IMG/VR virus record: IMGVR_UViG_3300039008_000097
Span: 1-35,199 of that record
Reading direction: 5' to 3' (one strand)
Length of the DNA: 35,199 bases
Source: a virus
Shown here: positions 1-35,199 of the stretch, one piece after another
How the letters are laid out: the number at the start of each line of letters is the position of its first letter
How positions within the stretch are numbered: the stretch's first letter is position 1
Position numbers and translations under genes: made by a program
Notes under the pieces: generated by a model
Told to the model about the DNA's origin: nothing
The model's input: the letters and a program-made list of their open reading frames with translations, nothing else
The model's database searches: none

Positions 1-141
1 ATCAACCACGTCGCCCATAATGGCGTGTTGGCCTTGGGAGTAAGACCAAAACTGAATAACTGATGTTCCGTTGGTGCCGTGCCTAACCCTAACTGTTCTC
101 ATGGCATTTGGGGTTCCAGTAGCAGACTCCCAGCTTACAAT
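1..141. repeat. Terminal direct repeat, left copy (identical to 35059..35199)
   Basis: Direct base-by-base comparison: 1-141 equals 35059-35199 exactly. This implies a circular or circularly permuted 35,058-bp unit. Confidence 0.95.
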
Positions 142-522
142 CCTATCCTTTGGAACCAGCCCACCAGAAAACCCATCAGCCTGCGAATACTCACCAAACA
201 ACGCCTTTTGCAGGAGGTCGCGGGTTTTCTCCATTGAGTAACCCAAGCCCCAGCACATCGGAGCAAAGCCAAACCTATAGCCCTCCCAATCCAGCGGGTA
301 ATCACCCAACAGGTGGAAAGCATCAATCGTGGTTCCAGTATACGTTTTGCCAATTTGATTGGCCGCACACAAACAGCACTCGTGGTAATCCGTTGTTTTG
401 CGGGCAAACTCTTTTTGCCAATCGTAAAACCCCGCATATTGCCTCAGATGCAGGGTTTGCGCCTTCCTTCTCTGCTTTTCCTCTAGCAGTTGGATATATT
501 CTATCTTCTCTTTTCGGTTCAA
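1..522 (-). CDS. terL: Terminase large subunit, N-terminal part (gene wraps the window ends; 1-141 duplicates 35059-35199)
   Basis: The minus frame that continues ORF 34105..35160 stays open from base 1 up to a TAG at 553-555. My translation gives ...YDWQKEFARKTTDYHECCLCAANQIGKTYTGT..., a Walker A of AANQxGKT type, upstream of the VHIDEEP Walker B in the 3' part. There is no in-frame ATG upstream of Walker A. TTG at 522-520 is the only plausible start and has a weak RBS, so the start is uncertain. The ORF track missed this part because it runs off the window. Confidence 0.85.
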   Translation of the reverse strand, partial: MNRKEKIEYIQLLEEKQRRKAQTLHLRQYAGFYDWQKEFARKTTDYHECCLCAANQIGKTYTGTTIDAFHLLGDYPLDWEGYRFGFAPMCWGLGYSMEKTRDLLQKALFGEYSQADGFSGGLVPKDRIVSWESATGTPNAMRTVRVRHGTNGTSVIQFWSYSQGQHAIMGDVVD

Positions 523-591
523 AAGGAACGCTCGTTCTAATAAATCACTTACCTATACCCCCACTTTCCGGGATTTTTAAGCAACTATGTT

Positions 592-1023
592 CTAATCCTC
601 GCCTCCATTCTGGAGTTGAACTAAACGCCTGTCTAGCTCTTCGTCGCTCATATCGGTGACTCTAAGGTGACCAGAGTGTACCTGCTCCACTCTATCGCCG
701 TACTTCTTGGGTTTTTTCTTGCTGGCAGACCACTTAATCAAATCCGCAGCAACCCTGGCCTGCTGAGGCTCAAGCTTTCCATCCAGCACCTTTTCGGCTA
801 TATCGTCGATTTTATCCTGATCCGCATCCCCTGACTCCTCTTTTGCACGTGCGTATTTATCACAAAAGTCTGGATAAATCCTAAACCACCTAAAAATAGT
901 CTGCGTTGACGGCATATCATCATTACTACGGCATACCTTAGCCATAGAGTTGCCTTCAGATATTAGGGCGCAGAATTTATCGGCCAAGTCTTCGGAGTAG
1001 TCTGTTGGTCTACCCATTGCCAT
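592..1023 (-). CDS. terS: Terminase small subunit (HTH type)
   Basis: N-terminus MAMGRPTDYSEDLADKFCALISEGNSMAKVCR...PSTQTIFRWF...F...YARAKE matches the common small-terminase HTH family as I remember it. It lies immediately upstream of terL. Confidence 0.8.
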   Translation of the reverse strand: MAMGRPTDYSEDLADKFCALISEGNSMAKVCRSNDDMPSTQTIFRWFRIYPDFCDKYARAKEESGDADQDKIDDIAEKVLDGKLEPQQARVAADLIKWSASKKKPKKYGDRVEQVHSGHLRVTDMSDEELDRRLVQLQNGGED

Positions 1024-1028
1024 ATAAC

Positions 1029-1166
1029 TTACCCATTCTTAATGCCTACCATCTCAAACCAAATCCTGTATGCCTCAGATGGGCTGTGTGAGCTTACCAC
1101 TCCAATTCCATCGCCAGAGCACATCCAGACGGATTCCCGTATTTCCTCTATTTTGTAATCAATCAC
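1029..1166 (-). CDS. Hypothetical 45-aa protein (below ORF-track size cutoff)
   Basis: GTG at 1166 is preceded by AAGGAGA four nt upstream. Translation MIDYKIEEIRESVWMCSGDGIGVVSSHSPSEAYRIWFEMVGIKNG. It fills the gap between the 69-aa ORF and terS. Confidence 0.45.
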   Translation of the reverse strand: MIDYKIEEIRESVWMCSGDGIGVVSSHSPSEAYRIWFEMVGIKNG

Positions 1167-1182
1167 AGTATCTCCTTATGTT

Positions 1183-1392
1183 TTAGTGGAACCCTTCAAA
1201 TAAAACAGAAAACCCTTGATCTTTAAGGGTTTTTACCAGTTTTGCTCGGTTGCTAATGGCGCTATTCTTGTCTTTTGAGAAATAAGGGCGACGTATTTCG
1301 TTGAGCTTTGCCATAAATGTAAACACTGGCTCGCCGCGTACCACGCAGTCCGTTATTGGAGTGACCACACACTCCCCGCGCTCTTCGGTCAT
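1183..1392 (-). CDS. Hypothetical protein, 69 aa
   Basis: ORF track. Its ATG overlaps the stop of the upstream 39-aa ORF (ATGA), which suggests translational coupling. Confidence 0.6.
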   Translation of the reverse strand: MTEERGECVVTPITDCVVRGEPVFTFMAKLNEIRRPYFSKDKNSAISNRAKLVKTLKDQGFSVLFEGFH

Positions 1393-1508
1393 TTTTTCTT
1401 CCCCTTCTTTGCGTAGTAGGCTTTGACCTGGCTCTTTTTCATGGTTCGCCCGGTAGGGGATTTGTATTTGCCCTTATCTTTACCCTTGGTGATCTTCTTG
1501 TATGGCAT
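1389..1508 (-). CDS. Hypothetical 39-aa lysine-rich protein (not in ORF track)
   Basis: ATG 1508-1506 overlaps the TAA of the upstream gene (TAATG). Its TGA overlaps the next ATG (ATGA). Translation MPYKKITKGKDKGKYKSPTGRTMKKSQVKAYYAKKGKKK. Confidence 0.5.
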   Translation of the reverse strand: MPYKKITKGKDKGKYKSPTGRTMKKSQVKAYYAKKGKKK

Positions 1509-1834
1509 TAGCAGGCCTCTCCTACTGTGAAGGTGGCGTCATTGCCGAAAAATGTTTTGGGGGTGTTATCAATGTAAGTGCCGCACACAGTCCACTCCCC
1601 AGCCTCTGTAAAATCACCAGCCTGCGTTGTAAATTCCATGTAGGTTGATGCCGCGATTGGGCCGAGATCGGGGTCAGTGACAGGTACAGCAGGGGCAGTC
1701 ACCCTGGGATTCGTTATGGTTGTTTCTATGTTTGATGGGGATACAAACTTAAGGGAAAGTCCTGTGTTTCCACTCATATCAAAGCCGGTGGCGTAACGAA
1801 AGACCTTTCCAACTTCGGTTGCTTTTATGCTCAT
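1508..1834 (-). CDS. Hypothetical beta-rich 108-aa protein downstream of the 902-aa repeat protein
   Basis: ORF track. Tightly packed after the 1838..4546 gene. Composition suggests a small beta-sandwich. No family recognised. Confidence 0.7.
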   Translation of the reverse strand: MSIKATEVGKVFRYATGFDMSGNTGLSLKFVSPSNIETTITNPRVTAPAVPVTDPDLGPIAASTYMEFTTQAGDFTEAGEWTVCGTYIDNTPKTFFGNDATFTVGEAC

Positions 1835-1837
1835 TAC

Positions 1838-4546
1838 TCACCCTTCGAGTGCTTGGCCGTCTTTGAAGATTTTACCTCTAACCAGCAGAGGATCGTCGCT
1901 AATATCACCCATAATACCAAAAGTATCGGAAATCTCACCTTCCACCGATTCCCCTGCGCTCAAAATCTTACCCTTAGTGAGCAAAGGAAGATCATTAATT
2001 TCCCCTAGAGCCCCAAAGGATTCGTCAATATCACCAGTAACTGATTGACCAGAAAGGACTATTTTACCCTTTACTCCTTCCCCTGTCTCATCTATCAGAC
2101 CAACGACAGTGAAGGAAAGATTTGCTCTACCAAAAGCGGCCCGCGTTGTATCTCCCGACTCGTTCTGGATTGCAGCAATACTGGGGAAAGGTTGAATTGA
2201 TGCGCTTGTTGCATCACCAACCTCAAACTGATTAGAAAATAGCCGTCTCCCTGTTTCTGCTTCAATGGCAGCACTTTGGCTGTCCCCGGTCTCAAGAAGA
2301 TTTGCAGCTATCTCGTTTATAGCCCTCAGAGACGATGACTGTATATCGCCAAATTCAACCGCATTAGCAACCAGGTTGGATGGTTGAGATAGATCGGCAG
2401 ACTGGGAATCTCCCGTTTCGAGTTGATTTGCAGAGAATTCTGTGACTAATGACAAAAAAGCTGAAACAGAATCACCCCCCTCTACTACTATTGCGGAAAG
2501 GTTCGCCTTCTGCTCAGCCTCAATGGCTGCGAAGGTTATATCACCTTCTTCAAATAGTCCGGACTGGATACTTCCGATAATGGCTAGTTCAGATAATTGG
2601 CTATCACCGCTTTCAGGAAGAAATGAAGATAATTGCGCCTGGGATGCAAAAGAGGATGTTGTAGCATCTCCCAATTCTAACTGAGAGGCCGATACAGACG
2701 CGGTTTGACTCGTGCTGATAGTGGCGGCCGTTAAGTCTCCATCGTCGCTTTGTGAGGCTGACAGCGCCACCAAGACTTCAAGGGATGCCGAGCTACTATC
2801 CCCTACCTCAGATAAAGACGCAAAAACACCAACAACCGAAAGAAGTTGGGCACTACTGGAATCACCTAACTCTAGTTGGCTCGATGATATTTCGGCTGTC
2901 TGAGCGGTGCTAATTGAAGCCAGGGAAATATCACCAGATTCTGACAAACTACCTGACAGTGAGGTAATAACGCCAAAATCAGACAGTGTGGCGTCACCAA
3001 GCTCCTGCGATGCTGCTGAAATAGCTGAGGGAGACTCTATAGCAGCCCCTGTATTGTCCCCTGACTCAGATGTAGCAGAGGACAAAGAAACCAAGGAAGA
3101 TAGAATAGATGACGTTACATCCCCATCTTCACTCTGAGAGGAACTGAGATTGGCCGCACTCCCGGCATCTTCGAGCGTATCAAGGTTTACTCCCCAGAAC
3201 CCCGCCCATCCCGGCTGAACCTCATATTGGCCGCCGTCCTCACCCCCAGGAAGCTCTTGAACACTTGCGCCTATCTCATCATTGGCAGCAAGAGCCACAA
3301 AGCCCATAAAGTTTGCAGACCAGCCAAATGTGTCCTGTGACCCTTGGTTGTTTCGGGCATAATTCCCGTGAAAAACGTCATTATCTTCGGTGCCGTTGAC
3401 CGTGGGGCGTCCTTGTGCAGTCCATCGGCTTGTTGTTGAAACTATCTCCTGGGCAGCCGATATATTGGCACCTAACAGAGCATCCATGGCAACAACTGCA
3501 TCAAACGCTGTATCACTGGCGCGACTGAATGACGCCGTGTCCTCAATAGTGATTCCGGTAGTTCGGGCAATTGTTTGGTCAACTGGGCCTGTGACATTCA
3601 GATCAATTCCGCCTAAATCATCAACACTGTGAAACACTTCGGCGGAATCATTTAATTCAATGACAACCAGTGTGTGGTCGCCAACAGCGGGCGTTGATCC
3701 GTCAATATCAGCGCCGCCCTGCCCTGCACCAACACCATCACCCCTATAGCAGTTGTGCTCAATCGTAACATCTGCCGTGTCAGTCTCGAACAAGTGGGTG
3801 AACATGTTGCCCGATTCGTCATTTGAGCCGTTCCGATAGTAGGCGTATGATTTGGCGGCGTTCTCCTGGGCACCATCAACATCAATACCCATCCAGCGCT
3901 GCGTTCGACCACCCCGGCCCTCATAAAATTGGCTCCCCAAAACCAAATATCGTTTGTTATCGCCAGCAGCCGTCACCACATCACCAGATCGCGTGATGTT
4001 TGCACCTTCCGCAATAGTTGACCAACTGCTGACAATGTTCGGTGTGACTCCGCCCAAAAGCGCCGAATCAGTTGAGGAGTAAAGACCAATATCTGAGTAA
4101 TAGAACGGGATTACATCAATTGAGCTGCGTACCGTGCCGCCAGTAGGTGTGTCAGCGTCCCGCTTCCACTGAAATTGCAGCACCGATGATGCTGACGGTG
4201 AATCTATGAACGCCCAGCAGGATACATAAGACCTGTCCTCTGATGTATCTCGGTTATAACCGCCGGTCGGGCTTCCTGCGAAATTACCACTTCCAGACGT
4301 TTGAACAAACCGTCCCTGCGGGTTGTGACGTCCGTTACTGGTGTCTTCAAATTCAAAACGCCCGATTACTAGAAAGCCATCGGGTAAATCAGAAGATGGG
4401 AGTGTTAAAGAAGATGACGCAGAAGCAAAGGAATAGGCAGAGCTGTCATTCCGCTGCTCTGTAGGGAATAAATTAGCAGGTGCTGTCCAGGCCGTGGTTG
4501 GCAGAATCGCAACAGAACCGCCTGTCCAGCGGCCCAGAACAGCCAT
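1838..4546 (-). CDS. 902-aa protein: about 465-aa N-terminal region plus 16 ExGD repeats of 21/23 aa plus two ~32-aa C-terminal repeats; possible fibre or beta-solenoid protein
   Basis: Long uninterrupted ORF. All plus-strand ORFs across it are antisense shadows of the repeats (recurrent ISP tripeptides). Repeat structure counted directly from the translation. Confidence 0.9.
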   Translation of the reverse strand: MAVLGRWTGGSVAILPTTAWTAPANLFPTEQRNDSSAYSFASASSSLTLPSSDLPDGFLVIGRFEFEDTSNGRHNPQGRFVQTSGSGNFAGSPTGGYNRDTSEDRSYVSCWAFIDSPSASSVLQFQWKRDADTPTGGTVRSSIDVIPFYYSDIGLYSSTDSALLGGVTPNIVSSWSTIAEGANITRSGDVVTAAGDNKRYLVLGSQFYEGRGGRTQRWMGIDVDGAQENAAKSYAYYRNGSNDESGNMFTHLFETDTADVTIEHNCYRGDGVGAGQGGADIDGSTPAVGDHTLVVIELNDSAEVFHSVDDLGGIDLNVTGPVDQTIARTTGITIEDTASFSRASDTAFDAVVAMDALLGANISAAQEIVSTTSRWTAQGRPTVNGTEDNDVFHGNYARNNQGSQDTFGWSANFMGFVALAANDEIGASVQELPGGEDGGQYEVQPGWAGFWGVNLDTLEDAGSAANLSSSQSEDGDVTSSILSSLVSLSSATSESGDNTGAAIESPSAISAASQELGDATLSDFGVITSLSGSLSESGDISLASISTAQTAEISSSQLELGDSSSAQLLSVVGVFASLSEVGDSSSASLEVLVALSASQSDDGDLTAATISTSQTASVSASQLELGDATTSSFASQAQLSSFLPESGDSQLSELAIIGSIQSGLFEEGDITFAAIEAEQKANLSAIVVEGGDSVSAFLSLVTEFSANQLETGDSQSADLSQPSNLVANAVEFGDIQSSSLRAINEIAANLLETGDSQSAAIEAETGRRLFSNQFEVGDATSASIQPFPSIAAIQNESGDTTRAAFGRANLSFTVVGLIDETGEGVKGKIVLSGQSVTGDIDESFGALGEINDLPLLTKGKILSAGESVEGEISDTFGIMGDISDDPLLVRGKIFKDGQALEG
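1841..3151 (-). repeat. Coding tandem-repeat array (63/69-bp units, degenerate at DNA level)
   Basis: GD cores recur at intervals of 21,21,21,23,21,21,23,21,21,23,21,21,21,23,21 residues between aa 475 and 799. Two longer repeats follow: GDIDESFGALGEINDLPLLTKGKILSAGESVE and GEISDTFGIMGDISDDPLLVRGKIFKDGQALEG. Confidence 0.9.
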
Positions 4547-4548
4547 AA

Positions 4549-4950
4549 TTAAACACCGTCGTCATAAGCGGCAGTATTAACCCAGTTGCCGGACATTTGA
4601 ACGGTTTGGCCAGCCACAATAGACGGGTTGTCAATAGTTACACCGTCACCCCCATCAATCAGGCCAGACTCAAGGAATACAGCCCCGGATGTGTTTAGCT
4701 GGTAATGGCCCGCCGTACCTGTGGCATCTGCGGAACTATCAGCAGTGATTGCATTCGATGTGAGAACTCCGGATGCCGCAGCACCAGCCCAACCACCAGC
4801 ATTTCCGGTCAACTGAGCAAGCAATGTGCCTTGTCCACCCGTACCACCATTAGCCCCTGATCTCACCTGAACCTGTGCGGACGAACCACGCTGCGTACTC
4901 AATTCATCCATCAAAGCGTTTCGTAACGCATCTGTTCTACGGATAGTCAT
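4549..4950 (-). CDS. Hypothetical Gly/Ala/Thr-rich 133-aa protein, immediately upstream of the 902-aa gene
   Basis: ORF track. Only a 2-nt gap to the next gene. It resembles small proteins I recall seeing beside phage fibre genes, but I cannot name a family. Confidence 0.7.
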   Translation of the reverse strand: MTIRRTDALRNALMDELSTQRGSSAQVQVRSGANGGTGGQGTLLAQLTGNAGGWAGAAASGVLTSNAITADSSADATGTAGHYQLNTSGAVFLESGLIDGGDGVTIDNPSIVAGQTVQMSGNWVNTAAYDDGV

Positions 4951-5297
4951 TTTTCAGCTCCCAGTTCAGACAAAGCACGGTTAGCCTCTTCAATTTTGGC
5001 CACATGGGGCTTGAGTTCTTCGATATTATCCAGAGCATACTTATCCCGAACACTATGAAGCCACTCGTAACATTTCGATACCTTAGTGGTATCGTATTCG
5101 TCACCTGTTTCCACCTCAATCCCGGTATCATGCGACTCAAGGGGCTTGGATTCCTTACCATCAACGAAATCAGGGTTGCTCTTTGAGTAGATATGAACCA
5201 CCCAACTCCCCGAACTTCGGTCGATCACCGGGCAAGCAGTAGAGAGGCGATAGTTCCATACCTCTTTAATGTCCACCCCTTTAAATTGCTTGCTCAT
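4947..5297 (-). CDS. Hypothetical protein, 116 aa
   Basis: ORF track. GGAG RBS upstream and a 4-nt overlap with the next gene. Confidence 0.7.
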   Translation of the reverse strand: MSKQFKGVDIKEVWNYRLSTACPVIDRSSGSWVVHIYSKSNPDFVDGKESKPLESHDTGIEVETGDEYDTTKVSKCYEWLHSVRDKYALDNIEELKPHVAKIEEANRALSELGAEK

Positions 5298-5327
5298 GGA
5301 TATAACTCCGGTTTTTGGTGAATGGCT

Positions 5328-5356
5328 ATTTTATCACCTGCCAAGATAATATTGAA
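5328..5356 (-). promoter_or_regulatory. Candidate extended -10 promoter in the 76-bp gap upstream of 4947..5297
   Basis: The minus strand reads TGATAAAAT (TGn + TAAAAT). The -35 (TTCAAT, 17-nt spacer) is weak. This is one of the few sizeable intergenic gaps in the left arm. Confidence 0.25.
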
Positions 5357-5373
5357 TGGCAACGGGCATTTAA

Positions 5374-5673
5374 TCACTCTATTAAAAATTCACATTCAAA
5401 AACGATAACTTCTGGAGGATTCATATAAACTTGCCGCTCAGTGTGCCCCGGCGAAGTCCGACGCAAACACCCCTCGCACCCTTCTCGCCACCCTTCCTTA
5501 TCATCACCAACACCTTTGCACCTGGCAACATCAAAGGGCAACCCTCCACTTACAAACGAATCGTCATCATGCCAACGCTTGCGCCCATCCTCACCCACAT
5601 ACCACTTTCGGGTGATTCCTCGTTCTAAATCTAGTTGAAAACCAAATCCTTTCATCATACTTGTCCACTTCAC
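5374..5673 (-). CDS. Hypothetical Cys-containing protein, 99 aa
   Basis: ORF track. Four Cys residues (ARCKG...GCEGC...FEC) are compatible with metal binding. No family recognised. Confidence 0.6.
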   Translation of the reverse strand: MKWTSMMKGFGFQLDLERGITRKWYVGEDGRKRWHDDDSFVSGGLPFDVARCKGVGDDKEGWREGCEGCLRRTSPGHTERQVYMNPPEVIVFECEFLIE

Positions 5674-5676
5674 GCT

Positions 5677-5859
5677 TTACGGATTAATCACATTAATATT
5701 TGCCATGACTATAAACTCAAAGATCCATGGATCAATACCATCCCCAATTAATCGCCTTTTTGCGGAACTTTCAGCTATTTTGTAGTTATCAGTGCGAACA
5801 TAATATTCAACACTTTTGTACTGTATTTCATTAGGCGGAATAAAGACAACCTTAATCAT
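5677..5859 (-). CDS. Hypothetical protein, 60 aa
   Basis: ORF track. 4-nt overlap with the upstream gene. Confidence 0.5.
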   Translation of the reverse strand: MIKVVFIPPNEIQYKSVEYYVRTDNYKIAESSAKRRLIGDGIDPWIFEFIVMANINVINP

Positions 5860-6074
5860 CCAACCCTCTTGTATTCATAACCAGCGGCCATTTTCTCACC
5901 CTTAATCCAATTGCTTTTCAATCTTCTCTTAATGAACCCTTTCTGCTTTAGTAAATTAAGCGCCTGGCGACTTCCATGCCACTCTTCAATCTCAACCCAA
6001 TATTGACTGGAGATGGAATCAAGGACTTCTTGCTGGTGCTCCGTTAATCCGTTTTCGTTTCTCGCTCTTTTCAA
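5856..6074 (-). CDS. Hypothetical small protein, 72 aa, possible winged-helix
   Basis: ORF track. Abuts the upstream gene. The fold call is a guess from sequence pattern. Confidence 0.55.
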   Translation of the reverse strand: MKRARNENGLTEHQQEVLDSISSQYWVEIEEWHGSRQALNLLKQKGFIKRRLKSNWIKGEKMAAGYEYKRVG

Positions 6075-6410
6075 CTATGTGCTCCCATGCACCCTGGGGT
6101 GCGCTTTTCTAATCCATTCCAGTACACGGCTCCATCCGATCCGTGATTTCCACAGCTTCCCACCTATATAACAATTGTAGCAATCCACCCTGTTCGACCG
6201 TCGCAATTCCATTCTTCGGACTATGGGAGTACCGGTGTCGTAGTCGGTGATTTCGATCACCCTGCGGACTTCTGGTGGCTCCCACATTGGTGGGCGTTCT
6301 TCGGAATTGGCCAGACGTTTACGAGCGCGAGCGGTGACGCAGTTCTGCGCCCACTTTTCCCGCTGCTCTTTTGCTCGTTTTGTCTGCCTGTACATTGTTC
6401 TACCTTGCAC
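6075..6410 (-). CDS. Hypothetical basic protein, 111 aa
   Basis: ORF track. The start could instead be the internal Met at residue 6. Confidence 0.6.
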   Translation of the reverse strand: MQGRTMYRQTKRAKEQREKWAQNCVTARARKRLANSEERPPMWEPPEVRRVIEITDYDTGTPIVRRMELRRSNRVDCYNCYIGGKLWKSRIGWSRVLEWIRKAHPRVHGST

Positions 6411-6429
6411 GGTCTCGTTAATAGAGTGT

Positions 6430-6729
6430 TCAAAAGCCTTTCGTCAGACTCGCATTACCCTCTGTGTACATGCCAATCTTTGCTTTTAAATCTTCTAGCG
6501 AGTATCCAGAATTGGCGCACAACCAAATATCGTCCAGGGCGTCTGCAAGCTGTTGCGCAGTGGCTTTTGAACAACCCGCTGTTGCGGAACTCGCTTGCTT
6601 TTCCATGTCTCGTCGCTCAGCGTCAACGCCGTCGGAAAATCCAATGCGGTACGCCTTGTCTTGGCAAATGCAGCCCGTGGCGTCACACGCTATCCGACCA
6701 CAGTTACCACACTCATGTGCTGTACTCAT
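6430..6729 (-). CDS. Hypothetical protein with Cys-rich N-terminus, 99 aa
   Basis: ORF track. N-terminus ECGNCGRIACDATGCIC. Confidence 0.6.
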   Translation of the reverse strand: MSTAHECGNCGRIACDATGCICQDKAYRIGFSDGVDAERRDMEKQASSATAGCSKATAQQLADALDDIWLCANSGYSLEDLKAKIGMYTEGNASLTKGF

Positions 6730-6754
6730 AATCGCTCGTCCTCAAAGCTAAAGG

Positions 6755-6949
6755 TTATTGGCTTCTCCATGGCATACCCCAGAGCTGCCAAGTTCTATAA
6801 GTAAATGTTGGCTTGGTAAATTCGTCCGCATCAGACAACCACTCAGAAAACCAGACCAACGGCAGAAATAACACACACATGGCTGCAAACATAGAAAGCC
6901 ATGCAACCGCGTAAATCCAAGCAAGTAACAATCTAATCACTACTTTCAT
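6755..6949 (-). CDS. Small membrane protein, 64 aa
   Basis: ORF track. Hydrophobic stretch LLLAWIYAVAWLSMFAAMCVLFLPLVWF. Confidence 0.55.
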   Translation of the reverse strand: MKVVIRLLLAWIYAVAWLSMFAAMCVLFLPLVWFSEWLSDADEFTKPTFTYRTWQLWGMPWRSQ

Positions 6950-7008
6950 CTTTCCTCCAATAACAACTGTTTGAATGCGACGGCGTACCGCCGCGCTTTA
7001 CACACGGG

Positions 7009-7119
7009 TTAGCTGCACTTTATTCCCGCTAGGTCATGGAGGCATTTTTGCGCGCCCATCATGTAGCCAAGAACAGCATCTTCGCCACTGTGTTCGGTTG
7101 TTACAAGTACAGGTTTCAT
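7009..7119 (-). CDS. Hypothetical 36-aa protein (not in ORF track)
   Basis: ATG 7119 has a GAGGAT RBS. Translation MKPVLVTTEHSGEDAVLGYMMGAQKCLHDLAGIKCS. Confidence 0.35.
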   Translation of the reverse strand: MKPVLVTTEHSGEDAVLGYMMGAQKCLHDLAGIKCS

Positions 7120-7150
7120 TGGTTATCCTCATTTAATCCTGATTGATGAT

Positions 7151-8209
7151 TTATGCTGCTAACTCAATGCCTTTCGCGAAGTGGTGTGCCTCAAGTGGCA
7201 GCCCTTCGATAAACGTTTCTCGCTGATCCTGGGTAAGGTCTTCCAGAAGTTCAGTGACGCCCATTTCATCTTCCGCTTCGCAGCAGGCGAGCAAGTCGGC
7301 GCTAATTTGCTGTTCAATTTCGCGGCCCTTGGCGATCAATTCACGCCAAATAGCCTGGGTTCTGCCTTTTTGACCACGCTCGAATTCGTGATCCATAACG
7401 GACAATTTGATTCGTTCATCCAAGGGGTTCCACCACATATACAGAGCAAGGGGTTCTCCCTTTGTCAGTTCCAGGAACTTCTGTTTTTGCTCTGGACTGG
7501 CTTGTAAGTAGTCAGAAGTGGAAACCACCTGAGTGTCTTCCATACCTTCATGTTGGTTTATCACGCTAATGGCGGTGTCCAGACGCTCCCTTCCATTAGA
7601 TTGCGGCCATGATTTCGAAGCACGCTTAACCAAGGTTTTTTTGCGCATTTCATCTGGCCAGGTTTTCCATGGCCCGTTGTTAGCCTTGGATGTCTGGCGC
7701 ACTTTCTCCAGCTCCTCAAAGGTCATTACATCAACCATGTGTTCGCCAGTGGAAAGTTTTGCCAGGCAGTAACCGCCCACCAGTTCTCCGCGATCCTTGG
7801 AAAAGGGATTGTATTTATGGTTTGGCGGCTCCCACACACCATTCATTTCAAAATCGTCATTTTCGTAGACCAGAACAGCCTTTGCCCATTCAATGGCACC
7901 AGAGTCTGTTGCCAGCTTAACCAGCCCCTTATAGCTGATGTCCAGTTGTATGGCCCCATCACGAGGAACCAAATAGGCGTGAGCCAACGCTGGATTCAAA
8001 CTGATACCGACAGCAGCAACATTAAGAACGGCACTCCTGACGCTATTGGTGTTGTTTTGAGCGGTTTTTAGTGTGTAATCGCTTTTCTGGATCAACTGCT
8101 TCGCAAAAAGACACTCGCTCTCAAACTTCAAGTTGAAACTATTTTGAGTATTGAACTTATCTTTCAATGCTGGGAGCATTTCGATTATGTTTGCCACCTG
8201 TCCCATCAT
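7151..8209 (-). CDS. recT: RecT-family single-strand annealing recombinase with a C-terminal extension of about 110 aa
   Basis: The block VLNVAAVGISLNPALAHAYLVPRDG...ISYKGLVKLA...VYENDDF...GGYCLAKL...MTFEELEKVR...GPWKTWPDEMRKKTLVKR matches RecT family signatures as I remember them. Confidence 0.85.
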   Translation of the reverse strand: MMGQVANIIEMLPALKDKFNTQNSFNLKFESECLFAKQLIQKSDYTLKTAQNNTNSVRSAVLNVAAVGISLNPALAHAYLVPRDGAIQLDISYKGLVKLATDSGAIEWAKAVLVYENDDFEMNGVWEPPNHKYNPFSKDRGELVGGYCLAKLSTGEHMVDVMTFEELEKVRQTSKANNGPWKTWPDEMRKKTLVKRASKSWPQSNGRERLDTAISVINQHEGMEDTQVVSTSDYLQASPEQKQKFLELTKGEPLALYMWWNPLDERIKLSVMDHEFERGQKGRTQAIWRELIAKGREIEQQISADLLACCEAEDEMGVTELLEDLTQDQRETFIEGLPLEAHHFAKGIELAA

Positions 8210-8544
8210 TAATCCCCCATTATCCGGGCCGCCTTCTCTTCAATATCATTGATATAGAGAATGGCAGCGTTTGCTATAGCCTTGATATGCTTTGCATCCA
8301 GGTGGTTAATGTCGTTTACTGATTTAACATATCGGCCAGCCACAGAAACACAAGGAATGGAGTTTCGCAAATCTCGCAACAACTCAAGATCACCAACTAG
8401 CGCATCGCACACACAGTCGTCATCCTCAAAAGCCTCATCAAAGCAATTCTCCAAATCTTGAGGCGAAGGATCATCAACACCATCAAAGTATGTATCTATA
8501 CGATCCTCCATGGTGATCCTGCAGCTTTCATCTGAATATTCCAT
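8209..8544 (-). CDS. Acidic hypothetical protein, about 111 aa (trimmed from track ORF 8209..8619)
   Basis: The internal ATG at 8544 has a GAGGATAGGAAAG RBS. The longer version would overlap 8528..8809 extensively. Confidence 0.55.
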   Translation of the reverse strand: MEYSDESCRITMEDRIDTYFDGVDDPSPQDLENCFDEAFEDDDCVCDALVGDLELLRDLRNSIPCVSVAGRYVKSVNDINHLDAKHIKAIANAAILYINDIEEKAARIMGD

Positions 8545-8809
8545 CTTTCCTATCCTCTGCCCACCGCGCGTAATTCTTTTCTGTTTCAACTTGGCCAGGG
8601 CAAACATTTTTCGTCGCAAACTTTCTTAAGCTACCCCAGTACCTGCAAGGTGGGTGATAAATTCCGGCGTTCCCACCTGGCCAGTTCATCGCGTCACGCT
8701 CAGTATCCCAAACATCAACGCCCAGTTGCTTGTAGTTGCTGTCAGCCCTGGCAAATAGCACGCTAACAACGGGCTGTTTCGGACATTCATTGCGCTGCGC
8801 TTCATTCAT
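8528..8809 (-). CDS. Hypothetical protein, 93 aa
   Basis: ORF track. Contains an HPPCRYWG motif. No family named with confidence. Confidence 0.55.
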   Translation of the reverse strand: MNEAQRNECPKQPVVSVLFARADSNYKQLGVDVWDTERDAMNWPGGNAGIYHPPCRYWGSLRKFATKNVCPGQVETEKNYARWAEDRKDGIFR

Positions 8810-8826
8810 GCCGTAAATCCCAAAGG

Positions 8827-9123
8827 TTATGTGCCTATCTTATCGAATACATAGCCAGCTTTTCTAAAAAAGGCTTCATGGCTCGCATTTCCAGATATAA
8901 GCTCTAAATGTTCTTCTCTAAATGGGTTGAAAGCAGTTTTGTTAACTCGCTCAAATCTGCGAATAACTCGCAGCCCATCGGTTTTACTCTGCCATTTCTC
9001 ACCAATCCAAACAGGTTCTCTCGCTTTATTAATGGCCTTCATCATTGCATAAGTGTAGTGCTTTGATGGGGGTAAAAAGCACATAACAAGGCGTTCAAAA
9101 AGACTCATTACGCTTCGCTCCAT
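8827..9123 (-). CDS. Hypothetical protein, 98 aa
   Basis: ORF track. AT-rich by eye. Confidence 0.55.
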   Translation of the reverse strand: MERSVMSLFERLVMCFLPPSKHYTYAMMKAINKAREPVWIGEKWQSKTDGLRVIRRFERVNKTAFNPFREEHLELISGNASHEAFFRKAGYVFDKIGT

Positions 9124-9142
9124 TCACGTTTTAACATTTGGG

Positions 9143-9304
9143 TTATAACTCACCACAACCTATAGATTCGTCATACGCCGGCCAGCGCCCAGCCTTTACC
9201 ATTTCGCAGTAGTTATCACGCTGCTTTAACTCATCCTCATAGTCGTTGGCACCCACATAACCATAAGCAACCACAGCAACTATTACAGCAATCAATGTTT
9301 TCAT
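9143..9304 (-). CDS. Small 53-aa protein with N-terminal hydrophobic/signal-like segment; first gene of the left arm (not in ORF track)
   Basis: ATG 9304 with an AGGAG RBS. Translation MKTLIAVIVAVVAYGYVGANDYEDELKQRDNYCEMVKAGRWPAYDESIGCGEL. Confidence 0.5.
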   Translation of the reverse strand: MKTLIAVIVAVVAYGYVGANDYEDELKQRDNYCEMVKAGRWPAYDESIGCGEL

Positions 9305-9329
9305 AACGATCTCCTAGAATCTAAAAACC

Positions 9330-9358
9330 AATCTACACACAAAAAATAGTTGACGCAA
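9330..9358 (-). promoter_or_regulatory. Candidate leftward early promoter
   Basis: The minus strand reads TTGCGT, 17 nt, TAGATT. The -35 overlaps the -35 of the rightward promoter. Confidence 0.35.
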
Positions 9359-9378
9359 GCACTTTATTAAAATAAATT
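9350..9378 (+). promoter_or_regulatory. Candidate rightward early promoter
   Basis: TTGACG (9350-9355), 17 nt, TAAATT (9373-9378), upstream of the Cro-like gene. Confidence 0.4.
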
Positions 9379-9416
9379 AGCAATATTGAAAAACAAACCA
9401 CTAATAGGAATATTCA

Positions 9417-9620
9417 ATGAATATCGGCAAGTCGATAAAAATAGCGTGTGCCCAAAAAAGCATGAAGCAAATTGAGCTGGCGGAATCACTGGGCTTAACC
9501 CCAATAACGGTAAGCCGAATGGCCAACAATAAAGGTGAAGCGTTAAGAAAGGAGACGCTAGAAGAGCTGGCAAATGTTTTTGAAATGCCAGTATCAGAAT
9601 TTATTGCTCTTGGCGAATAG
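9417..9620 (+). CDS. XRE-family HTH regulator, Cro-like
   Basis: 67 aa. The pattern QIELAESLGLTPITVSRMANN is a classic HTH. It is the first gene of the right arm, with an AGGAA RBS. Confidence 0.85.
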   Translation: MNIGKSIKIACAQKSMKQIELAESLGLTPITVSRMANNKGEALRKETLEELANVFEMPVSEFIALGE

Positions 9621-9633
9621 ATAGCTTTTCGCT

Positions 9634-10407
9634 ATGAAAGGCTGGATAAAACTACACCGTTCGCTTAATGAGCACTGGATTTGGAATTTCGACGCTCCCG
9701 ACAAGGCTATGGCCTGGGTGGACTTACTTTTGATGGCGAGGCATTCAGATGGTGAGATTATGCTGAAAGGCCGAGTGCAGCCTGTGCTTCGAGGGCAAGT
9801 AGCAATGTCTCAGCTTGCCCTGCAAAAACGATGGAAATGGTCGCAGAACAAAGTAAAAAGGTTTTTAAAACTACTGAAAAACGAACGTATGGCCGACTTT
9901 GAAACGAACGACCTGACAACCATTATAAGTATTTGTAATTTCAACACTTATCAAAATGATGATGTGATGGGCGAACGACCAAGCGAACGACCAACCGGAC
10001 GACCAGTCGAACGATACGCGGACGAGCAGTCGAACGACGATATAAGAATGAAAGAAGGGAAAGAAGGGAAGAATGTAAAGAAAAAACAAACGGTGCCTTC
10101 GGCACCGGTGGACTTCTCTGTGTTCGGAATGCAGCCAAATCACATTGATGAGATCAAGCGAATACGGCGGAAAAACAAAGGCGGCGCGATAACCCAGCGG
10201 GTAGCCAATGCACTGGCAAAAGAATTTCACCAGGCATCGCAGCTTGGCTACACATTCGACGAGCTGATTACCGAATGGGAAGTTAGAGGCTGGAAGTCGT
10301 TCAAGGCCGAATGGATAAAGCCAAAGGCAGCATCGGCGGTTAGCAGAGAGAATCAGAAATCTTTAGACCGATATCAATCAATCATGGATATAGAGCTTGG
10401 AGACTGA
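9634..10407 (+). CDS. Putative replication initiator / replisome organiser (lambda O analogue)
   Basis: The N-terminus WIKLHRSL..HWIW is typical of phage replication winged-helix proteins as I recall them. The position after cro fits, and there is an internal iteron array in a low-complexity linker. Confidence 0.65.
   Translation: MKGWIKLHRSLNEHWIWNFDAPDKAMAWVDLLLMARHSDGEIMLKGRVQPVLRGQVAMSQLALQKRWKWSQNKVKRFLKLLKNERMADFETNDLTTIISICNFNTYQNDDVMGERPSERPTGRPVERYADEQSNDDIRMKEGKEGKNVKKKQTVPSAPVDFSVFGMQPNHIDEIKRIRRKNKGGAITQRVANALAKEFHQASQLGYTFDELITEWEVRGWKSFKAEWIKPKAASAVSRENQKSLDRYQSIMDIELGD
9971..10107. promoter_or_regulatory. Putative replication origin: six CG(A/G)ACGA iterons, a purine/A-rich tract and a palindrome
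   Basis: CGAACGA or CGGACGA occurs at 9972, 9984, 9996, 10008, 10019 and 10031 (spacing 12,12,12,11,12). AAAGAAGGG is repeated in tandem at 10051 and 10060 inside an A-rich tract. The palindrome CGGTGCC-TTC-GGCACCG lies at 10091-10107. Confidence 0.5.
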
Positions 10408-11071
10408 AATGGAGCATTGGGACAGATTCAAACAATCAATGGCTATGCTGGGCGAGGTGTATGACAAGGAAATAACGCCAGCCAAACTAAAAATATATTG
10501 GCAGCTTTTGAAGCAATACCCCATTGACTCCATAGAGAATGCTGTATTGGCTCACATCAGCCAACCAAATTCAGCGTTTTTCCCGAAGCCCGGCGAGCTG
10601 ATAAAGCACATACAAGGCGACGAAATAACCGGCGACATGATAATCGCTGCCGCCAGGCTTTGCGAAACCCCCCTTGGCTGCCTTGCTCGCATCAAGATTG
10701 GCCAGTGGGACTTGGAGAACCAGGATGCATTCTACCTGCGCCAGAGAGCCGCTGAATGCTTGCAGTTGTTGCCAGAGTGGAAAGCCAAGGCTGCTGCTGG
10801 CGAATACACCGACCACGAAATTAGCGTAATGCTGAAATACGACATCAGCCCCGCTGCGCCGTTCTTCGCTGGACTGGCAGCCCCAGCAAACGCCAACGCG
10901 CTGCTTTCCAGAGTTAAGGCCATCAGCAAGTCAGAACGGCATCTGAAATTCATTGAGCCGCCGCATGATGCCAGCGATACAGACAAGAAGGCTGCAGCTC
11001 ATCCAGATGTGCAGAAACACATCGCACTATTGGCTCAAGAGGTATCGATCAGTGAAGAATCCGATACTTAA
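10397..11071 (+). CDS. Hypothetical replication-associated protein (position of a helicase loader)
   Basis: ORF track. Overlaps the initiator gene by 11 nt. The function is inferred from position only. Confidence 0.6.
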   Translation: METEMEHWDRFKQSMAMLGEVYDKEITPAKLKIYWQLLKQYPIDSIENAVLAHISQPNSAFFPKPGELIKHIQGDEITGDMIIAAARLCETPLGCLARIKIGQWDLENQDAFYLRQRAAECLQLLPEWKAKAAAGEYTDHEISVMLKYDISPAAPFFAGLAAPANANALLSRVKAISKSERHLKFIEPPHDASDTDKKAAAHPDVQKHIALLAQEVSISEESDT

Positions 11072-11288
11072 CTGGAGCTGGGATAAGCCGACACAGGACG
11101 GCCTGTACCTGGCTTGCTGCGGCGATGTCGAGACTGAAGCCAACATTCAGCCATTCAGATTGGTTCAGAGCTGCGCTGACTGCTACACCGGCTCAGAGTG
11201 GCCAGTTTATAACAGGGATGATGTTGCTCAATGGCATACGTCATTCAAATTCGCCAAGCTGTGCTTTGGCATTGAAGCGGGAGAGTAA
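11052..11288 (+). CDS. Hypothetical 78-aa protein (trimmed from track ORF 10953..11288)
   Basis: GTG at 11052 is preceded by AGAGG. The longer ATG version would overlap 10397..11071 by about 120 nt. Confidence 0.45.
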   Translation: MKNPILNWSWDKPTQDGLYLACCGDVETEANIQPFRLVQSCADCYTGSEWPVYNRDDVAQWHTSFKFAKLCFGIEAGE

Positions 11289-11290
11289 CT

Positions 11291-11845
11291 ATGGCACTAA
11301 CTTACCATGAAATTCGGCAGGCAAGGATTGAGGCTGAACAGACTATTGCCAGAGCGGATGAAGCCGCCAGACAGGCAGCCAGATTGATACAGGGAAGGCT
11401 TCGCGCCTCTGGCATCTGGAATACGCGATTTTCAGGAAAGGTTGCCGGGGCCTGCAGCAATGGCTATATCAGGATCGGAATACTTGGCCAGAGAATAAAA
11501 GCTCATCGCTTGGCTTTTCTCTATATGACTAGCGGAATCCCTGCTGTAGTTGACCACAGGAACCATATCACTACAGATAACTCCTGGGAAAATATCAGGC
11601 CATCAAACCACTCTTTAAACAACGCCAACACAGTACTCAGAGCTGACAATACAACAGGGTTTAAGGGTGTGAGCTGGAAGAAAGAAAGGCGCGCTTTTGT
11701 CACACAGATAGCTGAAGGCGGGAGAAAAAAACATCTTGGATATTTTAATTGCTTTATAGAGGCTGCAACGGAATACGATAAAGCAGCTATAAGCCTCTTT
11801 GGCTCACACGTCCTAACCAATGAATCACTTGGTCTTCTGCCATGA
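11291..11845 (+). CDS. HNH endonuclease with C-terminal AP2 DNA-binding domain (free-standing homing-type endonuclease)
   Basis: AHRLAFLY...VDHRNHITTDNSWENIRPSNHSLN is HNH_3-like. It is followed by TGFKGVSW...F...I...GK..HLGYF....EAA.AYD.AA, which is AP2-like. Confidence 0.85.
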   Translation: MALTYHEIRQARIEAEQTIARADEAARQAARLIQGRLRASGIWNTRFSGKVAGACSNGYIRIGILGQRIKAHRLAFLYMTSGIPAVVDHRNHITTDNSWENIRPSNHSLNNANTVLRADNTTGFKGVSWKKERRAFVTQIAEGGRKKHLGYFNCFIEAATEYDKAAISLFGSHVLTNESLGLLP

Positions 11846-12279
11846 AAATAGAGATGGTAAAGCAGCCTGGTGGCATCCTGGCTCCAGCGACTGACGAAGA
11901 TTCAGAGGCTCTTTCCAAATTCAAAACAGGCGAACAATATCAGATTGAAATTAAGCGAGCAAGAAACCCAGCATTTCACCGCAAGACGTTTGCATTTTTC
12001 AAGTTCTGTTTTGAGCACTGGAGCAGCGACAGAGAGTTTATGAACGAAAGAGGTCAGTTTGATGTGTTCCGTAACAATCTAACCGTTTTAGCTGGTTTTT
12101 ATACTGAATATTATAACCTTAAGGGAGAGGTGAGAATTGAGGCAAAATCCCTTTCTTTTGGTAGCATGTCACAGGATGAGTTTGAGCAACACTATCAAGC
12201 GCTTATTGCCGCAGCGATGAGGAATATCTTCAAAGGCTGTGACTCAAGCGTTGAAAACCAGTTACTTAGCTTTTTCTGA
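11842..12279 (+). CDS. DUF1367-like phage protein
   Basis: The pattern K.PGG.L.PAT.E..E.L.K.K.G......KR.RNPAFHRK.FA...F.FE.W and ...SLSF..M...EF...Y matches my memory of DUF1367 nin-region proteins. Confidence 0.65.
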   Translation: MKIEMVKQPGGILAPATDEDSEALSKFKTGEQYQIEIKRARNPAFHRKTFAFFKFCFEHWSSDREFMNERGQFDVFRNNLTVLAGFYTEYYNLKGEVRIEAKSLSFGSMSQDEFEQHYQALIAAAMRNIFKGCDSSVENQLLSFF

Positions 12280-12368
12280 AGACAGGGTAATGGAACAGCG
12301 TCACGATGATCAGTATGAGGGGATTGGTTTAATTCACTGCCTGGCGCTTCTAGCTATTGGCACTTTGA

Positions 12369-13016
12369 ATGGTTTTTTCTGGGGATGGGTATTTTTTGGC
12401 TAACTCAAAAAGAAAATGTACTGGCTGCGGTGACCGCTTCTCCGCTGACACAATGTTAAAACTGCCTACTGGTCACTTTCACTCGATTGATTGCGCCACA
12501 ACATACGCCCAGAACAAGCAGCAGAAGGCCAGAGAGCGGCAGATGGCCAAGCTCAAGCGTGATCAGCGGGATAAGGATAAGGCAGCCAGAGCAAAACACA
12601 GGGCAGCCAAGGAGGCATTGAAAACCGTGGGCGACTACATCAAAGAGGCTCAGGCATCAGTCAACAGGTATGTACGCCTCAGAGACCATGGCAAGCCCTG
12701 TATTAGCTGTGGCAGCACACCGGGGAAAAAGTATGGCGGAACCATGGATGCTGGCCACTACCGCAGCCGTGGAGCTGCTGGACACCTTCGATTCAACCTT
12801 TGGAACATCCACGCTCAATGTGTGAAGTGCAACCGATACAACTCAGGCAATGCGGTGGATTACAGACTAAGGTTGATTGATCGAATCGGCATTGAAAAAG
12901 TGACCGCCCTGGAAAGCGACAACAGCACAAGAAAATTCACTGTTGAATACCTGAAGCGAGTTAAAAAGATATTCAACAAAAAGTATCGCATGAAGAAAAA
13001 AGCCATGGGAATTTAG
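12369..13016 (+). CDS. ninG: NinG/Rap-family recombination endonuclease
   Basis: KPCISCGS.....DAGHYRSRGAAGHLRFNLWNIHAQCVKCNRYNSGN...YR..L..RIG closely parallels lambda NinG. The start is uncertain: ATG 12369 or in-frame TTG 12396. A possible 37-aa TM ORF at 12290..12403 overlaps the 5' end. Confidence 0.85.
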   Translation: MVFSGDGYFLANSKRKCTGCGDRFSADTMLKLPTGHFHSIDCATTYAQNKQQKARERQMAKLKRDQRDKDKAARAKHRAAKEALKTVGDYIKEAQASVNRYVRLRDHGKPCISCGSTPGKKYGGTMDAGHYRSRGAAGHLRFNLWNIHAQCVKCNRYNSGNAVDYRLRLIDRIGIEKVTALESDNSTRKFTVEYLKRVKKIFNKKYRMKKKAMGI

Positions 13017-13027
13017 AGGAGAAGGCT

Positions 13028-13201
13028 ATGATACACCGCATAAAGCACGGAATCCGCATAGGCGGCCCATATCAGTTAAGTGATGGAAATTACATATTTT
13101 CCAATGCAGACACACGAAAAGGCAAAAGAATACTGAAAAAACGCGGATATGAGCCTCACAATACATTATTTGGCCCATGTTTTAGGAAGAAAATGAAATG
13201 A
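13028..13201 (+). CDS. Hypothetical 57-aa basic protein (not in ORF track)
   Basis: ATG 13028 with a strong GGAGAAGG RBS. Its TGA overlaps the next ATG. Confidence 0.5.
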   Translation: MIHRIKHGIRIGGPYQLSDGNYIFSNADTRKGKRILKKRGYEPHNTLFGPCFRKKMK

Positions 13202-13329
13202 TGTGTCCTGTATGCTGCTCCCCCACAAAAGTCCTGAATGTCATCAAGAAAAAGACGCGACCTGACAGAAACATTGACGAAGACAAAGTGATTAGGCACA
13301 GAAAGTGCGTCAATAAAATATGTGGGTAG
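13198..13329 (+). pseudogene. 5' fragment of a Zn-ribbon protein gene truncated by the IS insertion
   Basis: MMCPVCCSPTKVLNVIKKKTRPDRNIDEDKVIRHRKCVNKICG is followed by a TAG (13327-13329) formed at the IS junction. The CxxC ... CxxxxC pattern suggests a Zn ribbon. Confidence 0.7.
13321..13328. repeat. Target-site duplication, left copy (TGTGGGTA)
   Basis: The 8 bp abutting the left IR match 7 of the 8 bp abutting the right IR (TGTGGGGA at 16180-16187). Confidence 0.6.
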
Positions 13330-13350
13330 GTAGTGGGTCAGTTTGAAATT
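13329..13350. repeat. Terminal inverted repeat next to the transposase 3' end: GGTAGTGGGTCAGTTTGAAATT
   Basis: Exact reverse complement of 16158-16179. Complementarity extends one more base to 13328/16180. Confidence 0.9.
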
Positions 13351-14252
13351 TTCTTATACGGCCCTCTTTTCTTGGATGGAGGAGCCATGGCGTCTATCAG
13401 ACCCACAATGAATTCTAGATCATAGACACTATCAGCAATTCCGGCTTCCATAGCAGGTGTTACCCTCAGCGACTTATGGATACGGCAGAAATTGTAGTAC
13501 ATGTAATGCAGTGATATGGCGTGCATGTGATTTTCAATCTTCTTGCTGAATCCATTGGTCAAGCGTGTAAATCGCCGCATAGACATTCTCATGGTGAGAT
13601 TCTGGCGCTCAACGTAGCTGGTGCTAATGTGCTTGGGATTCGGATCGCCTTTCTTGACTTGTCTCTCGGCCCTTACAAATTCGGATGGTGAATAACGGCG
13701 ATTTGTCTCTTTATCCGTGTAAGGGCCGTATATCTTTATGAGTCGACCATAATCGATGTTGTTGCCAAAACTGTCGTCTATGGCGCTCAGGTAGGGTTGG
13801 TGGCCATCGGTCGACAGTTGGACGCGATTAGCCAGACGAGAGGCCAAATCTTCAATAAACAGCTCAGCGTGCTCTAGGGTGCGATTTCCGACGTGCCAGC
13901 AGGGAACCAGCTTGGTATCAGAGTCAATGGCCACCCAGGTCCAAATATCGCCAGCCTGGTCTTTCTTCTCTTCCGGTACGTTCTTTTGCTTGGCGTACAC
14001 AAACGACCAGATTTCGTCGCATTGCACCCGCTGACAGCTCAGATTGCGCAACACACGGTCCTGATAGCCCAAACAGGCCTCGCCAGCGTCTCTGAGCAAC
14101 TTGCAGACCGTATTCCGGCTGACATCCGCCATACGAGCGGCAGCCCTCAGAGAATTACCCTCAACAAGCATGTGCAGTATCTGGGCGCGTTGGTTGGTAC
14201 TCAATTTATTCATACTGAACATTATGCATGACCGGCCAAGAAATGCAAGCAT
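13338..14252 (-). CDS. IS1-family-like DDE transposase (single ORF)
   Basis: N-terminal HTH (NSLRAAARMADVSRNTVCKLL). The C-terminal block SYVERQNLTMRMSMRRFTRLTNGFSKKIENHMHAISLHYMYYNFCRIHKSL parallels the IS1 InsB motif (IERxNLxxRQ...R.T..FSK....H). The true start may be the Met at residue 11 or 14. Confidence 0.85.
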   Translation of the reverse strand: MLAFLGRSCIMFSMNKLSTNQRAQILHMLVEGNSLRAAARMADVSRNTVCKLLRDAGEACLGYQDRVLRNLSCQRVQCDEIWSFVYAKQKNVPEEKKDQAGDIWTWVAIDSDTKLVPCWHVGNRTLEHAELFIEDLASRLANRVQLSTDGHQPYLSAIDDSFGNNIDYGRLIKIYGPYTDKETNRRYSPSEFVRAERQVKKGDPNPKHISTSYVERQNLTMRMSMRRFTRLTNGFSKKIENHMHAISLHYMYYNFCRIHKSLRVTPAMEAGIADSVYDLEFIVGLIDAMAPPSKKRGPYKKISN

Positions 14253-14311
14253 ATAAGTTAAAATTCATGCTTGCATTTTGATCCTTGCGCCAATAATATG
14301 CAAGGATCAAA
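14241..14311. promoter_or_regulatory. Two abutting perfect 12-bp inverted repeats in the transposase / P63C divergent region
   Basis: Repeat A is AAATGCAAGCAT (14241-14252) with ATGCTTGCATTT (14267-14278). Repeat B is TTTGATCCTTGC (14277-14288) with GCAAGGATCAAA (14300-14311). Both share a TGCAAG/CTTGCA core. A further CTTGCA overlaps the P63C start codon at 14325-14332. Confidence 0.6.
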
Positions 14312-14329
14312 AAAAAGAGGGTTGCTTGC

Positions 14330-15292
14330 ATGGGTCACAAAGATGAAAGTAAGTCTATTGGCGGAAAAGCCAGGGCGGCTGCACTATCACCAAAGAAACG
14401 AAAAGAGATTGCAGCCAAGGCAGCAATAGCGCGATGGGGTGCGAAATCAACGCATAAAGGAAATTTCAAAGAAGAATTTGGTATAGATGTTGACTGCTAT
14501 GTTTTGCAGGATGAATCCAAAACAGCCGTTATTAGCCAAACTGGGATGGCTAGAGCGCTTGGATTGAGTGCAAGGGGAAACGCATTTCCCCGGTTTGCAA
14601 ATAGCAATGTAATGCAAAAATACATCGGCGCCGAACTTCGCGAAAAAATCAACAATCCACTTAAATTTCAATGGGTTAGCCCCGGCGCCGAACAGCCCCC
14701 TCTTTCGGTGCATGGATATGAGGTGACGCTTCTTATTGATGTATGTAAAGCAATCCTAGCTGCGGCAGATGCCGGTGATCTACTTGCCCGGCAAAAACCC
14801 ATGGCGAAACAAGCTCATATCATCACCAACGCGTCAGCAAAACACGGAATCACTCAATTAGTTTACGATTTAGCTGGTTTCGACACTATTGCAGAGGAAA
14901 GGATTGCAGCGTTTAAGCTTTTCGTAATAAAAGAAGCCAGAGAATATGAAAAGGAGTTTCCCGACGAACTTTATAAACAATGGTATAGGTTATATGAATT
15001 GCAGCAGCCTCAGCGCGGTAGACCTTGGGCATTCAAAACCTTAACACTTGACCACGTCTACTGGCCATTAGCAAAAAGTAATGGGAAGATTTTGGAACTT
15101 ACAAGGCTACAAAAAAGCTCCAGCGAAAAACGCCATCAAAAGCTCCATCAATTTTTATCCGACATCGGAGTAAAGGCGTTGAGGCAGCACCTTGGGCAAT
15201 TGTTAGGTATTGCCCAAGTCTCTAGTAATCGAGATGAATACGAAAGAAATATCAATAAAGTTTTTGGTGAGCAGCACGAGTTAGACCTTTAA
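14330..15292 (+). CDS. P63C-domain protein with N-terminal GGKARAxxLxPxxRKEIAxKAAxARW motif (IS passenger)
   Basis: EFPDELYKQWYRLYEL...RP.....T.DHVY.PL....ILEL......S..KRHQKLHQFLSD.G...L.QHLG.L matches my memory of the P63C domain (PF10546). AGAGGG RBS. Confidence 0.7.
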   Translation: MGHKDESKSIGGKARAAALSPKKRKEIAAKAAIARWGAKSTHKGNFKEEFGIDVDCYVLQDESKTAVISQTGMARALGLSARGNAFPRFANSNVMQKYIGAELREKINNPLKFQWVSPGAEQPPLSVHGYEVTLLIDVCKAILAAADAGDLLARQKPMAKQAHIITNASAKHGITQLVYDLAGFDTIAEERIAAFKLFVIKEAREYEKEFPDELYKQWYRLYELQQPQRGRPWAFKTLTLDHVYWPLAKSNGKILELTRLQKSSSEKRHQKLHQFLSDIGVKALRQHLGQLLGIAQVSSNRDEYERNINKVFGEQHELDL

Positions 15293-15531
15293 TTCTTTTT
15301 CCACCTTGCTTTGGCGGCTTTGCGGGCAATCTCCTTCCGTTCTTCTGGCGTGAGACTCGCCGCTCGCGCCTTTCCTCCTTTTAACCCTCCTTTCCTTCCC
15401 AAAGCAACAGCATTTGGGTCTTTTCGATCTTTCTCTTTGTTTTGCTCGACTTCAGCTTCGTCGCCAATTGATAAATCAACAACATGCTTGGCGAGCTGGT
15501 TAGCGTCTGTAGGTCTTTTGGGGGTTTTCAT
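15289..15531 (-). CDS. 80-aa basic protein with C-terminal GGKARAASLTPEERKEIARKAAKARW motif (IS passenger)
   Basis: ORF track. Convergent with the P63C gene, with a 4-nt overlap of the 3' ends. 20 of 26 motif residues are identical to residues 11-36 of the P63C protein. Confidence 0.7.
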   Translation of the reverse strand: MKTPKRPTDANQLAKHVVDLSIGDEAEVEQNKEKDRKDPNAVALGRKGGLKGGKARAASLTPEERKEIARKAAKARWKKN

Positions 15532-15613
15532 TCCATCATGTTACTTAAGTGGTCAAGCATTTGGCAATATTATTTGTTATTCTATACGTGCATAGAAAAC
15601 GTGAGGAACCCTC

Positions 15614-16111
15614 GTGGTCGGGTTTCTCTTTGAATACAAGACCAGATTAACGGCAAAGGCTGATCACTTTTGCTTAGGAAATAGAAGAGACGCTTTCCTC
15701 ACGTCAGCGTATGCACTGCCCGGCACCATTTTAATATGGTGCCACATTTGTATGAATGATAGAGGACGAATAATGGAAAAAGAAGAACTGATTTTAAACC
15801 AAAGCCCCATGCTGTGGGGGCTTAGCGCTGATACTATATTTTATGGATGTCTGGTTTTGATTGGAGTTTTGTTGATTTTGTTTATTCTGGCGTGTATTGG
15901 AAACTATGTCCTTGCCACAGAAAATATACGGCGAAAGCTGTTAACTACGCAAGTGTTTTTAGAGGCAACAGAGATTCAATTGAGAGACAAAAAAGAAATC
16001 ATAAGCTCCCTCAGTGAAAAGATTAGGCAGATAGAAGAAAAACATGATCAGCAAGAAGAGTATTATGACAAGGAAATAGAGAAGCTAACTAATAATGCAT
16101 ACAATTTCTAA
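15614..16111 (+). CDS. Membrane protein with C-terminal coiled coil (IS passenger); alternative start ATG 15773 giving 112 aa
   Basis: Hydrophobic segment IFYGCLVLIGVLLILFILACIGNYVLA is followed by a heptad-like charged region (EIQLRDKKEIISSLSEKIRQIEEKHDQQEEYYDKEIEKL). GTG 15614 has a GAGGAA RBS and ATG 15773 has a GAGGA RBS. The part from 15773 on is visibly AT-rich. Confidence 0.65.
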   Translation: MVGFLFEYKTRLTAKADHFCLGNRRDAFLTSAYALPGTILIWCHICMNDRGRIMEKEELILNQSPMLWGLSADTIFYGCLVLIGVLLILFILACIGNYVLATENIRRKLLTTQVFLEATEIQLRDKKEIISSLSEKIRQIEEKHDQQEEYYDKEIEKLTNNAYNF

Positions 16112-16157
16112 ATAATCTCCCAAGGATGGGGTTTTAATTAGGGTGCGCAATCTTTTT

Positions 16158-16179
16158 AATTTCAAACTGACCCACTACC
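16158..16179. repeat. Terminal inverted repeat (cargo side): AATTTCAAACTGACCCACTACC
   Basis: Exact reverse complement of 13329-13350. Confidence 0.9.
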
Positions 16180-16187
16180 TGTGGGGA
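16180..16187. repeat. Target-site duplication, right copy (TGTGGGGA)
   Basis: See the left copy; 7 of 8 bases are identical. Confidence 0.6.
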
Positions 16188-16392
16188 TCGAGGGGCGTTC
16201 CCCTCACCTCGAACTACTGAATACTGCCCAGGTCTATCCAAGTTGGAATATATCGCTACACAGGCAATGTGCTCGCTATTATCTGCAGATATTGATGGGA
16301 AATATGACAACCACCGAGGAACCAGCCTTTACAAGAAGGCTAGAAATCACGCATTAAATTTATTGGAAGAATTAGATGAAGCTAGAAACTGA
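16186..16392 (+). pseudogene. 3' fragment of the IS-disrupted Zn-ribbon gene
   Basis: The frame DRGAFPSPRTTEYCPGLSKLEYIATQAMCSLLSADIDGKYDNHRGTSLYKKARNHALNLLEELDEARN is open and in phase with 13198..13326 once the IS and one TSD copy are removed. It has no start or RBS of its own. Confidence 0.65.
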
Positions 16393-16477
16393 GCATTACG
16401 AAATACTATCACTGATAATGTGCGCTTTGATTATTGTTGCGACCATTGTGCCCATAGTTTTATGGTGGAGGTTTTAA
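16376..16477 (+). CDS. Possible 33-aa membrane peptide at the end of the right arm (not in ORF track)
   Basis: ATG 16376 with a GGAAGA RBS. Translation MKLETEHYEILSLIMCALIIVATIVPIVLWWRF. Its stop overlaps the stop of the convergent 16474..16695 gene. Confidence 0.3.
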   Translation: MKLETEHYEILSLIMCALIIVATIVPIVLWWRF

Positions 16478-16695
16478 CGCTTACTTTTACGACGACTCAG
16501 TATGGTTTGAACATTAACTACAATGATAGATATTGAAACAACCATACCTAAAACAATAATAAGCGCTTGCGCCTCTGGAGATTCTGTTATCCATCTAACC
16601 CATGCGGGAATCGTTGCGGTTGTCGCGCCGAACGTCATTGCGCCCTTCCCGCTTGCAATTTCCTGGACTTGATTCATTGCTTGAGCCTTGTCCAC
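16474..16695 (-). CDS. Small membrane protein, 73 aa, last gene of the lysis region (holin/antiholin or spanin-like; function uncertain)
   Basis: ORF track. C-terminal TM segment ALIIVLGMVVSISIIVVNV followed by a basic tail. Confidence 0.6.
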   Translation of the reverse strand: MDKAQAMNQVQEIASGKGAMTFGATTATIPAWVRWITESPEAQALIIVLGMVVSISIIVVNVQTILSRRKSKR

Positions 16696-16697
16696 GC

Positions 16698-17147
16698 CTA
16701 AAAATTCCCGTAATGAGACTTAAAGCTGAAGTTAAAAAAGTTAGGAGTACCAATATTTTTGCGGTCACTATCAATACCTCCATTTTTTTTCCTTATTGTG
16801 AGTATCGCCACTATTGTCAAAGCATAGAGAACATTAAAAGCAATATCATATGCCAATGGCGGGAAATAAAGCTCATATATCACCCAACCCGCTATATTTA
16901 ATAGCAATGACATAAAAGTCACAACGCAAAGGATTTTAACCAGCTTGTTAATAGAAACAAGGCGAGAAAGCCCCCATAAAACCCCCAAATCAAATAATCC
17001 GGCAATATGATAATGCCAACTATCTATATAAGGCGCAAAGAAATGGAAAATTATTCCAAGGATAACAAAAATAGCCAGAGGCCAAAAATCCAAATTTTTA
17101 GATTTAACGGCTATCCACGATATAATTGCCAGCAATAGCAAAGTCAT
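16698..17147 (-). CDS. AT-rich polytopic membrane protein, 149 aa (moron-like)
   Basis: ORF track. About four hydrophobic segments. Base composition is clearly more AT-rich than the flanking phage genes by eye. Confidence 0.65.
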   Translation of the reverse strand: MTLLLLAIISWIAVKSKNLDFWPLAIFVILGIIFHFFAPYIDSWHYHIAGLFDLGVLWGLSRLVSINKLVKILCVVTFMSLLLNIAGWVIYELYFPPLAYDIAFNVLYALTIVAILTIRKKNGGIDSDRKNIGTPNFFNFSFKSHYGNF

Positions 17148-17207
17148 TTACTTGCCTTTTGGTTTGGTTTTTGGTTTCCGCTTCTTTTTACCGTTTCCAC
17201 CTGCCAC
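17148..17207 (-). CDS. Possible 19-aa Lys-rich micro-ORF (MAGGNGKKKRKPKTKPKGK)
   Basis: GTG 17207 lies 6 nt after GAAGGAGA. Its TAA abuts the ATG of 16698..17147 (TAAATG). Confidence 0.3.
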   Translation of the reverse strand: MAGGNGKKKRKPKTKPKGK

Positions 17208-17218
17208 AATAATCTCCT

Positions 17219-17683
17219 TCAATTTCTGGTATTTGTTGACATAATATTAACAGACGATGGTCGGCTTGCGAACCACCAAGAGACAGCGGTCGCAGTTAAG
17301 CTGATAATGTTGAGGGTGATTCCACGGTAGAGTTCCGCAGCTTCAGCAGGTGGCAGGCTCGATATGCCGCCAGTGATTTTTTCCAACTCAATCAAGATTC
17401 GGTAAGTCATGTACAGCAAAGCACCTGTTATGATTGGACGCACTGCAGATTTAATGGCATCTCCGAACTTGCTTTTAGTAACCTGCGAAACTTCAAATGC
17501 ACGAGCTTCGATGGCGGTAGTGTCGGCACTGGACTGGGCCTGAATACGGTTAAGCTCAAACTCTTGGTCAGCCCGTCTCAGCTTGCGATCCTCGCGCCGA
17601 TTCAACCAACCAAACAAACCACCAGTAATGGCACCAACGCCAGAACTTGACATGATAGTCATCAACCCATCAAGCCATTCCAT
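17219..17683 (-). CDS. Three-TM holin-like membrane protein, 154 aa
   Basis: Three hydrophobic segments with a charged coiled region between the first two. Lies downstream of the endolysin gene. Confidence 0.6.
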   Translation of the reverse strand: MEWLDGLMTIMSSSGVGAITGGLFGWLNRREDRKLRRADQEFELNRIQAQSSADTTAIEARAFEVSQVTKSKFGDAIKSAVRPIITGALLYMTYRILIELEKITGGISSLPPAEAAELYRGITLNIISLTATAVSWWFASRPSSVNIMSTNTRN

Positions 17684-17904
17684 TACTCGTCACCCCCGTG
17701 TCTACGGTGAGAATGATCGCCAAACGCTTCGCCGGCAATAAATGCTGCCACAAGGCCAACCAGTGAAGGAACCACAACCATGGCCAAAGCCTGCTCAATT
17801 GGGCCTATATCTCCCGGCAGGATCAGCCACAGGATGACGGCACTTATCAGTGCCATCGTCCAATAGGCGATACGGCGGCGTGTTTTACGTAGTGGTTTGG
17901 TCAT
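17683..17904 (-). CDS. Two-TM small membrane protein, 73 aa (holin/antiholin-like)
   Basis: ORF track. TM segments AYWTMALISAVILWLIL and MVVVPSLVGLVAAFIAG. Adjacent to the endolysin gene. Confidence 0.6.
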   Translation of the reverse strand: MTKPLRKTRRRIAYWTMALISAVILWLILPGDIGPIEQALAMVVVPSLVGLVAAFIAGEAFGDHSHRRHGGDE

Positions 17905-17905
17905 A

Positions 17906-18289
17906 CTAATAAACCCACATTGTTAGATGACCCTCTGGAAGTTCAGGCCGGTAACCAAGGTGGACAAAAGTCTTTGCTACACCAATAGCATTGCAACCAG
18001 CCTCAATCGCCGCCTGAACGACGTTGCCACGGGTTGAGCCTGACACACCAACATCACATCCTTGTTGCTTCTGGTGGTCAGCAGGGGTCGTCCTGTGCAG
18101 CTCATCAGAGTGGTTCGGACAACGACCTCCGGAAGTTACTGGCAATGGGTGGCCAACGATATTTCTCACCTTTTGCACCCGATTCAAATGCTCCTGGGAA
18201 ACACTGCGTTGATCGCAATCAGGATGACCACAGGTACACAGCAGTTTCGGATCGGTGTCGGGATGAAAATTCTGAGTATGTATAATCAT
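17906..18289 (-). CDS. Peptidase M15-like endolysin (VanY / L-Ala-D-Glu peptidase type)
   Basis: PLPVTSGGRCPNHSDE...ADH...CDVGV....FVHLGYRP resembles the SGYRC..HN...H..G.A.D...HvD pattern of M15 peptidases. Located in the lysis position. Confidence 0.65.
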   Translation of the reverse strand: MIIHTQNFHPDTDPKLLCTCGHPDCDQRSVSQEHLNRVQKVRNIVGHPLPVTSGGRCPNHSDELHRTTPADHQKQQGCDVGVSGSTRGNVVQAAIEAGCNAIGVAKTFVHLGYRPELPEGHLTMWVY

Positions 18290-20715
18290 GTACTCTCAAT
18301 ACCAAGGTAGCTCAACCGACATCTATCTGCTGATCTTCCAGCATTTGAGTTCTTTGCCCTAAACTGAAGTTGGACGATCTTTTGGTTATCCCTGTGAAGA
18401 GTGGCAATTTGACCAACCGTTAAATCTAAGGTTTGATCGGAGGTTGATAGCAGTGAAATACTATTAGTTCCGCCATCAACAAATACAGCCTCCAGCTCTG
18501 CGGTTAAGGTTCCTACCGGGGAACCGTTGAAATCAAACTCAATTGACATGGCATAAAAATAATCGAAGGATTGCCTTCTTGGATCAAATACTAGGTCTGA
18601 CCCGAAAGTATCAGCAGCAGAGTCTGGGTTCGCATCTTGCACAATTTTTCTATTTATGGGGCATCTGGTAGCACCAGCATTCGTGGAAAACCCTTTATAA
18701 GCATCAACAAACCCTGATGTTATAGTGGATTTCTCTTTAAGCTGACCACCAAATCCAGCAGAAATCTCTAAACCAACAGGAGCAGTTGCACCAGCTATCA
18801 GCTCAGGAGGACTTATCTTGGTTCCAAATGCACTGCTTTCTCCAGCTCCTGCTCCAAATTTAACTGCAGAAGCAGCAGGCTCACCTGGCAATCCACTAAA
18901 AACACCACCGATTACCACGCAGTCGTCAAAATCAACAGTGCCCACACCGTTAAATAAAAGAGGGTTTCGACATCCGGATCCATAACCGTAGGTTGCACCA
19001 CTAACAGTAACCTGGGCCTCTAAATCTAGAGTCAGCTGAGTTGCACTATCCCTACTTACAACATATGCCTCAAGCGGTGATCCACTTGGGTTTGCCCCCT
19101 CAACAATAAAGTGCTTCCCAACTATAGATGTTGGAAAGTTTGCTGATGCAGAGGAAAACACAGGTGATCCAGCCGAAATCTGCCCATCTGATCCAACAGT
19201 AAAGCCATCATCATTCGTGCTAATTACCTGAACATCGACATCAATATTATCCGATCCCGTAGAACCAAGATAACCATAAAGAGATGGGTATCCGGTATTA
19301 ATTGCACCGGCACCCGATGTTCCGGGATTTAATATATCGCCTCTAACCGACCCATTTCTCCCCATGGTAACAACGGCGCCCTGCAATGCATCTCGGCTAA
19401 TTAGGTGATGGTCAAAGCCCTCTATTCTAGAACCGCCATTAAATTCTTGGTGAACCTCCCTCGAATTCCTAAAACCATAAGTTTCAGTTTTTATGTTTCT
19501 AAAAACTTCGTTTACCGCACTTCCTGCAAATGACACGCCAATACCATTTCCAGCCCCAAGCTTTAAATCATTTATATATCTAGTTCTCGCAATAGCCCTG
19601 TAATTTTCCCTTACAGGCATAGGGGATGTTGAGCCGTCAACCTCTGGAAAGCTAAACTCTATGCCACTTCCTGCGCAATTCTCCGCATCAACATCAATGT
19701 CTACATTTCCGCAATTTCTAAAAAGATAGCCAGACTCTCCAGTGTCTTTAACTGAACCCCTTACCTTTATATCTGTACATCTTAGAAAGAAAACAGCAGA
19801 ATTTGCTGGGCCTGATATGCCAGTCCTTCCGGCAACAGTATTGTATTCGTTCACCACGAGCCCGGCAGCCCCGATCTCTCTAGAGCCTTCCCCTTTTAAA
19901 TCAAAATGACCACTTATAGTAATTCCAATTTTACCATCAGCACTAAACATACCCCTGTTGGCGATGGGGATTGGATTTTCAACTACCCGAACCGCCTCAT
20001 TGACAATATTAATATCAATATTGTTACGTGAAATAGTAACTGACTTCCAAGTCGGAACAGCCTCAACTATATTTGCCTCACTGACGCGCACATGATTGAT
20101 CAATGAGCTATAGCTATCTGTAGAATCAGAACCGGAAATAGCCCCGAATTGCGCTGAATTTGCCGCCCCATCTATTTGAATTAAGGCAACGCTATTGTTC
20201 GACAGCAAATGATCCCCGCGCCCATCAACCGCTTGGTTTGCAAAAATAATATATTTGGCACCTCCTCCATCTCCAGACGAATAGTACCCTTTTGTTGTCG
20301 CAACATTGCCAACATCAAGCGTGGTATCGGCCACCATATCTGCAACGGAATCGTAAACGGCACCACTACGATCTGTTACATCCTCAATAGTGATAACCGC
20401 ACTAGCCGCCCTTCTAGGGTTGTAATAAATCTGGTTCCCGTTCCGGTCGAGAACCTTAATGGAATAATCGCCATCCGTTGATAACTGAACCGGCGATCCA
20501 TTTAGATCGGGCACACCACCAGACCCAGTTCGGATAGGCTGCGCAATAACTACAGAAGAACCATTCTCCTGCAAAGCATTTACCTGCTTCTGGTTTGAGG
20601 GTAGCTCAGGGTCTGTATCTGGATCACCAACGTAAATAGACCCATTGAATATGGGTTGCCCTTTATTGGTGAAGGGGTAGTATCTGTTTTCCAGTTCAAC
20701 TAATAGTTCTGCCAT
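18286..20715 (-). CDS. Tailspike: P22-type head-binding N-terminal domain plus beta-helix body
   Basis: NGSIYVGDPDTDPELPSNQKQVNALQENGSSVVIAQPIRTGSGGVPDLNGSPVQL..YSIKVLDRNGNQIYY parallels P22 gp9 [68 protein letters not shown]. The remainder is Gly/Asn/Ser-rich and typical of a beta-helix. Confidence 0.85.
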   Translation of the reverse strand: MAELLVELENRYYPFTNKGQPIFNGSIYVGDPDTDPELPSNQKQVNALQENGSSVVIAQPIRTGSGGVPDLNGSPVQLSTDGDYSIKVLDRNGNQIYYNPRRAASAVITIEDVTDRSGAVYDSVADMVADTTLDVGNVATTKGYYSSGDGGGAKYIIFANQAVDGRGDHLLSNNSVALIQIDGAANSAQFGAISGSDSTDSYSSLINHVRVSEANIVEAVPTWKSVTISRNNIDINIVNEAVRVVENPIPIANRGMFSADGKIGITISGHFDLKGEGSREIGAAGLVVNEYNTVAGRTGISGPANSAVFFLRCTDIKVRGSVKDTGESGYLFRNCGNVDIDVDAENCAGSGIEFSFPEVDGSTSPMPVRENYRAIARTRYINDLKLGAGNGIGVSFAGSAVNEVFRNIKTETYGFRNSREVHQEFNGGSRIEGFDHHLISRDALQGAVVTMGRNGSVRGDILNPGTSGAGAINTGYPSLYGYLGSTGSDNIDVDVQVISTNDDGFTVGSDGQISAGSPVFSSASANFPTSIVGKHFIVEGANPSGSPLEAYVVSRDSATQLTLDLEAQVTVSGATYGYGSGCRNPLLFNGVGTVDFDDCVVIGGVFSGLPGEPAASAVKFGAGAGESSAFGTKISPPELIAGATAPVGLEISAGFGGQLKEKSTITSGFVDAYKGFSTNAGATRCPINRKIVQDANPDSAADTFGSDLVFDPRRQSFDYFYAMSIEFDFNGSPVGTLTAELEAVFVDGGTNSISLLSTSDQTLDLTVGQIATLHRDNQKIVQLQFRAKNSNAGRSADRCRLSYLGIEST

Positions 20716-20819
20716 GATTTCACCTATGATTTGGTTTGTGGTGTATCATTAGGGTATGAATACGTTAATCTTCTTAATTACATTGTTTATCTCACCAACA
20801 TTATCCTTTGCTTGGCTTG

Positions 20820-22871
20820 CTATTGCGTTTGTTGTTGGGTTCTTTCAGGGACGCGCTGAGATTCAGAAAGAACGCCAGTGGTGATTGGGGTCGATCTGGT
20901 AGCTTTTAGCTCTGGGCCAAGAGCTTTACGCAATTCCGCTTCAATCTCTTTCTTAACGCCTCTGCGCAAAATAGCTTGTATCTTGGTCGGATCCATACCC
21001 TTCACCAACAAAATGTCACCAACCTCCTCAAGTGCGCGTGTAAATGCCTCGTCACCCTTTTTCCCGGTTAATCGGCTTAGAACTCGGCCAAGAACATTAG
21101 CTGCCCCCTGTGGGCTTGAAATTGCTTCTGACGCCTCTTTGAGCGCATCAAACGCCTCATCTGCATCTGATGCCTGCTGAACGGTTGTGGAATTTGATTG
21201 TGCGGCTCTTCTGGTTTGGGTGAAATTGGCTTCACGTTTCAGGGTTTCAGCAAACCGATCAAACTCTTCTTTGGTGTCAAATAGTTGGCGTAGCTTCTTA
21301 ACGTCGCCTTTTTTACCAAAAAGCCGCCTCACAGCATCCGACGTGGTTTGCGTATCATCAATTTTATCTAAAATTGCCTGTTTTGCGCCGAGCTTAAACA
21401 TTTTACGCTCACTTTGGCCAAGAGTGCTTACATAAGAATCCACATCCCTTGGCTTCATTCGCAAGAACAGCGATCCTTTATCTGCGGCACTCTCAAGAGC
21501 AGCCTTCCCCGCATAAAGATCGCGAGCCTGCGCATACTCTGGGATGGCCTGGTCTGCCTCGGAAACCATCTGATTTTTCAGAGTAATCAGAGATCGGGCC
21601 TTATTGTTTTCACCTTTCCGAATTGCCCCCCCTATCTGATCGTCTAACTGGCGCTTTGTGGCATCTATTACATCAATATTAGTGACTTCCTCGCCAGACA
21701 GTCTTTTTGCCGCCAGCTCAATCTTTTCAGCCTTTTTGCGAGCATTGCCGATAGGGTTTTTACCTTCCAGCATATTGCGAAGTCGGTCAGAAACCCGCAT
21801 TGATTGTGATTTTGCTTGCGAATACAGCTCTTTGATTCTGGGCTTTAGAACGCGATCAAGGCGTGCGATTTCATCATCCACAGTCAAGCTAGATGTACCT
21901 GTTGCATCATCTACCGCAGAGAGAACCCTCTCTCCCTGTGTGGCCTGGCGAGCACCCAAAACCTCAGATGCTCTACCCTCAATACGGGGAATTTTGTTGG
22001 ATGCCACACGCAGTAAACGAGCAAAGTTATTACCTATGTCTGCCGGCAAAGCATCTGGCCCAAGCTCTGCCAGCCTCTTTGCCACATCATCAGGTGACAA
22101 ACCTTCCCTAACCATTGCCTCGGCAAGAAGGGTGGCCGCGCCATCATCGCTCATGCCCTCAACGGACTTAAATAATGCCTGCATCCCCTGCTTGCCACGA
22201 TTCAACAATCCGCCTAAAGATTGCACACCCGCAACCCCTGCGGGGGCCAAAAATGCACCAACCAAAGCGCCTTCCTCGCCACCGAGCTCTCTACCAACCT
22301 CAGAACCTGCGCCAGATGCCGCAGAATAGACAACATCGCCACCGGCGGTACTACGCCCCATCTGAGAAATAATGCCCTCACCGACCGTCTGAGCCCTTGG
22401 TAGAACCTGTGGAATTTGTACCGCTGCTTGACGCATTACACTGCCTGCCGCAACACCGGGGGCAACCATTTCGCCGCCAGTCCTCACAACATCTCGTGCT
22501 AATCCAGGTTCCATAAAGTTGCCAGTGGTTCCCTCTTGAACAAAACCAACATCACCAACACCCGGGACTCTTTTTTCGCTTCCTCCCAACTCAAGAATGG
22601 CATTCATTTGGTCAACAGTGAGGAAGTCAGCAAAGTTAACTGCGCCTCTATTGATTGCTGCCATGGCCTCTAACACAACATCCGGGGTGTATTTGGCGAT
22701 TGCCCTGTCAGCCCTATCCATAAACCCAATTTGATCTTCTTCAGCCACTTCTGTTTGATTTTTAGGGTCATCTGTTCCACGTGGAACGCCGGAAGAAGAA
22801 ACCACCTCAAATCCCTCTGGCAGTCCAGTTGACGGTTTATTGACGACCTCAAAACCTTCAGGAATTGGCAT
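20820..22871 (-). CDS. Ejection / internal virion protein, 683 aa (P22 gp16 position)
   Basis: The start is placed at the ATG overlapping the upstream TAA (TAATG at 22869-22873), not at track start 22886. Helical, charged composition. Located in the ejection-gene slot. Confidence 0.7.
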   Translation of the reverse strand: MPIPEGFEVVNKPSTGLPEGFEVVSSSGVPRGTDDPKNQTEVAEEDQIGFMDRADRAIAKYTPDVVLEAMAAINRGAVNFADFLTVDQMNAILELGGSEKRVPGVGDVGFVQEGTTGNFMEPGLARDVVRTGGEMVAPGVAAGSVMRQAAVQIPQVLPRAQTVGEGIISQMGRSTAGGDVVYSAASGAGSEVGRELGGEEGALVGAFLAPAGVAGVQSLGGLLNRGKQGMQALFKSVEGMSDDGAATLLAEAMVREGLSPDDVAKRLAELGPDALPADIGNNFARLLRVASNKIPRIEGRASEVLGARQATQGERVLSAVDDATGTSSLTVDDEIARLDRVLKPRIKELYSQAKSQSMRVSDRLRNMLEGKNPIGNARKKAEKIELAAKRLSGEEVTNIDVIDATKRQLDDQIGGAIRKGENNKARSLITLKNQMVSEADQAIPEYAQARDLYAGKAALESAADKGSLFLRMKPRDVDSYVSTLGQSERKMFKLGAKQAILDKIDDTQTTSDAVRRLFGKKGDVKKLRQLFDTKEEFDRFAETLKREANFTQTRRAAQSNSTTVQQASDADEAFDALKEASEAISSPQGAANVLGRVLSRLTGKKGDEAFTRALEEVGDILLVKGMDPTKIQAILRRGVKKEIEAELRKALGPELKATRSTPITTGVLSESQRVPERTQQQTQ

Positions 22872-24139
22872 TATTGCGCCTCCCACTGACCATTACGCAT
22901 AATCATGGTTTGTCCGGTTGATGGGTTTCTGATAACTGTTCCTTCTGGGTATTCACTGGATGCGCCCGCTGGTGATGACTGCTTACCCTTCCTTTGCTCC
23001 ATCCAGCCAACAACTGTATTACCTGGCGTTCCAAGGTAAATGGCTGCAGCCTCCAGATAATCGGCCAGTTTTTCTTGTGCAGCTTTTTTCTCTATAAGCC
23101 ACTCTTTTAATTGGGGAGGGGATAGCTTTTTAGGAAGTGCGGTATCGAGGGCAAACCTCAACTCAGCTTCAGATAGAGCACCAAAGGTGGTGTTTCCAAT
23201 GACATCTAACCCAAGGCGACCTTGTAAGTTATCTAGTTTGACAGATGCGGCGCGAACACTTGGCAATTTGGAAGTTACAACGCCTGTTTCTGCACCTTGA
23301 TCCAGCAAATCAATAGCCTCATCCATATTGGCAATCGCCGTATTGACCTTTTCGAGCCGGTTAAACGCATCCAGAGATGCTTTTGCTGCCTCCTCTGCAC
23401 CTATAACACCAGCCTTAACCTTGCCCTCCAATTCATCCTGAGCCTCAAGGGTGGCGCGTTTTTTCTCGCCAGCAGCTAATCTCAGGTTTTTGACCTTCTC
23501 CGATCTTGCTGCCTTAACAGCATCGGCGGCAGCTTTTCCTGTCACCCTCTCTCCAGTTGATGAGTAAACCACAGGACCCTGGCTAGTAGACTGAATAATA
23601 GTCCCATCTTCCAGTATCTCTTGTGCACCTACCTTCAGATCAGAGCCTTGGGAGTCGGTCAAGAAAGAATCTCTATACTCTTTCCACGCTTGAGGGTCAT
23701 ACAATGCCAAGACCTTCTGAGCTTCGTCTATCGCTGCCCGTGGGTCTTGTTGGGCCTGCCGAGCAAGCTCCATGGTTCCAGATGGGTCGCCCCCCTCTGA
23801 TGCAACCATTTCGGCCCTACTAACGAGCTCATTAACTGGGTTTGCGCCGTTAATCAGGATGTTTTTGGCCGCTTCAATAGCATTTCGCTTGGTTGCTTCT
23901 GACCGAAAGCCTATAGCTTTATCCATCACCTCAGCCATTTGAGGGTTGCGCATAGCAAAATCTGCAATGGCATCTGGGTCGTCACCTTGTAGGATTTCAG
24001 CACCTTCGGCTAAAATAGCGTTCTGCTGGCTGATTCTTTCCTGCTCAGCCTCTCTTTTCTTCCTGGCACCAAGCGCTTGATATATGCCGCCTAAACCGGC
24101 GGACAAGTCAGCTGGCTGTATGTAAAATTGATTAGGCAT
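22871..24139 (-). CDS. Ejection / internal virion protein, 422 aa (P22 gp20 position)
   Basis: ORF track. Translationally coupled on both sides. Ala/Glu-rich helical protein. Confidence 0.65.
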   Translation of the reverse strand: MPNQFYIQPADLSAGLGGIYQALGARKKREAEQERISQQNAILAEGAEILQGDDPDAIADFAMRNPQMAEVMDKAIGFRSEATKRNAIEAAKNILINGANPVNELVSRAEMVASEGGDPSGTMELARQAQQDPRAAIDEAQKVLALYDPQAWKEYRDSFLTDSQGSDLKVGAQEILEDGTIIQSTSQGPVVYSSTGERVTGKAAADAVKAARSEKVKNLRLAAGEKKRATLEAQDELEGKVKAGVIGAEEAAKASLDAFNRLEKVNTAIANMDEAIDLLDQGAETGVVTSKLPSVRAASVKLDNLQGRLGLDVIGNTTFGALSEAELRFALDTALPKKLSPPQLKEWLIEKKAAQEKLADYLEAAAIYLGTPGNTVVGWMEQRKGKQSSPAGASSEYPEGTVIRNPSTGQTMIMRNGQWEAQ

Positions 24140-24765
24140 CAGAAAACCCCTAAGTTAAGCCCACCAGTAATAGCGCCTGTTATCGCATTCCCCACACCTT
24201 GAATACCCTGCTGTCTAGCCTGACCCGCAGCAACCTGTCCCGCACCCAGAGTCTGTCCAATCCCAGCGGTTTGCGCGGCAATCTGGTTGGCATTAGATGG
24301 TAGATTGGCAAGTCCGGTTAATCCCGATAGCTGCTGATTGTAGGACTCTAGGAGCGCCTGGTTTCTTAATCTAGTTTCATAATCAGCAAGCGCATAGCTT
24401 GTGTTTCCAGACCTAAGCCCACCCGTAGCAGAAGCATTTCGCAAAATAGCCTCTTCACCTTGCTCAAGGTTTCCAAGAATGGCTCCATATAGAGGTGACT
24501 CCATAGCTCTATCTATCAACTCCTGTTGATTCCCTTCACCACCCTCTAATCCGTACAACCCTCCAAGCTGGGTTAGTGCCCCCTCTCTAAATTGTTGAGG
24601 AATAGCCTCACGCTCTTTCAGGTACTCCAGCGCCTCGCGCTGATAACCGGCTTGCGTTTCAGCGGCGTCCCTCGATGCTCTGGCAGCCTTACTCCCGCTA
24701 TATGCTGAAGCTCCGGCCCCAACTACTGCACTACCTATGAGCGCCGCTGTAGTCCCAATAGCCAT
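24139..24765 (-). CDS. Gly/Ala-rich internal virion protein with N-terminal hydrophobic segment, 208 aa (P22 gp7/gp14 position)
   Basis: ORF track. N-terminus MAIGTTAALIGSAVVGAGASAY and a Gly/Gln-rich C-terminus. Confidence 0.6.
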   Translation of the reverse strand: MAIGTTAALIGSAVVGAGASAYSGSKAARASRDAAETQAGYQREALEYLKEREAIPQQFREGALTQLGGLYGLEGGEGNQQELIDRAMESPLYGAILGNLEQGEEAILRNASATGGLRSGNTSYALADYETRLRNQALLESYNQQLSGLTGLANLPSNANQIAAQTAGIGQTLGAGQVAAGQARQQGIQGVGNAITGAITGGLNLGVF

Positions 24766-25199
24766 TACAAATACCTCATAAATGTTCTTTCTCTCGGCTT
24801 GTAGCCTTTTTTTCGATACAAGGACTCAACGCCATCACCATTTAACTCATCAAGGCAAAGCATCATCATTGATTTTGCACCAAGCTCTTTGGCTCTGGAT
24901 TCAGCGGCTTCCATGAGTCTTATACCCAATCCACTTCCCCTACTGTCCTCATCAACCCACCAAAACGCCTCTTGGGCAACCTTTACACTGGAATCCATAA
25001 ATAGAGGATAAACCATAAAACCGATCATTCCGCTTTTTCCGTCAGTAAGCAAACAGCCCGCTTCACGCAATAAATCAAATGTTTTGGTTGTTGTTTCCTC
25101 GCAGTAGCCGCAAATATCGGTATACCCACTGGCTTTCTGGAATGAGGCTCCCATGCGATGCAAAACAGGGTAGTCATCAACAACGGCATCTCGTATCAC
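24765..25199 (-). CDS. GNAT-family N-acetyltransferase
   Basis: 144 aa. Acetyl-CoA-binding signature DSRGSGLGIRLMEAAESRAKELGA (R/Q-x-x-G-x-G/A). Typical GNAT length and C-terminal YRKKGY motif. Confidence 0.8.
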   Translation of the reverse strand: MIRDAVVDDYPVLHRMGASFQKASGYTDICGYCEETTTKTFDLLREAGCLLTDGKSGMIGFMVYPLFMDSSVKVAQEAFWWVDEDSRGSGLGIRLMEAAESRAKELGAKSMMMLCLDELNGDGVESLYRKKGYKPRERTFMRYL

Positions 25200-25528
25200 T
25201 GCTCATTCCCCGTCACATAAAAGTTGAGTGAATCAGCTTCACTGCTCAATAACCGTAGTGTACCACCTGCAGGGATAACCTGGTTAATGATGGTTGGCCC
25301 ATTATCTGCTCGATCTTTCACAACAATGGTTAATGGGATGACCGAGCTCACAAGCTGACCAGCATCTGAATAGATATAAGCTCGATAATACTTACTGCTT
25401 CCTGTGTCGTTGGACGCTGTAAAAGCAACAATCTTTGTGCCATTACCATTAGATGGGGATTGATAGAAACTCTCCACTGTATAAGGAAGAGTGCTTTTTT
25501 CGTTGAATACAATCGCCCGGATAGCCAT
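25196..25528 (-). CDS. Hypothetical beta-rich protein, 110 aa
   Basis: ORF track. Overlaps the neighbouring genes by 1-4 nt. Confidence 0.65.
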   Translation of the reverse strand: MAIRAIVFNEKSTLPYTVESFYQSPSNGNGTKIVAFTASNDTGSSKYYRAYIYSDAGQLVSSVIPLTIVVKDRADNGPTIINQVIPAGGTLRLLSSEADSLNFYVTGNEQ

Positions 25529-26823
25529 TAGCCTGTGACCTCAATGCTTGACACATCAACAATAATATTTGATGTGCTGTCGTTGTTTGCGAAGATCATG
25601 CGGATGTTGTCATTTTGCGAGAGAGGTATCAAAGCACCTACCGGAACGCTGGTAGGCGACGTGTTATCCGTTATGGCGCGGGATTTGTATAGCCCCTGAT
25701 CTGATCCTGCGCCTGTCCAGTTTTTCGCTATCCTCACCTCAAGCTCATCAGATCCGCCGCCGGTTTTTTCGACCGTTGCCCTACCTATTATCTGGGCCTC
25801 AATATCCTTTTCGCCAATATAAGTAATTACCCCATCTGTCCCAACACTAAACCTGTCTTCAATGTCAGAACTCCAGCTCACACCCCCGGCCGTAGGGACG
25901 CCGATTTCGTAAAAATCACCAGTTACAGACACAGTGATTGTTTCTGCACCTCCGTCGAGGTAAACATCTGATGCGTTTCGGCTGTTTGCGATACTGGCGT
26001 TGTCTTGTATCTCCCAGCGTATATCATTAGGCAAAACATTAACTGTGGGCGTCATTCCTCCTGCGAAGAATCCGCCGTTAATCATCCCAAGGAATCCAGT
26101 GGGTACGTTACCGCTATTGGCCAAACCGCTTATTCCAACAGCCCCAACCGGGCCTTGGCAAGCGAAGTCTGTGAAATCCCAGCCACCACTCACTGATGCT
26201 CCAAGATCAATTCCAACAAACGCTGGGTCTGTGGTGACAATAAGTAATTTGAAGATGGAGGCGACAAGGCTGCTTGTTCCAGAAAAACTAATGCCATCAT
26301 TCACTCCAATAGCAGAGGACTGAATAAAGTTAACGCCGCCATATTCGTCAAAGGTGCCTATCTTCCCAAACCCCTCTATATCACAGAAGTTCAAGGCAAA
26401 TACTTGCGTGCCGCCAACGGTTTCGGTGAAATTAAAGTATTGTGCGGCGGTGTTTGTGCAAGAAAGCCCAATGCGGTCAGCGATAAAATCCACGTCCGTT
26501 CCGATAAAGGCATCGCCCGAGCCGGTGTAGGTGTGAACAATCCCCCTTTGGTTCATGCCGGTGTAAACCGTGCCATCTGCGCAGACAATAGTTTTTGATG
26601 TCGTTAGGTTATTTTGGAGCCAGTATATTTTCCCAGCCTCCAGGGTAATCGTGCTGGCGTCCTGAATGGGGAAGTCGGATTCTTGAGTGATCGCAACAAC
26701 ATTGGTTAACGTAGAACCATACAGCTCTGTAAAGTTGTCGTTCGATTTATCCATTGCATCGCGCCAGGTGTCCCCAGTGCGGTCATTTGCAGCGGCACCA
26801 ATGTTTATTATTTGTTGTGGCAT
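25528..26823 (-). CDS. Tail fibre/spike-like protein, 431 aa
   Basis: The N-terminus INIGAAANDRTGDTWRDAMDKSNDNFTELY matches the widespread IGxxANDGTGDxLRxAFxKxNxNFxEL fibre N-terminal motif as I recall it. The rest is Gly/Thr/Asn-rich beta-type sequence. Confidence 0.7.
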   Translation of the reverse strand: MPQQIINIGAAANDRTGDTWRDAMDKSNDNFTELYGSTLTNVVAITQESDFPIQDASTITLEAGKIYWLQNNLTTSKTIVCADGTVYTGMNQRGIVHTYTGSGDAFIGTDVDFIADRIGLSCTNTAAQYFNFTETVGGTQVFALNFCDIEGFGKIGTFDEYGGVNFIQSSAIGVNDGISFSGTSSLVASIFKLLIVTTDPAFVGIDLGASVSGGWDFTDFACQGPVGAVGISGLANSGNVPTGFLGMINGGFFAGGMTPTVNVLPNDIRWEIQDNASIANSRNASDVYLDGGAETITVSVTGDFYEIGVPTAGGVSWSSDIEDRFSVGTDGVITYIGEKDIEAQIIGRATVEKTGGGSDELEVRIAKNWTGAGSDQGLYKSRAITDNTSPTSVPVGALIPLSQNDNIRMIFANNDSTSNIIVDVSSIEVTG

Positions 26824-26824
26824 A

Positions 26825-27124
26825 TTAAGCCTCAGTCATATCCACAGAAAGCATCGTGGTATCTACAGTAAATCCAGTTTCGTCAGAGGTAAGGAAATTC
26901 CCACTTCCGACCTGCCTTTGTAACTTAGTGATGAACGCGAGCGCCAGTATATCACTCCCGGTGTTTTCACTTTCTACAACATCCCCAGTATCAGCCGTTA
27001 GCTCAAGATCGCGCTTCAAGGACAGATAGTCCTCAATCATGCGATCTGTCCATCCAGGATTAGCTTCTTTCACATCCCGGTAGGTCAGAAAAACCTGTTC
27101 AAATTCTGACTTGGTACTAGCCAT
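26825..27124 (-). CDS. Hypothetical acidic protein, 99 aa
   Basis: ORF track. 8-nt overlap with the gp10-like gene. Confidence 0.6.
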   Translation of the reverse strand: MASTKSEFEQVFLTYRDVKEANPGWTDRMIEDYLSLKRDLELTADTGDVVESENTGSDILALAFITKLQRQVGSGNFLTSDETGFTVDTTMLSVDMTEA

Positions 27125-28526
27125 AACTGATCCGGCAATTGGAGAATGCCAATCTTTCCCGTGAAGCGGCTCTCACCTTCACAGATGCCCAATCCCTCAC
27201 ATACCCGAGCCGATAAGCGATAAAACGCTGCATGTACTGATATTGGTTTCCATAGGTTGCCCACCACTCCTTGCCGAAGGTCACTCCATCGTAAGTCAAT
27301 GAGATAGCACAAGTAACATGTTCATCGTTTACTTGATGGCCTGGGATTATCTCTAACTCAAGTTCATCAATACTTCCCGTTTCAATATAGAAAAACGGGG
27401 TGAACAAAATAGATTCGACAATCTCCCCGTATTGAGTGCCACCAGTCTTATCTAATAAGCCGAGTCGATTATCTATGCGATCCCCATAAACCCACTCAGA
27501 TATTCTGGGATCATACACTCCATTAACACCCCTCCATCTGTCGCCAGACAGCCCGGACTGAACGATTGTCCACGCATCCCTAATGCCCCTTTCCTTGGCG
27601 ATAGTGGCGTTGTACAGCAACGTATGGCCAGGTAACTGCACCACAATAAACCTGTCTCTGTCCTCAACCCTTGTCTCAAGGATAGCGGTAGACAATTGGC
27701 TTTCGGTGTATTCAGAAATAATCTTGTCCACTTCGCGGGTGGCAATGCTTTGGTAGGTTCCCGCAGATATGACGTGCAGACTTACCGATTCTTCTCTGCC
27801 GCCGCCCAAAATATAGAATGACCCCTCCAGCTCAGTCTCGCAGTGCGTACCAACCACACCAGCCTTTACGGCCTTACCTTGGATTCTCTGAAAGGCAAAG
27901 TTCTCCGTGGCCCGGTTGATAAAATACTCAGTCGAATAACGACCAAATACAATAACCTGGTTGTCTGATGTGGTATCCACCGCAAGAGTGGGATCAGGGT
28001 CAAACTCAGCCGTAGCGAACTGTAGCGGCTCTATCTCAGACTCATTGGTTAAGTTAGTGTGGTAAACAAATTCACCATCAGTGAGAAAGTAATAGCCATC
28101 AATCCATGTTATATCAATGGGGTTACCAAGGTTTGGATCAGTAACCTGAGAAAAAGTACCGTCGTTTTGCACAAGGTACATATTCCCACCGGATACAACA
28201 GCCTGAGAATTAAACGAGTGGGTTAGTGATGCCTGAGAAGACCCTAGAACACTGCCAACTGTGGTACTTTCTCCATTTTCGTCTATTGTCACCAAGCTAT
28301 TGCCGGATACACGATAATGCCTGTTCTGGCGCTCGTTCCAATAGCCGCCTCGATCAATGCCAACAGATGACCCGAACTCAGTCAAACCAGGATGCGAAAT
28401 CAGATAACCCGCAGACCTGAGAAGTGGTTTTGACACTGCCGTAAAATTAACCGGGAGAGAATCCCGGTAATCTGTATTGTTAGCGACTTTGTCGCCCTTA
28501 ATGATAGGCAGGTCAAGGTAGGGCAT
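27117..28526 (-). CDS. P22 gp10-like tail hub / packaged-DNA stabilisation protein
   Basis: MPYLDLPIIKG....NTDYRDSLPVNFTAV.K.LL.SAGYL.S.PG parallels P22 gp10 MPIQQLPMMKG...NADYIDYLPVNMLATPKEILNSSGYLRSFPG. Size is 469 aa versus 472 aa for gp10. Confidence 0.85.
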   Translation of the reverse strand: MPYLDLPIIKGDKVANNTDYRDSLPVNFTAVSKPLLRSAGYLISHPGLTEFGSSVGIDRGGYWNERQNRHYRVSGNSLVTIDENGESTTVGSVLGSSQASLTHSFNSQAVVSGGNMYLVQNDGTFSQVTDPNLGNPIDITWIDGYYFLTDGEFVYHTNLTNESEIEPLQFATAEFDPDPTLAVDTTSDNQVIVFGRYSTEYFINRATENFAFQRIQGKAVKAGVVGTHCETELEGSFYILGGGREESVSLHVISAGTYQSIATREVDKIISEYTESQLSTAILETRVEDRDRFIVVQLPGHTLLYNATIAKERGIRDAWTIVQSGLSGDRWRGVNGVYDPRISEWVYGDRIDNRLGLLDKTGGTQYGEIVESILFTPFFYIETGSIDELELEIIPGHQVNDEHVTCAISLTYDGVTFGKEWWATYGNQYQYMQRFIAYRLGYVRDWASVKVRAASRERLAFSNCRISYG

Positions 28527-29257
28527 TAGGTCGGCTCCCTTACCTCAGTTAACTCAAAGAATATCTGGCGCTTCTCAACTCTGCCTTCAGATGTGGTGGC
28601 CTCAATAAACACCAAATAAGTCCCCGCTGAATTTTTGGAATTACCATCAGCTCTGACCCGATAGTTAATATCAGGGGACCCCAAGGACTGGGAAAGTATG
28701 GTTAACCCGCTATCGGCCTGCAGAACGTATGAGGCCAACGTCTCCCCATCATTCAAATAGGCGTCAAAGTGCTCGGTAAAGTCGTTTATATCCCCTATGT
28801 CCATCTTGTTTGTAGCGCAAGAGAGGGGAGCTTCATCTTGGGGGCGATAGTATCTGTTCCAGCGGTTGTAACGCAGTGTACTTCCAGAGCCCCTCGGTTG
28901 TCTGCGCGGGTATTGGACTTGCCTTACCTGTGCGGTCGCTGAGGATAGGTTAGACAGAGATTGACTGGCCTGTAACTGCAGGGTGGCGGGAACGGCCTTA
29001 TTAAAATCAGGAATCAACCGGACAGCAAGGTTGGTGGAAAACGCCTGCTTAAACCCTCGCTTAACATTTGTTGGAGAGTTAGGCTGCGGGTCGTCCTCAA
29101 AATTATAATTTGTGCATATATTACGAGTTGCCCACTCTGCGGCCATATCCTCTAGGCGAGAAAGGGCAACCGTTAAATCCTCTGGAGTCGGGTCTACCGT
29201 CAGCCCGGATATTCTAAGCTGGCTGTACGCATCATTGAGAATATCAATCTTGTCCAC
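28526..29257 (-). CDS. P22 gp4-like head-to-tail adaptor with an extra C-terminal domain of about 80-100 aa
   Basis: LRISGL...TPEDL...L.RLEDMAAEW and YPRRQPRGSGSTLRYNRW parallel P22 gp4 (LRKLGV...EPQSMQDAVDDLEAMMAEW ... YPSRMPTGSGNSF). 243 aa versus 166 aa in P22. Confidence 0.75.
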   Translation of the reverse strand: MDKIDILNDAYSQLRISGLTVDPTPEDLTVALSRLEDMAAEWATRNICTNYNFEDDPQPNSPTNVKRGFKQAFSTNLAVRLIPDFNKAVPATLQLQASQSLSNLSSATAQVRQVQYPRRQPRGSGSTLRYNRWNRYYRPQDEAPLSCATNKMDIGDINDFTEHFDAYLNDGETLASYVLQADSGLTILSQSLGSPDINYRVRADGNSKNSAGTYLVFIEATTSEGRVEKRQIFFELTEVREPT

Positions 29258-29543
29258 GTTCGGTCAGCTCCACTATAAGTTTGGCTATTCGACGTGTTTT
29301 ATAATCTTCGATTCCAGCCTCTTTGGCAATCGCTCTAACCTCTTTATTGCTCAAGGCACTAAAATCCACACCACTGGTCGATTCATCCGTTTCCGAGGCG
29401 TTTGTCTGATAAAGCTCTGACGGGTCTTTCACATACCCATTTTGCAGGTAGTGATCCATGGATTGTGGGCGACAGTTGATAATTGAGCACTTAACGCCCC
29501 GAACCTCTACTTCATCGCCTTCTTTGTATAGCTGAATGGCCAT
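29244..29543 (-). CDS. Hypothetical 99-aa protein with a C-terminal HeH/SAP-like motif
   Basis: ORF track. LSNKEVRAIAKEAGIEDYKTRRIAKLI resembles helix-extension-helix motifs. Confidence 0.6.
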   Translation of the reverse strand: MAIQLYKEGDEVEVRGVKCSIINCRPQSMDHYLQNGYVKDPSELYQTNASETDESTSGVDFSALSNKEVRAIAKEAGIEDYKTRRIAKLIVELTERGQD

Positions 29544-29552
29544 AGAAACCTC

Positions 29553-29582
29553 AAAAAAAGAGGGAGGTTTTTACGCTCCCTC
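29553..29582 (-). terminator. Rho-independent terminator downstream of the coat gene
   Basis: The minus strand reads GAGGGAG-CGTAAAAAC-CTCCCTC followed by TTTTTTT. A further G/C hairpin (CCCCC-ATA-GGGGG, 29606-29618) sits directly after the coat stop codon. Confidence 0.7.
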
Positions 29583-29618
29583 AAGGGGTCGGGGGTGTGT
29601 TACCACCCCCTATGGGGG

Positions 29619-30890
29619 TTAGGCGGTAATTGCCACACCGTTTGCGGATGGGTTCGCATTCGTGAGACCGTACCAAGTGAACAAACGGCACTTGAATGTC
29701 AGGCTATCAATGTCGCCATCATAAGCCATGTACATTTTTTGGCCGTTGCTCATGGTAGAGCTGATTACCTTCATGCCGCCGAACTCGTTCAACAGCTCAA
29801 TGGGCGCGTCACCTCCGGTAACTTCCAGAGACTTCTTGCACCAGAAAGCGTTGATCTTGGCACTCGCATCGGTATTGAGACGGTTAACGTCTGCACCGCT
29901 CGTAATTTGAGTGTCAATGTTGGCGTAGGCTTTTTCCAGGTCGGTCAAACCAGCATCATCCAGCGCAATAGGCTTAGGATAAACCTGCAGGGTTGTACCG
30001 TCTGGAATAGCAACAACAGTGAATGTCATCGGCTGCCCGCTGGGGTTCTTGTCAGCTAAACCGATTGACTGAACATCAGTGCCACCGTTGGAGAACTTAA
30101 CCTTATCGCCTACGTTGTAGCCCACAGATGATGTGACCGGGATAGTACCCAGACGATAATCGACGTTAGTCACCACGCCTGTCGCACTTACTGATCCGCC
30201 TTCGGGCTTCTCAGAGATTGCAGCGGTAGTGGTAGTGGCCGGGTCAGCACCACCGACCAGGTTGGGCAGGAACGAGCCGGTGTAAACATCAAACTCGGCA
30301 ACATTCTGACCGATTTGGCCGGTTTTCCAGGTTTGTTCCGGGCGACCTTGCAGGGTCTGCCGTGCAGCCAAGTCTTGGCCAAACTTCAGATTATCCCGAT
30401 CATTCAGAACAAAGTAGCGCATATCATCCGCCACCTGGCGCTCATTCAACTGTGCTTGAGCTTCGGCGATAAAGTCATATCCGCTAAGCGCGGTGCTGCG
30501 ATAGAAGATAGAGCCTGTATCACGAACTAACTCAGCCAATCGCTTGTTAAGCTCAGTGGCTTGGCGCATGCCTGACTGCTCGCCTCGACGCTCCCAAAAA
30601 CGCATGTCGCGCAAATCATCTGCGCGCTGCTCAAAGAAGTCATTGGCAGGCGTTCCGAGGATCGCCGGGTAGGTTTCCTCGATGATGTCGGTTTCTTGGC
30701 CTGTTAAATCCCATCCGTTGATGATGGGGGCGTGTTGTTGAACCGGACGCCATACAAAGTTGTTGGCATTCTGCATATCAGCAGAACTTGGCTCAAAATG
30801 TTCTACGAGATCAAGCAATTGCATTTGATGCTCGTAGGTTTCCAGAGTCTTCTCAAAAAGAACCTCTGCGATCTTACCTGTGGAAGCCAT
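29619..30890 (-). CDS. Major capsid protein, P22 gp5-like
   Basis: NDFFEQRADDLRD and YPKPIALDDAGLTDLEKAYANIDT parallel P22 coat NDFFQLRADDLRD and [25 protein letters not shown]. 423 aa versus 430 aa. Confidence 0.9.
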   Translation of the reverse strand: MASTGKIAEVLFEKTLETYEHQMQLLDLVEHFEPSSADMQNANNFVWRPVQQHAPIINGWDLTGQETDIIEETYPAILGTPANDFFEQRADDLRDMRFWERRGEQSGMRQATELNKRLAELVRDTGSIFYRSTALSGYDFIAEAQAQLNERQVADDMRYFVLNDRDNLKFGQDLAARQTLQGRPEQTWKTGQIGQNVAEFDVYTGSFLPNLVGGADPATTTTAAISEKPEGGSVSATGVVTNVDYRLGTIPVTSSVGYNVGDKVKFSNGGTDVQSIGLADKNPSGQPMTFTVVAIPDGTTLQVYPKPIALDDAGLTDLEKAYANIDTQITSGADVNRLNTDASAKINAFWCKKSLEVTGGDAPIELLNEFGGMKVISSTMSNGQKMYMAYDGDIDSLTFKCRLFTWYGLTNANPSANGVAITA

Positions 30891-30929
30891 CGTGACTTAC
30901 TCCTGTTTCTGTGGCGTTATGCCTTGGAA

Positions 30930-31931
30930 TCACCAAGCAGAAACATCAATACCGGCTTTTTTCGCCTCTCGCCGAAGGTTAAACCGCTCCTGAACATTCC
31001 CAGCCTTATCCGCTGCCTTGTATTTCTTTCTCAAGGCTTTGGCAACTGAGCTTTCGGAAGCATCACCTTTGATGGTAGCTGCCGGTCTTGGTGCCCTGCT
31101 AACTCTTTGCTGAGGATTGGCTACTTTGCTGGTGATCTTTCCAAGATACAGCATCGCTTGCATCCCGGATGGATCGTTAATAATGGCAGATTGGAGTCCG
31201 TTTAAAGCGTCTTTGTTTCGGCCAATGTAGTACATGACCTTTTCCGACCCTTCGCCCATCACCGAAATTAACTGCTCTGCGATCAAATCCCCCTCGTTTG
31301 GCCTCACAGCCTCAATAGCTGTGCGAACCTTACGGTCGGAGTCTTGATACAAGTCAGCATTAATTCCTGCCTCTTGAACCAGTTTGGCCGCTCTCTCATA
31401 GTGCTGATCAACAGCTTGAGTCACCTTGGTTGCCGCTTCGGCTTGCTGCTTTGTGGTTGCAACACTCTGCTCCCGCTCCGCCAGCTTCGCCTCCAAACGC
31501 TTGTCATTCCAAGCATCTAGGGCGGCATCGTAAGCATCATCGTCAAAGTCAAAGTCCTCGCGCTTTGGTCGAGGGGGTAATTTGCTTTGAGTTTGTTGAT
31601 TGCCACCCTTGAGGGTTTCAATCTGCTTTTTCAGCTCCTCTAACTCGCTGTTGTGTTGTCGTTCCAGCTTTGCACGTAGCTTGCGTTTTGCTGCTGCTAT
31701 GTCGCTGCCTGTGAACTCAGCACCGTCTGATGTCTGTTCATCAGATTGCATCCACGCTTCTGTTTCGGCCTCAGAACTTTCCTCCTTACCATCTTCCGCA
31801 AGATCGTCGGATTCCTGCTCTTCTTCCTCCACCGCTTCGGTTTCGGTTTCTTCTGCTTCGGTTGCGGTAACTTCCGCAGATTCTTCCTCAGCCTTGGCGT
31901 TTTCAGCCTTCAGCTCTTCCAGAGTTTTCAT
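30930..31931 (-). CDS. Scaffolding protein
   Basis: Lies between the portal and coat genes. Very acidic N-terminus, long helical/coiled regions and a basic C-terminus, as in P22 gp8-type scaffolds. Confidence 0.75.
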   Translation of the reverse strand: MKTLEELKAENAKAEEESAEVTATEAEETETEAVEEEEQESDDLAEDGKEESSEAETEAWMQSDEQTSDGAEFTGSDIAAAKRKLRAKLERQHNSELEELKKQIETLKGGNQQTQSKLPPRPKREDFDFDDDAYDAALDAWNDKRLEAKLAEREQSVATTKQQAEAATKVTQAVDQHYERAAKLVQEAGINADLYQDSDRKVRTAIEAVRPNEGDLIAEQLISVMGEGSEKVMYYIGRNKDALNGLQSAIINDPSGMQAMLYLGKITSKVANPQQRVSRAPRPAATIKGDASESSVAKALRKKYKAADKAGNVQERFNLRREAKKAGIDVSAW

Positions 31932-32005
31932 CCAGTTTTTCCTCGCACTGTAACGATAGCCTTGTGTTACTCCACAAGTAGAGTTTGCGTTTTACCTGTG
32001 CCGCC

Positions 32006-34105
32006 TCAGTATGAAAGCTGTCTTGTGGCTCTGGCTCTCAATCCTTGACCAACTTTGGTCATATTTTCGATTTGCTTGCCAAATGCCTCAATATTCGTTT
32101 TCTGTATATTCGCCCCAGCCTTTTGCGCGTCAACCTGGGCCTTCATTCGCCCGGTTTGGGCTTCAAATCCGTCAATCTGTGTCTTGGTCTCGTTATTGAC
32201 AATATCTGCCTGAACCTTAACCGCTTCGCGCTGCTCTCTCGCCATCGCTGCTTGACCTTTCAGCACCTCAGCTTGAGCAAGAACCATATCAGCAGAGGGT
32301 TGTTGTCCTTGTTGCTGGGCCTGTTGAACAGCCAGCATATCTTCCTCAGTTTCTGGCTCTCTCAACCCCATTAATAGCAATTGCCTATTAGCATACTCCC
32401 TTACATCGTCAAATTCTATGCCATCCATTAAACGCAATTGTTTCATGCGAAGAATGTTAGTCATTGGGTCGTCGGGAGCCATGCCACTAATCATCATCCC
32501 TAATTGTTCGACAGTTTGCTCTTTCTTGCTGGAATAGGACGGCCCAATCTCAGCGAATACATCAAATTCCACGTTGGTCAGATCGTTAATGGATACCGGT
32601 TCGCCAGTTTCACGGTCAATTACCGTCTCCATAATTTGGACGGTTTTCCGAGAACCATCTTTCGCAGTCAATGTAACCTGGCGAGGCGCATCGTAAACCT
32701 CACTGGCCATAGACGCATAAACCTCAGCATCGCGGCGTTTGGCGTGCTTTAAATTATCCTGGTAAATCATTGATTGCTGGTCAATGCGATTCTGCAACGC
32801 ATAAATGGCTTTGCCTGACATATCTGGGTCAGCCACATCTTGTGGAATTCCGGGGTTTGCCACATCCTCGACAGCTTCCCGGCTTAATGCGATCGACTGA
32901 GCCAAAGCTGTTGGCATAGGCTGCTCTGGCATTACCCCTACGGGGCCTTGGGGAAGAGACTCACCATTTGCTGTAAGCCGATTTTGCAGTAGGTAGGGGT
33001 AATTGTTGTCGGCCCCACTTCCCTCATACATGGGCTCAAAGCCTTGGATTTGCTCTTGGATGAAAATAGGTTTCGGTCTCGGTGACCGTGAAACAATGTC
33101 CGCAAGGTAAGACATTTGGAAGTTTCTGAGGCGTTGAGGGTCTTTGGCTAATCGGGTCACACCCTCGTAGCTTTCCTCACCCTCAACAAATGCCCTTTCC
33201 CCATAAGTGGGAATGACCGGGATATTCTCACCAGCAATCACATCCTCAGAAAGAATCTCAGCACCAGACGCAATGTATTTGGTTACCTGCCATCGCTCTA
33301 TTACTTTTTCAGACTCAACGCGATACCCTGCGTCAATCATTTCATCCATGATCTGCGTAAGATCGGATTCCCTGAGTAGTAACGGCTGATCAAACGGGTC
33401 AACCATTGTTAGAACTTTATCTTTGACCTTCGCCCGGTGGTAGAACTCCACCACATAAACCTTGGCATCTTCTGCCATCCATGGAAAAACATAGCTTTCT
33501 TCTGGGAAGGCAAAGGAGCCGTCAATATCGGGATCAGGGTCGCCGGTTAGGTCGGTGACAAGCTGTTTGTAACCATCTTGAGAATAAGCGTGAAGCACTG
33601 ACACATAATCAGCATCGGATTTATCCAGTAGTTTGGCATTAGGGTCCCAGAAGCAATTATTGTTGGCTTCGTAAATCGGTCGTCTACGGATAACTTGGTT
33701 AGAATCTCCCGCTCGTGTCGTCTCATAATCAGTGTGAAGAACCCACGCCCCCACCCCACACACCACAGCCTCGGCGCTGGCGTTGTCATAAGCCTCCATG
33801 CTTGAGTTATAGCGCTCATCGGATAAATACAATCCATCCAACAAGTCAGCCCCATCTTCTCGGCTGGTAGCTTTAGGCTCAAAGTTTATAGATACGGGGC
33901 TATTGCGAAGGTCAGAAAGAATTTGACGGCCAGCTTTACGGAGGACGTTAAATTCCCCGCGGTATTGAAGCTGTGATTCACCAAGTAGGTTATCATCCCA
34001 TTGGGTCACCCAATAAAACACCATGTCGTCCGCAGCACGCTCGCGGGTTATCTGCCCATGGTCATAAGCCTTGTCATGCAGGCGCTTTAATTCCTGTAAG
34101 TCCAC
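32006..34105 (-). CDS. Portal protein, P22 gp1-like
   Basis: WVTQWDDNLLGESQLQYRGEFNVLRKAGRQILSDLRNSPVSINFEPK, SNQVIRRRPIYEANNNCFWDPNAKLLDKSDA and YEGVTRLAKDPQRLRNFQMSYLADIVSRSPRPKPIF closely parallel P22 gp1 blocks. 699 aa versus 725 aa. Confidence 0.92.
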   Translation of the reverse strand: MDLQELKRLHDKAYDHGQITRERAADDMVFYWVTQWDDNLLGESQLQYRGEFNVLRKAGRQILSDLRNSPVSINFEPKATSREDGADLLDGLYLSDERYNSSMEAYDNASAEAVVCGVGAWVLHTDYETTRAGDSNQVIRRRPIYEANNNCFWDPNAKLLDKSDADYVSVLHAYSQDGYKQLVTDLTGDPDPDIDGSFAFPEESYVFPWMAEDAKVYVVEFYHRAKVKDKVLTMVDPFDQPLLLRESDLTQIMDEMIDAGYRVESEKVIERWQVTKYIASGAEILSEDVIAGENIPVIPTYGERAFVEGEESYEGVTRLAKDPQRLRNFQMSYLADIVSRSPRPKPIFIQEQIQGFEPMYEGSGADNNYPYLLQNRLTANGESLPQGPVGVMPEQPMPTALAQSIALSREAVEDVANPGIPQDVADPDMSGKAIYALQNRIDQQSMIYQDNLKHAKRRDAEVYASMASEVYDAPRQVTLTAKDGSRKTVQIMETVIDRETGEPVSINDLTNVEFDVFAEIGPSYSSKKEQTVEQLGMMISGMAPDDPMTNILRMKQLRLMDGIEFDDVREYANRQLLLMGLREPETEEDMLAVQQAQQQGQQPSADMVLAQAEVLKGQAAMAREQREAVKVQADIVNNETKTQIDGFEAQTGRMKAQVDAQKAGANIQKTNIEAFGKQIENMTKVGQGLRARATRQLSY

Positions 34106-35199
34106 TATCGTCTACCCATGGCTTTTATTGGTTTTGGCATGTAAACAACCTGCTTACGGTTAAGGTCGCCACGCCTAACAGCAAAACGCCGCATCATATA
34201 GGCGTAACGGATGGCGTCTAGCATATCATCTCTTGTCTTGACAATCTTTCCTTTCTCATCCCTATGGTATTGACGCCATTCATCCATTAGGTCTATTTGG
34301 CCCTTGAATATCTTTAATCTTCCAGTTCTGGCGCGGTCAAGCAACTCATAAATTCCATTCTCTACAGAATTGCCGCCACCTTTCATACCCCCTTTACCAT
34401 CAGGGATTTGAGGCCATGTGGCATGCTCTGGCAGCATTCTAAAGCCAGCGGTTGCGTAATGATCTTTTTGTTGGGCAGTCACATCACGACCCTTCTCATG
34501 CATCAGTCCATCATGGGGCCACGCCACTGGTACATTATCACTCCATGCCTTCACGGCTCCCCATGCGTCATTAGCCGACACCTTACTAGCCTTCCATGAG
34601 TTAGTGACATAAACCACATCGGCATCCAGGTCTATCGCTAGTTGAACGTGGGCTTGTGGGTGGTCGTAGCCAAAATCCATACCGTTGATAACCAGCCAAT
34701 GAGCAGGGATATCAAAACGATCACACAACACCATTTCATCGCCAATGTCATAAATTCTGCCATGGCCAAGCATTGGTACGCCTTTAGTCCGCATATCGCG
34801 CTGGTGCTCTGGGTACTGAAGCAATAAGCGTTCACGCTTCTCAGGCGTCATGTGGGGCGCATCATCCCAGCCTTTCATCATAAAGAATTGATCTGGACTG
34901 GGGTCATCCATGAACTTTATAACCAGATCGGTGCGGCCATTCTCTGGGGTGAAGGTGTAAATGATCCTCCCCCCTTTCCCTTTATCTCCATTGATTGTCC
35001 GGGTCAATACCTGGGGACGGATGGTCTGATCTCTGGGCTCCTCGTCAATATGAACCCAATCAACCACGTCGCCCATAATGGCGTGTTGGCCTTGGGAGTA
35101 AGACCAAAACTGAATAACTGATGTTCCGTTGGTGCCGTGCCTAACCCTAACTGTTCTCATGGCATTTGGGGTTCCAGTAGCAGACTCCCAGCTTACAAT
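34105..35199 (-). CDS. terL: Terminase large subunit, C-terminal part (ATPase Walker B plus nuclease half)
   Basis: ORF-track protein contains DWVHIDEEP (Walker B-like) and conserved terminase-like blocks. The frame remains open upstream of the listed ATG to the window end and continues at base 142 after removing the 141-bp overlap. The joined gene is about 491 codons. It sits next to terS and the portal gene. Confidence 0.9.
   Translation of the reverse strand: MVSWESATGTPNAMRTVRVRHGTNGTSVIQFWSYSQGQHAIMGDVVDWVHIDEEPRDQTIRPQVLTRTINGDKGKGGRIIYTFTPENGRTDLVIKFMDDPSPDQFFMMKGWDDAPHMTPEKRERLLLQYPEHQRDMRTKGVPMLGHGRIYDIGDEMVLCDRFDIPAHWLVINGMDFGYDHPQAHVQLAIDLDADVVYVTNSWKASKVSANDAWGAVKAWSDNVPVAWPHDGLMHEKGRDVTAQQKDHYATAGFRMLPEHATWPQIPDGKGGMKGGGNSVENGIYELLDRARTGRLKIFKGQIDLMDEWRQYHRDEKGKIVKTRDDMLDAIRYAYMMRRFAVRRGDLNRKQVVYMPKPIKAMGRR
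35059..35199. repeat. Terminal direct repeat, right copy (identical to 1..141)
   Basis: Same comparison as the left copy. Most likely an assembly overlap of a circular contig. Confidence 0.95.

Follow-up and report, generated by a model that had tools for sequence, protein, structure and literature searches.

Phage fibers usually join a conserved N-terminal anchor to a variable C-terminal binder, and they are almost always trimers; the repeats of known trimeric shafts are short, with ~15 residues in the adenovirus fiber and 8 in T4 gp5C. A second group of phage surface proteins, among them T4 Hoc, phage L Dec and the phi29 head fiber gp8.5, can be described as dispensable, outward-projecting assemblies of a binding module plus a stalk. 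Hoc attaches through its C-terminal part and exposes its N-terminal domains distally; Dec combines a three-fold module and a beta-helical stalk. Heads joined to repetitive stalks are also found in C1q and in the Bacillus exosporium protein BclA, where the stalk precedes the head.

The protein considered here is encoded in a 35,199-nucleotide stretch of viral DNA (IMG/VR record IMGVR_UViG_3300039008_000097; hereafter, the window) by an open reading frame at positions 1838..4546 of the minus strand, a complete CDS of 902 amino acids in the ORF list. Four parts can be distinguished, all on the same strand. Residues 1-460 (3167..4546) make up a knob, delimited by AlphaFold2 (AF2), by Foldseek searches of the PDB and by conservation. 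A short linker follows (residues 461-472, AGSAANLSSSQS; 3131..3166), where pLDDT, above 90 in the knob, drops under 50 near residue 464. Next comes the repeat array, a putative beta-rich stalk of 16 tandem units, twelve of 21 residues and four of 23 (residues 473-816; 2099..3130), and the protein closes with a C-terminal module containing 2.4 copies of a 32-residue repeat (residues 817-902; 1841..2098). An identical copy (P0001) and 191 homologues were found in a public protein collection; the protein has no match in Pfam, PHROGs, PDB sequences or INPHARED, the last searched both by DNA and by tblastn.

The original prediction dealt with the repeats and overlooked the N-terminal half of the protein, which AF2 models with pLDDT above 90 throughout as a single chain folded into three TNF/C1q-like jelly rolls. 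Its closest Foldseek counterpart in the PDB is 4zch, an engineered single-chain APRIL-BAFF-BAFF (E 2e-11, 487 columns, TM 0.68 on the target). The matches that follow are single TNF/C1q domains, including 4-1BBL, Cbln1, EDA, C1QL, adiponectin, TNF, ExsFA and BxpB, each with probability 1.0, ~155-165 aligned columns and a TM on the target of 0.55-0.71. The knob is thus predicted to be a single-chain TNF/C1q-like pseudo-trimer. The predicted structure shows the ten-stranded jelly roll of about 130-160 residues by which the TNF/C1q-like superfamily is recognized; three-fold assembly from separate chains, another hallmark, is not seen, and because all three domains lie in one chain we regard the knob as a structural analog or variant rather than a standard member.

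Sequence comparison gives no hint of this fold. The Pfam C1q and TNF models do not match at E <= 1, nor do any PDB sequences, and a profile built from 70 homologues returned only chance matches in the PDB, to low-complexity eukaryotic proteins and within the repeat part. Profile-profile comparison detected no internal triplication, the three sub-domains not being detectably alike. The knob is highly conserved, with 22 residues invariant across the 70 homologues, and it ends in a family-wide motif, ..WGxNLDTLE.

Used to define a family, the knob recovers 253 clusters at 50% identity among 1.84 billion proteins. No member turned up in Pfam, PHROGs, PDB sequences or cultured phages, and literature searches gave no description of the family; it is an undescribed, modular family from uncultured phages. 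The related sequences point to marine or aquatic sources (a Tara Oceans virus name; coral and marine MAGs). Members are 50-70% identical to the 902-residue protein over residues 1-460, while their C-termini are unrelated. Arrays stand behind the knob in 147 of 216 members, with modal unit lengths of 22 (68 arrays), 21 (25), 20 (20), 24 (15), 23 (14) and 14 (5) residues; arrays have 4-39 units, their sequences are unrelated across the family, and the commonest deviation from the modal length is +2. Near-perfect arrays occur in P0098, with 24-mers, and in P0114 and P0028, with 22-mers. Only three other proteins carry an array of the ExGD type. What the family conserves is therefore a period of ~22 residues and not the ExGD sequence, a point missed when the repeat was considered by itself. 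The present protein is an ordinary member by this architecture, a ~455-residue N-domain followed by units of 20-24 residues, and its array lies within the family range for both unit length and unit number.

Family arrays are rich in Ala, Thr, Ser, Gly and Val, with Lys plus Arg at ~2%, and their hydrophobic alternation is weak. Some members have charged, coiled-coil-like C-terminal stretches. In others a lectin-like module precedes the knob: P0011 has a Laminin_G_3 domain there and P0162 an F5/8 type C domain, each scoring above its Pfam threshold. Finally, in 34 members the knob has almost no C-terminal extension, so that its role, whatever it is, does not require a stalk. This and the weak alternation count against the stalked-fiber reading favored below.

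The regularity of the array itself is exactly as first described. Sixteen [E/D]xGD cores begin at residues 473, 494, 515, 536, 559, 580, 601, 624, 645, 666, 689, 710, 731, 752, 775 and 796, giving spacings of 21,21,21,23,21,21,23,21,21,23,21,21,21,23,21. In 20,000 shuffles of residues 456-835, GD dipeptides averaged 1.95 and never exceeded 8, against the 16 observed, and at most two spacings of 21 or 23 occurred, against 15. The array is composed largely of Ser (21%), Ala (13%), Leu (10%), Gly (8%) and Glu (8%); across the 380 residues 456-835 the net charge is -45. The unit consensus is E-x-G-D-(S/T)-x-S-A-x-L-x-x-h-h-x-L-x-A-x-(L/Q)-x, in which Glu1, Gly3 and Asp4 are nearly invariant (12/12 of the 21-mers here, 39/39 across four proteins); in the position profile, positions 10 and 16 are hydrophobic in 39/39 of the 21-mers, and small residues occupy positions 8 and 18.

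Units share only ~52% identity in DNA and ~35% in protein, and Tandem Repeats Finder does not report an array of 63/69-nt period. These results bear out the view that the DNA copies are degenerate and that the array is ancient and under selection, not a product of recent slippage. The 23-mers, too, form a subfamily of their own as proposed, with Ala8, Ile10, a two-residue insertion in mid-unit, and Ala16/Ile18/Ala20. On the other hand, the proposal of a 65-residue super-period holds for the order of unit lengths and not for the sequence: identity at lag 3 (0.348) is on a par with that at lag 1 (0.346) and below that at lag 4 (0.381), and the 23-mers are irregularly placed in the three closest homologues. 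We accordingly reject both the super-period as a sequence unit and the idea that a 21+21+23 triplet is the true unit. Whole-unit indels do occur: compared with P0002, P0003 is missing exactly 44 residues (21+23).

What fold might so regular a sequence adopt? Strand is the only secondary structure that AF2 assigns to the array, with roughly two strands of 6-10 residues to a unit, and the extra two residues of the 23-mers fall in mid-unit, such that strand register is kept. Together with the conserved hydrophobic positions, this supports a beta-type array over a helical or disordered one. A helical or coiled-coil arrangement, suggested by 21 being three heptads, was considered and rejected: the hydrophobic moment has no peak near 100 degrees, its peaks lying near 125-130 and 170, and the invariant Gly in each unit, the family-wide 2.7 Gly plus Pro per 22 residues and the AF2 strands further speak against it.

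Beyond beta structure lies the solenoid envisaged in the original prediction. A rung of ~22 residues is compatible with such a fold, and the period fits the coil length of right-handed parallel beta-helices, which have three strands per coil. However, array pLDDT was 30-45 (about 35) in both AF2 runs, each on a monomer; the second, of the array alone with a clean four-sequence alignment, did not raise the confidence and gave a pTM of 0.28. The array model has no significant Foldseek match (best E 1.6), although its top weak rows are beta-solenoids: GlmU/LpxA, the Sf6 and P22 tailspikes (E 3.2-3.7, non-significant), CsgA (8c50, E 6.1), tapirin and Awp14. Searching the PDB with the array by phmmer gave no match. 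Given the low pLDDT and the non-significant matches, we treat solenoid stacking as a plausible hypothesis.

The low monomer confidence would also be expected if the array were a homotrimeric shaft of the triple beta-helix or triple beta-spiral kind, with three intertwined chains and three knobs per fiber, as very low AF2 monomer confidence is typical of obligate trimeric fiber segments. The near-universal trimerization of phage fibers favors this arrangement, and the charged coiled-coil-like ends of some members could drive oligomerization. Yet three jelly rolls fused in one chain make a trimer unnecessary, three bulky 460-residue knobs would sit awkwardly on one end of a thin shaft, and the 21/23 period is unlike that of known shaft repeats; we consider a trimeric shaft distinctly unlikely.

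The E-x-G-D turns raise another question, whether a ladder of them might chelate Ca2+ between rungs in a calcium-stabilized or ice-binding solenoid, in the manner of RTX proteins or the Marinomonas adhesin. The near-invariance of Glu1, Gly3 and Asp4 is suggestive, as are the marine or aquatic sources of related sequences and the net charge of -45, since stacked turns would need counter-ions. But the tandem RTX nonapeptide GGxGxDxUx is absent, there being one E-x-G-D per 21/23-residue unit, and the protein has no Pfam match to calcium-binding repeat families. Nor does the period of 21/23 correspond to 9 or 19, and no conserved TxT/TxN ladder or face appears in the position profile. Most family arrays, moreover, lack ExGD, so chelation by this motif cannot be what unites the family, and 95% of them are net negative whatever their motif. 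On this evidence a calcium or ice-binding solenoid seems very unlikely.

The C-terminal repeat was correctly described as being of a different type: it has a 32-residue period in 2.4 copies, with GKIVLSG.. at residue 827, GKILSAG.. at 859 and GKIFKDG.. at 891, and with ..DLPLL / ..DDPLL elsewhere in the unit. Searches with residues 459-902 and 796-902 returned no matches, not even the query's own database copy, so that these negatives carry no information. The C-termini of the closest homologues, P0002-P0004, differ from it. The module may be an attachment end or a tip.

On its downstream side the gene is closely followed by terS, which has the same orientation. Around homologues at ~30 other loci, the annotated neighbors are terminase, portal, head decoration, virion structural and tail fiber genes, a DNA methyltransferase being the sole exception. 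Two nucleotides upstream of the 902-residue gene is a 133-residue ORF (4549..4950, minus strand). It shares 35% identity (E 5e-16) with the 133-residue ORF that occupies the corresponding place in the Stappiaceae prophage L001, and that ORF matches phrog_3758 "virion structural protein" (E 4e-36) and PDB entry 44nx_B, "Structural protein" (E 1.3e-7). The latter is gp07 of Pseudomonas phage KPP25, encoded in a tail-side block of structural genes and recorded for that phage as a structural protein; the single paper found to mention KPP25 does not discuss gp07, and none of the five translated proteins gp04-gp08, the large gp05 and gp06 included, contains repeats. The 133-residue ORF is thus a distant member of a small virion structural protein family and a likely partner of the 902-residue protein.

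On the other side, 3 nt past the stop codon, lies a 108-residue ORF (1508..1834, minus strand) with no database match. At other loci a beta-rich ORF of ~100 residues often stands just downstream of the homologue, and those at L024 and L039 match phrog_1084 / phrog_1627; no sequence link between them and the 108-residue ORF was found. Over ~40 loci the upstream 133-residue ORF recurs in three and the downstream 108-residue ORF in none, the type of upstream ORF varying by phage (phrog_3758, phrog_644, phrog_240 "head protein"). Around the cassette, predicted promoters and terminators were no more numerous than in shuffled sequence.

We favor a virion reading because of the virion and packaging neighbors and because the upstream partner belongs to a family of structural proteins. 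A moron-type late protein, released on lysis or displayed on the cell as an adhesin, matrix-binding protein or exclusion factor, or an array serving as a flexible, unfolded tether, would account for a gene position that differs between genomes, like that of a mobile cassette, for the lack of homologues in cultured phages and for the low AF2 confidence of the array. Against these stand the same neighbors, annotated as virion or packaging genes save for the DNA methyltransferase, the structural annotation of the partner family, and an N-terminus without a signal peptide-like sequence; a disordered tether would not be expected to conserve hydrophobic positions and so strict a period. Such a non-virion or unfolded form is highly improbable.

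If the protein is on the virion, it is not the tailspike. The original prediction had set the array beside phage tailspike beta-helices, for which, to our knowledge, sequence periodicity has not been described, but that comparison is not supported: the P22-type tailspike of this genome is a separate 809-residue ORF at 18286-20715, with a Head_binding domain (PF09008, E 1e-14) and matches to PHROG tail spike families, and PF09008 is absent from the 902-residue protein. The P22-type adsorption set is complete without it, comprising the tailspike with Head_binding, a needle-like protein and hub proteins, and we therefore count the 902-residue protein as accessory.

Our best explanation, held tentatively at somewhat below an even chance, is that the protein is an accessory fiber or adhesin on the virion of a P22-like podovirus, with the knob distal, the array as a beta-rich spacer stalk and the variable C-terminus attached. 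One chain would form the three-lobed knob and continue into an acidic stalk of 16 stacked units. Each unit would contribute two short strands, with Ala8-Leu10-Val12 and Val14-Leu16-Ala18 facing inward, joined by a short central turn, where the 23-mers take their two-residue insertion, and by the E-x-G-D turn. The stalk might then act as a spacer of adjustable length, gaining or losing whole units and drifting in sequence while keeping its ~22-residue period. Binding would fall to the knob at the distal end, in some members behind lectin-like modules, and the variable C-terminus would be adapted to the particle of each phage. The repeat, the predicted knob fold, the family architecture and the structural-gene surroundings are results of the analysis; the place on the virion, the orientation, the solenoid stacking and the role as a spacer are inferences from them.

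A distal knob reverses the usual polarity of phage fibers, which the opposite orientation would follow. In a Dec-like arrangement the knob would sit on the capsid, at a (quasi-)three-fold site, or on an adaptor such as the 133-residue protein, with the stalk and C-terminus pointing outward and carrying the binding specificity. A knob 50-70% identical across the family ahead of unrelated C-termini fits the phage rule; a three-lobed module suits a three-fold site; the spike sites of a P22-type tail are already filled by the tailspike; the upstream ORF varies by phage, as an adaptor would; and knob-only members could still bind the particle. However, the knob is conserved despite differing terminase families and contexts that are podovirus-like in some cases and of long-tail-fiber type in others, which would be unexpected for a surface fitted to a capsid, and the extra lectin-like modules precede the knob in the chain, which places the N-terminus at a free end. 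We judge this reversed orientation rather unlikely and retain the distal knob.

A broader joint reading, doubtful as a whole but worth stating, is that these proteins represent a new class of surface protein, in which a natural three-domain TNF/C1q fusion head is carried on a single-chain beta-solenoid stalk with cation-held ExGD rungs, encoded by a mobile cassette of marine phages. The rung length of ~22 residues would be fixed by the fold, while rung sequence and number would be free, and the cassette would move among morphotypes and hosts, equipping them with one kind of ligand-binding head whose distance from the particle could be adjusted.

Should the proposed interpretation prove correct, uncultured and probably marine phages would possess a compact, widespread and unannotated accessory adhesin, equivalent to a TNF/C1q trimer made by nature in a single chain. 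This would be one of the rare families to conserve the period of a repeat and not its sequence, and its natural variation would show what the folding of a beta-repeat stalk requires. Proteins missed by Pfam and PHROGs would gain a name and a domain model, and the ligand of the conserved knob may inform how phages find cells or particles. The ExGD array is one local variant of this design, and the repeat by itself is of moderate interest.

Among known systems, each third of the knob resembles by Foldseek the TNF-family ligands, the C1q and cerebellin heads, the Bacillus exosporium proteins BclA/ExsFA/BxpB and the phi812 central spike knob. Unlike TNF/C1q trimers, the knob is a single polypeptide whose three predicted jelly rolls no longer resemble one another recognizably in sequence. 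The union of a head with a repetitive stalk is shared with C1q and BclA, but here the stalk follows the head and is not collagen-like.

The array is reminiscent of beta-solenoids with rungs of 19-23 residues (tailspikes, pectate lyases, CsgA and the Marinomonas ice-binding adhesin) in its units of 21-23, its short strands, its small or aliphatic inward positions and, in homologues, its Gln-rich positions (Gln6, Gln20), although it has no significant sequence or structure match to them. CsgA comes close in unit length and in having two strands per unit, yet its consensus, Ser-x5-Gln-x-Gly-x-Gly-Asn-x-Ala-x3-Gln, is absent from the array, as is that of RTX.

In overall design the protein may be likened to Hoc, Dec and gp8.5, to which it is unrelated in sequence and fold, having neither an Ig-like nor an OB-fold domain and no PHROG match. 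A similar cassette occurs in Pseudanabaena phage Pan4, with a 133-residue phrog_3758-type gene homologous to the small upstream ORF, then large proteins and a ~100-residue ORF. There gp26 carries a C-terminal array of ~20-residue units (ASGxLPLTGSAxGAVRVxG), but its head is glycine-rich without a TNF-like knob, and its repeat sequence is another.

The open reading frame of 902 residues lies on the minus strand at 1838-4546, and the spacings claimed for its ExGD array in the original prediction (21,21,21,23,21,21,23,21,21,23,21,21,21,23,21) are exact, with [E/D]xGD cores starting at residues 473 to 796. When residues 456-835 are shuffled 20,000 times, GD appears on average 1.95 times and at most 8 times, as against the 16 observed, and spacings of 21 or 23 never number more than two, as against 15. 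The second repeat type described at the end of the protein is likewise present, with a 32-residue period in 2.4 copies and GKI.. at residues 827, 859 and 891. The copies were held to be old and degenerate, and this is borne out by a unit-to-unit identity of only ~35% in protein and ~52% in DNA, together with the failure of Tandem Repeats Finder to detect a 63/69-nt array. The 23-mers do form a subfamily with a profile of their own, having two additional residues mid-unit. What does not hold is the proposed 65-residue super-period as a unit of sequence: identity at lag 3 is 0.348, compared with 0.346 at lag 1 and 0.381 at lag 4, and the positions of the 23-mers are irregular in the three other proteins that share the repeat type.

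The protein as a whole has no match in Pfam, PHROGs, PDB sequences or 50,697 cultured-phage records. A metagenome protein collection contains 191 homologues, 50-70% identical, most of which cover ~51% of the query, that is, roughly its first 460 residues. AlphaFold2, with an alignment of 70 homologues, gives residues 1-460 an all-beta fold at pLDDT above 90; by Foldseek, the best PDB match of this domain is 4zch, an engineered single-chain APRIL-BAFF-BAFF heterotrimer (E 2e-11 over 487 columns; TM 0.68 on the target). The next matches are single TNF/C1q-type domains (4-1BBL, cerebellin, EDA, C1QL, adiponectin, Bacillus ExsFA/BxpB and the phage phi812 spike knob). Among predicted viral structures, this N-terminal knob resembles a 425-aa “C1q domain-containing protein” of an uncultured phage (TM 0.75), as well as minor tail or collagen-repeat proteins and a family member itself. 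On the strength of the model and these matches, the knob is predicted to consist of three jelly rolls forming a natural pseudo-trimer within one chain, with no detectable sequence likeness left among them. Of 1.84 billion cluster representatives scanned exhaustively with HMMER, only 253 have the domain, nearly always at full length.

What follows the knob was examined by delimiting repeats in 216 family sequences, of which 147 carry a tandem array, 35 an extension without clear repeat and 34 no extension. The modal unit length is most often 22 residues (68 arrays), followed by 21 (25), 20 (20), 24 (15), 23 (14) and 14 (5), with a median of 16 units per array (range 4-39). Unit sequences are unrelated from member to member, as in TLTANAPQAVTTELNFxELPSAxL, ESASEVTAPxLGQxHxLxADDV, ETLHGHQVDGSGFTQGHNLAPG, ADSGSYAWTGQDAxL.. 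and DERDAEIHGxDT, and among these sequences the ExGD type is found elsewhere only in the closest homologues, P0002-P0004. Arrays often mix unit lengths, the commonest deviation from the mode being +2 residues. P0003 lacks exactly 44 residues relative to P0002, which is 21+23, and whole units are therefore gained and lost. In composition, the arrays abound in A, T, S, G and V, and K, R and M hardly occur; there are 2.7 Gly+Pro for every 22 residues, and the net charge is negative in 95% of arrays. It is thus the repeat period, and not the repeat sequence, that is conserved across the family, and the 21/23 ExGD array is one variant among its stalks.

A position profile of 54 units from four ExGD-type proteins places near-invariant Glu, Gly and Asp at positions 1, 3 and 4, always an aliphatic or aromatic residue at 10 and 16, and small residues at 8 and 18; positions 12-14 are mostly hydrophobic, and in the homologues Gln predominates at 6 and 20. 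The 23-mers retain the halves 8-10-12 and 16-18-20, with two residues inserted between them. This pattern suggests a unit of two short strands, a tolerant central turn and the ExGD turn. Such positional constraint argues against a disordered tether, and against a coiled coil as well, given the invariant Gly in each unit and a hydrophobic moment without a peak near 100 degrees. The solenoid originally proposed is compatible with all of these observations, and AlphaFold2 predicts only strands, about two per unit; the prediction is, however, of very low confidence in both runs, with array pLDDT of 30-45 inside the full-length model and, for residues 456-902 alone with a clean 4-sequence alignment, a mean pLDDT of 35 and pTM of 0.28. 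The latter model has no significant Foldseek match, its weak top rows all being beta-solenoids (GlmU/LpxA, the Sf6 and P22 tailspikes, CsgA, tapirin and Awp14). Low confidence for a monomer would equally be expected of an obligate trimeric fibre fold. A beta-solenoid is compatible with the modelling, not demonstrated by it.

The window represents the complete genome of a phage, as bases 1-141 recur as a 141-bp direct terminal repeat at 35059-35199, leaving 35,058 unique bases; the ORF for the large terminase continues unbroken through the junction (~501 aa once the duplicated part is removed). The gene content is P22-like, with both terminase subunits, portal, scaffold and coat proteins, the connector proteins Ad3 and Hc3, a needle-like protein, ejection proteins and a tailspike of 809 aa bearing a P22 head-binding domain. 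Since these adsorption genes are all present besides the 902-aa gene, the normal adsorption machinery is complete without its product. ORFs of 133 and 108 residues adjoin the gene at distances of 2-3 nt, and the small terminase gene lies just downstream on the same strand. Elsewhere in this genome, a 304-aa ORF at 13338-14252 (minus strand), opposite to the surrounding rightward replication and Nin-type genes, weakly matches transposase family phrog_720 (E 3.5e-6) and may be an insertion.

The location of the family gene varies by genome: in a Stappiaceae prophage it separates the portal gene from those for scaffold and coat, and elsewhere it stands between the two terminase genes or beside tail-fibre-like and lysis genes. 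Across ~30 non-redundant loci, the PHROG annotations up to three genes away are terminase, portal, head decoration, virion structural protein and tail fibre, along with a single DNA methyltransferase. Contigs from metagenome-assembled genomes that carry the gene are assigned to Hyphomicrobiales, Stappiaceae, Gammaproteobacteria, Flavobacteriales and Bacteroidota. In four loci, a Cys-rich ORF of 60-86 aa lies directly upstream of the homologue (L004 7289-7519, L023 4277-4537, L025 6507-6743, L042 6061-6243), sharing the C-terminal motif CPCxxCxxK...C...CxCCSxxCT and without PHROG match. In two loci, large ORFs adjoin the homologue (L025 9460-12264 and L033 3379-5190) whose N-terminal sequences, read on their own, resemble family-2 glycosyltransferases; whether such putative enzymes might glycosylate the Ser/Thr-rich stalks is a question this raises.

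The upstream 133-aa ORF of the window is 35% identical to the ORF in the same position in the prophage (L001_133), which matches phrog_3758 “virion structural protein” and PDB chain 44nx_B (E 1.3e-7); the window's own ORF has no direct match to 44nx_B. That chain is gp07 of the Pseudomonas podovirus KPP25 (L045 9001-9444), a “structural protein” in the phage record, encoded after the Hc3 tail-hub gene and before large structural proteins. Its structure is solved, and entry 44nx could reveal the binding target of the small partner. In Pan4, Seuss and cluster N mycobacteriophages, the homologous small gene comes after the tail genes. Two genes further on in the Pseudanabaena phage Pan4 (L043 9337-11229) is gp26, of 630 aa, with a glycine-rich N-terminal part and then an array of ~20-residue units (ASGxLPLTGSAxGAVRVxG), and hence the same kind of stalk on a different head.

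The best-supported reading of the 902-aa protein is an accessory, virion-displayed fibre or adhesin, in which a conserved three-lobed knob would sit atop a beta-rich stalk of repeats, adjustable in length, and the C-terminus varies by phage. Of the 181 members of at least 560 residues, 30 (P0005, P0006, P0007, P0060, P0066, P0078, P0089 and 23 others; for example ..DDEAILAVLNEFMRMVA and ..EEEEVALILLAS) end in an acidic stretch and then a short helix, hydrophobic or amphipathic, often after a charged coiled-coil-like segment; this ending, which the window's protein lacks, may be a docking peptide. The short, knob-only P0013, P0080 and P0041 have ends (..KVWNGSSWEIKPIK.., ..VDRVYLGTTEVDRVYLG..) that we take to be like phage fibre C-terminal motifs. 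Some members carry lectin-type modules in N-terminal extras, namely Laminin_G_3 and F5/8 type C, both exceeding Pfam thresholds. Because the knob remains conserved where the virion background is unrelated and takes on binding-type modules at its N-terminal side, we favor the knob as the distal end, with the reverse, Dec-like orientation a rival to be taken seriously. That the protein is on the virion, which way it points, its oligomeric state and any dependence on cations are all inferred.

The finding is of moderate interest, and the family that the ExGD array revealed is more remarkable than the array alone. Pfam and PHROGs do not contain that family, nor does the searchable literature, and we found no earlier description of the knob in single-chain form or of a stalk rule in which period is kept and sequence is free, while TNF/C1q-type knobs and beta stalks of repetitive sequence are already known in phage fibres.

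Follow-up and report, generated by a model that had tools for sequence, protein, structure and literature searches.

The locus raises the question of how a segment of about 2.85 kb with its own transposase gene came to lie within a phage genome, and what kind of element it is. The window, i.e. the whole stretch of 35,199 nt that was analysed, is the complete genome of a P22-like phage, which closes into a circle of 35,058 bp, as seen from a terminal repeat of 141 bp and from a Logan contig running from the end of the window into its start. Its marker genes encode portal, coat and scaffold proteins, TerL, an Sf6-type TerS, a tailspike head-binding domain, NinB, NinG and RecT, and the classification as P22-like (Lederbergvirus-type) is based on PF16510, PF11651, PF09008 and PF20901 as well as on NinB and NinG. 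The insertion is shared by the window and two further assemblies, L020, with 3 SNPs, and L104, which is identical. Over 11-13 kb only 0-3 SNPs separate the three, and they therefore sample one recent lineage; positions 13255 and 13260, in the 5' part of the interrupted gene, account for two of these three SNPs. With a probability of about 0.88 we regard the segment at 13329-16179 as an intact transporter IS of a large IS1-related clade, inserted in a P22-like phage. The earlier note on this DNA had arrived at the same core reading, i.e. an IS1-like element with passengers that entered a phage gene by simple transposition, and transposase profiles, tips and duplications support it; all coordinates and sequences given there are correct.

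The 2,851-bp unit is bounded by a perfect inverted repeat of 22/23 nt. At the transposase end the repeat reads GGTAGTGGGTCAGTTTGAAATT (13329-13350, plus strand) and contains the stop codon of the transposase gene, and its exact reverse complement forms the opposite end (16158-16179, minus strand). This match had been recognised before, and a repeat finder extends it to 23 nt (13328-13350/16158-16180, 100%). Ends located one base further out, corresponding to the 23-nt repeat, were rejected because the flanks then match at only 5/8 positions and the tips of the family are GG. GGTAGTG is found at both tips, in agreement with the proposed IS1-type GGnnnTG pattern, with G1, G2, T6 and G7 being invariant in 59 relatives, and the family consensus of the inverted repeat is GGTAGTGKCTCAGTTTGAAWTT. 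The 8-mers that abut the element, TGTGGGTA on the left (13321-13328, the last 8 nt of the 5' part of the target gene) and TGTGGGGA on the right (16180-16187), differ by one mismatch, and the identical pair is present in L020 and L104. By our own arithmetic a match of at least 7/8 between two 8-mers occurs by chance with a probability of ~4e-4. The suggestion that this pair is an 8-bp target duplication is borne out by the relatives, since perfect 8-bp duplications flank 55 of the 70 fetched elements with GGTAGTG tips, in unrelated contexts, and 7/8 matches another five. GGTAGTG tips and 8-bp duplication are properties of the whole clade, and according to the ISfinder table the IS1 family is characterised by GGnnnTG tips and target duplications of 8-9 bp. 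The unit is not a composite transposon, in which two IS copies would flank the cargo, as there is a single transposase gene and no internal repeat besides the two tips.

The transposase gene is located on the minus strand (13338-14213). Its ORF comprises 304 aa with the stop codon within the left repeat, and the true start is probably the Met at 14213, resulting in a protein of 291 aa. The N-terminus, MNKLSTNQRAQILHMLVEG..., opens straight into a helix-turn-helix (HTH) motif (HTH_38/HTH_23 in Pfam, residues 16-55), without Cys/His cluster or InsA-type zinc finger, and one continuous ORF bears both HTH and DDE regions (triad D66/D136/E202), without a frameshifted two-ORF arrangement. Among 29 homologues D136 and E202 never vary, and D66 is kept in at least 90%; the second D and the E are ~66 residues apart. 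In classic IS1, insA and insB' are joined by a programmed -1 frameshift and the corresponding spacing is about 25 residues, and ISfinder also accepts a single-ORF subgroup. Within IS1, only the single-ORF and ISMhu11-type subgroups can accommodate the one-ORF layout. IS1 is the best match in both Pfam and NCBIfam: DDE_Tnp_IS1 (PF03400) reaches 31 bits (gathering score 24.1), covering residues 194-247 only, and transpos_IS1 (NF033558) is the top NCBIfam match with 68.9 bits, which is under the cut-off of 100. Moreover, the C-terminal E-motif aligns (39% over 41 aa) with a sequence that we take to be that of IS1 InsB; the earlier note had described a single-ORF DDE transposase with an InsB-like C-terminal motif. 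The nearest transposase is 77-78% identical, and close relatives are labelled 'IS1 family transposase' by PGAP. A PDB sequence search with the transposase and with the P63C and small80 proteins described below gave nothing meaningful.

Besides the transposase gene, three ORFs fill 14330-16111. Three unrelated genes had been proposed for this region; three genes are indeed present, but only one of them is unique to the element, as small80 belongs to the core of the clade (53/62 elements) and the P63C gene is a recurrent module (10/62). The small80 gene (15289-15531, minus strand, i.e. the same strand as the transposase gene) encodes a basic helical protein of 80 aa that has no match in Pfam, PDB or PADLOC. 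The -35 region of its putative promoter carries an ATGCTTG(AC) box (15554-15560, minus strand), which is found at transposase promoters throughout the clade, and from this motif co-occurrence small80 is probably a regulator. The element-specific passenger (15773-16111, plus strand) encodes a protein of 112 aa that combines a single transmembrane helix with a coiled coil, is followed by a terminator-like hairpin at 16118-16131 and has no homologue in any other element. PADLOC gave no match for any of the four element proteins, and Rfam and tRNA scans of the window gave nothing.

The third gene (14330-15292, plus strand) encodes a 320-aa P63C-domain protein (Pfam P63C, 43.2 bits; phrog_2384, E 2.5e-89), whose N-terminal basic motif is also present in small80 and which has relatives in 58 deposited phages. 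It is separated from the divergently oriented transposase gene by a control region (14214-14329) with four sites that resemble ATGCTTGCAT and alternate in orientation (14243-14252, 14267-14276, 14298-14307 and 14322-14331), one of which covers the -35 region of the putative transposase promoter, while another one overlaps the P63C start codon. Clusters of TGCTTGCA are found in 9 of the 10 P63C-bearing elements versus none of the other 52, and in two deposited phages they precede P63C genes that stand alone. TGCTTGCA as such is not purely P63C-specific, since it partly coincides with the ATGCTTG promoter box found across the clade; it is the multi-copy array alone that is linked to P63C. As a recurrent cargo module, the P63C gene travels with its own predicted TGCTTGCA operator array, and on the basis of motif co-occurrence we infer a regulatory role for P63C in a putatively autoregulated cassette. 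Since the array overlaps the transposase promoter, the cargo regulator probably throttles transposase expression as well. Single-sequence AlphaFold models of small80 (pLDDT 65) and P63C (pLDDT 41.5) are too poor for a fold search.

The layout small80 (plus) - cargo (minus) - transposase (plus), ending in the repeat, is common to dozens of elements, and one of them (L022) contains the same small80-P63C-transposase trio with 67/58/70% identity. All complete members found are 2.0-4.9 kb long and have extra genes (0/59 are cargo-free), and the still greater rarity that the earlier note ascribed to cargo-bearing IS does not hold for this clade. The cargo consists mostly of toxin-antitoxin, defence and phage-regulator genes, and operator-like palindromes, ATGCTT...AAGCAT, are present at both core promoters, those of small80 and the transposase. 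In species-representative genomes the clade is found at 558 or more loci, spread over many phyla, and its proteins number more than 8,000. It includes non-autonomous derivatives of 503 bp, with a perfect duplication, and of 193 bp, and at least one further member, L004, resides in a phage, where terminase and portal genes are its neighbours. The element is of a known kind, an IS1-family transporter IS, in an uncommon location, and carrying cargo is the norm in its very large family.

The target gene is split into a 5' part of 43 codons (13198-13328, plus strand), encoding an NrdR-like CxxC...C zinc-ribbon N-terminus that is 43.6% identical over 39 aa to a 56-aa zinc-ribbon ORF of L021, and a 3' part of 70 codons plus stop (16180-16392, plus strand), homologous to stand-alone proteins of ~73 aa (P0121 at 75% identity, also P0242 and P0247). 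As a TGA within the element (16168-16170) closes the frame of the 3' part, there is no read-through from the element into it. Deletion of the element and one 8-mer, i.e. joining 13198-13320 to 16180-16392, restores an uninterrupted 111-codon ORF; the arithmetic of the earlier note is right in this respect, but the halves are separate genes in L021, the only relative with both, where they lie side by side without an element, and in all homologues of the C-terminal half. Because of this the pre-insertion 111-codon gene appears to be a lineage-specific fusion that was later split by the element. The fusion junction lies around 13306-13311 (K36-C37/V38/N39-K40), ~12 nt upstream of the target 8-mer, and the extra codons I-C-G give a fourth cysteine (C37-x4-C42).

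Searches for an empty allele, as suggested earlier, yielded none. The exact empty-site pattern has no match in IMG/VR, and searches with the reconstructed 111-aa protein found no relatives in IMG/VR, in deposited phages (by tblastn) or in the JGI metagenomes, a collection evidently without the sample of L020. Via NinG neighbours, the 100% match is the same phage with the element, and relatives at 71-73% have other genes downstream of NinG. Megablast of the element with both flanks against 50,697 deposited phages gave no match. The databases hold no second copy of the exact element either, which the earlier note had proposed to look for, i.e. it is known from one site only. Mobility of whole units is seen at the level of the clade, with different units each having their own duplication; with neither an empty allele nor a second copy, we infer the mobility of the present copy from its intact parts and its relatives.

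Based on these findings, the 291-aa transposase may bind the two 22-bp terminal repeats via its N-terminal HTH, and the whole 2,851-bp unit would move as one piece with target cuts staggered by 8 bp, as suggested by the 8-bp duplications of the clade. It may have jumped from a host replicon, the presumed source, into the replicating genome of a P22-like phage, interrupting at codons 42-43 a nin-region gene that is not essential. The phage still propagates with the insert. It is unlikely that, in an ancestor with two genes as in L021, the IS after its insertion deleted ~53-62 nt of adjacent sequence and that the 111-codon ORF and the 7/8 repeat are accidental. IS1 promotes such deletions, the reconstructed empty site is 53 nt shorter than L021 close to the insertion point, and the homologues of the C-terminal half all stand alone. 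However, an adjacent deletion would start exactly at the IS end and destroy the duplication, of which 7/8 survives, whereas the fusion junction lies away from the IS end and the extra codons supply a cysteine. A domesticated module, long established in the phage lineage, fixed and no longer able to move, is quite unlikely: the presence of the element in all three assemblies, the lack of an empty allele, the mismatch in the duplication and a G+C content (0.43-0.46) near that of the phage would fit, but perfect terminal repeats, a full-length transposase with intact DDE triad and conserved promoter boxes speak against it, as do the one recent lineage sampled by the assemblies and the absence of the element from the diverged relative L021.

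Assignment to a different DDE family whose ends are also of the GG...TG type and whose duplications are also 8 bp long, IS1595 or IS6/IS26, is very unlikely. Both IS6 and IS1595 make 8-bp duplications, passenger-carrying IS1595 derivatives are known, and the NCBIfam IS1 cut-off is missed. The IS6 models, however, score far below their cut-offs (NF033587, 29.6 bits vs 125; PF13610, 23.6 vs 27), no Zn_Tnp_IS1595 zinc finger or DDE_Tnp_IS1595 domain is matched in Pfam and NCBIfam at E up to 0.1, and IS1 tops both libraries, above the Pfam threshold, in line with the PGAP label of close relatives. The chance that the junctions are assembly chimeras of phage and bacterial contigs is close to nil even though the data are metagenomic assemblies, as the three assemblies, which come from at least two samples (JGI 3300045488, Logan SRR21418661), agree exactly at both junctions, the genome with the element in it forms a closed circle, and the flanks bear the target duplication and rejoin in frame.

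It is possible, though doubtful, that the element represents an uncatalogued, very widespread IS1-related clade of obligate cargo carriers with a small80 and transposase core, ATGCTT...AAGCAT palindromes at both promoters and mostly toxin-antitoxin, defence or phage-regulator cargo, serving as a dedicated shuttle of cassettes between chromosome and phage. If so, the clade would offer phages one way of acquiring or losing 'moron' genes, e.g. the autoregulated P63C cassette, and the cargo regulator would form part of the circuit that controls the transposase gene. Transposons can deliver ready-made, putatively self-regulated cassettes to phages, and phages can carry transposons between hosts. 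The picture at family level is probably more generally useful than the single insertion, and it offers the hypotheses of an accessory gene in the clade core, of cargo enriched in toxin-antitoxin and defence genes, of operator-like palindromes at both core promoters and of a predicted TGCTTGCA operator travelling with P63C genes. As noted earlier, IS are uncommon in phage genomes, with one IS per 346 kb of phage DNA in surveys (Leclercq et al., PMC3429520), and a closed phage with an intact 2.85-kb cargo IS is therefore a useful natural example.

The element resembles IS1 in its GGnnnTG tips (GGTAGTG here, GGTAATG/GGTGATG in IS1), the 8-bp duplication, the E-region matching PF03400 and InsB, the transposase gene ending in the terminal repeat, and the small gene that reads inward from the opposite end at the position of insA. 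Unlike IS1, it has a single 291-aa ORF instead of the insA/insB' frameshift, no N-terminal zinc finger, a D-E spacing of ~66 rather than ~25 residues, a length of 2.85 kb vs 0.77 kb, a small80 protein without detectable similarity to InsA, and a transposase that scores below the NCBIfam IS1 equivalog cut-off. Passenger-carrying derivatives, e.g. the ISMhu11 group (IS1) and ISPna2+ and ISNwi1+ (IS1595), were reportedly described as tIS by Siguier, Gagnevin and Chandler in 2009, and our literature search on ISMhu11 and IS1 passenger genes found nothing specific. The transporter IS concept is quoted in PMC9330008, and the present element shares with tIS the one transposase, the one pair of repeats with passengers inside, the duplication around the whole unit and the size range of 2-5 kb; in contrast to tIS, its clade has a near-universal 80-aa accessory gene, no cargo-free member among 59 complete elements and a cargo dominated by toxin-antitoxin, defence and phage-regulator genes. 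The stand-alone P63C genes (phrog_2384) of lambdoid and P22-like phages, e.g. Escherichia phage vB_EcoP-611R6, Burkholderia phage Bups phi1 and 933W (L0095), are homologous over the full length (47-54% to the closest) and have the same TGCTTGCA triplet just upstream, over ribosome-binding site and start codon, but they are located in the phage backbone without IS ends or transposase, whereas here the cassette lies inside a transposon. Finally, as in the classical insertions in phage genomes, i.e. lambda::IS, IS1 in P1 and P22::Tn1/Tn10, a transposable element resides in a dispensable phage region, and in contrast to these it is a cargo-carrying IS that makes up 8.2% of the genome of an uncultured phage.

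The insertion is real, and the interpretation first given to it is correct in outline. Re-reading of the window bears out an exact terminal inverted repeat, i.e. GGTAGTGGGTCAGTTTGAAATT (13329-13350) is the reverse complement of 16158-16179, stretched to 23 nt at 100% by a repeat finder, and the 8-mers abutting the tips, TGTGGGTA and TGTGGGGA, agree in 7/8 positions as claimed. A search for further copies of the repeat-bounded unit, proposed as a check, finds the exact 22-mer repeat in 19 IMG/VR contigs, with interiors that are only ~70% identical or unrelated. Element ends were called in ~100 fetched loci: for each transposase, the closest flanking sequences resembling GGTAGTGGGTCAGTTTG (≤4 mismatches) were paired. 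The flanking duplications are perfect over 8 bp in 55 of the 70 evaluable elements and match in 7/8 positions in five, in line with the 8-bp target duplication suggested for the window. The consensus of the clade ends is GGTAGTGKCTCAGTTTGAAWTT, and element lengths range from 1,985 to 4,913 bp (median 2,953 bp). Given these clade-wide tips and duplications, the window's ends read as the pattern of a genuine insertion of this clade plus one later point change. Two miniature elements bounded by the same repeats, one of 503 bp (L007, 5677-6179) with the perfect 8-bp duplication AAATATTC and one of 193 bp (L014, 4140-4332), are non-autonomous derivatives. Across 59 reconstructed sites (loci L017-L101 and the window) a weak symmetric target preference is visible, CAA-N7-[8-bp duplication]-N7-TTG, the CAA half of which is found at the window's insertion site (13311-13313).

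The element interrupts a phage gene, and deleting it in silico together with one 8-mer restores the site ...GTCAATAAAATATGTGGG[G/T]ATCGAGGGGCG... and a single 111-codon ORF, just as the earlier note had stated. The N-terminal part of this gene (13198-13328) encodes a mini zinc ribbon resembling the NrdR N-terminus (CPxC...RRRKCxxC). An element-free relative, which the note had recommended looking for, was found in L021, the only relative with both halves of the target gene, but there the halves are two adjacent, overlapping genes and the site is 53 nt longer. These genes code for a 56-aa NrdR-like zinc ribbon (1495-1665) and a 73-aa protein and are translationally coupled by an ATGA overlap; the two other homologues of the C-terminal half also stand alone, starting with MSNKD or MSSE. 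In the window, the 53-nt shortening of the reconstructed site brings both halves in frame, and additional I-C-G codons give a fourth cysteine. The fusion might have originated from a deletion at the IS end; this was rejected because the fusion junction (K36-C37/V38/N39-K40) precedes the 8-bp target by ~12 nt and does not coincide with the IS end. From the shortening, the position of the junction and the fourth cysteine we conclude that the ancestor would already have carried the 111-aa gene in fused form, later to be interrupted by the element at codons 42-43. Translation cannot run on from the element into the 3' half, as a stop codon lies at 16168-16170.

The window is, judged by its called genes, a P22-like phage: it encodes portal, coat, scaffold and head-closure proteins, a tailspike head-binding domain, TerL and an Sf6-type TerS, as well as endolysin, RecT, a replication loader, NinB and NinG, and no integrase domain is recorded among its called genes. 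As an exact 141-bp direct repeat is present at the termini (1-141 and 35059-35199) and a Logan contig connects the window's end to its start, the assembly is circular with a unit genome of 35,058 bp, which is small for a P22-like phage. The element and its duplication (2,859 bp) make up 8.2% of this genome and enlarge the phage by 8.9%. P22-type capsids hold ~43 kb, and a 35-kb headful phage may thus have ample spare capacity. The insertion is also present in two other assemblies of the same phage, L104 (Logan SRR21418661), identical over 10,970 bp, and L020 (JGI 3300045488), with 3 SNPs over 12,831 bp (13255, 13260 and 13687). One of these SNPs lies in the transposase gene. The other two, one of them non-synonymous, are located within 6 nt in the 5' remnant of the target gene, as would fit relaxed selection after its disruption, although the numbers are tiny. 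In the nin region, between a small ORF and NinB, the phage carries a gene for an HNH/AP2-domain endonuclease (11291-11845), which may be a mobile gene of the homing-endonuclease type.

That IS elements are uncommon in phage genomes, as had been remarked, agrees with the frequency of one per 346 kb stated in PMC3429520. Despite this rarity the clade recurs in phage DNA: in an unrelated phage contig (L004, 2533-5183) a member flanked by the perfect duplication GAATGGCC has a DNA methyltransferase gene on one side and the TerL/portal genes on the other, and its cargo comprises a HigB-like toxin and an XRE-ImmA/IrrE protein. The features of the clade are a more novel by-product than the window insertion itself.

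Four ORFs lie between the repeats of the window element: a transposase ORF of 304 aa (13338-14252, minus strand), whose real product comprises 291 aa from 14213 and matches the database copy P0001, a P63C-domain ORF of 320 aa (14330-15292, plus), an ORF for a basic 80-aa protein, here small80 (15289-15531, minus), and a membrane/coiled-coil ORF of 112 aa (15773-16111, plus). The description of the latter three as unrelated passengers holds for the 112-aa gene, but not for the other two. Homologues of small80 occur on the transposase strand in 53 of 62 complete elements, typically 60-300 nt in from the element end that is distal to the transposase, which marks small80 as a core gene of the clade. 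Two blocks, KPKRPRDxNQLAKxIVDxATGE and GGLKGGKARAxxLTxExRSEIAKKAAxARW, are conserved among them, and a search of Pfam, PDB and PADLOC with small80 gave no match. The P63C protein is present in 10/62 elements and is thus a recurrent cargo module; in a Methylomarinum MAG (L022) the small80-P63C-transposase trio is 67/58/70% identical to that of the window. The basic motif GGxARAxxLSxxxRxEIAxKAAxARW, common to small80 and the P63C N-terminus (14330-14450, plus) and without a match in Pfam or PDB, may constitute an undescribed small DNA-binding module. In a survey of the clade's cargo, covering 122 proteins, Pfam recognizes HTH_3 (16), P63C (10), Peptidase_M78 (7), SocA_Panacea (6), Fic (3) and Bro-N (3), with single matches including GmrSD, DNA methylases, an AbiEii-like ATPase, RelA_SpoT and a dCTP-deaminase-like protein. 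The 112-aa gene, for which no relative was found in other elements, is the only gene unique to the window element and lies between repeat and small80, where related elements have just a short leader. Its cassette (15773-16131) is self-contained, consisting of a GAGGA ribosome-binding site, the transmembrane and coiled-coil ORF and a terminator-like hairpin (16118-16131), and points outward to the element end; the protein resembles Rz-like spanins just weakly (E 0.006).

The transposase and P63C genes are divergent, and the 116 bp that separate them contain four ATGCTTGCAT-like sites of alternating orientation (14243-14331) with the core TGC-N2-GCA. Two or more TGCTTGCA/TGCAAGCA sites cluster upstream of the transposase in 9/10 P63C-bearing elements vs 0/52 others, at a density of 2.66 per kb vs 0.02 per kb elsewhere. 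The same triplet precedes the stand-alone P63C genes of Escherichia phage vB_EcoP-611R6 and Burkholderia phage Bups phi1 (L102, 3890/3946/3970; L103, 2069/2101/2124), and no IS ends were found at these two genes. This co-occurrence inside and outside of elements suggests that the array is probably the P63C protein's own operator, and we infer that in the window element it would also span the transposase -35 region. Additionally, the 120 nt preceding the transposase are 26-fold enriched in the 7-mer ATGCTTG/CAAGCAT (62 elements), which usually lies within a palindrome covering -35 to -10, e.g. ATGCTTGACGCTAAGCAT, and similar palindromes occur upstream of small80. The window has copies at 15554-15560 (minus) and 14267-14273, and loci L022-L101 also carry the 7-mer upstream of transposase and small80, a pattern that suggests that one element-encoded regulator may serve both core promoters.

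The earlier assignment of the transposase as a single-ORF DDE enzyme with an InsB-like C-terminal motif is supported by Pfam DDE_Tnp_IS1 (residues 194-247, 31 bits, above the gathering threshold of 24.1) and by 39% identity over 41 aa between its E-region and IS1 InsB, but the IS1 cut-off of NCBIfam is missed: the top match, transpos_IS1 (residues 17-160), scores 68.9 bits and the equivalog cut-off is 100. IS6 scores 29.6 (cut-off 125), IS1595 gives no NCBIfam match, and Pfam HTH models match residues 16-55. Of the residues D66, D136 and E202, the last two do not vary among 29 homologues, and the first is conserved in at least 90%. More than 8,000 homologues exist, the nearest non-self ones being 77-78% identical; at least 558 loci in species-representative genomes (57-70% identity) are spread over Acidobacteriota, Verrucomicrobiota, Pseudomonadota, Nitrospirota, Chloroflexota and other phyla, and plasmid-borne relatives are annotated as 'IS1 family transposase' in RefSeq. 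The Pfam, NCBIfam, InsB and RefSeq evidence argues that the element is IS1-related. Its ends, duplication and Pfam match are those of IS1, whereas the two-ORF layout, the zinc finger and an equivalog-level NCBIfam score are absent, and on these mixed characters we file it as a putative cargo-carrying, single-ORF, IS1-related subgroup. Compared with IS1, the transposase is encoded by a single ORF, is devoid of a zinc finger and has a longer D-to-E spacer; in its working, the element resembles both IS1 and the passenger-carrying 'transporter IS', a concept known from the IS1 and IS1595 families and quoted in PMC9330008.

What the first reader, a model, noticed from the sequence alone, without database searches (positions are those of the whole stretch)
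14253..16157. Three-gene passenger cassette (P63C-domain protein, small basic partner, membrane/coiled-coil protein) as a candidate undescribed accessory system
None of the three cargo ORFs is needed for transposition. The 320-aa protein carries a P63C domain, a phage-associated domain with no established biochemical function as far as I know. The 80-aa basic protein is convergent with it and overlaps its 3' end. The third gene is AT-rich and encodes a protein with a transmembrane segment and a long coiled coil. The cassette has its own divergent control regions with palindromes and differs in composition from the phage backbone. A small nucleic-acid-binding-type pair plus a membrane effector on a mobile element inside a phage resembles superinfection-exclusion, abortive-infection or addiction modules. 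I see no recognisable enzymatic domain, so any function is hypothesis only.
Basis: inference. Interest (0 to 1): 0.8.

Follow-up and report, generated by a model that had tools for sequence, protein, structure and literature searches.

The report
Defence-carrying IS1-like transposon inside a phage
The three genes are real but are not one system: one is the transposon's own small regulator-like protein, one is a self-regulated P63C cargo gene that probably excludes phages, and one is an orphan membrane protein. All three ride on a widespread IS1-like transposon family that carries anti-phage defence genes.

Summary
The three ORFs lie in a 2,851-bp element (13329-16179) with 22-nt terminal inverted repeats and an 8-bp target duplication. 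The element interrupts a small gene of a P22-like phage.

The reading as one three-gene system is not supported.
- The 80-aa protein (p80) is a constant companion of this IS1-like transposase whatever the cargo. It co-diverges with the transposase, and the two genes' promoters share a palindrome.
- The P63C gene is one of many alternative cargoes in a defined slot. Other cargoes include DarTG, dGTPase, SoFic, RosmerTA/PD-Lambda-2-like genes, PD-Lambda-5, HEC-04, dCTP-deaminase-like genes, MazF and RES-Xre.
- The membrane/coiled-coil gene has no homologue anywhere.

P63C travels with its own promoter and a conserved four-site GCAAGCA array. This holds in transposons, phages and isolated chromosomal copies. 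Phage homologues lacking the N-terminal motif lack the array and sit directly downstream of the prophage repressor.

Most likely P63C is a self-regulated, DNA-binding phage-exclusion or abortive-infection gene, and p80 is the transposon's repressor. The anatomy is well supported. The functions are inferred.

The parts
13321..13328 (.). Left copy of the 8-bp target-site duplication (TGTGGGTA)
   Evidence: Matches 16180-16187 at 7 of 8 positions. An 8-bp perfect duplication flanks about 80 related elements.
13329..13350 (+). Left terminal inverted repeat, GGTAGTGGGTCAGTTTGAAATT
   Evidence: Perfect inverted repeat with 16158-16179. The core GGTAGTGnnTCAGTTTGAA is conserved in over 100 elements. 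No chance matches in shuffles.
13338..14213 (-). IS1-family-like DDE transposase in a single ORF. It is 291 aa from the third ATG; the ORF is open to 14252.
   Evidence: Pfam DDE_Tnp_IS1 3.7e-7 (31 bits, cut-off 24.1). NCBIfam IS1 5.5e-19 but below cut-off. Gene callers give 291-294 aa. RefSeq names homologues 'IS1 family transposase'.
14224..14243 (.). Palindrome of the type ATGCTTGA-N4-TCAAGCAT, degenerate here, just upstream of the transposase start
   Evidence: The same palindrome overlaps the -35 of both the transposase and p80 promoters across elements, independent of cargo. A strict pattern hits 52 of 165 transposase-upstream and 29 of 125 p80-upstream regions, against 0-1 in shuffles. 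L165 is a clean example.
14243..14252 (.). P63C operator-like site S1 (ATGCAAGCAT)
   Evidence: First of four sites at about -90, -65, -35 and -10 from the ATG. The array is conserved upstream of P63C genes only.
14267..14276 (.). Site S2 (ATGCTTGCAT), containing the putative -35 TTGCAT of the P63C promoter (14271-14276)
   Evidence: Read from the sequence. The geometry is conserved in other elements. The promoter assignment is inference.
14294..14299 (+). Putative -10 (TAATAT) of the P63C promoter, 17 nt after the -35
   Evidence: Read from the sequence. The same arrangement appears in L004 and L015. Not picked up by the consensus scan.
14298..14307 (.). Site S3 (ATGCAAGGAT, one mismatch)
14322..14331 (.). 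Site S4 (TTGCTTGCAT), overlapping the P63C start codon
14330..15292 (+). P63C-family protein, 320 aa. N-terminal helix-hairpin motif GGxARAxxLxxxxRxxIAxKAAxxRW, then a central alpha/beta domain (about residues 38-150), then a helical C-terminal P63C domain.
   Evidence: Pfam and PHROG matches. Over 2,397 close homologues. 1,828 clusters at 50% identity. AlphaFold model pLDDT 69.8. Weak fold matches to Mx8 p63 and Bro-N or 'repressor domain' proteins.
15289..15531 (-). p80: small basic helical protein. Conserved N-terminal PKRPRDxNQLAKxIVDLxTGE and a C-terminal copy of the same helix-hairpin motif. It is a constant partner of the transposase.
   Evidence: Over 7,900 homologues, some named 'histone H1' by NCBI. 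Present in nearly all bounded elements. Co-diverges with the transposase, Mantel r=0.64. Model pLDDT 69.9, all helical, no PDB match.
15538..15567 (-). p80 promoter (TTGCCA-18-TAACAT) overlapping the palindrome-like site 15541-15560
   Evidence: Promoter scan. Equivalent sequences lie upstream of p80 in viral loci.
15532..15772 (+). Spacer between p80 and the third gene. It folds unusually well as RNA.
   Evidence: z = -3.66; 0 of 200 shuffles fold as well. No Rfam match. No similar DNA in 260 other loci.
15773..16111 (+). Orphan gene: N-terminal transmembrane segment plus a charged helical (coiled-coil-like) tail, 112 aa, 36% GC
   Evidence: Its only matches are its own copies in the same phage. 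Weak PHROG hit to an Rz-like spanin, E=0.006.
16118..16131 (+). Terminator-like hairpin after the orphan gene
   Evidence: consensus scan only.
16158..16179 (-). Right terminal inverted repeat
16180..16187 (.). Right copy of the target-site duplication (TGTGGGGA)
   Evidence: Read from the sequence.
13198..13328 (+). 5' part of the interrupted phage gene. It continues at 16188-16392.
   Evidence: Removing the element and one duplication copy restores an in-frame 111-aa CxxC...CxxxxC protein. No Pfam family.

Best explanation
The stretch is the non-transposase part of a 2.85-kb IS1-family-like transposon that has jumped into a P22-like phage. It holds three unrelated things.

(1) p80 belongs to the transposon backbone. 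It is a small helical DNA-binding-type protein. It most likely represses its own promoter and the transposase promoter by binding the palindrome ATGCTTGA-N4-TCAAGCAT that overlaps both -35 boxes. This role is like that of InsA in IS1.

(2) The P63C gene is cargo in the element's main cargo slot, but it is a self-contained module. It has its own promoter and four GCAAGCA sites, which its N-terminal helix-hairpin (the motif it shares with p80) most likely binds to autoregulate. Its central Bro-N/KilA-N-like domain and helical P63C domain most likely act on incoming phage DNA. This would give exclusion or abortive infection, in the manner of the unrelated prophage protein BstA.

(3) The membrane/coiled-coil gene is a one-off extra cargo of unknown role.

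Shown: the element's boundaries, the constancy of p80, the interchangeability of cargo, the defence nature of much other cargo, the co-travel of P63C with its site array, and the positions of phage homologues.
Inferred: which protein binds which site, and the defence function itself.
For: Mobile unit.
- 35 bounded elements in genomes of many phyla, and 69 more in metagenome and viral contigs. About 80 have perfect 8-bp duplications.
- Four identical 2,515-bp copies occur in one Kaistiaceae genome.

p80 as backbone.
- It is present with every cargo type.
- Transposase-p80 co-divergence gives r=0.64, against r=0.31 for transposase-P63C.
- The shared palindrome lies at both promoters.

Cargo slot. 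149 cargo ORFs from 81 elements were scanned.
- PADLOC matches: PD-Lambda-2_B x9, RmrA x4, RmrT x2, SoFic x2, PD-Lambda-5 A and B, DarT/DarG, dGTPase (1.5e-119), HEC-04.
- Pfam matches: PemK x4, SocA_Panacea x4, dCTP-deaminase-like x2, HipA-like.

P63C module.
- The GCAAGCA/TGCTTGC array sits at fixed positions in 40 of 76 loci as a perfect 2+2 set, and 60 of 79 loci have at least two exact 8-mers (expected about 0.007).
- The array is present with or without the transposase, and in phages SPN9CC, 611R6 and Bups phi1. It is absent upstream of other cargo.
- Homologues without the N-terminal motif (Midgardsormr38, SI8, Javan484) have no array. Homologues with a diverged motif have different repeats: 933W has ACGTGCA x3 and E192a has GTTAGATAT x2.

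Phage context.
- P63C genes lie directly downstream of the prophage repressor in four separate lineages.
- Others lie in the sieA/mnt slot, at a prophage end after the tail fibres, and in the nin region of 933W.
- The slot downstream of the repressor is where bstA and rexAB lie (PMC8585504).
Against: - There is no experimental datum for any P63C protein. Only three papers in the library mention the domain.
- P63C matches no PADLOC model.
- Homology to BstA is not demonstrable (hhalign probability 0.1-5%).
- The structural model is only moderate (pLDDT 69.8). It has no PDB neighbour, and the Bro-N-type matches in BFVD are weak (E 1e-2 to 1e-1).
- Guilt by association is indirect. Many cargo ORFs have no assignable function, and some are plain regulators or TA genes.
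- The site array is equally well explained as ordinary autorepression, which says nothing about defence.
- The transposase's own N-terminal HTH could bind the promoter palindrome instead of p80.
Confidence: 0.55

Rival explanations
1. P63C, p80 and the membrane protein form one three-part accessory system: a nucleic-acid-binding pair that controls or senses, plus a membrane effector.
For: The genes are adjacent inside one mobile element. P63C and p80 share a motif. One P22-like phage has an unrelated transmembrane plus coiled-coil ORF next to its P63C gene.
Against: The membrane protein has no homologue at all. It lies in a different cargo position, separated from p80 by the p80 promoter. p80 goes with any cargo. 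P63C occurs without either neighbour. The phage ORF shows no sequence similarity to the window's membrane protein.
Confidence: 0.04
2. P63C is a transcription factor of the antirepressor, Bro or Roi kind. It reprograms phage or host gene expression (for example prophage induction or the lysis-lysogeny decision) rather than excluding other phages.
For: Weak fold similarity to Bro-N and 'repressor domain' phage proteins. Sequence-specific operator-like sites accompany the gene. In 933W it lies beside roi, and in 611R6 beside mnt-arc-ant.
Against: An antirepressor co-transcribed with the prophage repressor, as in four phage lineages, would be self-defeating. In the transposons the gene shares its slot with defence and toxin genes, not with regulators of phage development. 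There is no Pfam Bro-N, ANT or KilA hit.
Confidence: 0.2
3. P63C and p80 are a toxin-antitoxin or addiction pair. p80 neutralises P63C through the shared motif and so stabilises the transposon.
For: The pair is convergent with a 4-nt overlap in many elements. They share a motif. Intact P63C genes persist beside decayed transposase remnants, although this sample was selected by P63C similarity.
Against: p80 is equally present with Fic, dGTPase, RosmerTA-like and other cargo. P63C is stably carried without p80 in phages and chromosomes. P63C and p80 co-diverge only weakly (r=0.32).
Confidence: 0.08
4. P63C and/or p80 are accessory transposition proteins, for target choice or transpososome assembly, rather than a regulator and cargo.
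For: p80 is as constant as the transposase and is encoded next to one terminal repeat. Elements are frequent in viral contigs.
Against: For P63C: most elements of the family transpose without it, as shown by perfect duplications with other cargo. For p80: the target duplications show no sequence preference. The conserved sites near p80 and the transposase overlap promoters rather than lying in the terminal repeats.
Confidence: 0.1

Closest known systems
IS1 family insertion sequences, in particular single-ORF members and IS with passenger genes ('transporter IS')
   Same: IS1-type DDE transposase signature. Terminal repeats beginning GGT. 8-bp target duplication. A small DNA-binding-type protein is encoded alongside the transposase, as InsA is in IS1 (own knowledge of IS1). 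Passenger genes lie inside the repeats.
   Different: There is a single transposase ORF with no insA-insB' frameshift. p80 has no zinc finger and no detectable similarity to InsA. A defined cargo slot lies between p80 and the transposase and is filled with defence and toxin genes. Whether ISfinder already lists this group could not be checked here.
BstA / aba abortive-infection system of prophage BTP1 (PMC8585504)
   Same: A protein of about 310-320 aa in two domains, with a KilA-N/Bro-N-like N-terminal part. Phage copies lie directly downstream of the prophage repressor. A short repeated DNA element straddles the gene's 5' end and co-varies with the protein variant.
   Different: No demonstrable sequence homology. 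The P63C array has four inverted 8-10-bp sites over about 90 bp and overlaps a promoter, whereas aba is 63 bp with two CCCGCC direct repeats. Neither the Abi phenotype nor the self-immunity role has been tested for P63C.
Defence-cargo transposons and cassettes, such as Tn7-like elements and integron cassettes carrying defence systems (own knowledge)
   Same: A mobile backbone with a hot spot where interchangeable defence systems are found.
   Different: This element is much smaller (1.9-5.3 kb), usually with one or two cargo genes. It has an IS1-like DDE enzyme and no target-selection machinery. It is often found inside viral contigs.
Phage Bro-N / KilA-N / antirepressor-type modular proteins, including Mx8 p63, the founder of the P63C domain
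   Same: The P63C domain itself. There is a BFVD fold match to Mx8 p63 and to Bro-N proteins.
   Different: No Pfam Bro-N, KilA-N or ANT match. There is an added N-terminal helix-hairpin motif with a cognate site array.

Membership tests
IS1 family (transposase/element) | IS1-type DDE transposase domain | tested here: met
   Pfam DDE_Tnp_IS1 31 bits against a cut-off of 24.1. The NCBIfam IS1 equivalog scores only 68.9 bits against a cut-off of 100, so this is a distant member.
IS1 family (transposase/element) | Terminal inverted repeats and an 8-9-bp target duplication | tested here: met
   22-23-nt perfect repeats. 8-bp duplications in about 80 related elements.
IS1 family (transposase/element) | insA and insB' ORFs joined by a programmed -1 frameshift | tested here: not met
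   One uninterrupted 291-304-aa ORF. This fits the single-ORF subgroup known from ISfinder (own knowledge, not checked).
IS with passenger genes (transporter IS) | Non-transposition genes inside the repeats that move with the element | tested here: met
   Identical multi-copy elements and perfect duplications enclosing the cargo.
Pfam P63C (PF10546) | Match above the gathering score | tested here: met
   43.2 bits against a cut-off of 26.1, residues 197-283.
BstA abortive-infection family | Sequence homology to BstA | tested here: not met
   No PADLOC hit at E<=0.1. hhalign probability 0.1% against a single BstA sequence and 5% (E=0.007) against a profile of 8 BstA sequences, over the N-domain only.
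BstA abortive-infection family | Gene downstream of the prophage repressor | tested here: inconclusive
   Met for phage homologues (SPN9CC, SI8, Midgardsormr38, Javan484). Not met for the window copy, which sits in a transposon.
BstA abortive-infection family | Cognate cis DNA element giving self-immunity; abortive-infection phenotype | not testable with these tools
   A co-varying site array exists, but its function is unknown.
Type II toxin-antitoxin pair (P63C + p80) | The two genes are specifically and reciprocally linked | tested here: not met
   p80 occurs with many other cargoes, and P63C occurs without p80.
Bro-N / KilA-N DNA-binding domain proteins | Recognisable Bro-N or KilA-N domain | tested here: inconclusive
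   No Pfam hit. Foldseek BFVD hits to Bro-N proteins are weak, at E 0.01-0.3.
Rz-like i-spanin (third gene) | N-terminal transmembrane segment plus periplasmic coiled coil, a partner lipoprotein o-spanin, and a place in a lysis cassette | tested here: not met
   The architecture fits, and there is a weak PHROG hit at E=0.006. However, the embedded ORF 15847-16017 shows no lipobox by eye. The gene lies inside the transposon, and the phage has its own lysis genes at 16474-18289.

The most novel reading that the evidence does not exclude
The p80-transposase elements are an undescribed, globally abundant family of small IS1-like 'defence shuttles' that move single defence genes between bacteria and phages. 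The shared GGxARA...ARW helix-hairpin is a new sequence-specific DNA-binding module, used by p80 to control the transposon and by P63C to recognise its own locus. P63C is a new abortive-infection family whose four-site array serves, like aba for BstA, as a cis self-immunity mark for the replicon that carries it.
Probability: 0.25. Interest if true: 0.8.

Novelty: new variant of a known kind. Interest (0 to 1): 0.65.

Why it matters
If correct, three things follow.
- It gives a concrete, testable function to the P63C domain. That family has about 1,800 clusters at 50% identity, occupies classic lysogeny-expressed slots in Salmonella, E. coli (Stx), Erwinia, Streptococcus and Gordonia phages, and has never been studied.
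- It defines a very common small transposon family as a vehicle for anti-phage genes. The family has thousands of p80 homologues, occurs in many phyla, and is found in at least 108 viral contigs. Its cargo slot could be mined for new defence systems in the same way as defence islands or integron cassettes.
- It identifies a short helix-hairpin motif with matched DNA sites in two unrelated protein contexts. This offers an easy entry point for biochemistry.

Tried and rejected
- Near-identical DNA in the phage collection: none.
- PDB sequence search with the P63C profile: no hit even at E<=10.
- Foldseek against PDB: nothing significant for P63C or for p80.
- PADLOC on the window's four proteins: nothing.
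- NCBIfam: no match for P63C, p80 or the third gene.
- BstA homology, tested twice: not demonstrable.
- Search for an uninterrupted 'empty site' of the phage gene in viral contigs: none.
- Homologues of the membrane protein: none beyond its own phage. Its DNA and the upstream spacer match none of 260 other loci.
- Spanin reading of the third gene: rejected (see the membership test).
- Rfam on 13200-16400: nothing.
- Literature: no hits for ISMhu11. Only three incidental mentions of 'P63C domain'. Nothing found on IS1-like elements with defence cargo.
- Mnt-like gene next to P63C in phage 611R6, considered as a p80 homologue: rejected, because it is an Arc/RHH protein.
- Target-sequence preference of the transposon: none seen in 29 duplications.
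- A cargo-less minimal element with intact p80: not found. The smallest bounded element (L235, 1,323 bp) has a degraded p80.
Full report
**What is at the coordinates**

- A 320-aa P63C-domain protein lies at 14330-15292 on the + strand.
- An 80-aa basic protein lies at 15289-15531 on the - strand, overlapping the P63C stop by 4 nt.
- A third ORF is best read from the ATG at 15773 to 16111. This gives 112 aa, with an AGAGGA ribosome-binding site 6 nt upstream.

Pfam confirms the P63C domain (E=6.4e-11). PHROGs gives a full-length match to phrog_2384, a family of unknown function (2.5e-89). The C-terminus of the 80-aa protein matches the N-terminal 33 residues of that same PHROG.

The third protein has one very hydrophobic segment (residues 25-43) and a tail that is 39% charged. 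Its gene is 36% GC against 47% for the window.

To the left lies an IS1-like transposase (13338-14213/14252, - strand).

The whole block is bounded by perfect inverted repeats. Their core, GGTAGTGGGTCAGTTTGAA, occurs nowhere else in the window and never in shuffles. With ends at 13329 and 16179 the element is 2,851 bp. It is flanked by TGTGGGTA and TGTGGGGA, an 8-bp duplication with one mismatch.

Removing the element in silico restores an in-frame 111-aa CxxC...CxxxxC protein. This gene follows NinG at the end of the rightward early operon of a phage whose tailspike has a P22-type head-binding domain. The same insertion is seen in three assemblies.

**The element is one of a large family that moves as a unit**

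A search of one genome per species with a P63C alignment returned 80 loci. They came from Proteobacteria, Acidobacteriota, Verrucomicrobiota, Myxococcota, Chloroflexi, Firmicutes and others.
- In 54 of these loci an IS1-like transposase (42-70% identical) lies immediately upstream and divergent, exactly as in the window.
- In 37 of them an 80-aa homologue lies convergent just downstream.
- The terminal repeat GGTAGTGnnTCAGTTTGAA is conserved.
- 35 elements are bounded by both repeats, nearly all with perfect 8-bp duplications. Sizes range from 2.3 to 4.7 kb.
- One Kaistiaceae genome carries four identical 2,515-bp copies. Two of them have swapped flanks, the signature of an inversion between copies.

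The unit made of transposase, P63C gene and 80-aa gene therefore transposes as a whole.

**The reciprocal searches change the picture**

Anchoring on the transposase in metagenomes gave 80 loci with 55-70% identity.
- The window-type P63C is almost never next to the transposase. It appears in one locus only (L089, 24 residues at the contig edge).
- Seven more loci have a distant (about 30% identical) P63C.
- The 80-aa protein (p80 from here on) is present in about 47 of the 60 loci with enough sequence.

Anchoring on p80 in viral contigs found at least 108 contigs. Among the 80 loci kept, 55 have the transposase, most have the terminal repeat 60-100 nt upstream of the p80 start, and only 3 have P63C.

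A further 69 bounded elements were obtained, of 1.3-5.3 kb. Of these, 51 have perfect duplications.

Pairwise divergence of transposase and p80 is well correlated (Mantel r=0.64). That of transposase and P63C is weakly correlated (r=0.31; 28 elements).

p80 is therefore backbone and P63C is exchangeable cargo. The third gene has no homologue in 5.8 billion proteins apart from its own copies. Its DNA, together with the 240-nt spacer upstream of it, matches none of the other loci. It lies in a second, rarely used cargo position, between the p80 promoter and the right repeat.

**What else rides in the cargo positions**

I scanned 149 distinct cargo ORFs from 81 distinct bounded elements.

PADLOC recognises:
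- PD-Lambda-2_B (9 ORFs)
- RmrA (4) and RmrT (2) of RosmerTA
- SoFic (2; 1e-114)
- PD-Lambda-5 A and B
- DarT and DarG (2.7e-62, 2.4e-120)
- dGTPase (1.5e-119)
- HEC-04 (5.5e-54)
- a type II methyltransferase, and others

Pfam adds:
- PemK/MazF (4)
- SocA/Panacea (4)
- dCTP-deaminase-like proteins (2)
- Fic, a HipA-like kinase, STAND and AAA_21 ATPases, Abi_2, DUF3800 and DUF6731

A RefSeq plasmid copy carries RES-Xre.

P63C is the most frequent single cargo in this sample (32 ORFs), but the genome subset was selected by P63C similarity. RefSeq annotates these loci only as 'IS1 family transposase' plus hypothetical proteins.

**The P63C gene is a self-contained module**

Upstream of P63C there are four copies of ATGCAAGCAT or its complement ATGCTTGCAT.
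- In the window they lie at 14243-14252, 14267-14276, 14298-14307 (one mismatch) and 14322-14331. The last overlaps the start codon.
- S2 contains a good -35 (TTGCAT). A TAATAT -10 follows 17 nt later and abuts S3.
- Across 76 distinct genome loci, GCAAGCA peaks at -90/-85 and -35/-30, and TGCTTGC peaks at -70/-65 and -15/-10.
- 40 loci have the perfect 2+2 set.
- 60 of 79 loci have at least two exact 8-mers in 232 nt, where about 0.007 are expected.
- The array is found whether or not a transposase is present.
- It is found in Salmonella phage SPN9CC (33% protein identity), Escherichia phage vB_EcoP-611R6 (47%) and Burkholderia phage Bups phi1 (54%), and partly in Pseudomonas phage Lodos and Gordonia phage Petra.
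- It is absent upstream of every other cargo type in the same transposon family.

The array tracks the N-terminal motif GGxARAxxLxxxxRxxIAxKAAxxRW.
- Homologues that lack the motif (Erwinia Midgardsormr38, Salmonella SI8, Streptococcus Javan484) have no array. They start a few tens of bases after the prophage repressor gene.
- Homologues with a diverged motif have different repeats: ACGTGCA x3 in 933W and GTTAGATAT x2 in Burkholderia E192a.

The simplest reading is that the motif is a DNA-reading helix-hairpin that autoregulates the gene. In both AlphaFold models the motif is two helices.

**What p80 probably does**

p80 carries the same motif at its C-terminus, after a strongly conserved N-terminal segment PKRPRDxNQLAKxIVDLxTGE.

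The p80 promoter and the transposase promoter have the same build in many elements. A palindrome ATGCTTGA-N4-TCAAGCAT overlaps the -35, and a -10 lies a few bases before the ATG.
- A strict pattern for the palindrome hits 52 of 165 transposase-upstream and 29 of 125 p80-upstream regions, against 0-1 in shuffles.
- The palindrome is independent of cargo.
- Its half-site (TCAAGCAT) differs by one base from the P63C site (GCAAGCAT).

I infer that p80 is the element's repressor, acting on itself and on the transposase. This role is comparable with that of InsA in IS1 (own knowledge). It does not show that the two proteins are partners. The transposase's own HTH is an alternative binder, so this step remains untested.

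**What P63C probably does**

No biochemical function can be read from the sequence.
- The profile finds nothing in the PDB.
- The model (pLDDT 69.8) has no PDB neighbour.
- In BFVD it matches Mx8 p63 and, weakly, Bro-N and 'repressor domain' phage proteins.

The functional inference rests on context.
- In the transposons the gene occupies the slot used by single-gene defence systems.
- In phages its homologues lie directly downstream of the prophage repressor in four independent lineages: SPN9CC-type with 24 Salmonella records, SI8-type, Midgardsormr38, and Javan484 between repressor and integrase.
- Other homologues lie in the sieA/mnt slot of a P22-like phage, at the tail-fibre end of a Caballeronia prophage, near the integrase of a Gordonia phage, and in the nin region of 933W beside roi.
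- The position after the repressor is that of rexAB and of bstA.

BstA is a 307-aa abortive-infection protein with a KilA-N-like N-domain. A short DNA element (aba) spans its gene start and gives the carrier phage self-immunity, with cognate protein-element pairs (PMC8585504). P63C resembles this in size, two-domain layout, position, and possession of a co-varying cis element at the 5' end. Homology is not demonstrable: there is no PADLOC hit, and hhalign probability is at most 5% with a collinear match over the N-domain only.

I therefore propose that P63C works like BstA but is not a member of that family. I put about even odds on a defence or exclusion role. The main alternative is a Bro/antirepressor-type regulator.

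**The third gene**

It is an orphan with an i-spanin-like architecture and a weak PHROG hit (E=0.006). It has no partner lipoprotein and no place in the phage's lysis cassette.

An unrelated transmembrane plus coiled-coil ORF sits beside P63C in phage 611R6. That is a single case and may be chance.

The 240-nt leader folds unusually well (z=-3.66), but it has no Rfam match and no relatives for covariation analysis.

Its function is open. Superinfection exclusion at the membrane is a guess.

**Verdict**

The idea of a single three-gene system is not. What is there is a member of a very common IS1-like transposon family, apparently undescribed in the searchable literature. The family has a constant small regulator-like protein and a cargo slot rich in anti-phage genes. 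Here it carries an autoregulated P63C module and one orphan gene, and it is inserted in a phage gene. ISfinder could not be consulted, so prior naming of the IS group cannot be excluded.

Noticed in passing
window 13198-13328 and 16188-16392: The transposon interrupts a 111-aa zinc-ribbon-like phage gene, the last gene of the rightward early operon after NinG. That is the position where late-gene regulators often lie, so the phage may be crippled. The restored protein matches no Pfam family.
   Followed up: partly
window 14276-14288 / 14300-14312: A perfect 13-nt inverted repeat (TTTTGATCCTTGC / GCAAGGATCAAAA) brackets the putative -10 of the P63C promoter. It accounts for the one mismatch in site S3. 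It was not seen in the other elements inspected.
   Followed up: no
window 15532-15772: The spacer upstream of the orphan membrane gene folds much better than shuffles (z=-3.66). It includes the long-range pairing CGTGAGGAA/TTCCTCACG and an 8-bp hairpin at 15722-15743. There is no Rfam match and there are no homologues.
   Followed up: partly
L040, L041, L042, L078 (Kaistiaceae MAG CAXXUZ01): Four identical 2,515-bp copies of the element occur in one genome. Copies L040 and L078 have exchanged their target duplications (GCAATTTC/GATGGTTC), which indicates an inversion by recombination between the two copies.
   Followed up: partly
L085:2994-3398 (-), Escherichia phage vB_EcoP-611R6: A 134-aa ORF with one transmembrane segment and a coiled-coil-like tail lies divergent from the phage's P63C gene, in the sieA position. 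Its architecture is the same as that of the window's orphan gene, but there is no sequence similarity.
   Followed up: partly
L235:5945-7267: This is the smallest bounded element (1,323 bp, perfect duplication). Its p80 reading frame is degraded, and the region contains what looks like a tRNA-like fragment (…GGTTCGAATCCCGTCCTGCGCA).
   Followed up: no
L265 (Acidiphilium multivorum plasmid NZ_CP041717) and L264 (Hoeflea plasmid NZ_CP011481): RefSeq copies of the element family are annotated only as 'IS1 family transposase' plus hypothetical proteins. One has a RES-domain toxin with an MbcA/ParS/Xre antitoxin downstream of the transposase. The other has an XRE-type (HTH-M78-like) gene pair between p80 and the transposase.
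   Followed up: partly
window 11291-11845: An HNH endonuclease fused to an AP2 DNA-binding domain (homing-endonuclease type) lies in the phage early region.
   Followed up: no
window 16474-20715 (- strand): A phage lysis and tail block: small membrane proteins, a Peptidase_M15_3 endolysin (17906-18289), and an 809-aa tailspike with a P22-type head-binding domain. This marks the backbone as a P22-like podovirus.
   Followed up: partly
L003-L082: P63C proteins are 55-65% identical across very distant phyla, from Proteobacteria to Firmicutes and Abditibacteria. This fits recent horizontal spread by the transposon. Several loci keep an intact P63C gene beside decayed transposase remnants (L018, L025, L050, L054).
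   Followed up: partly
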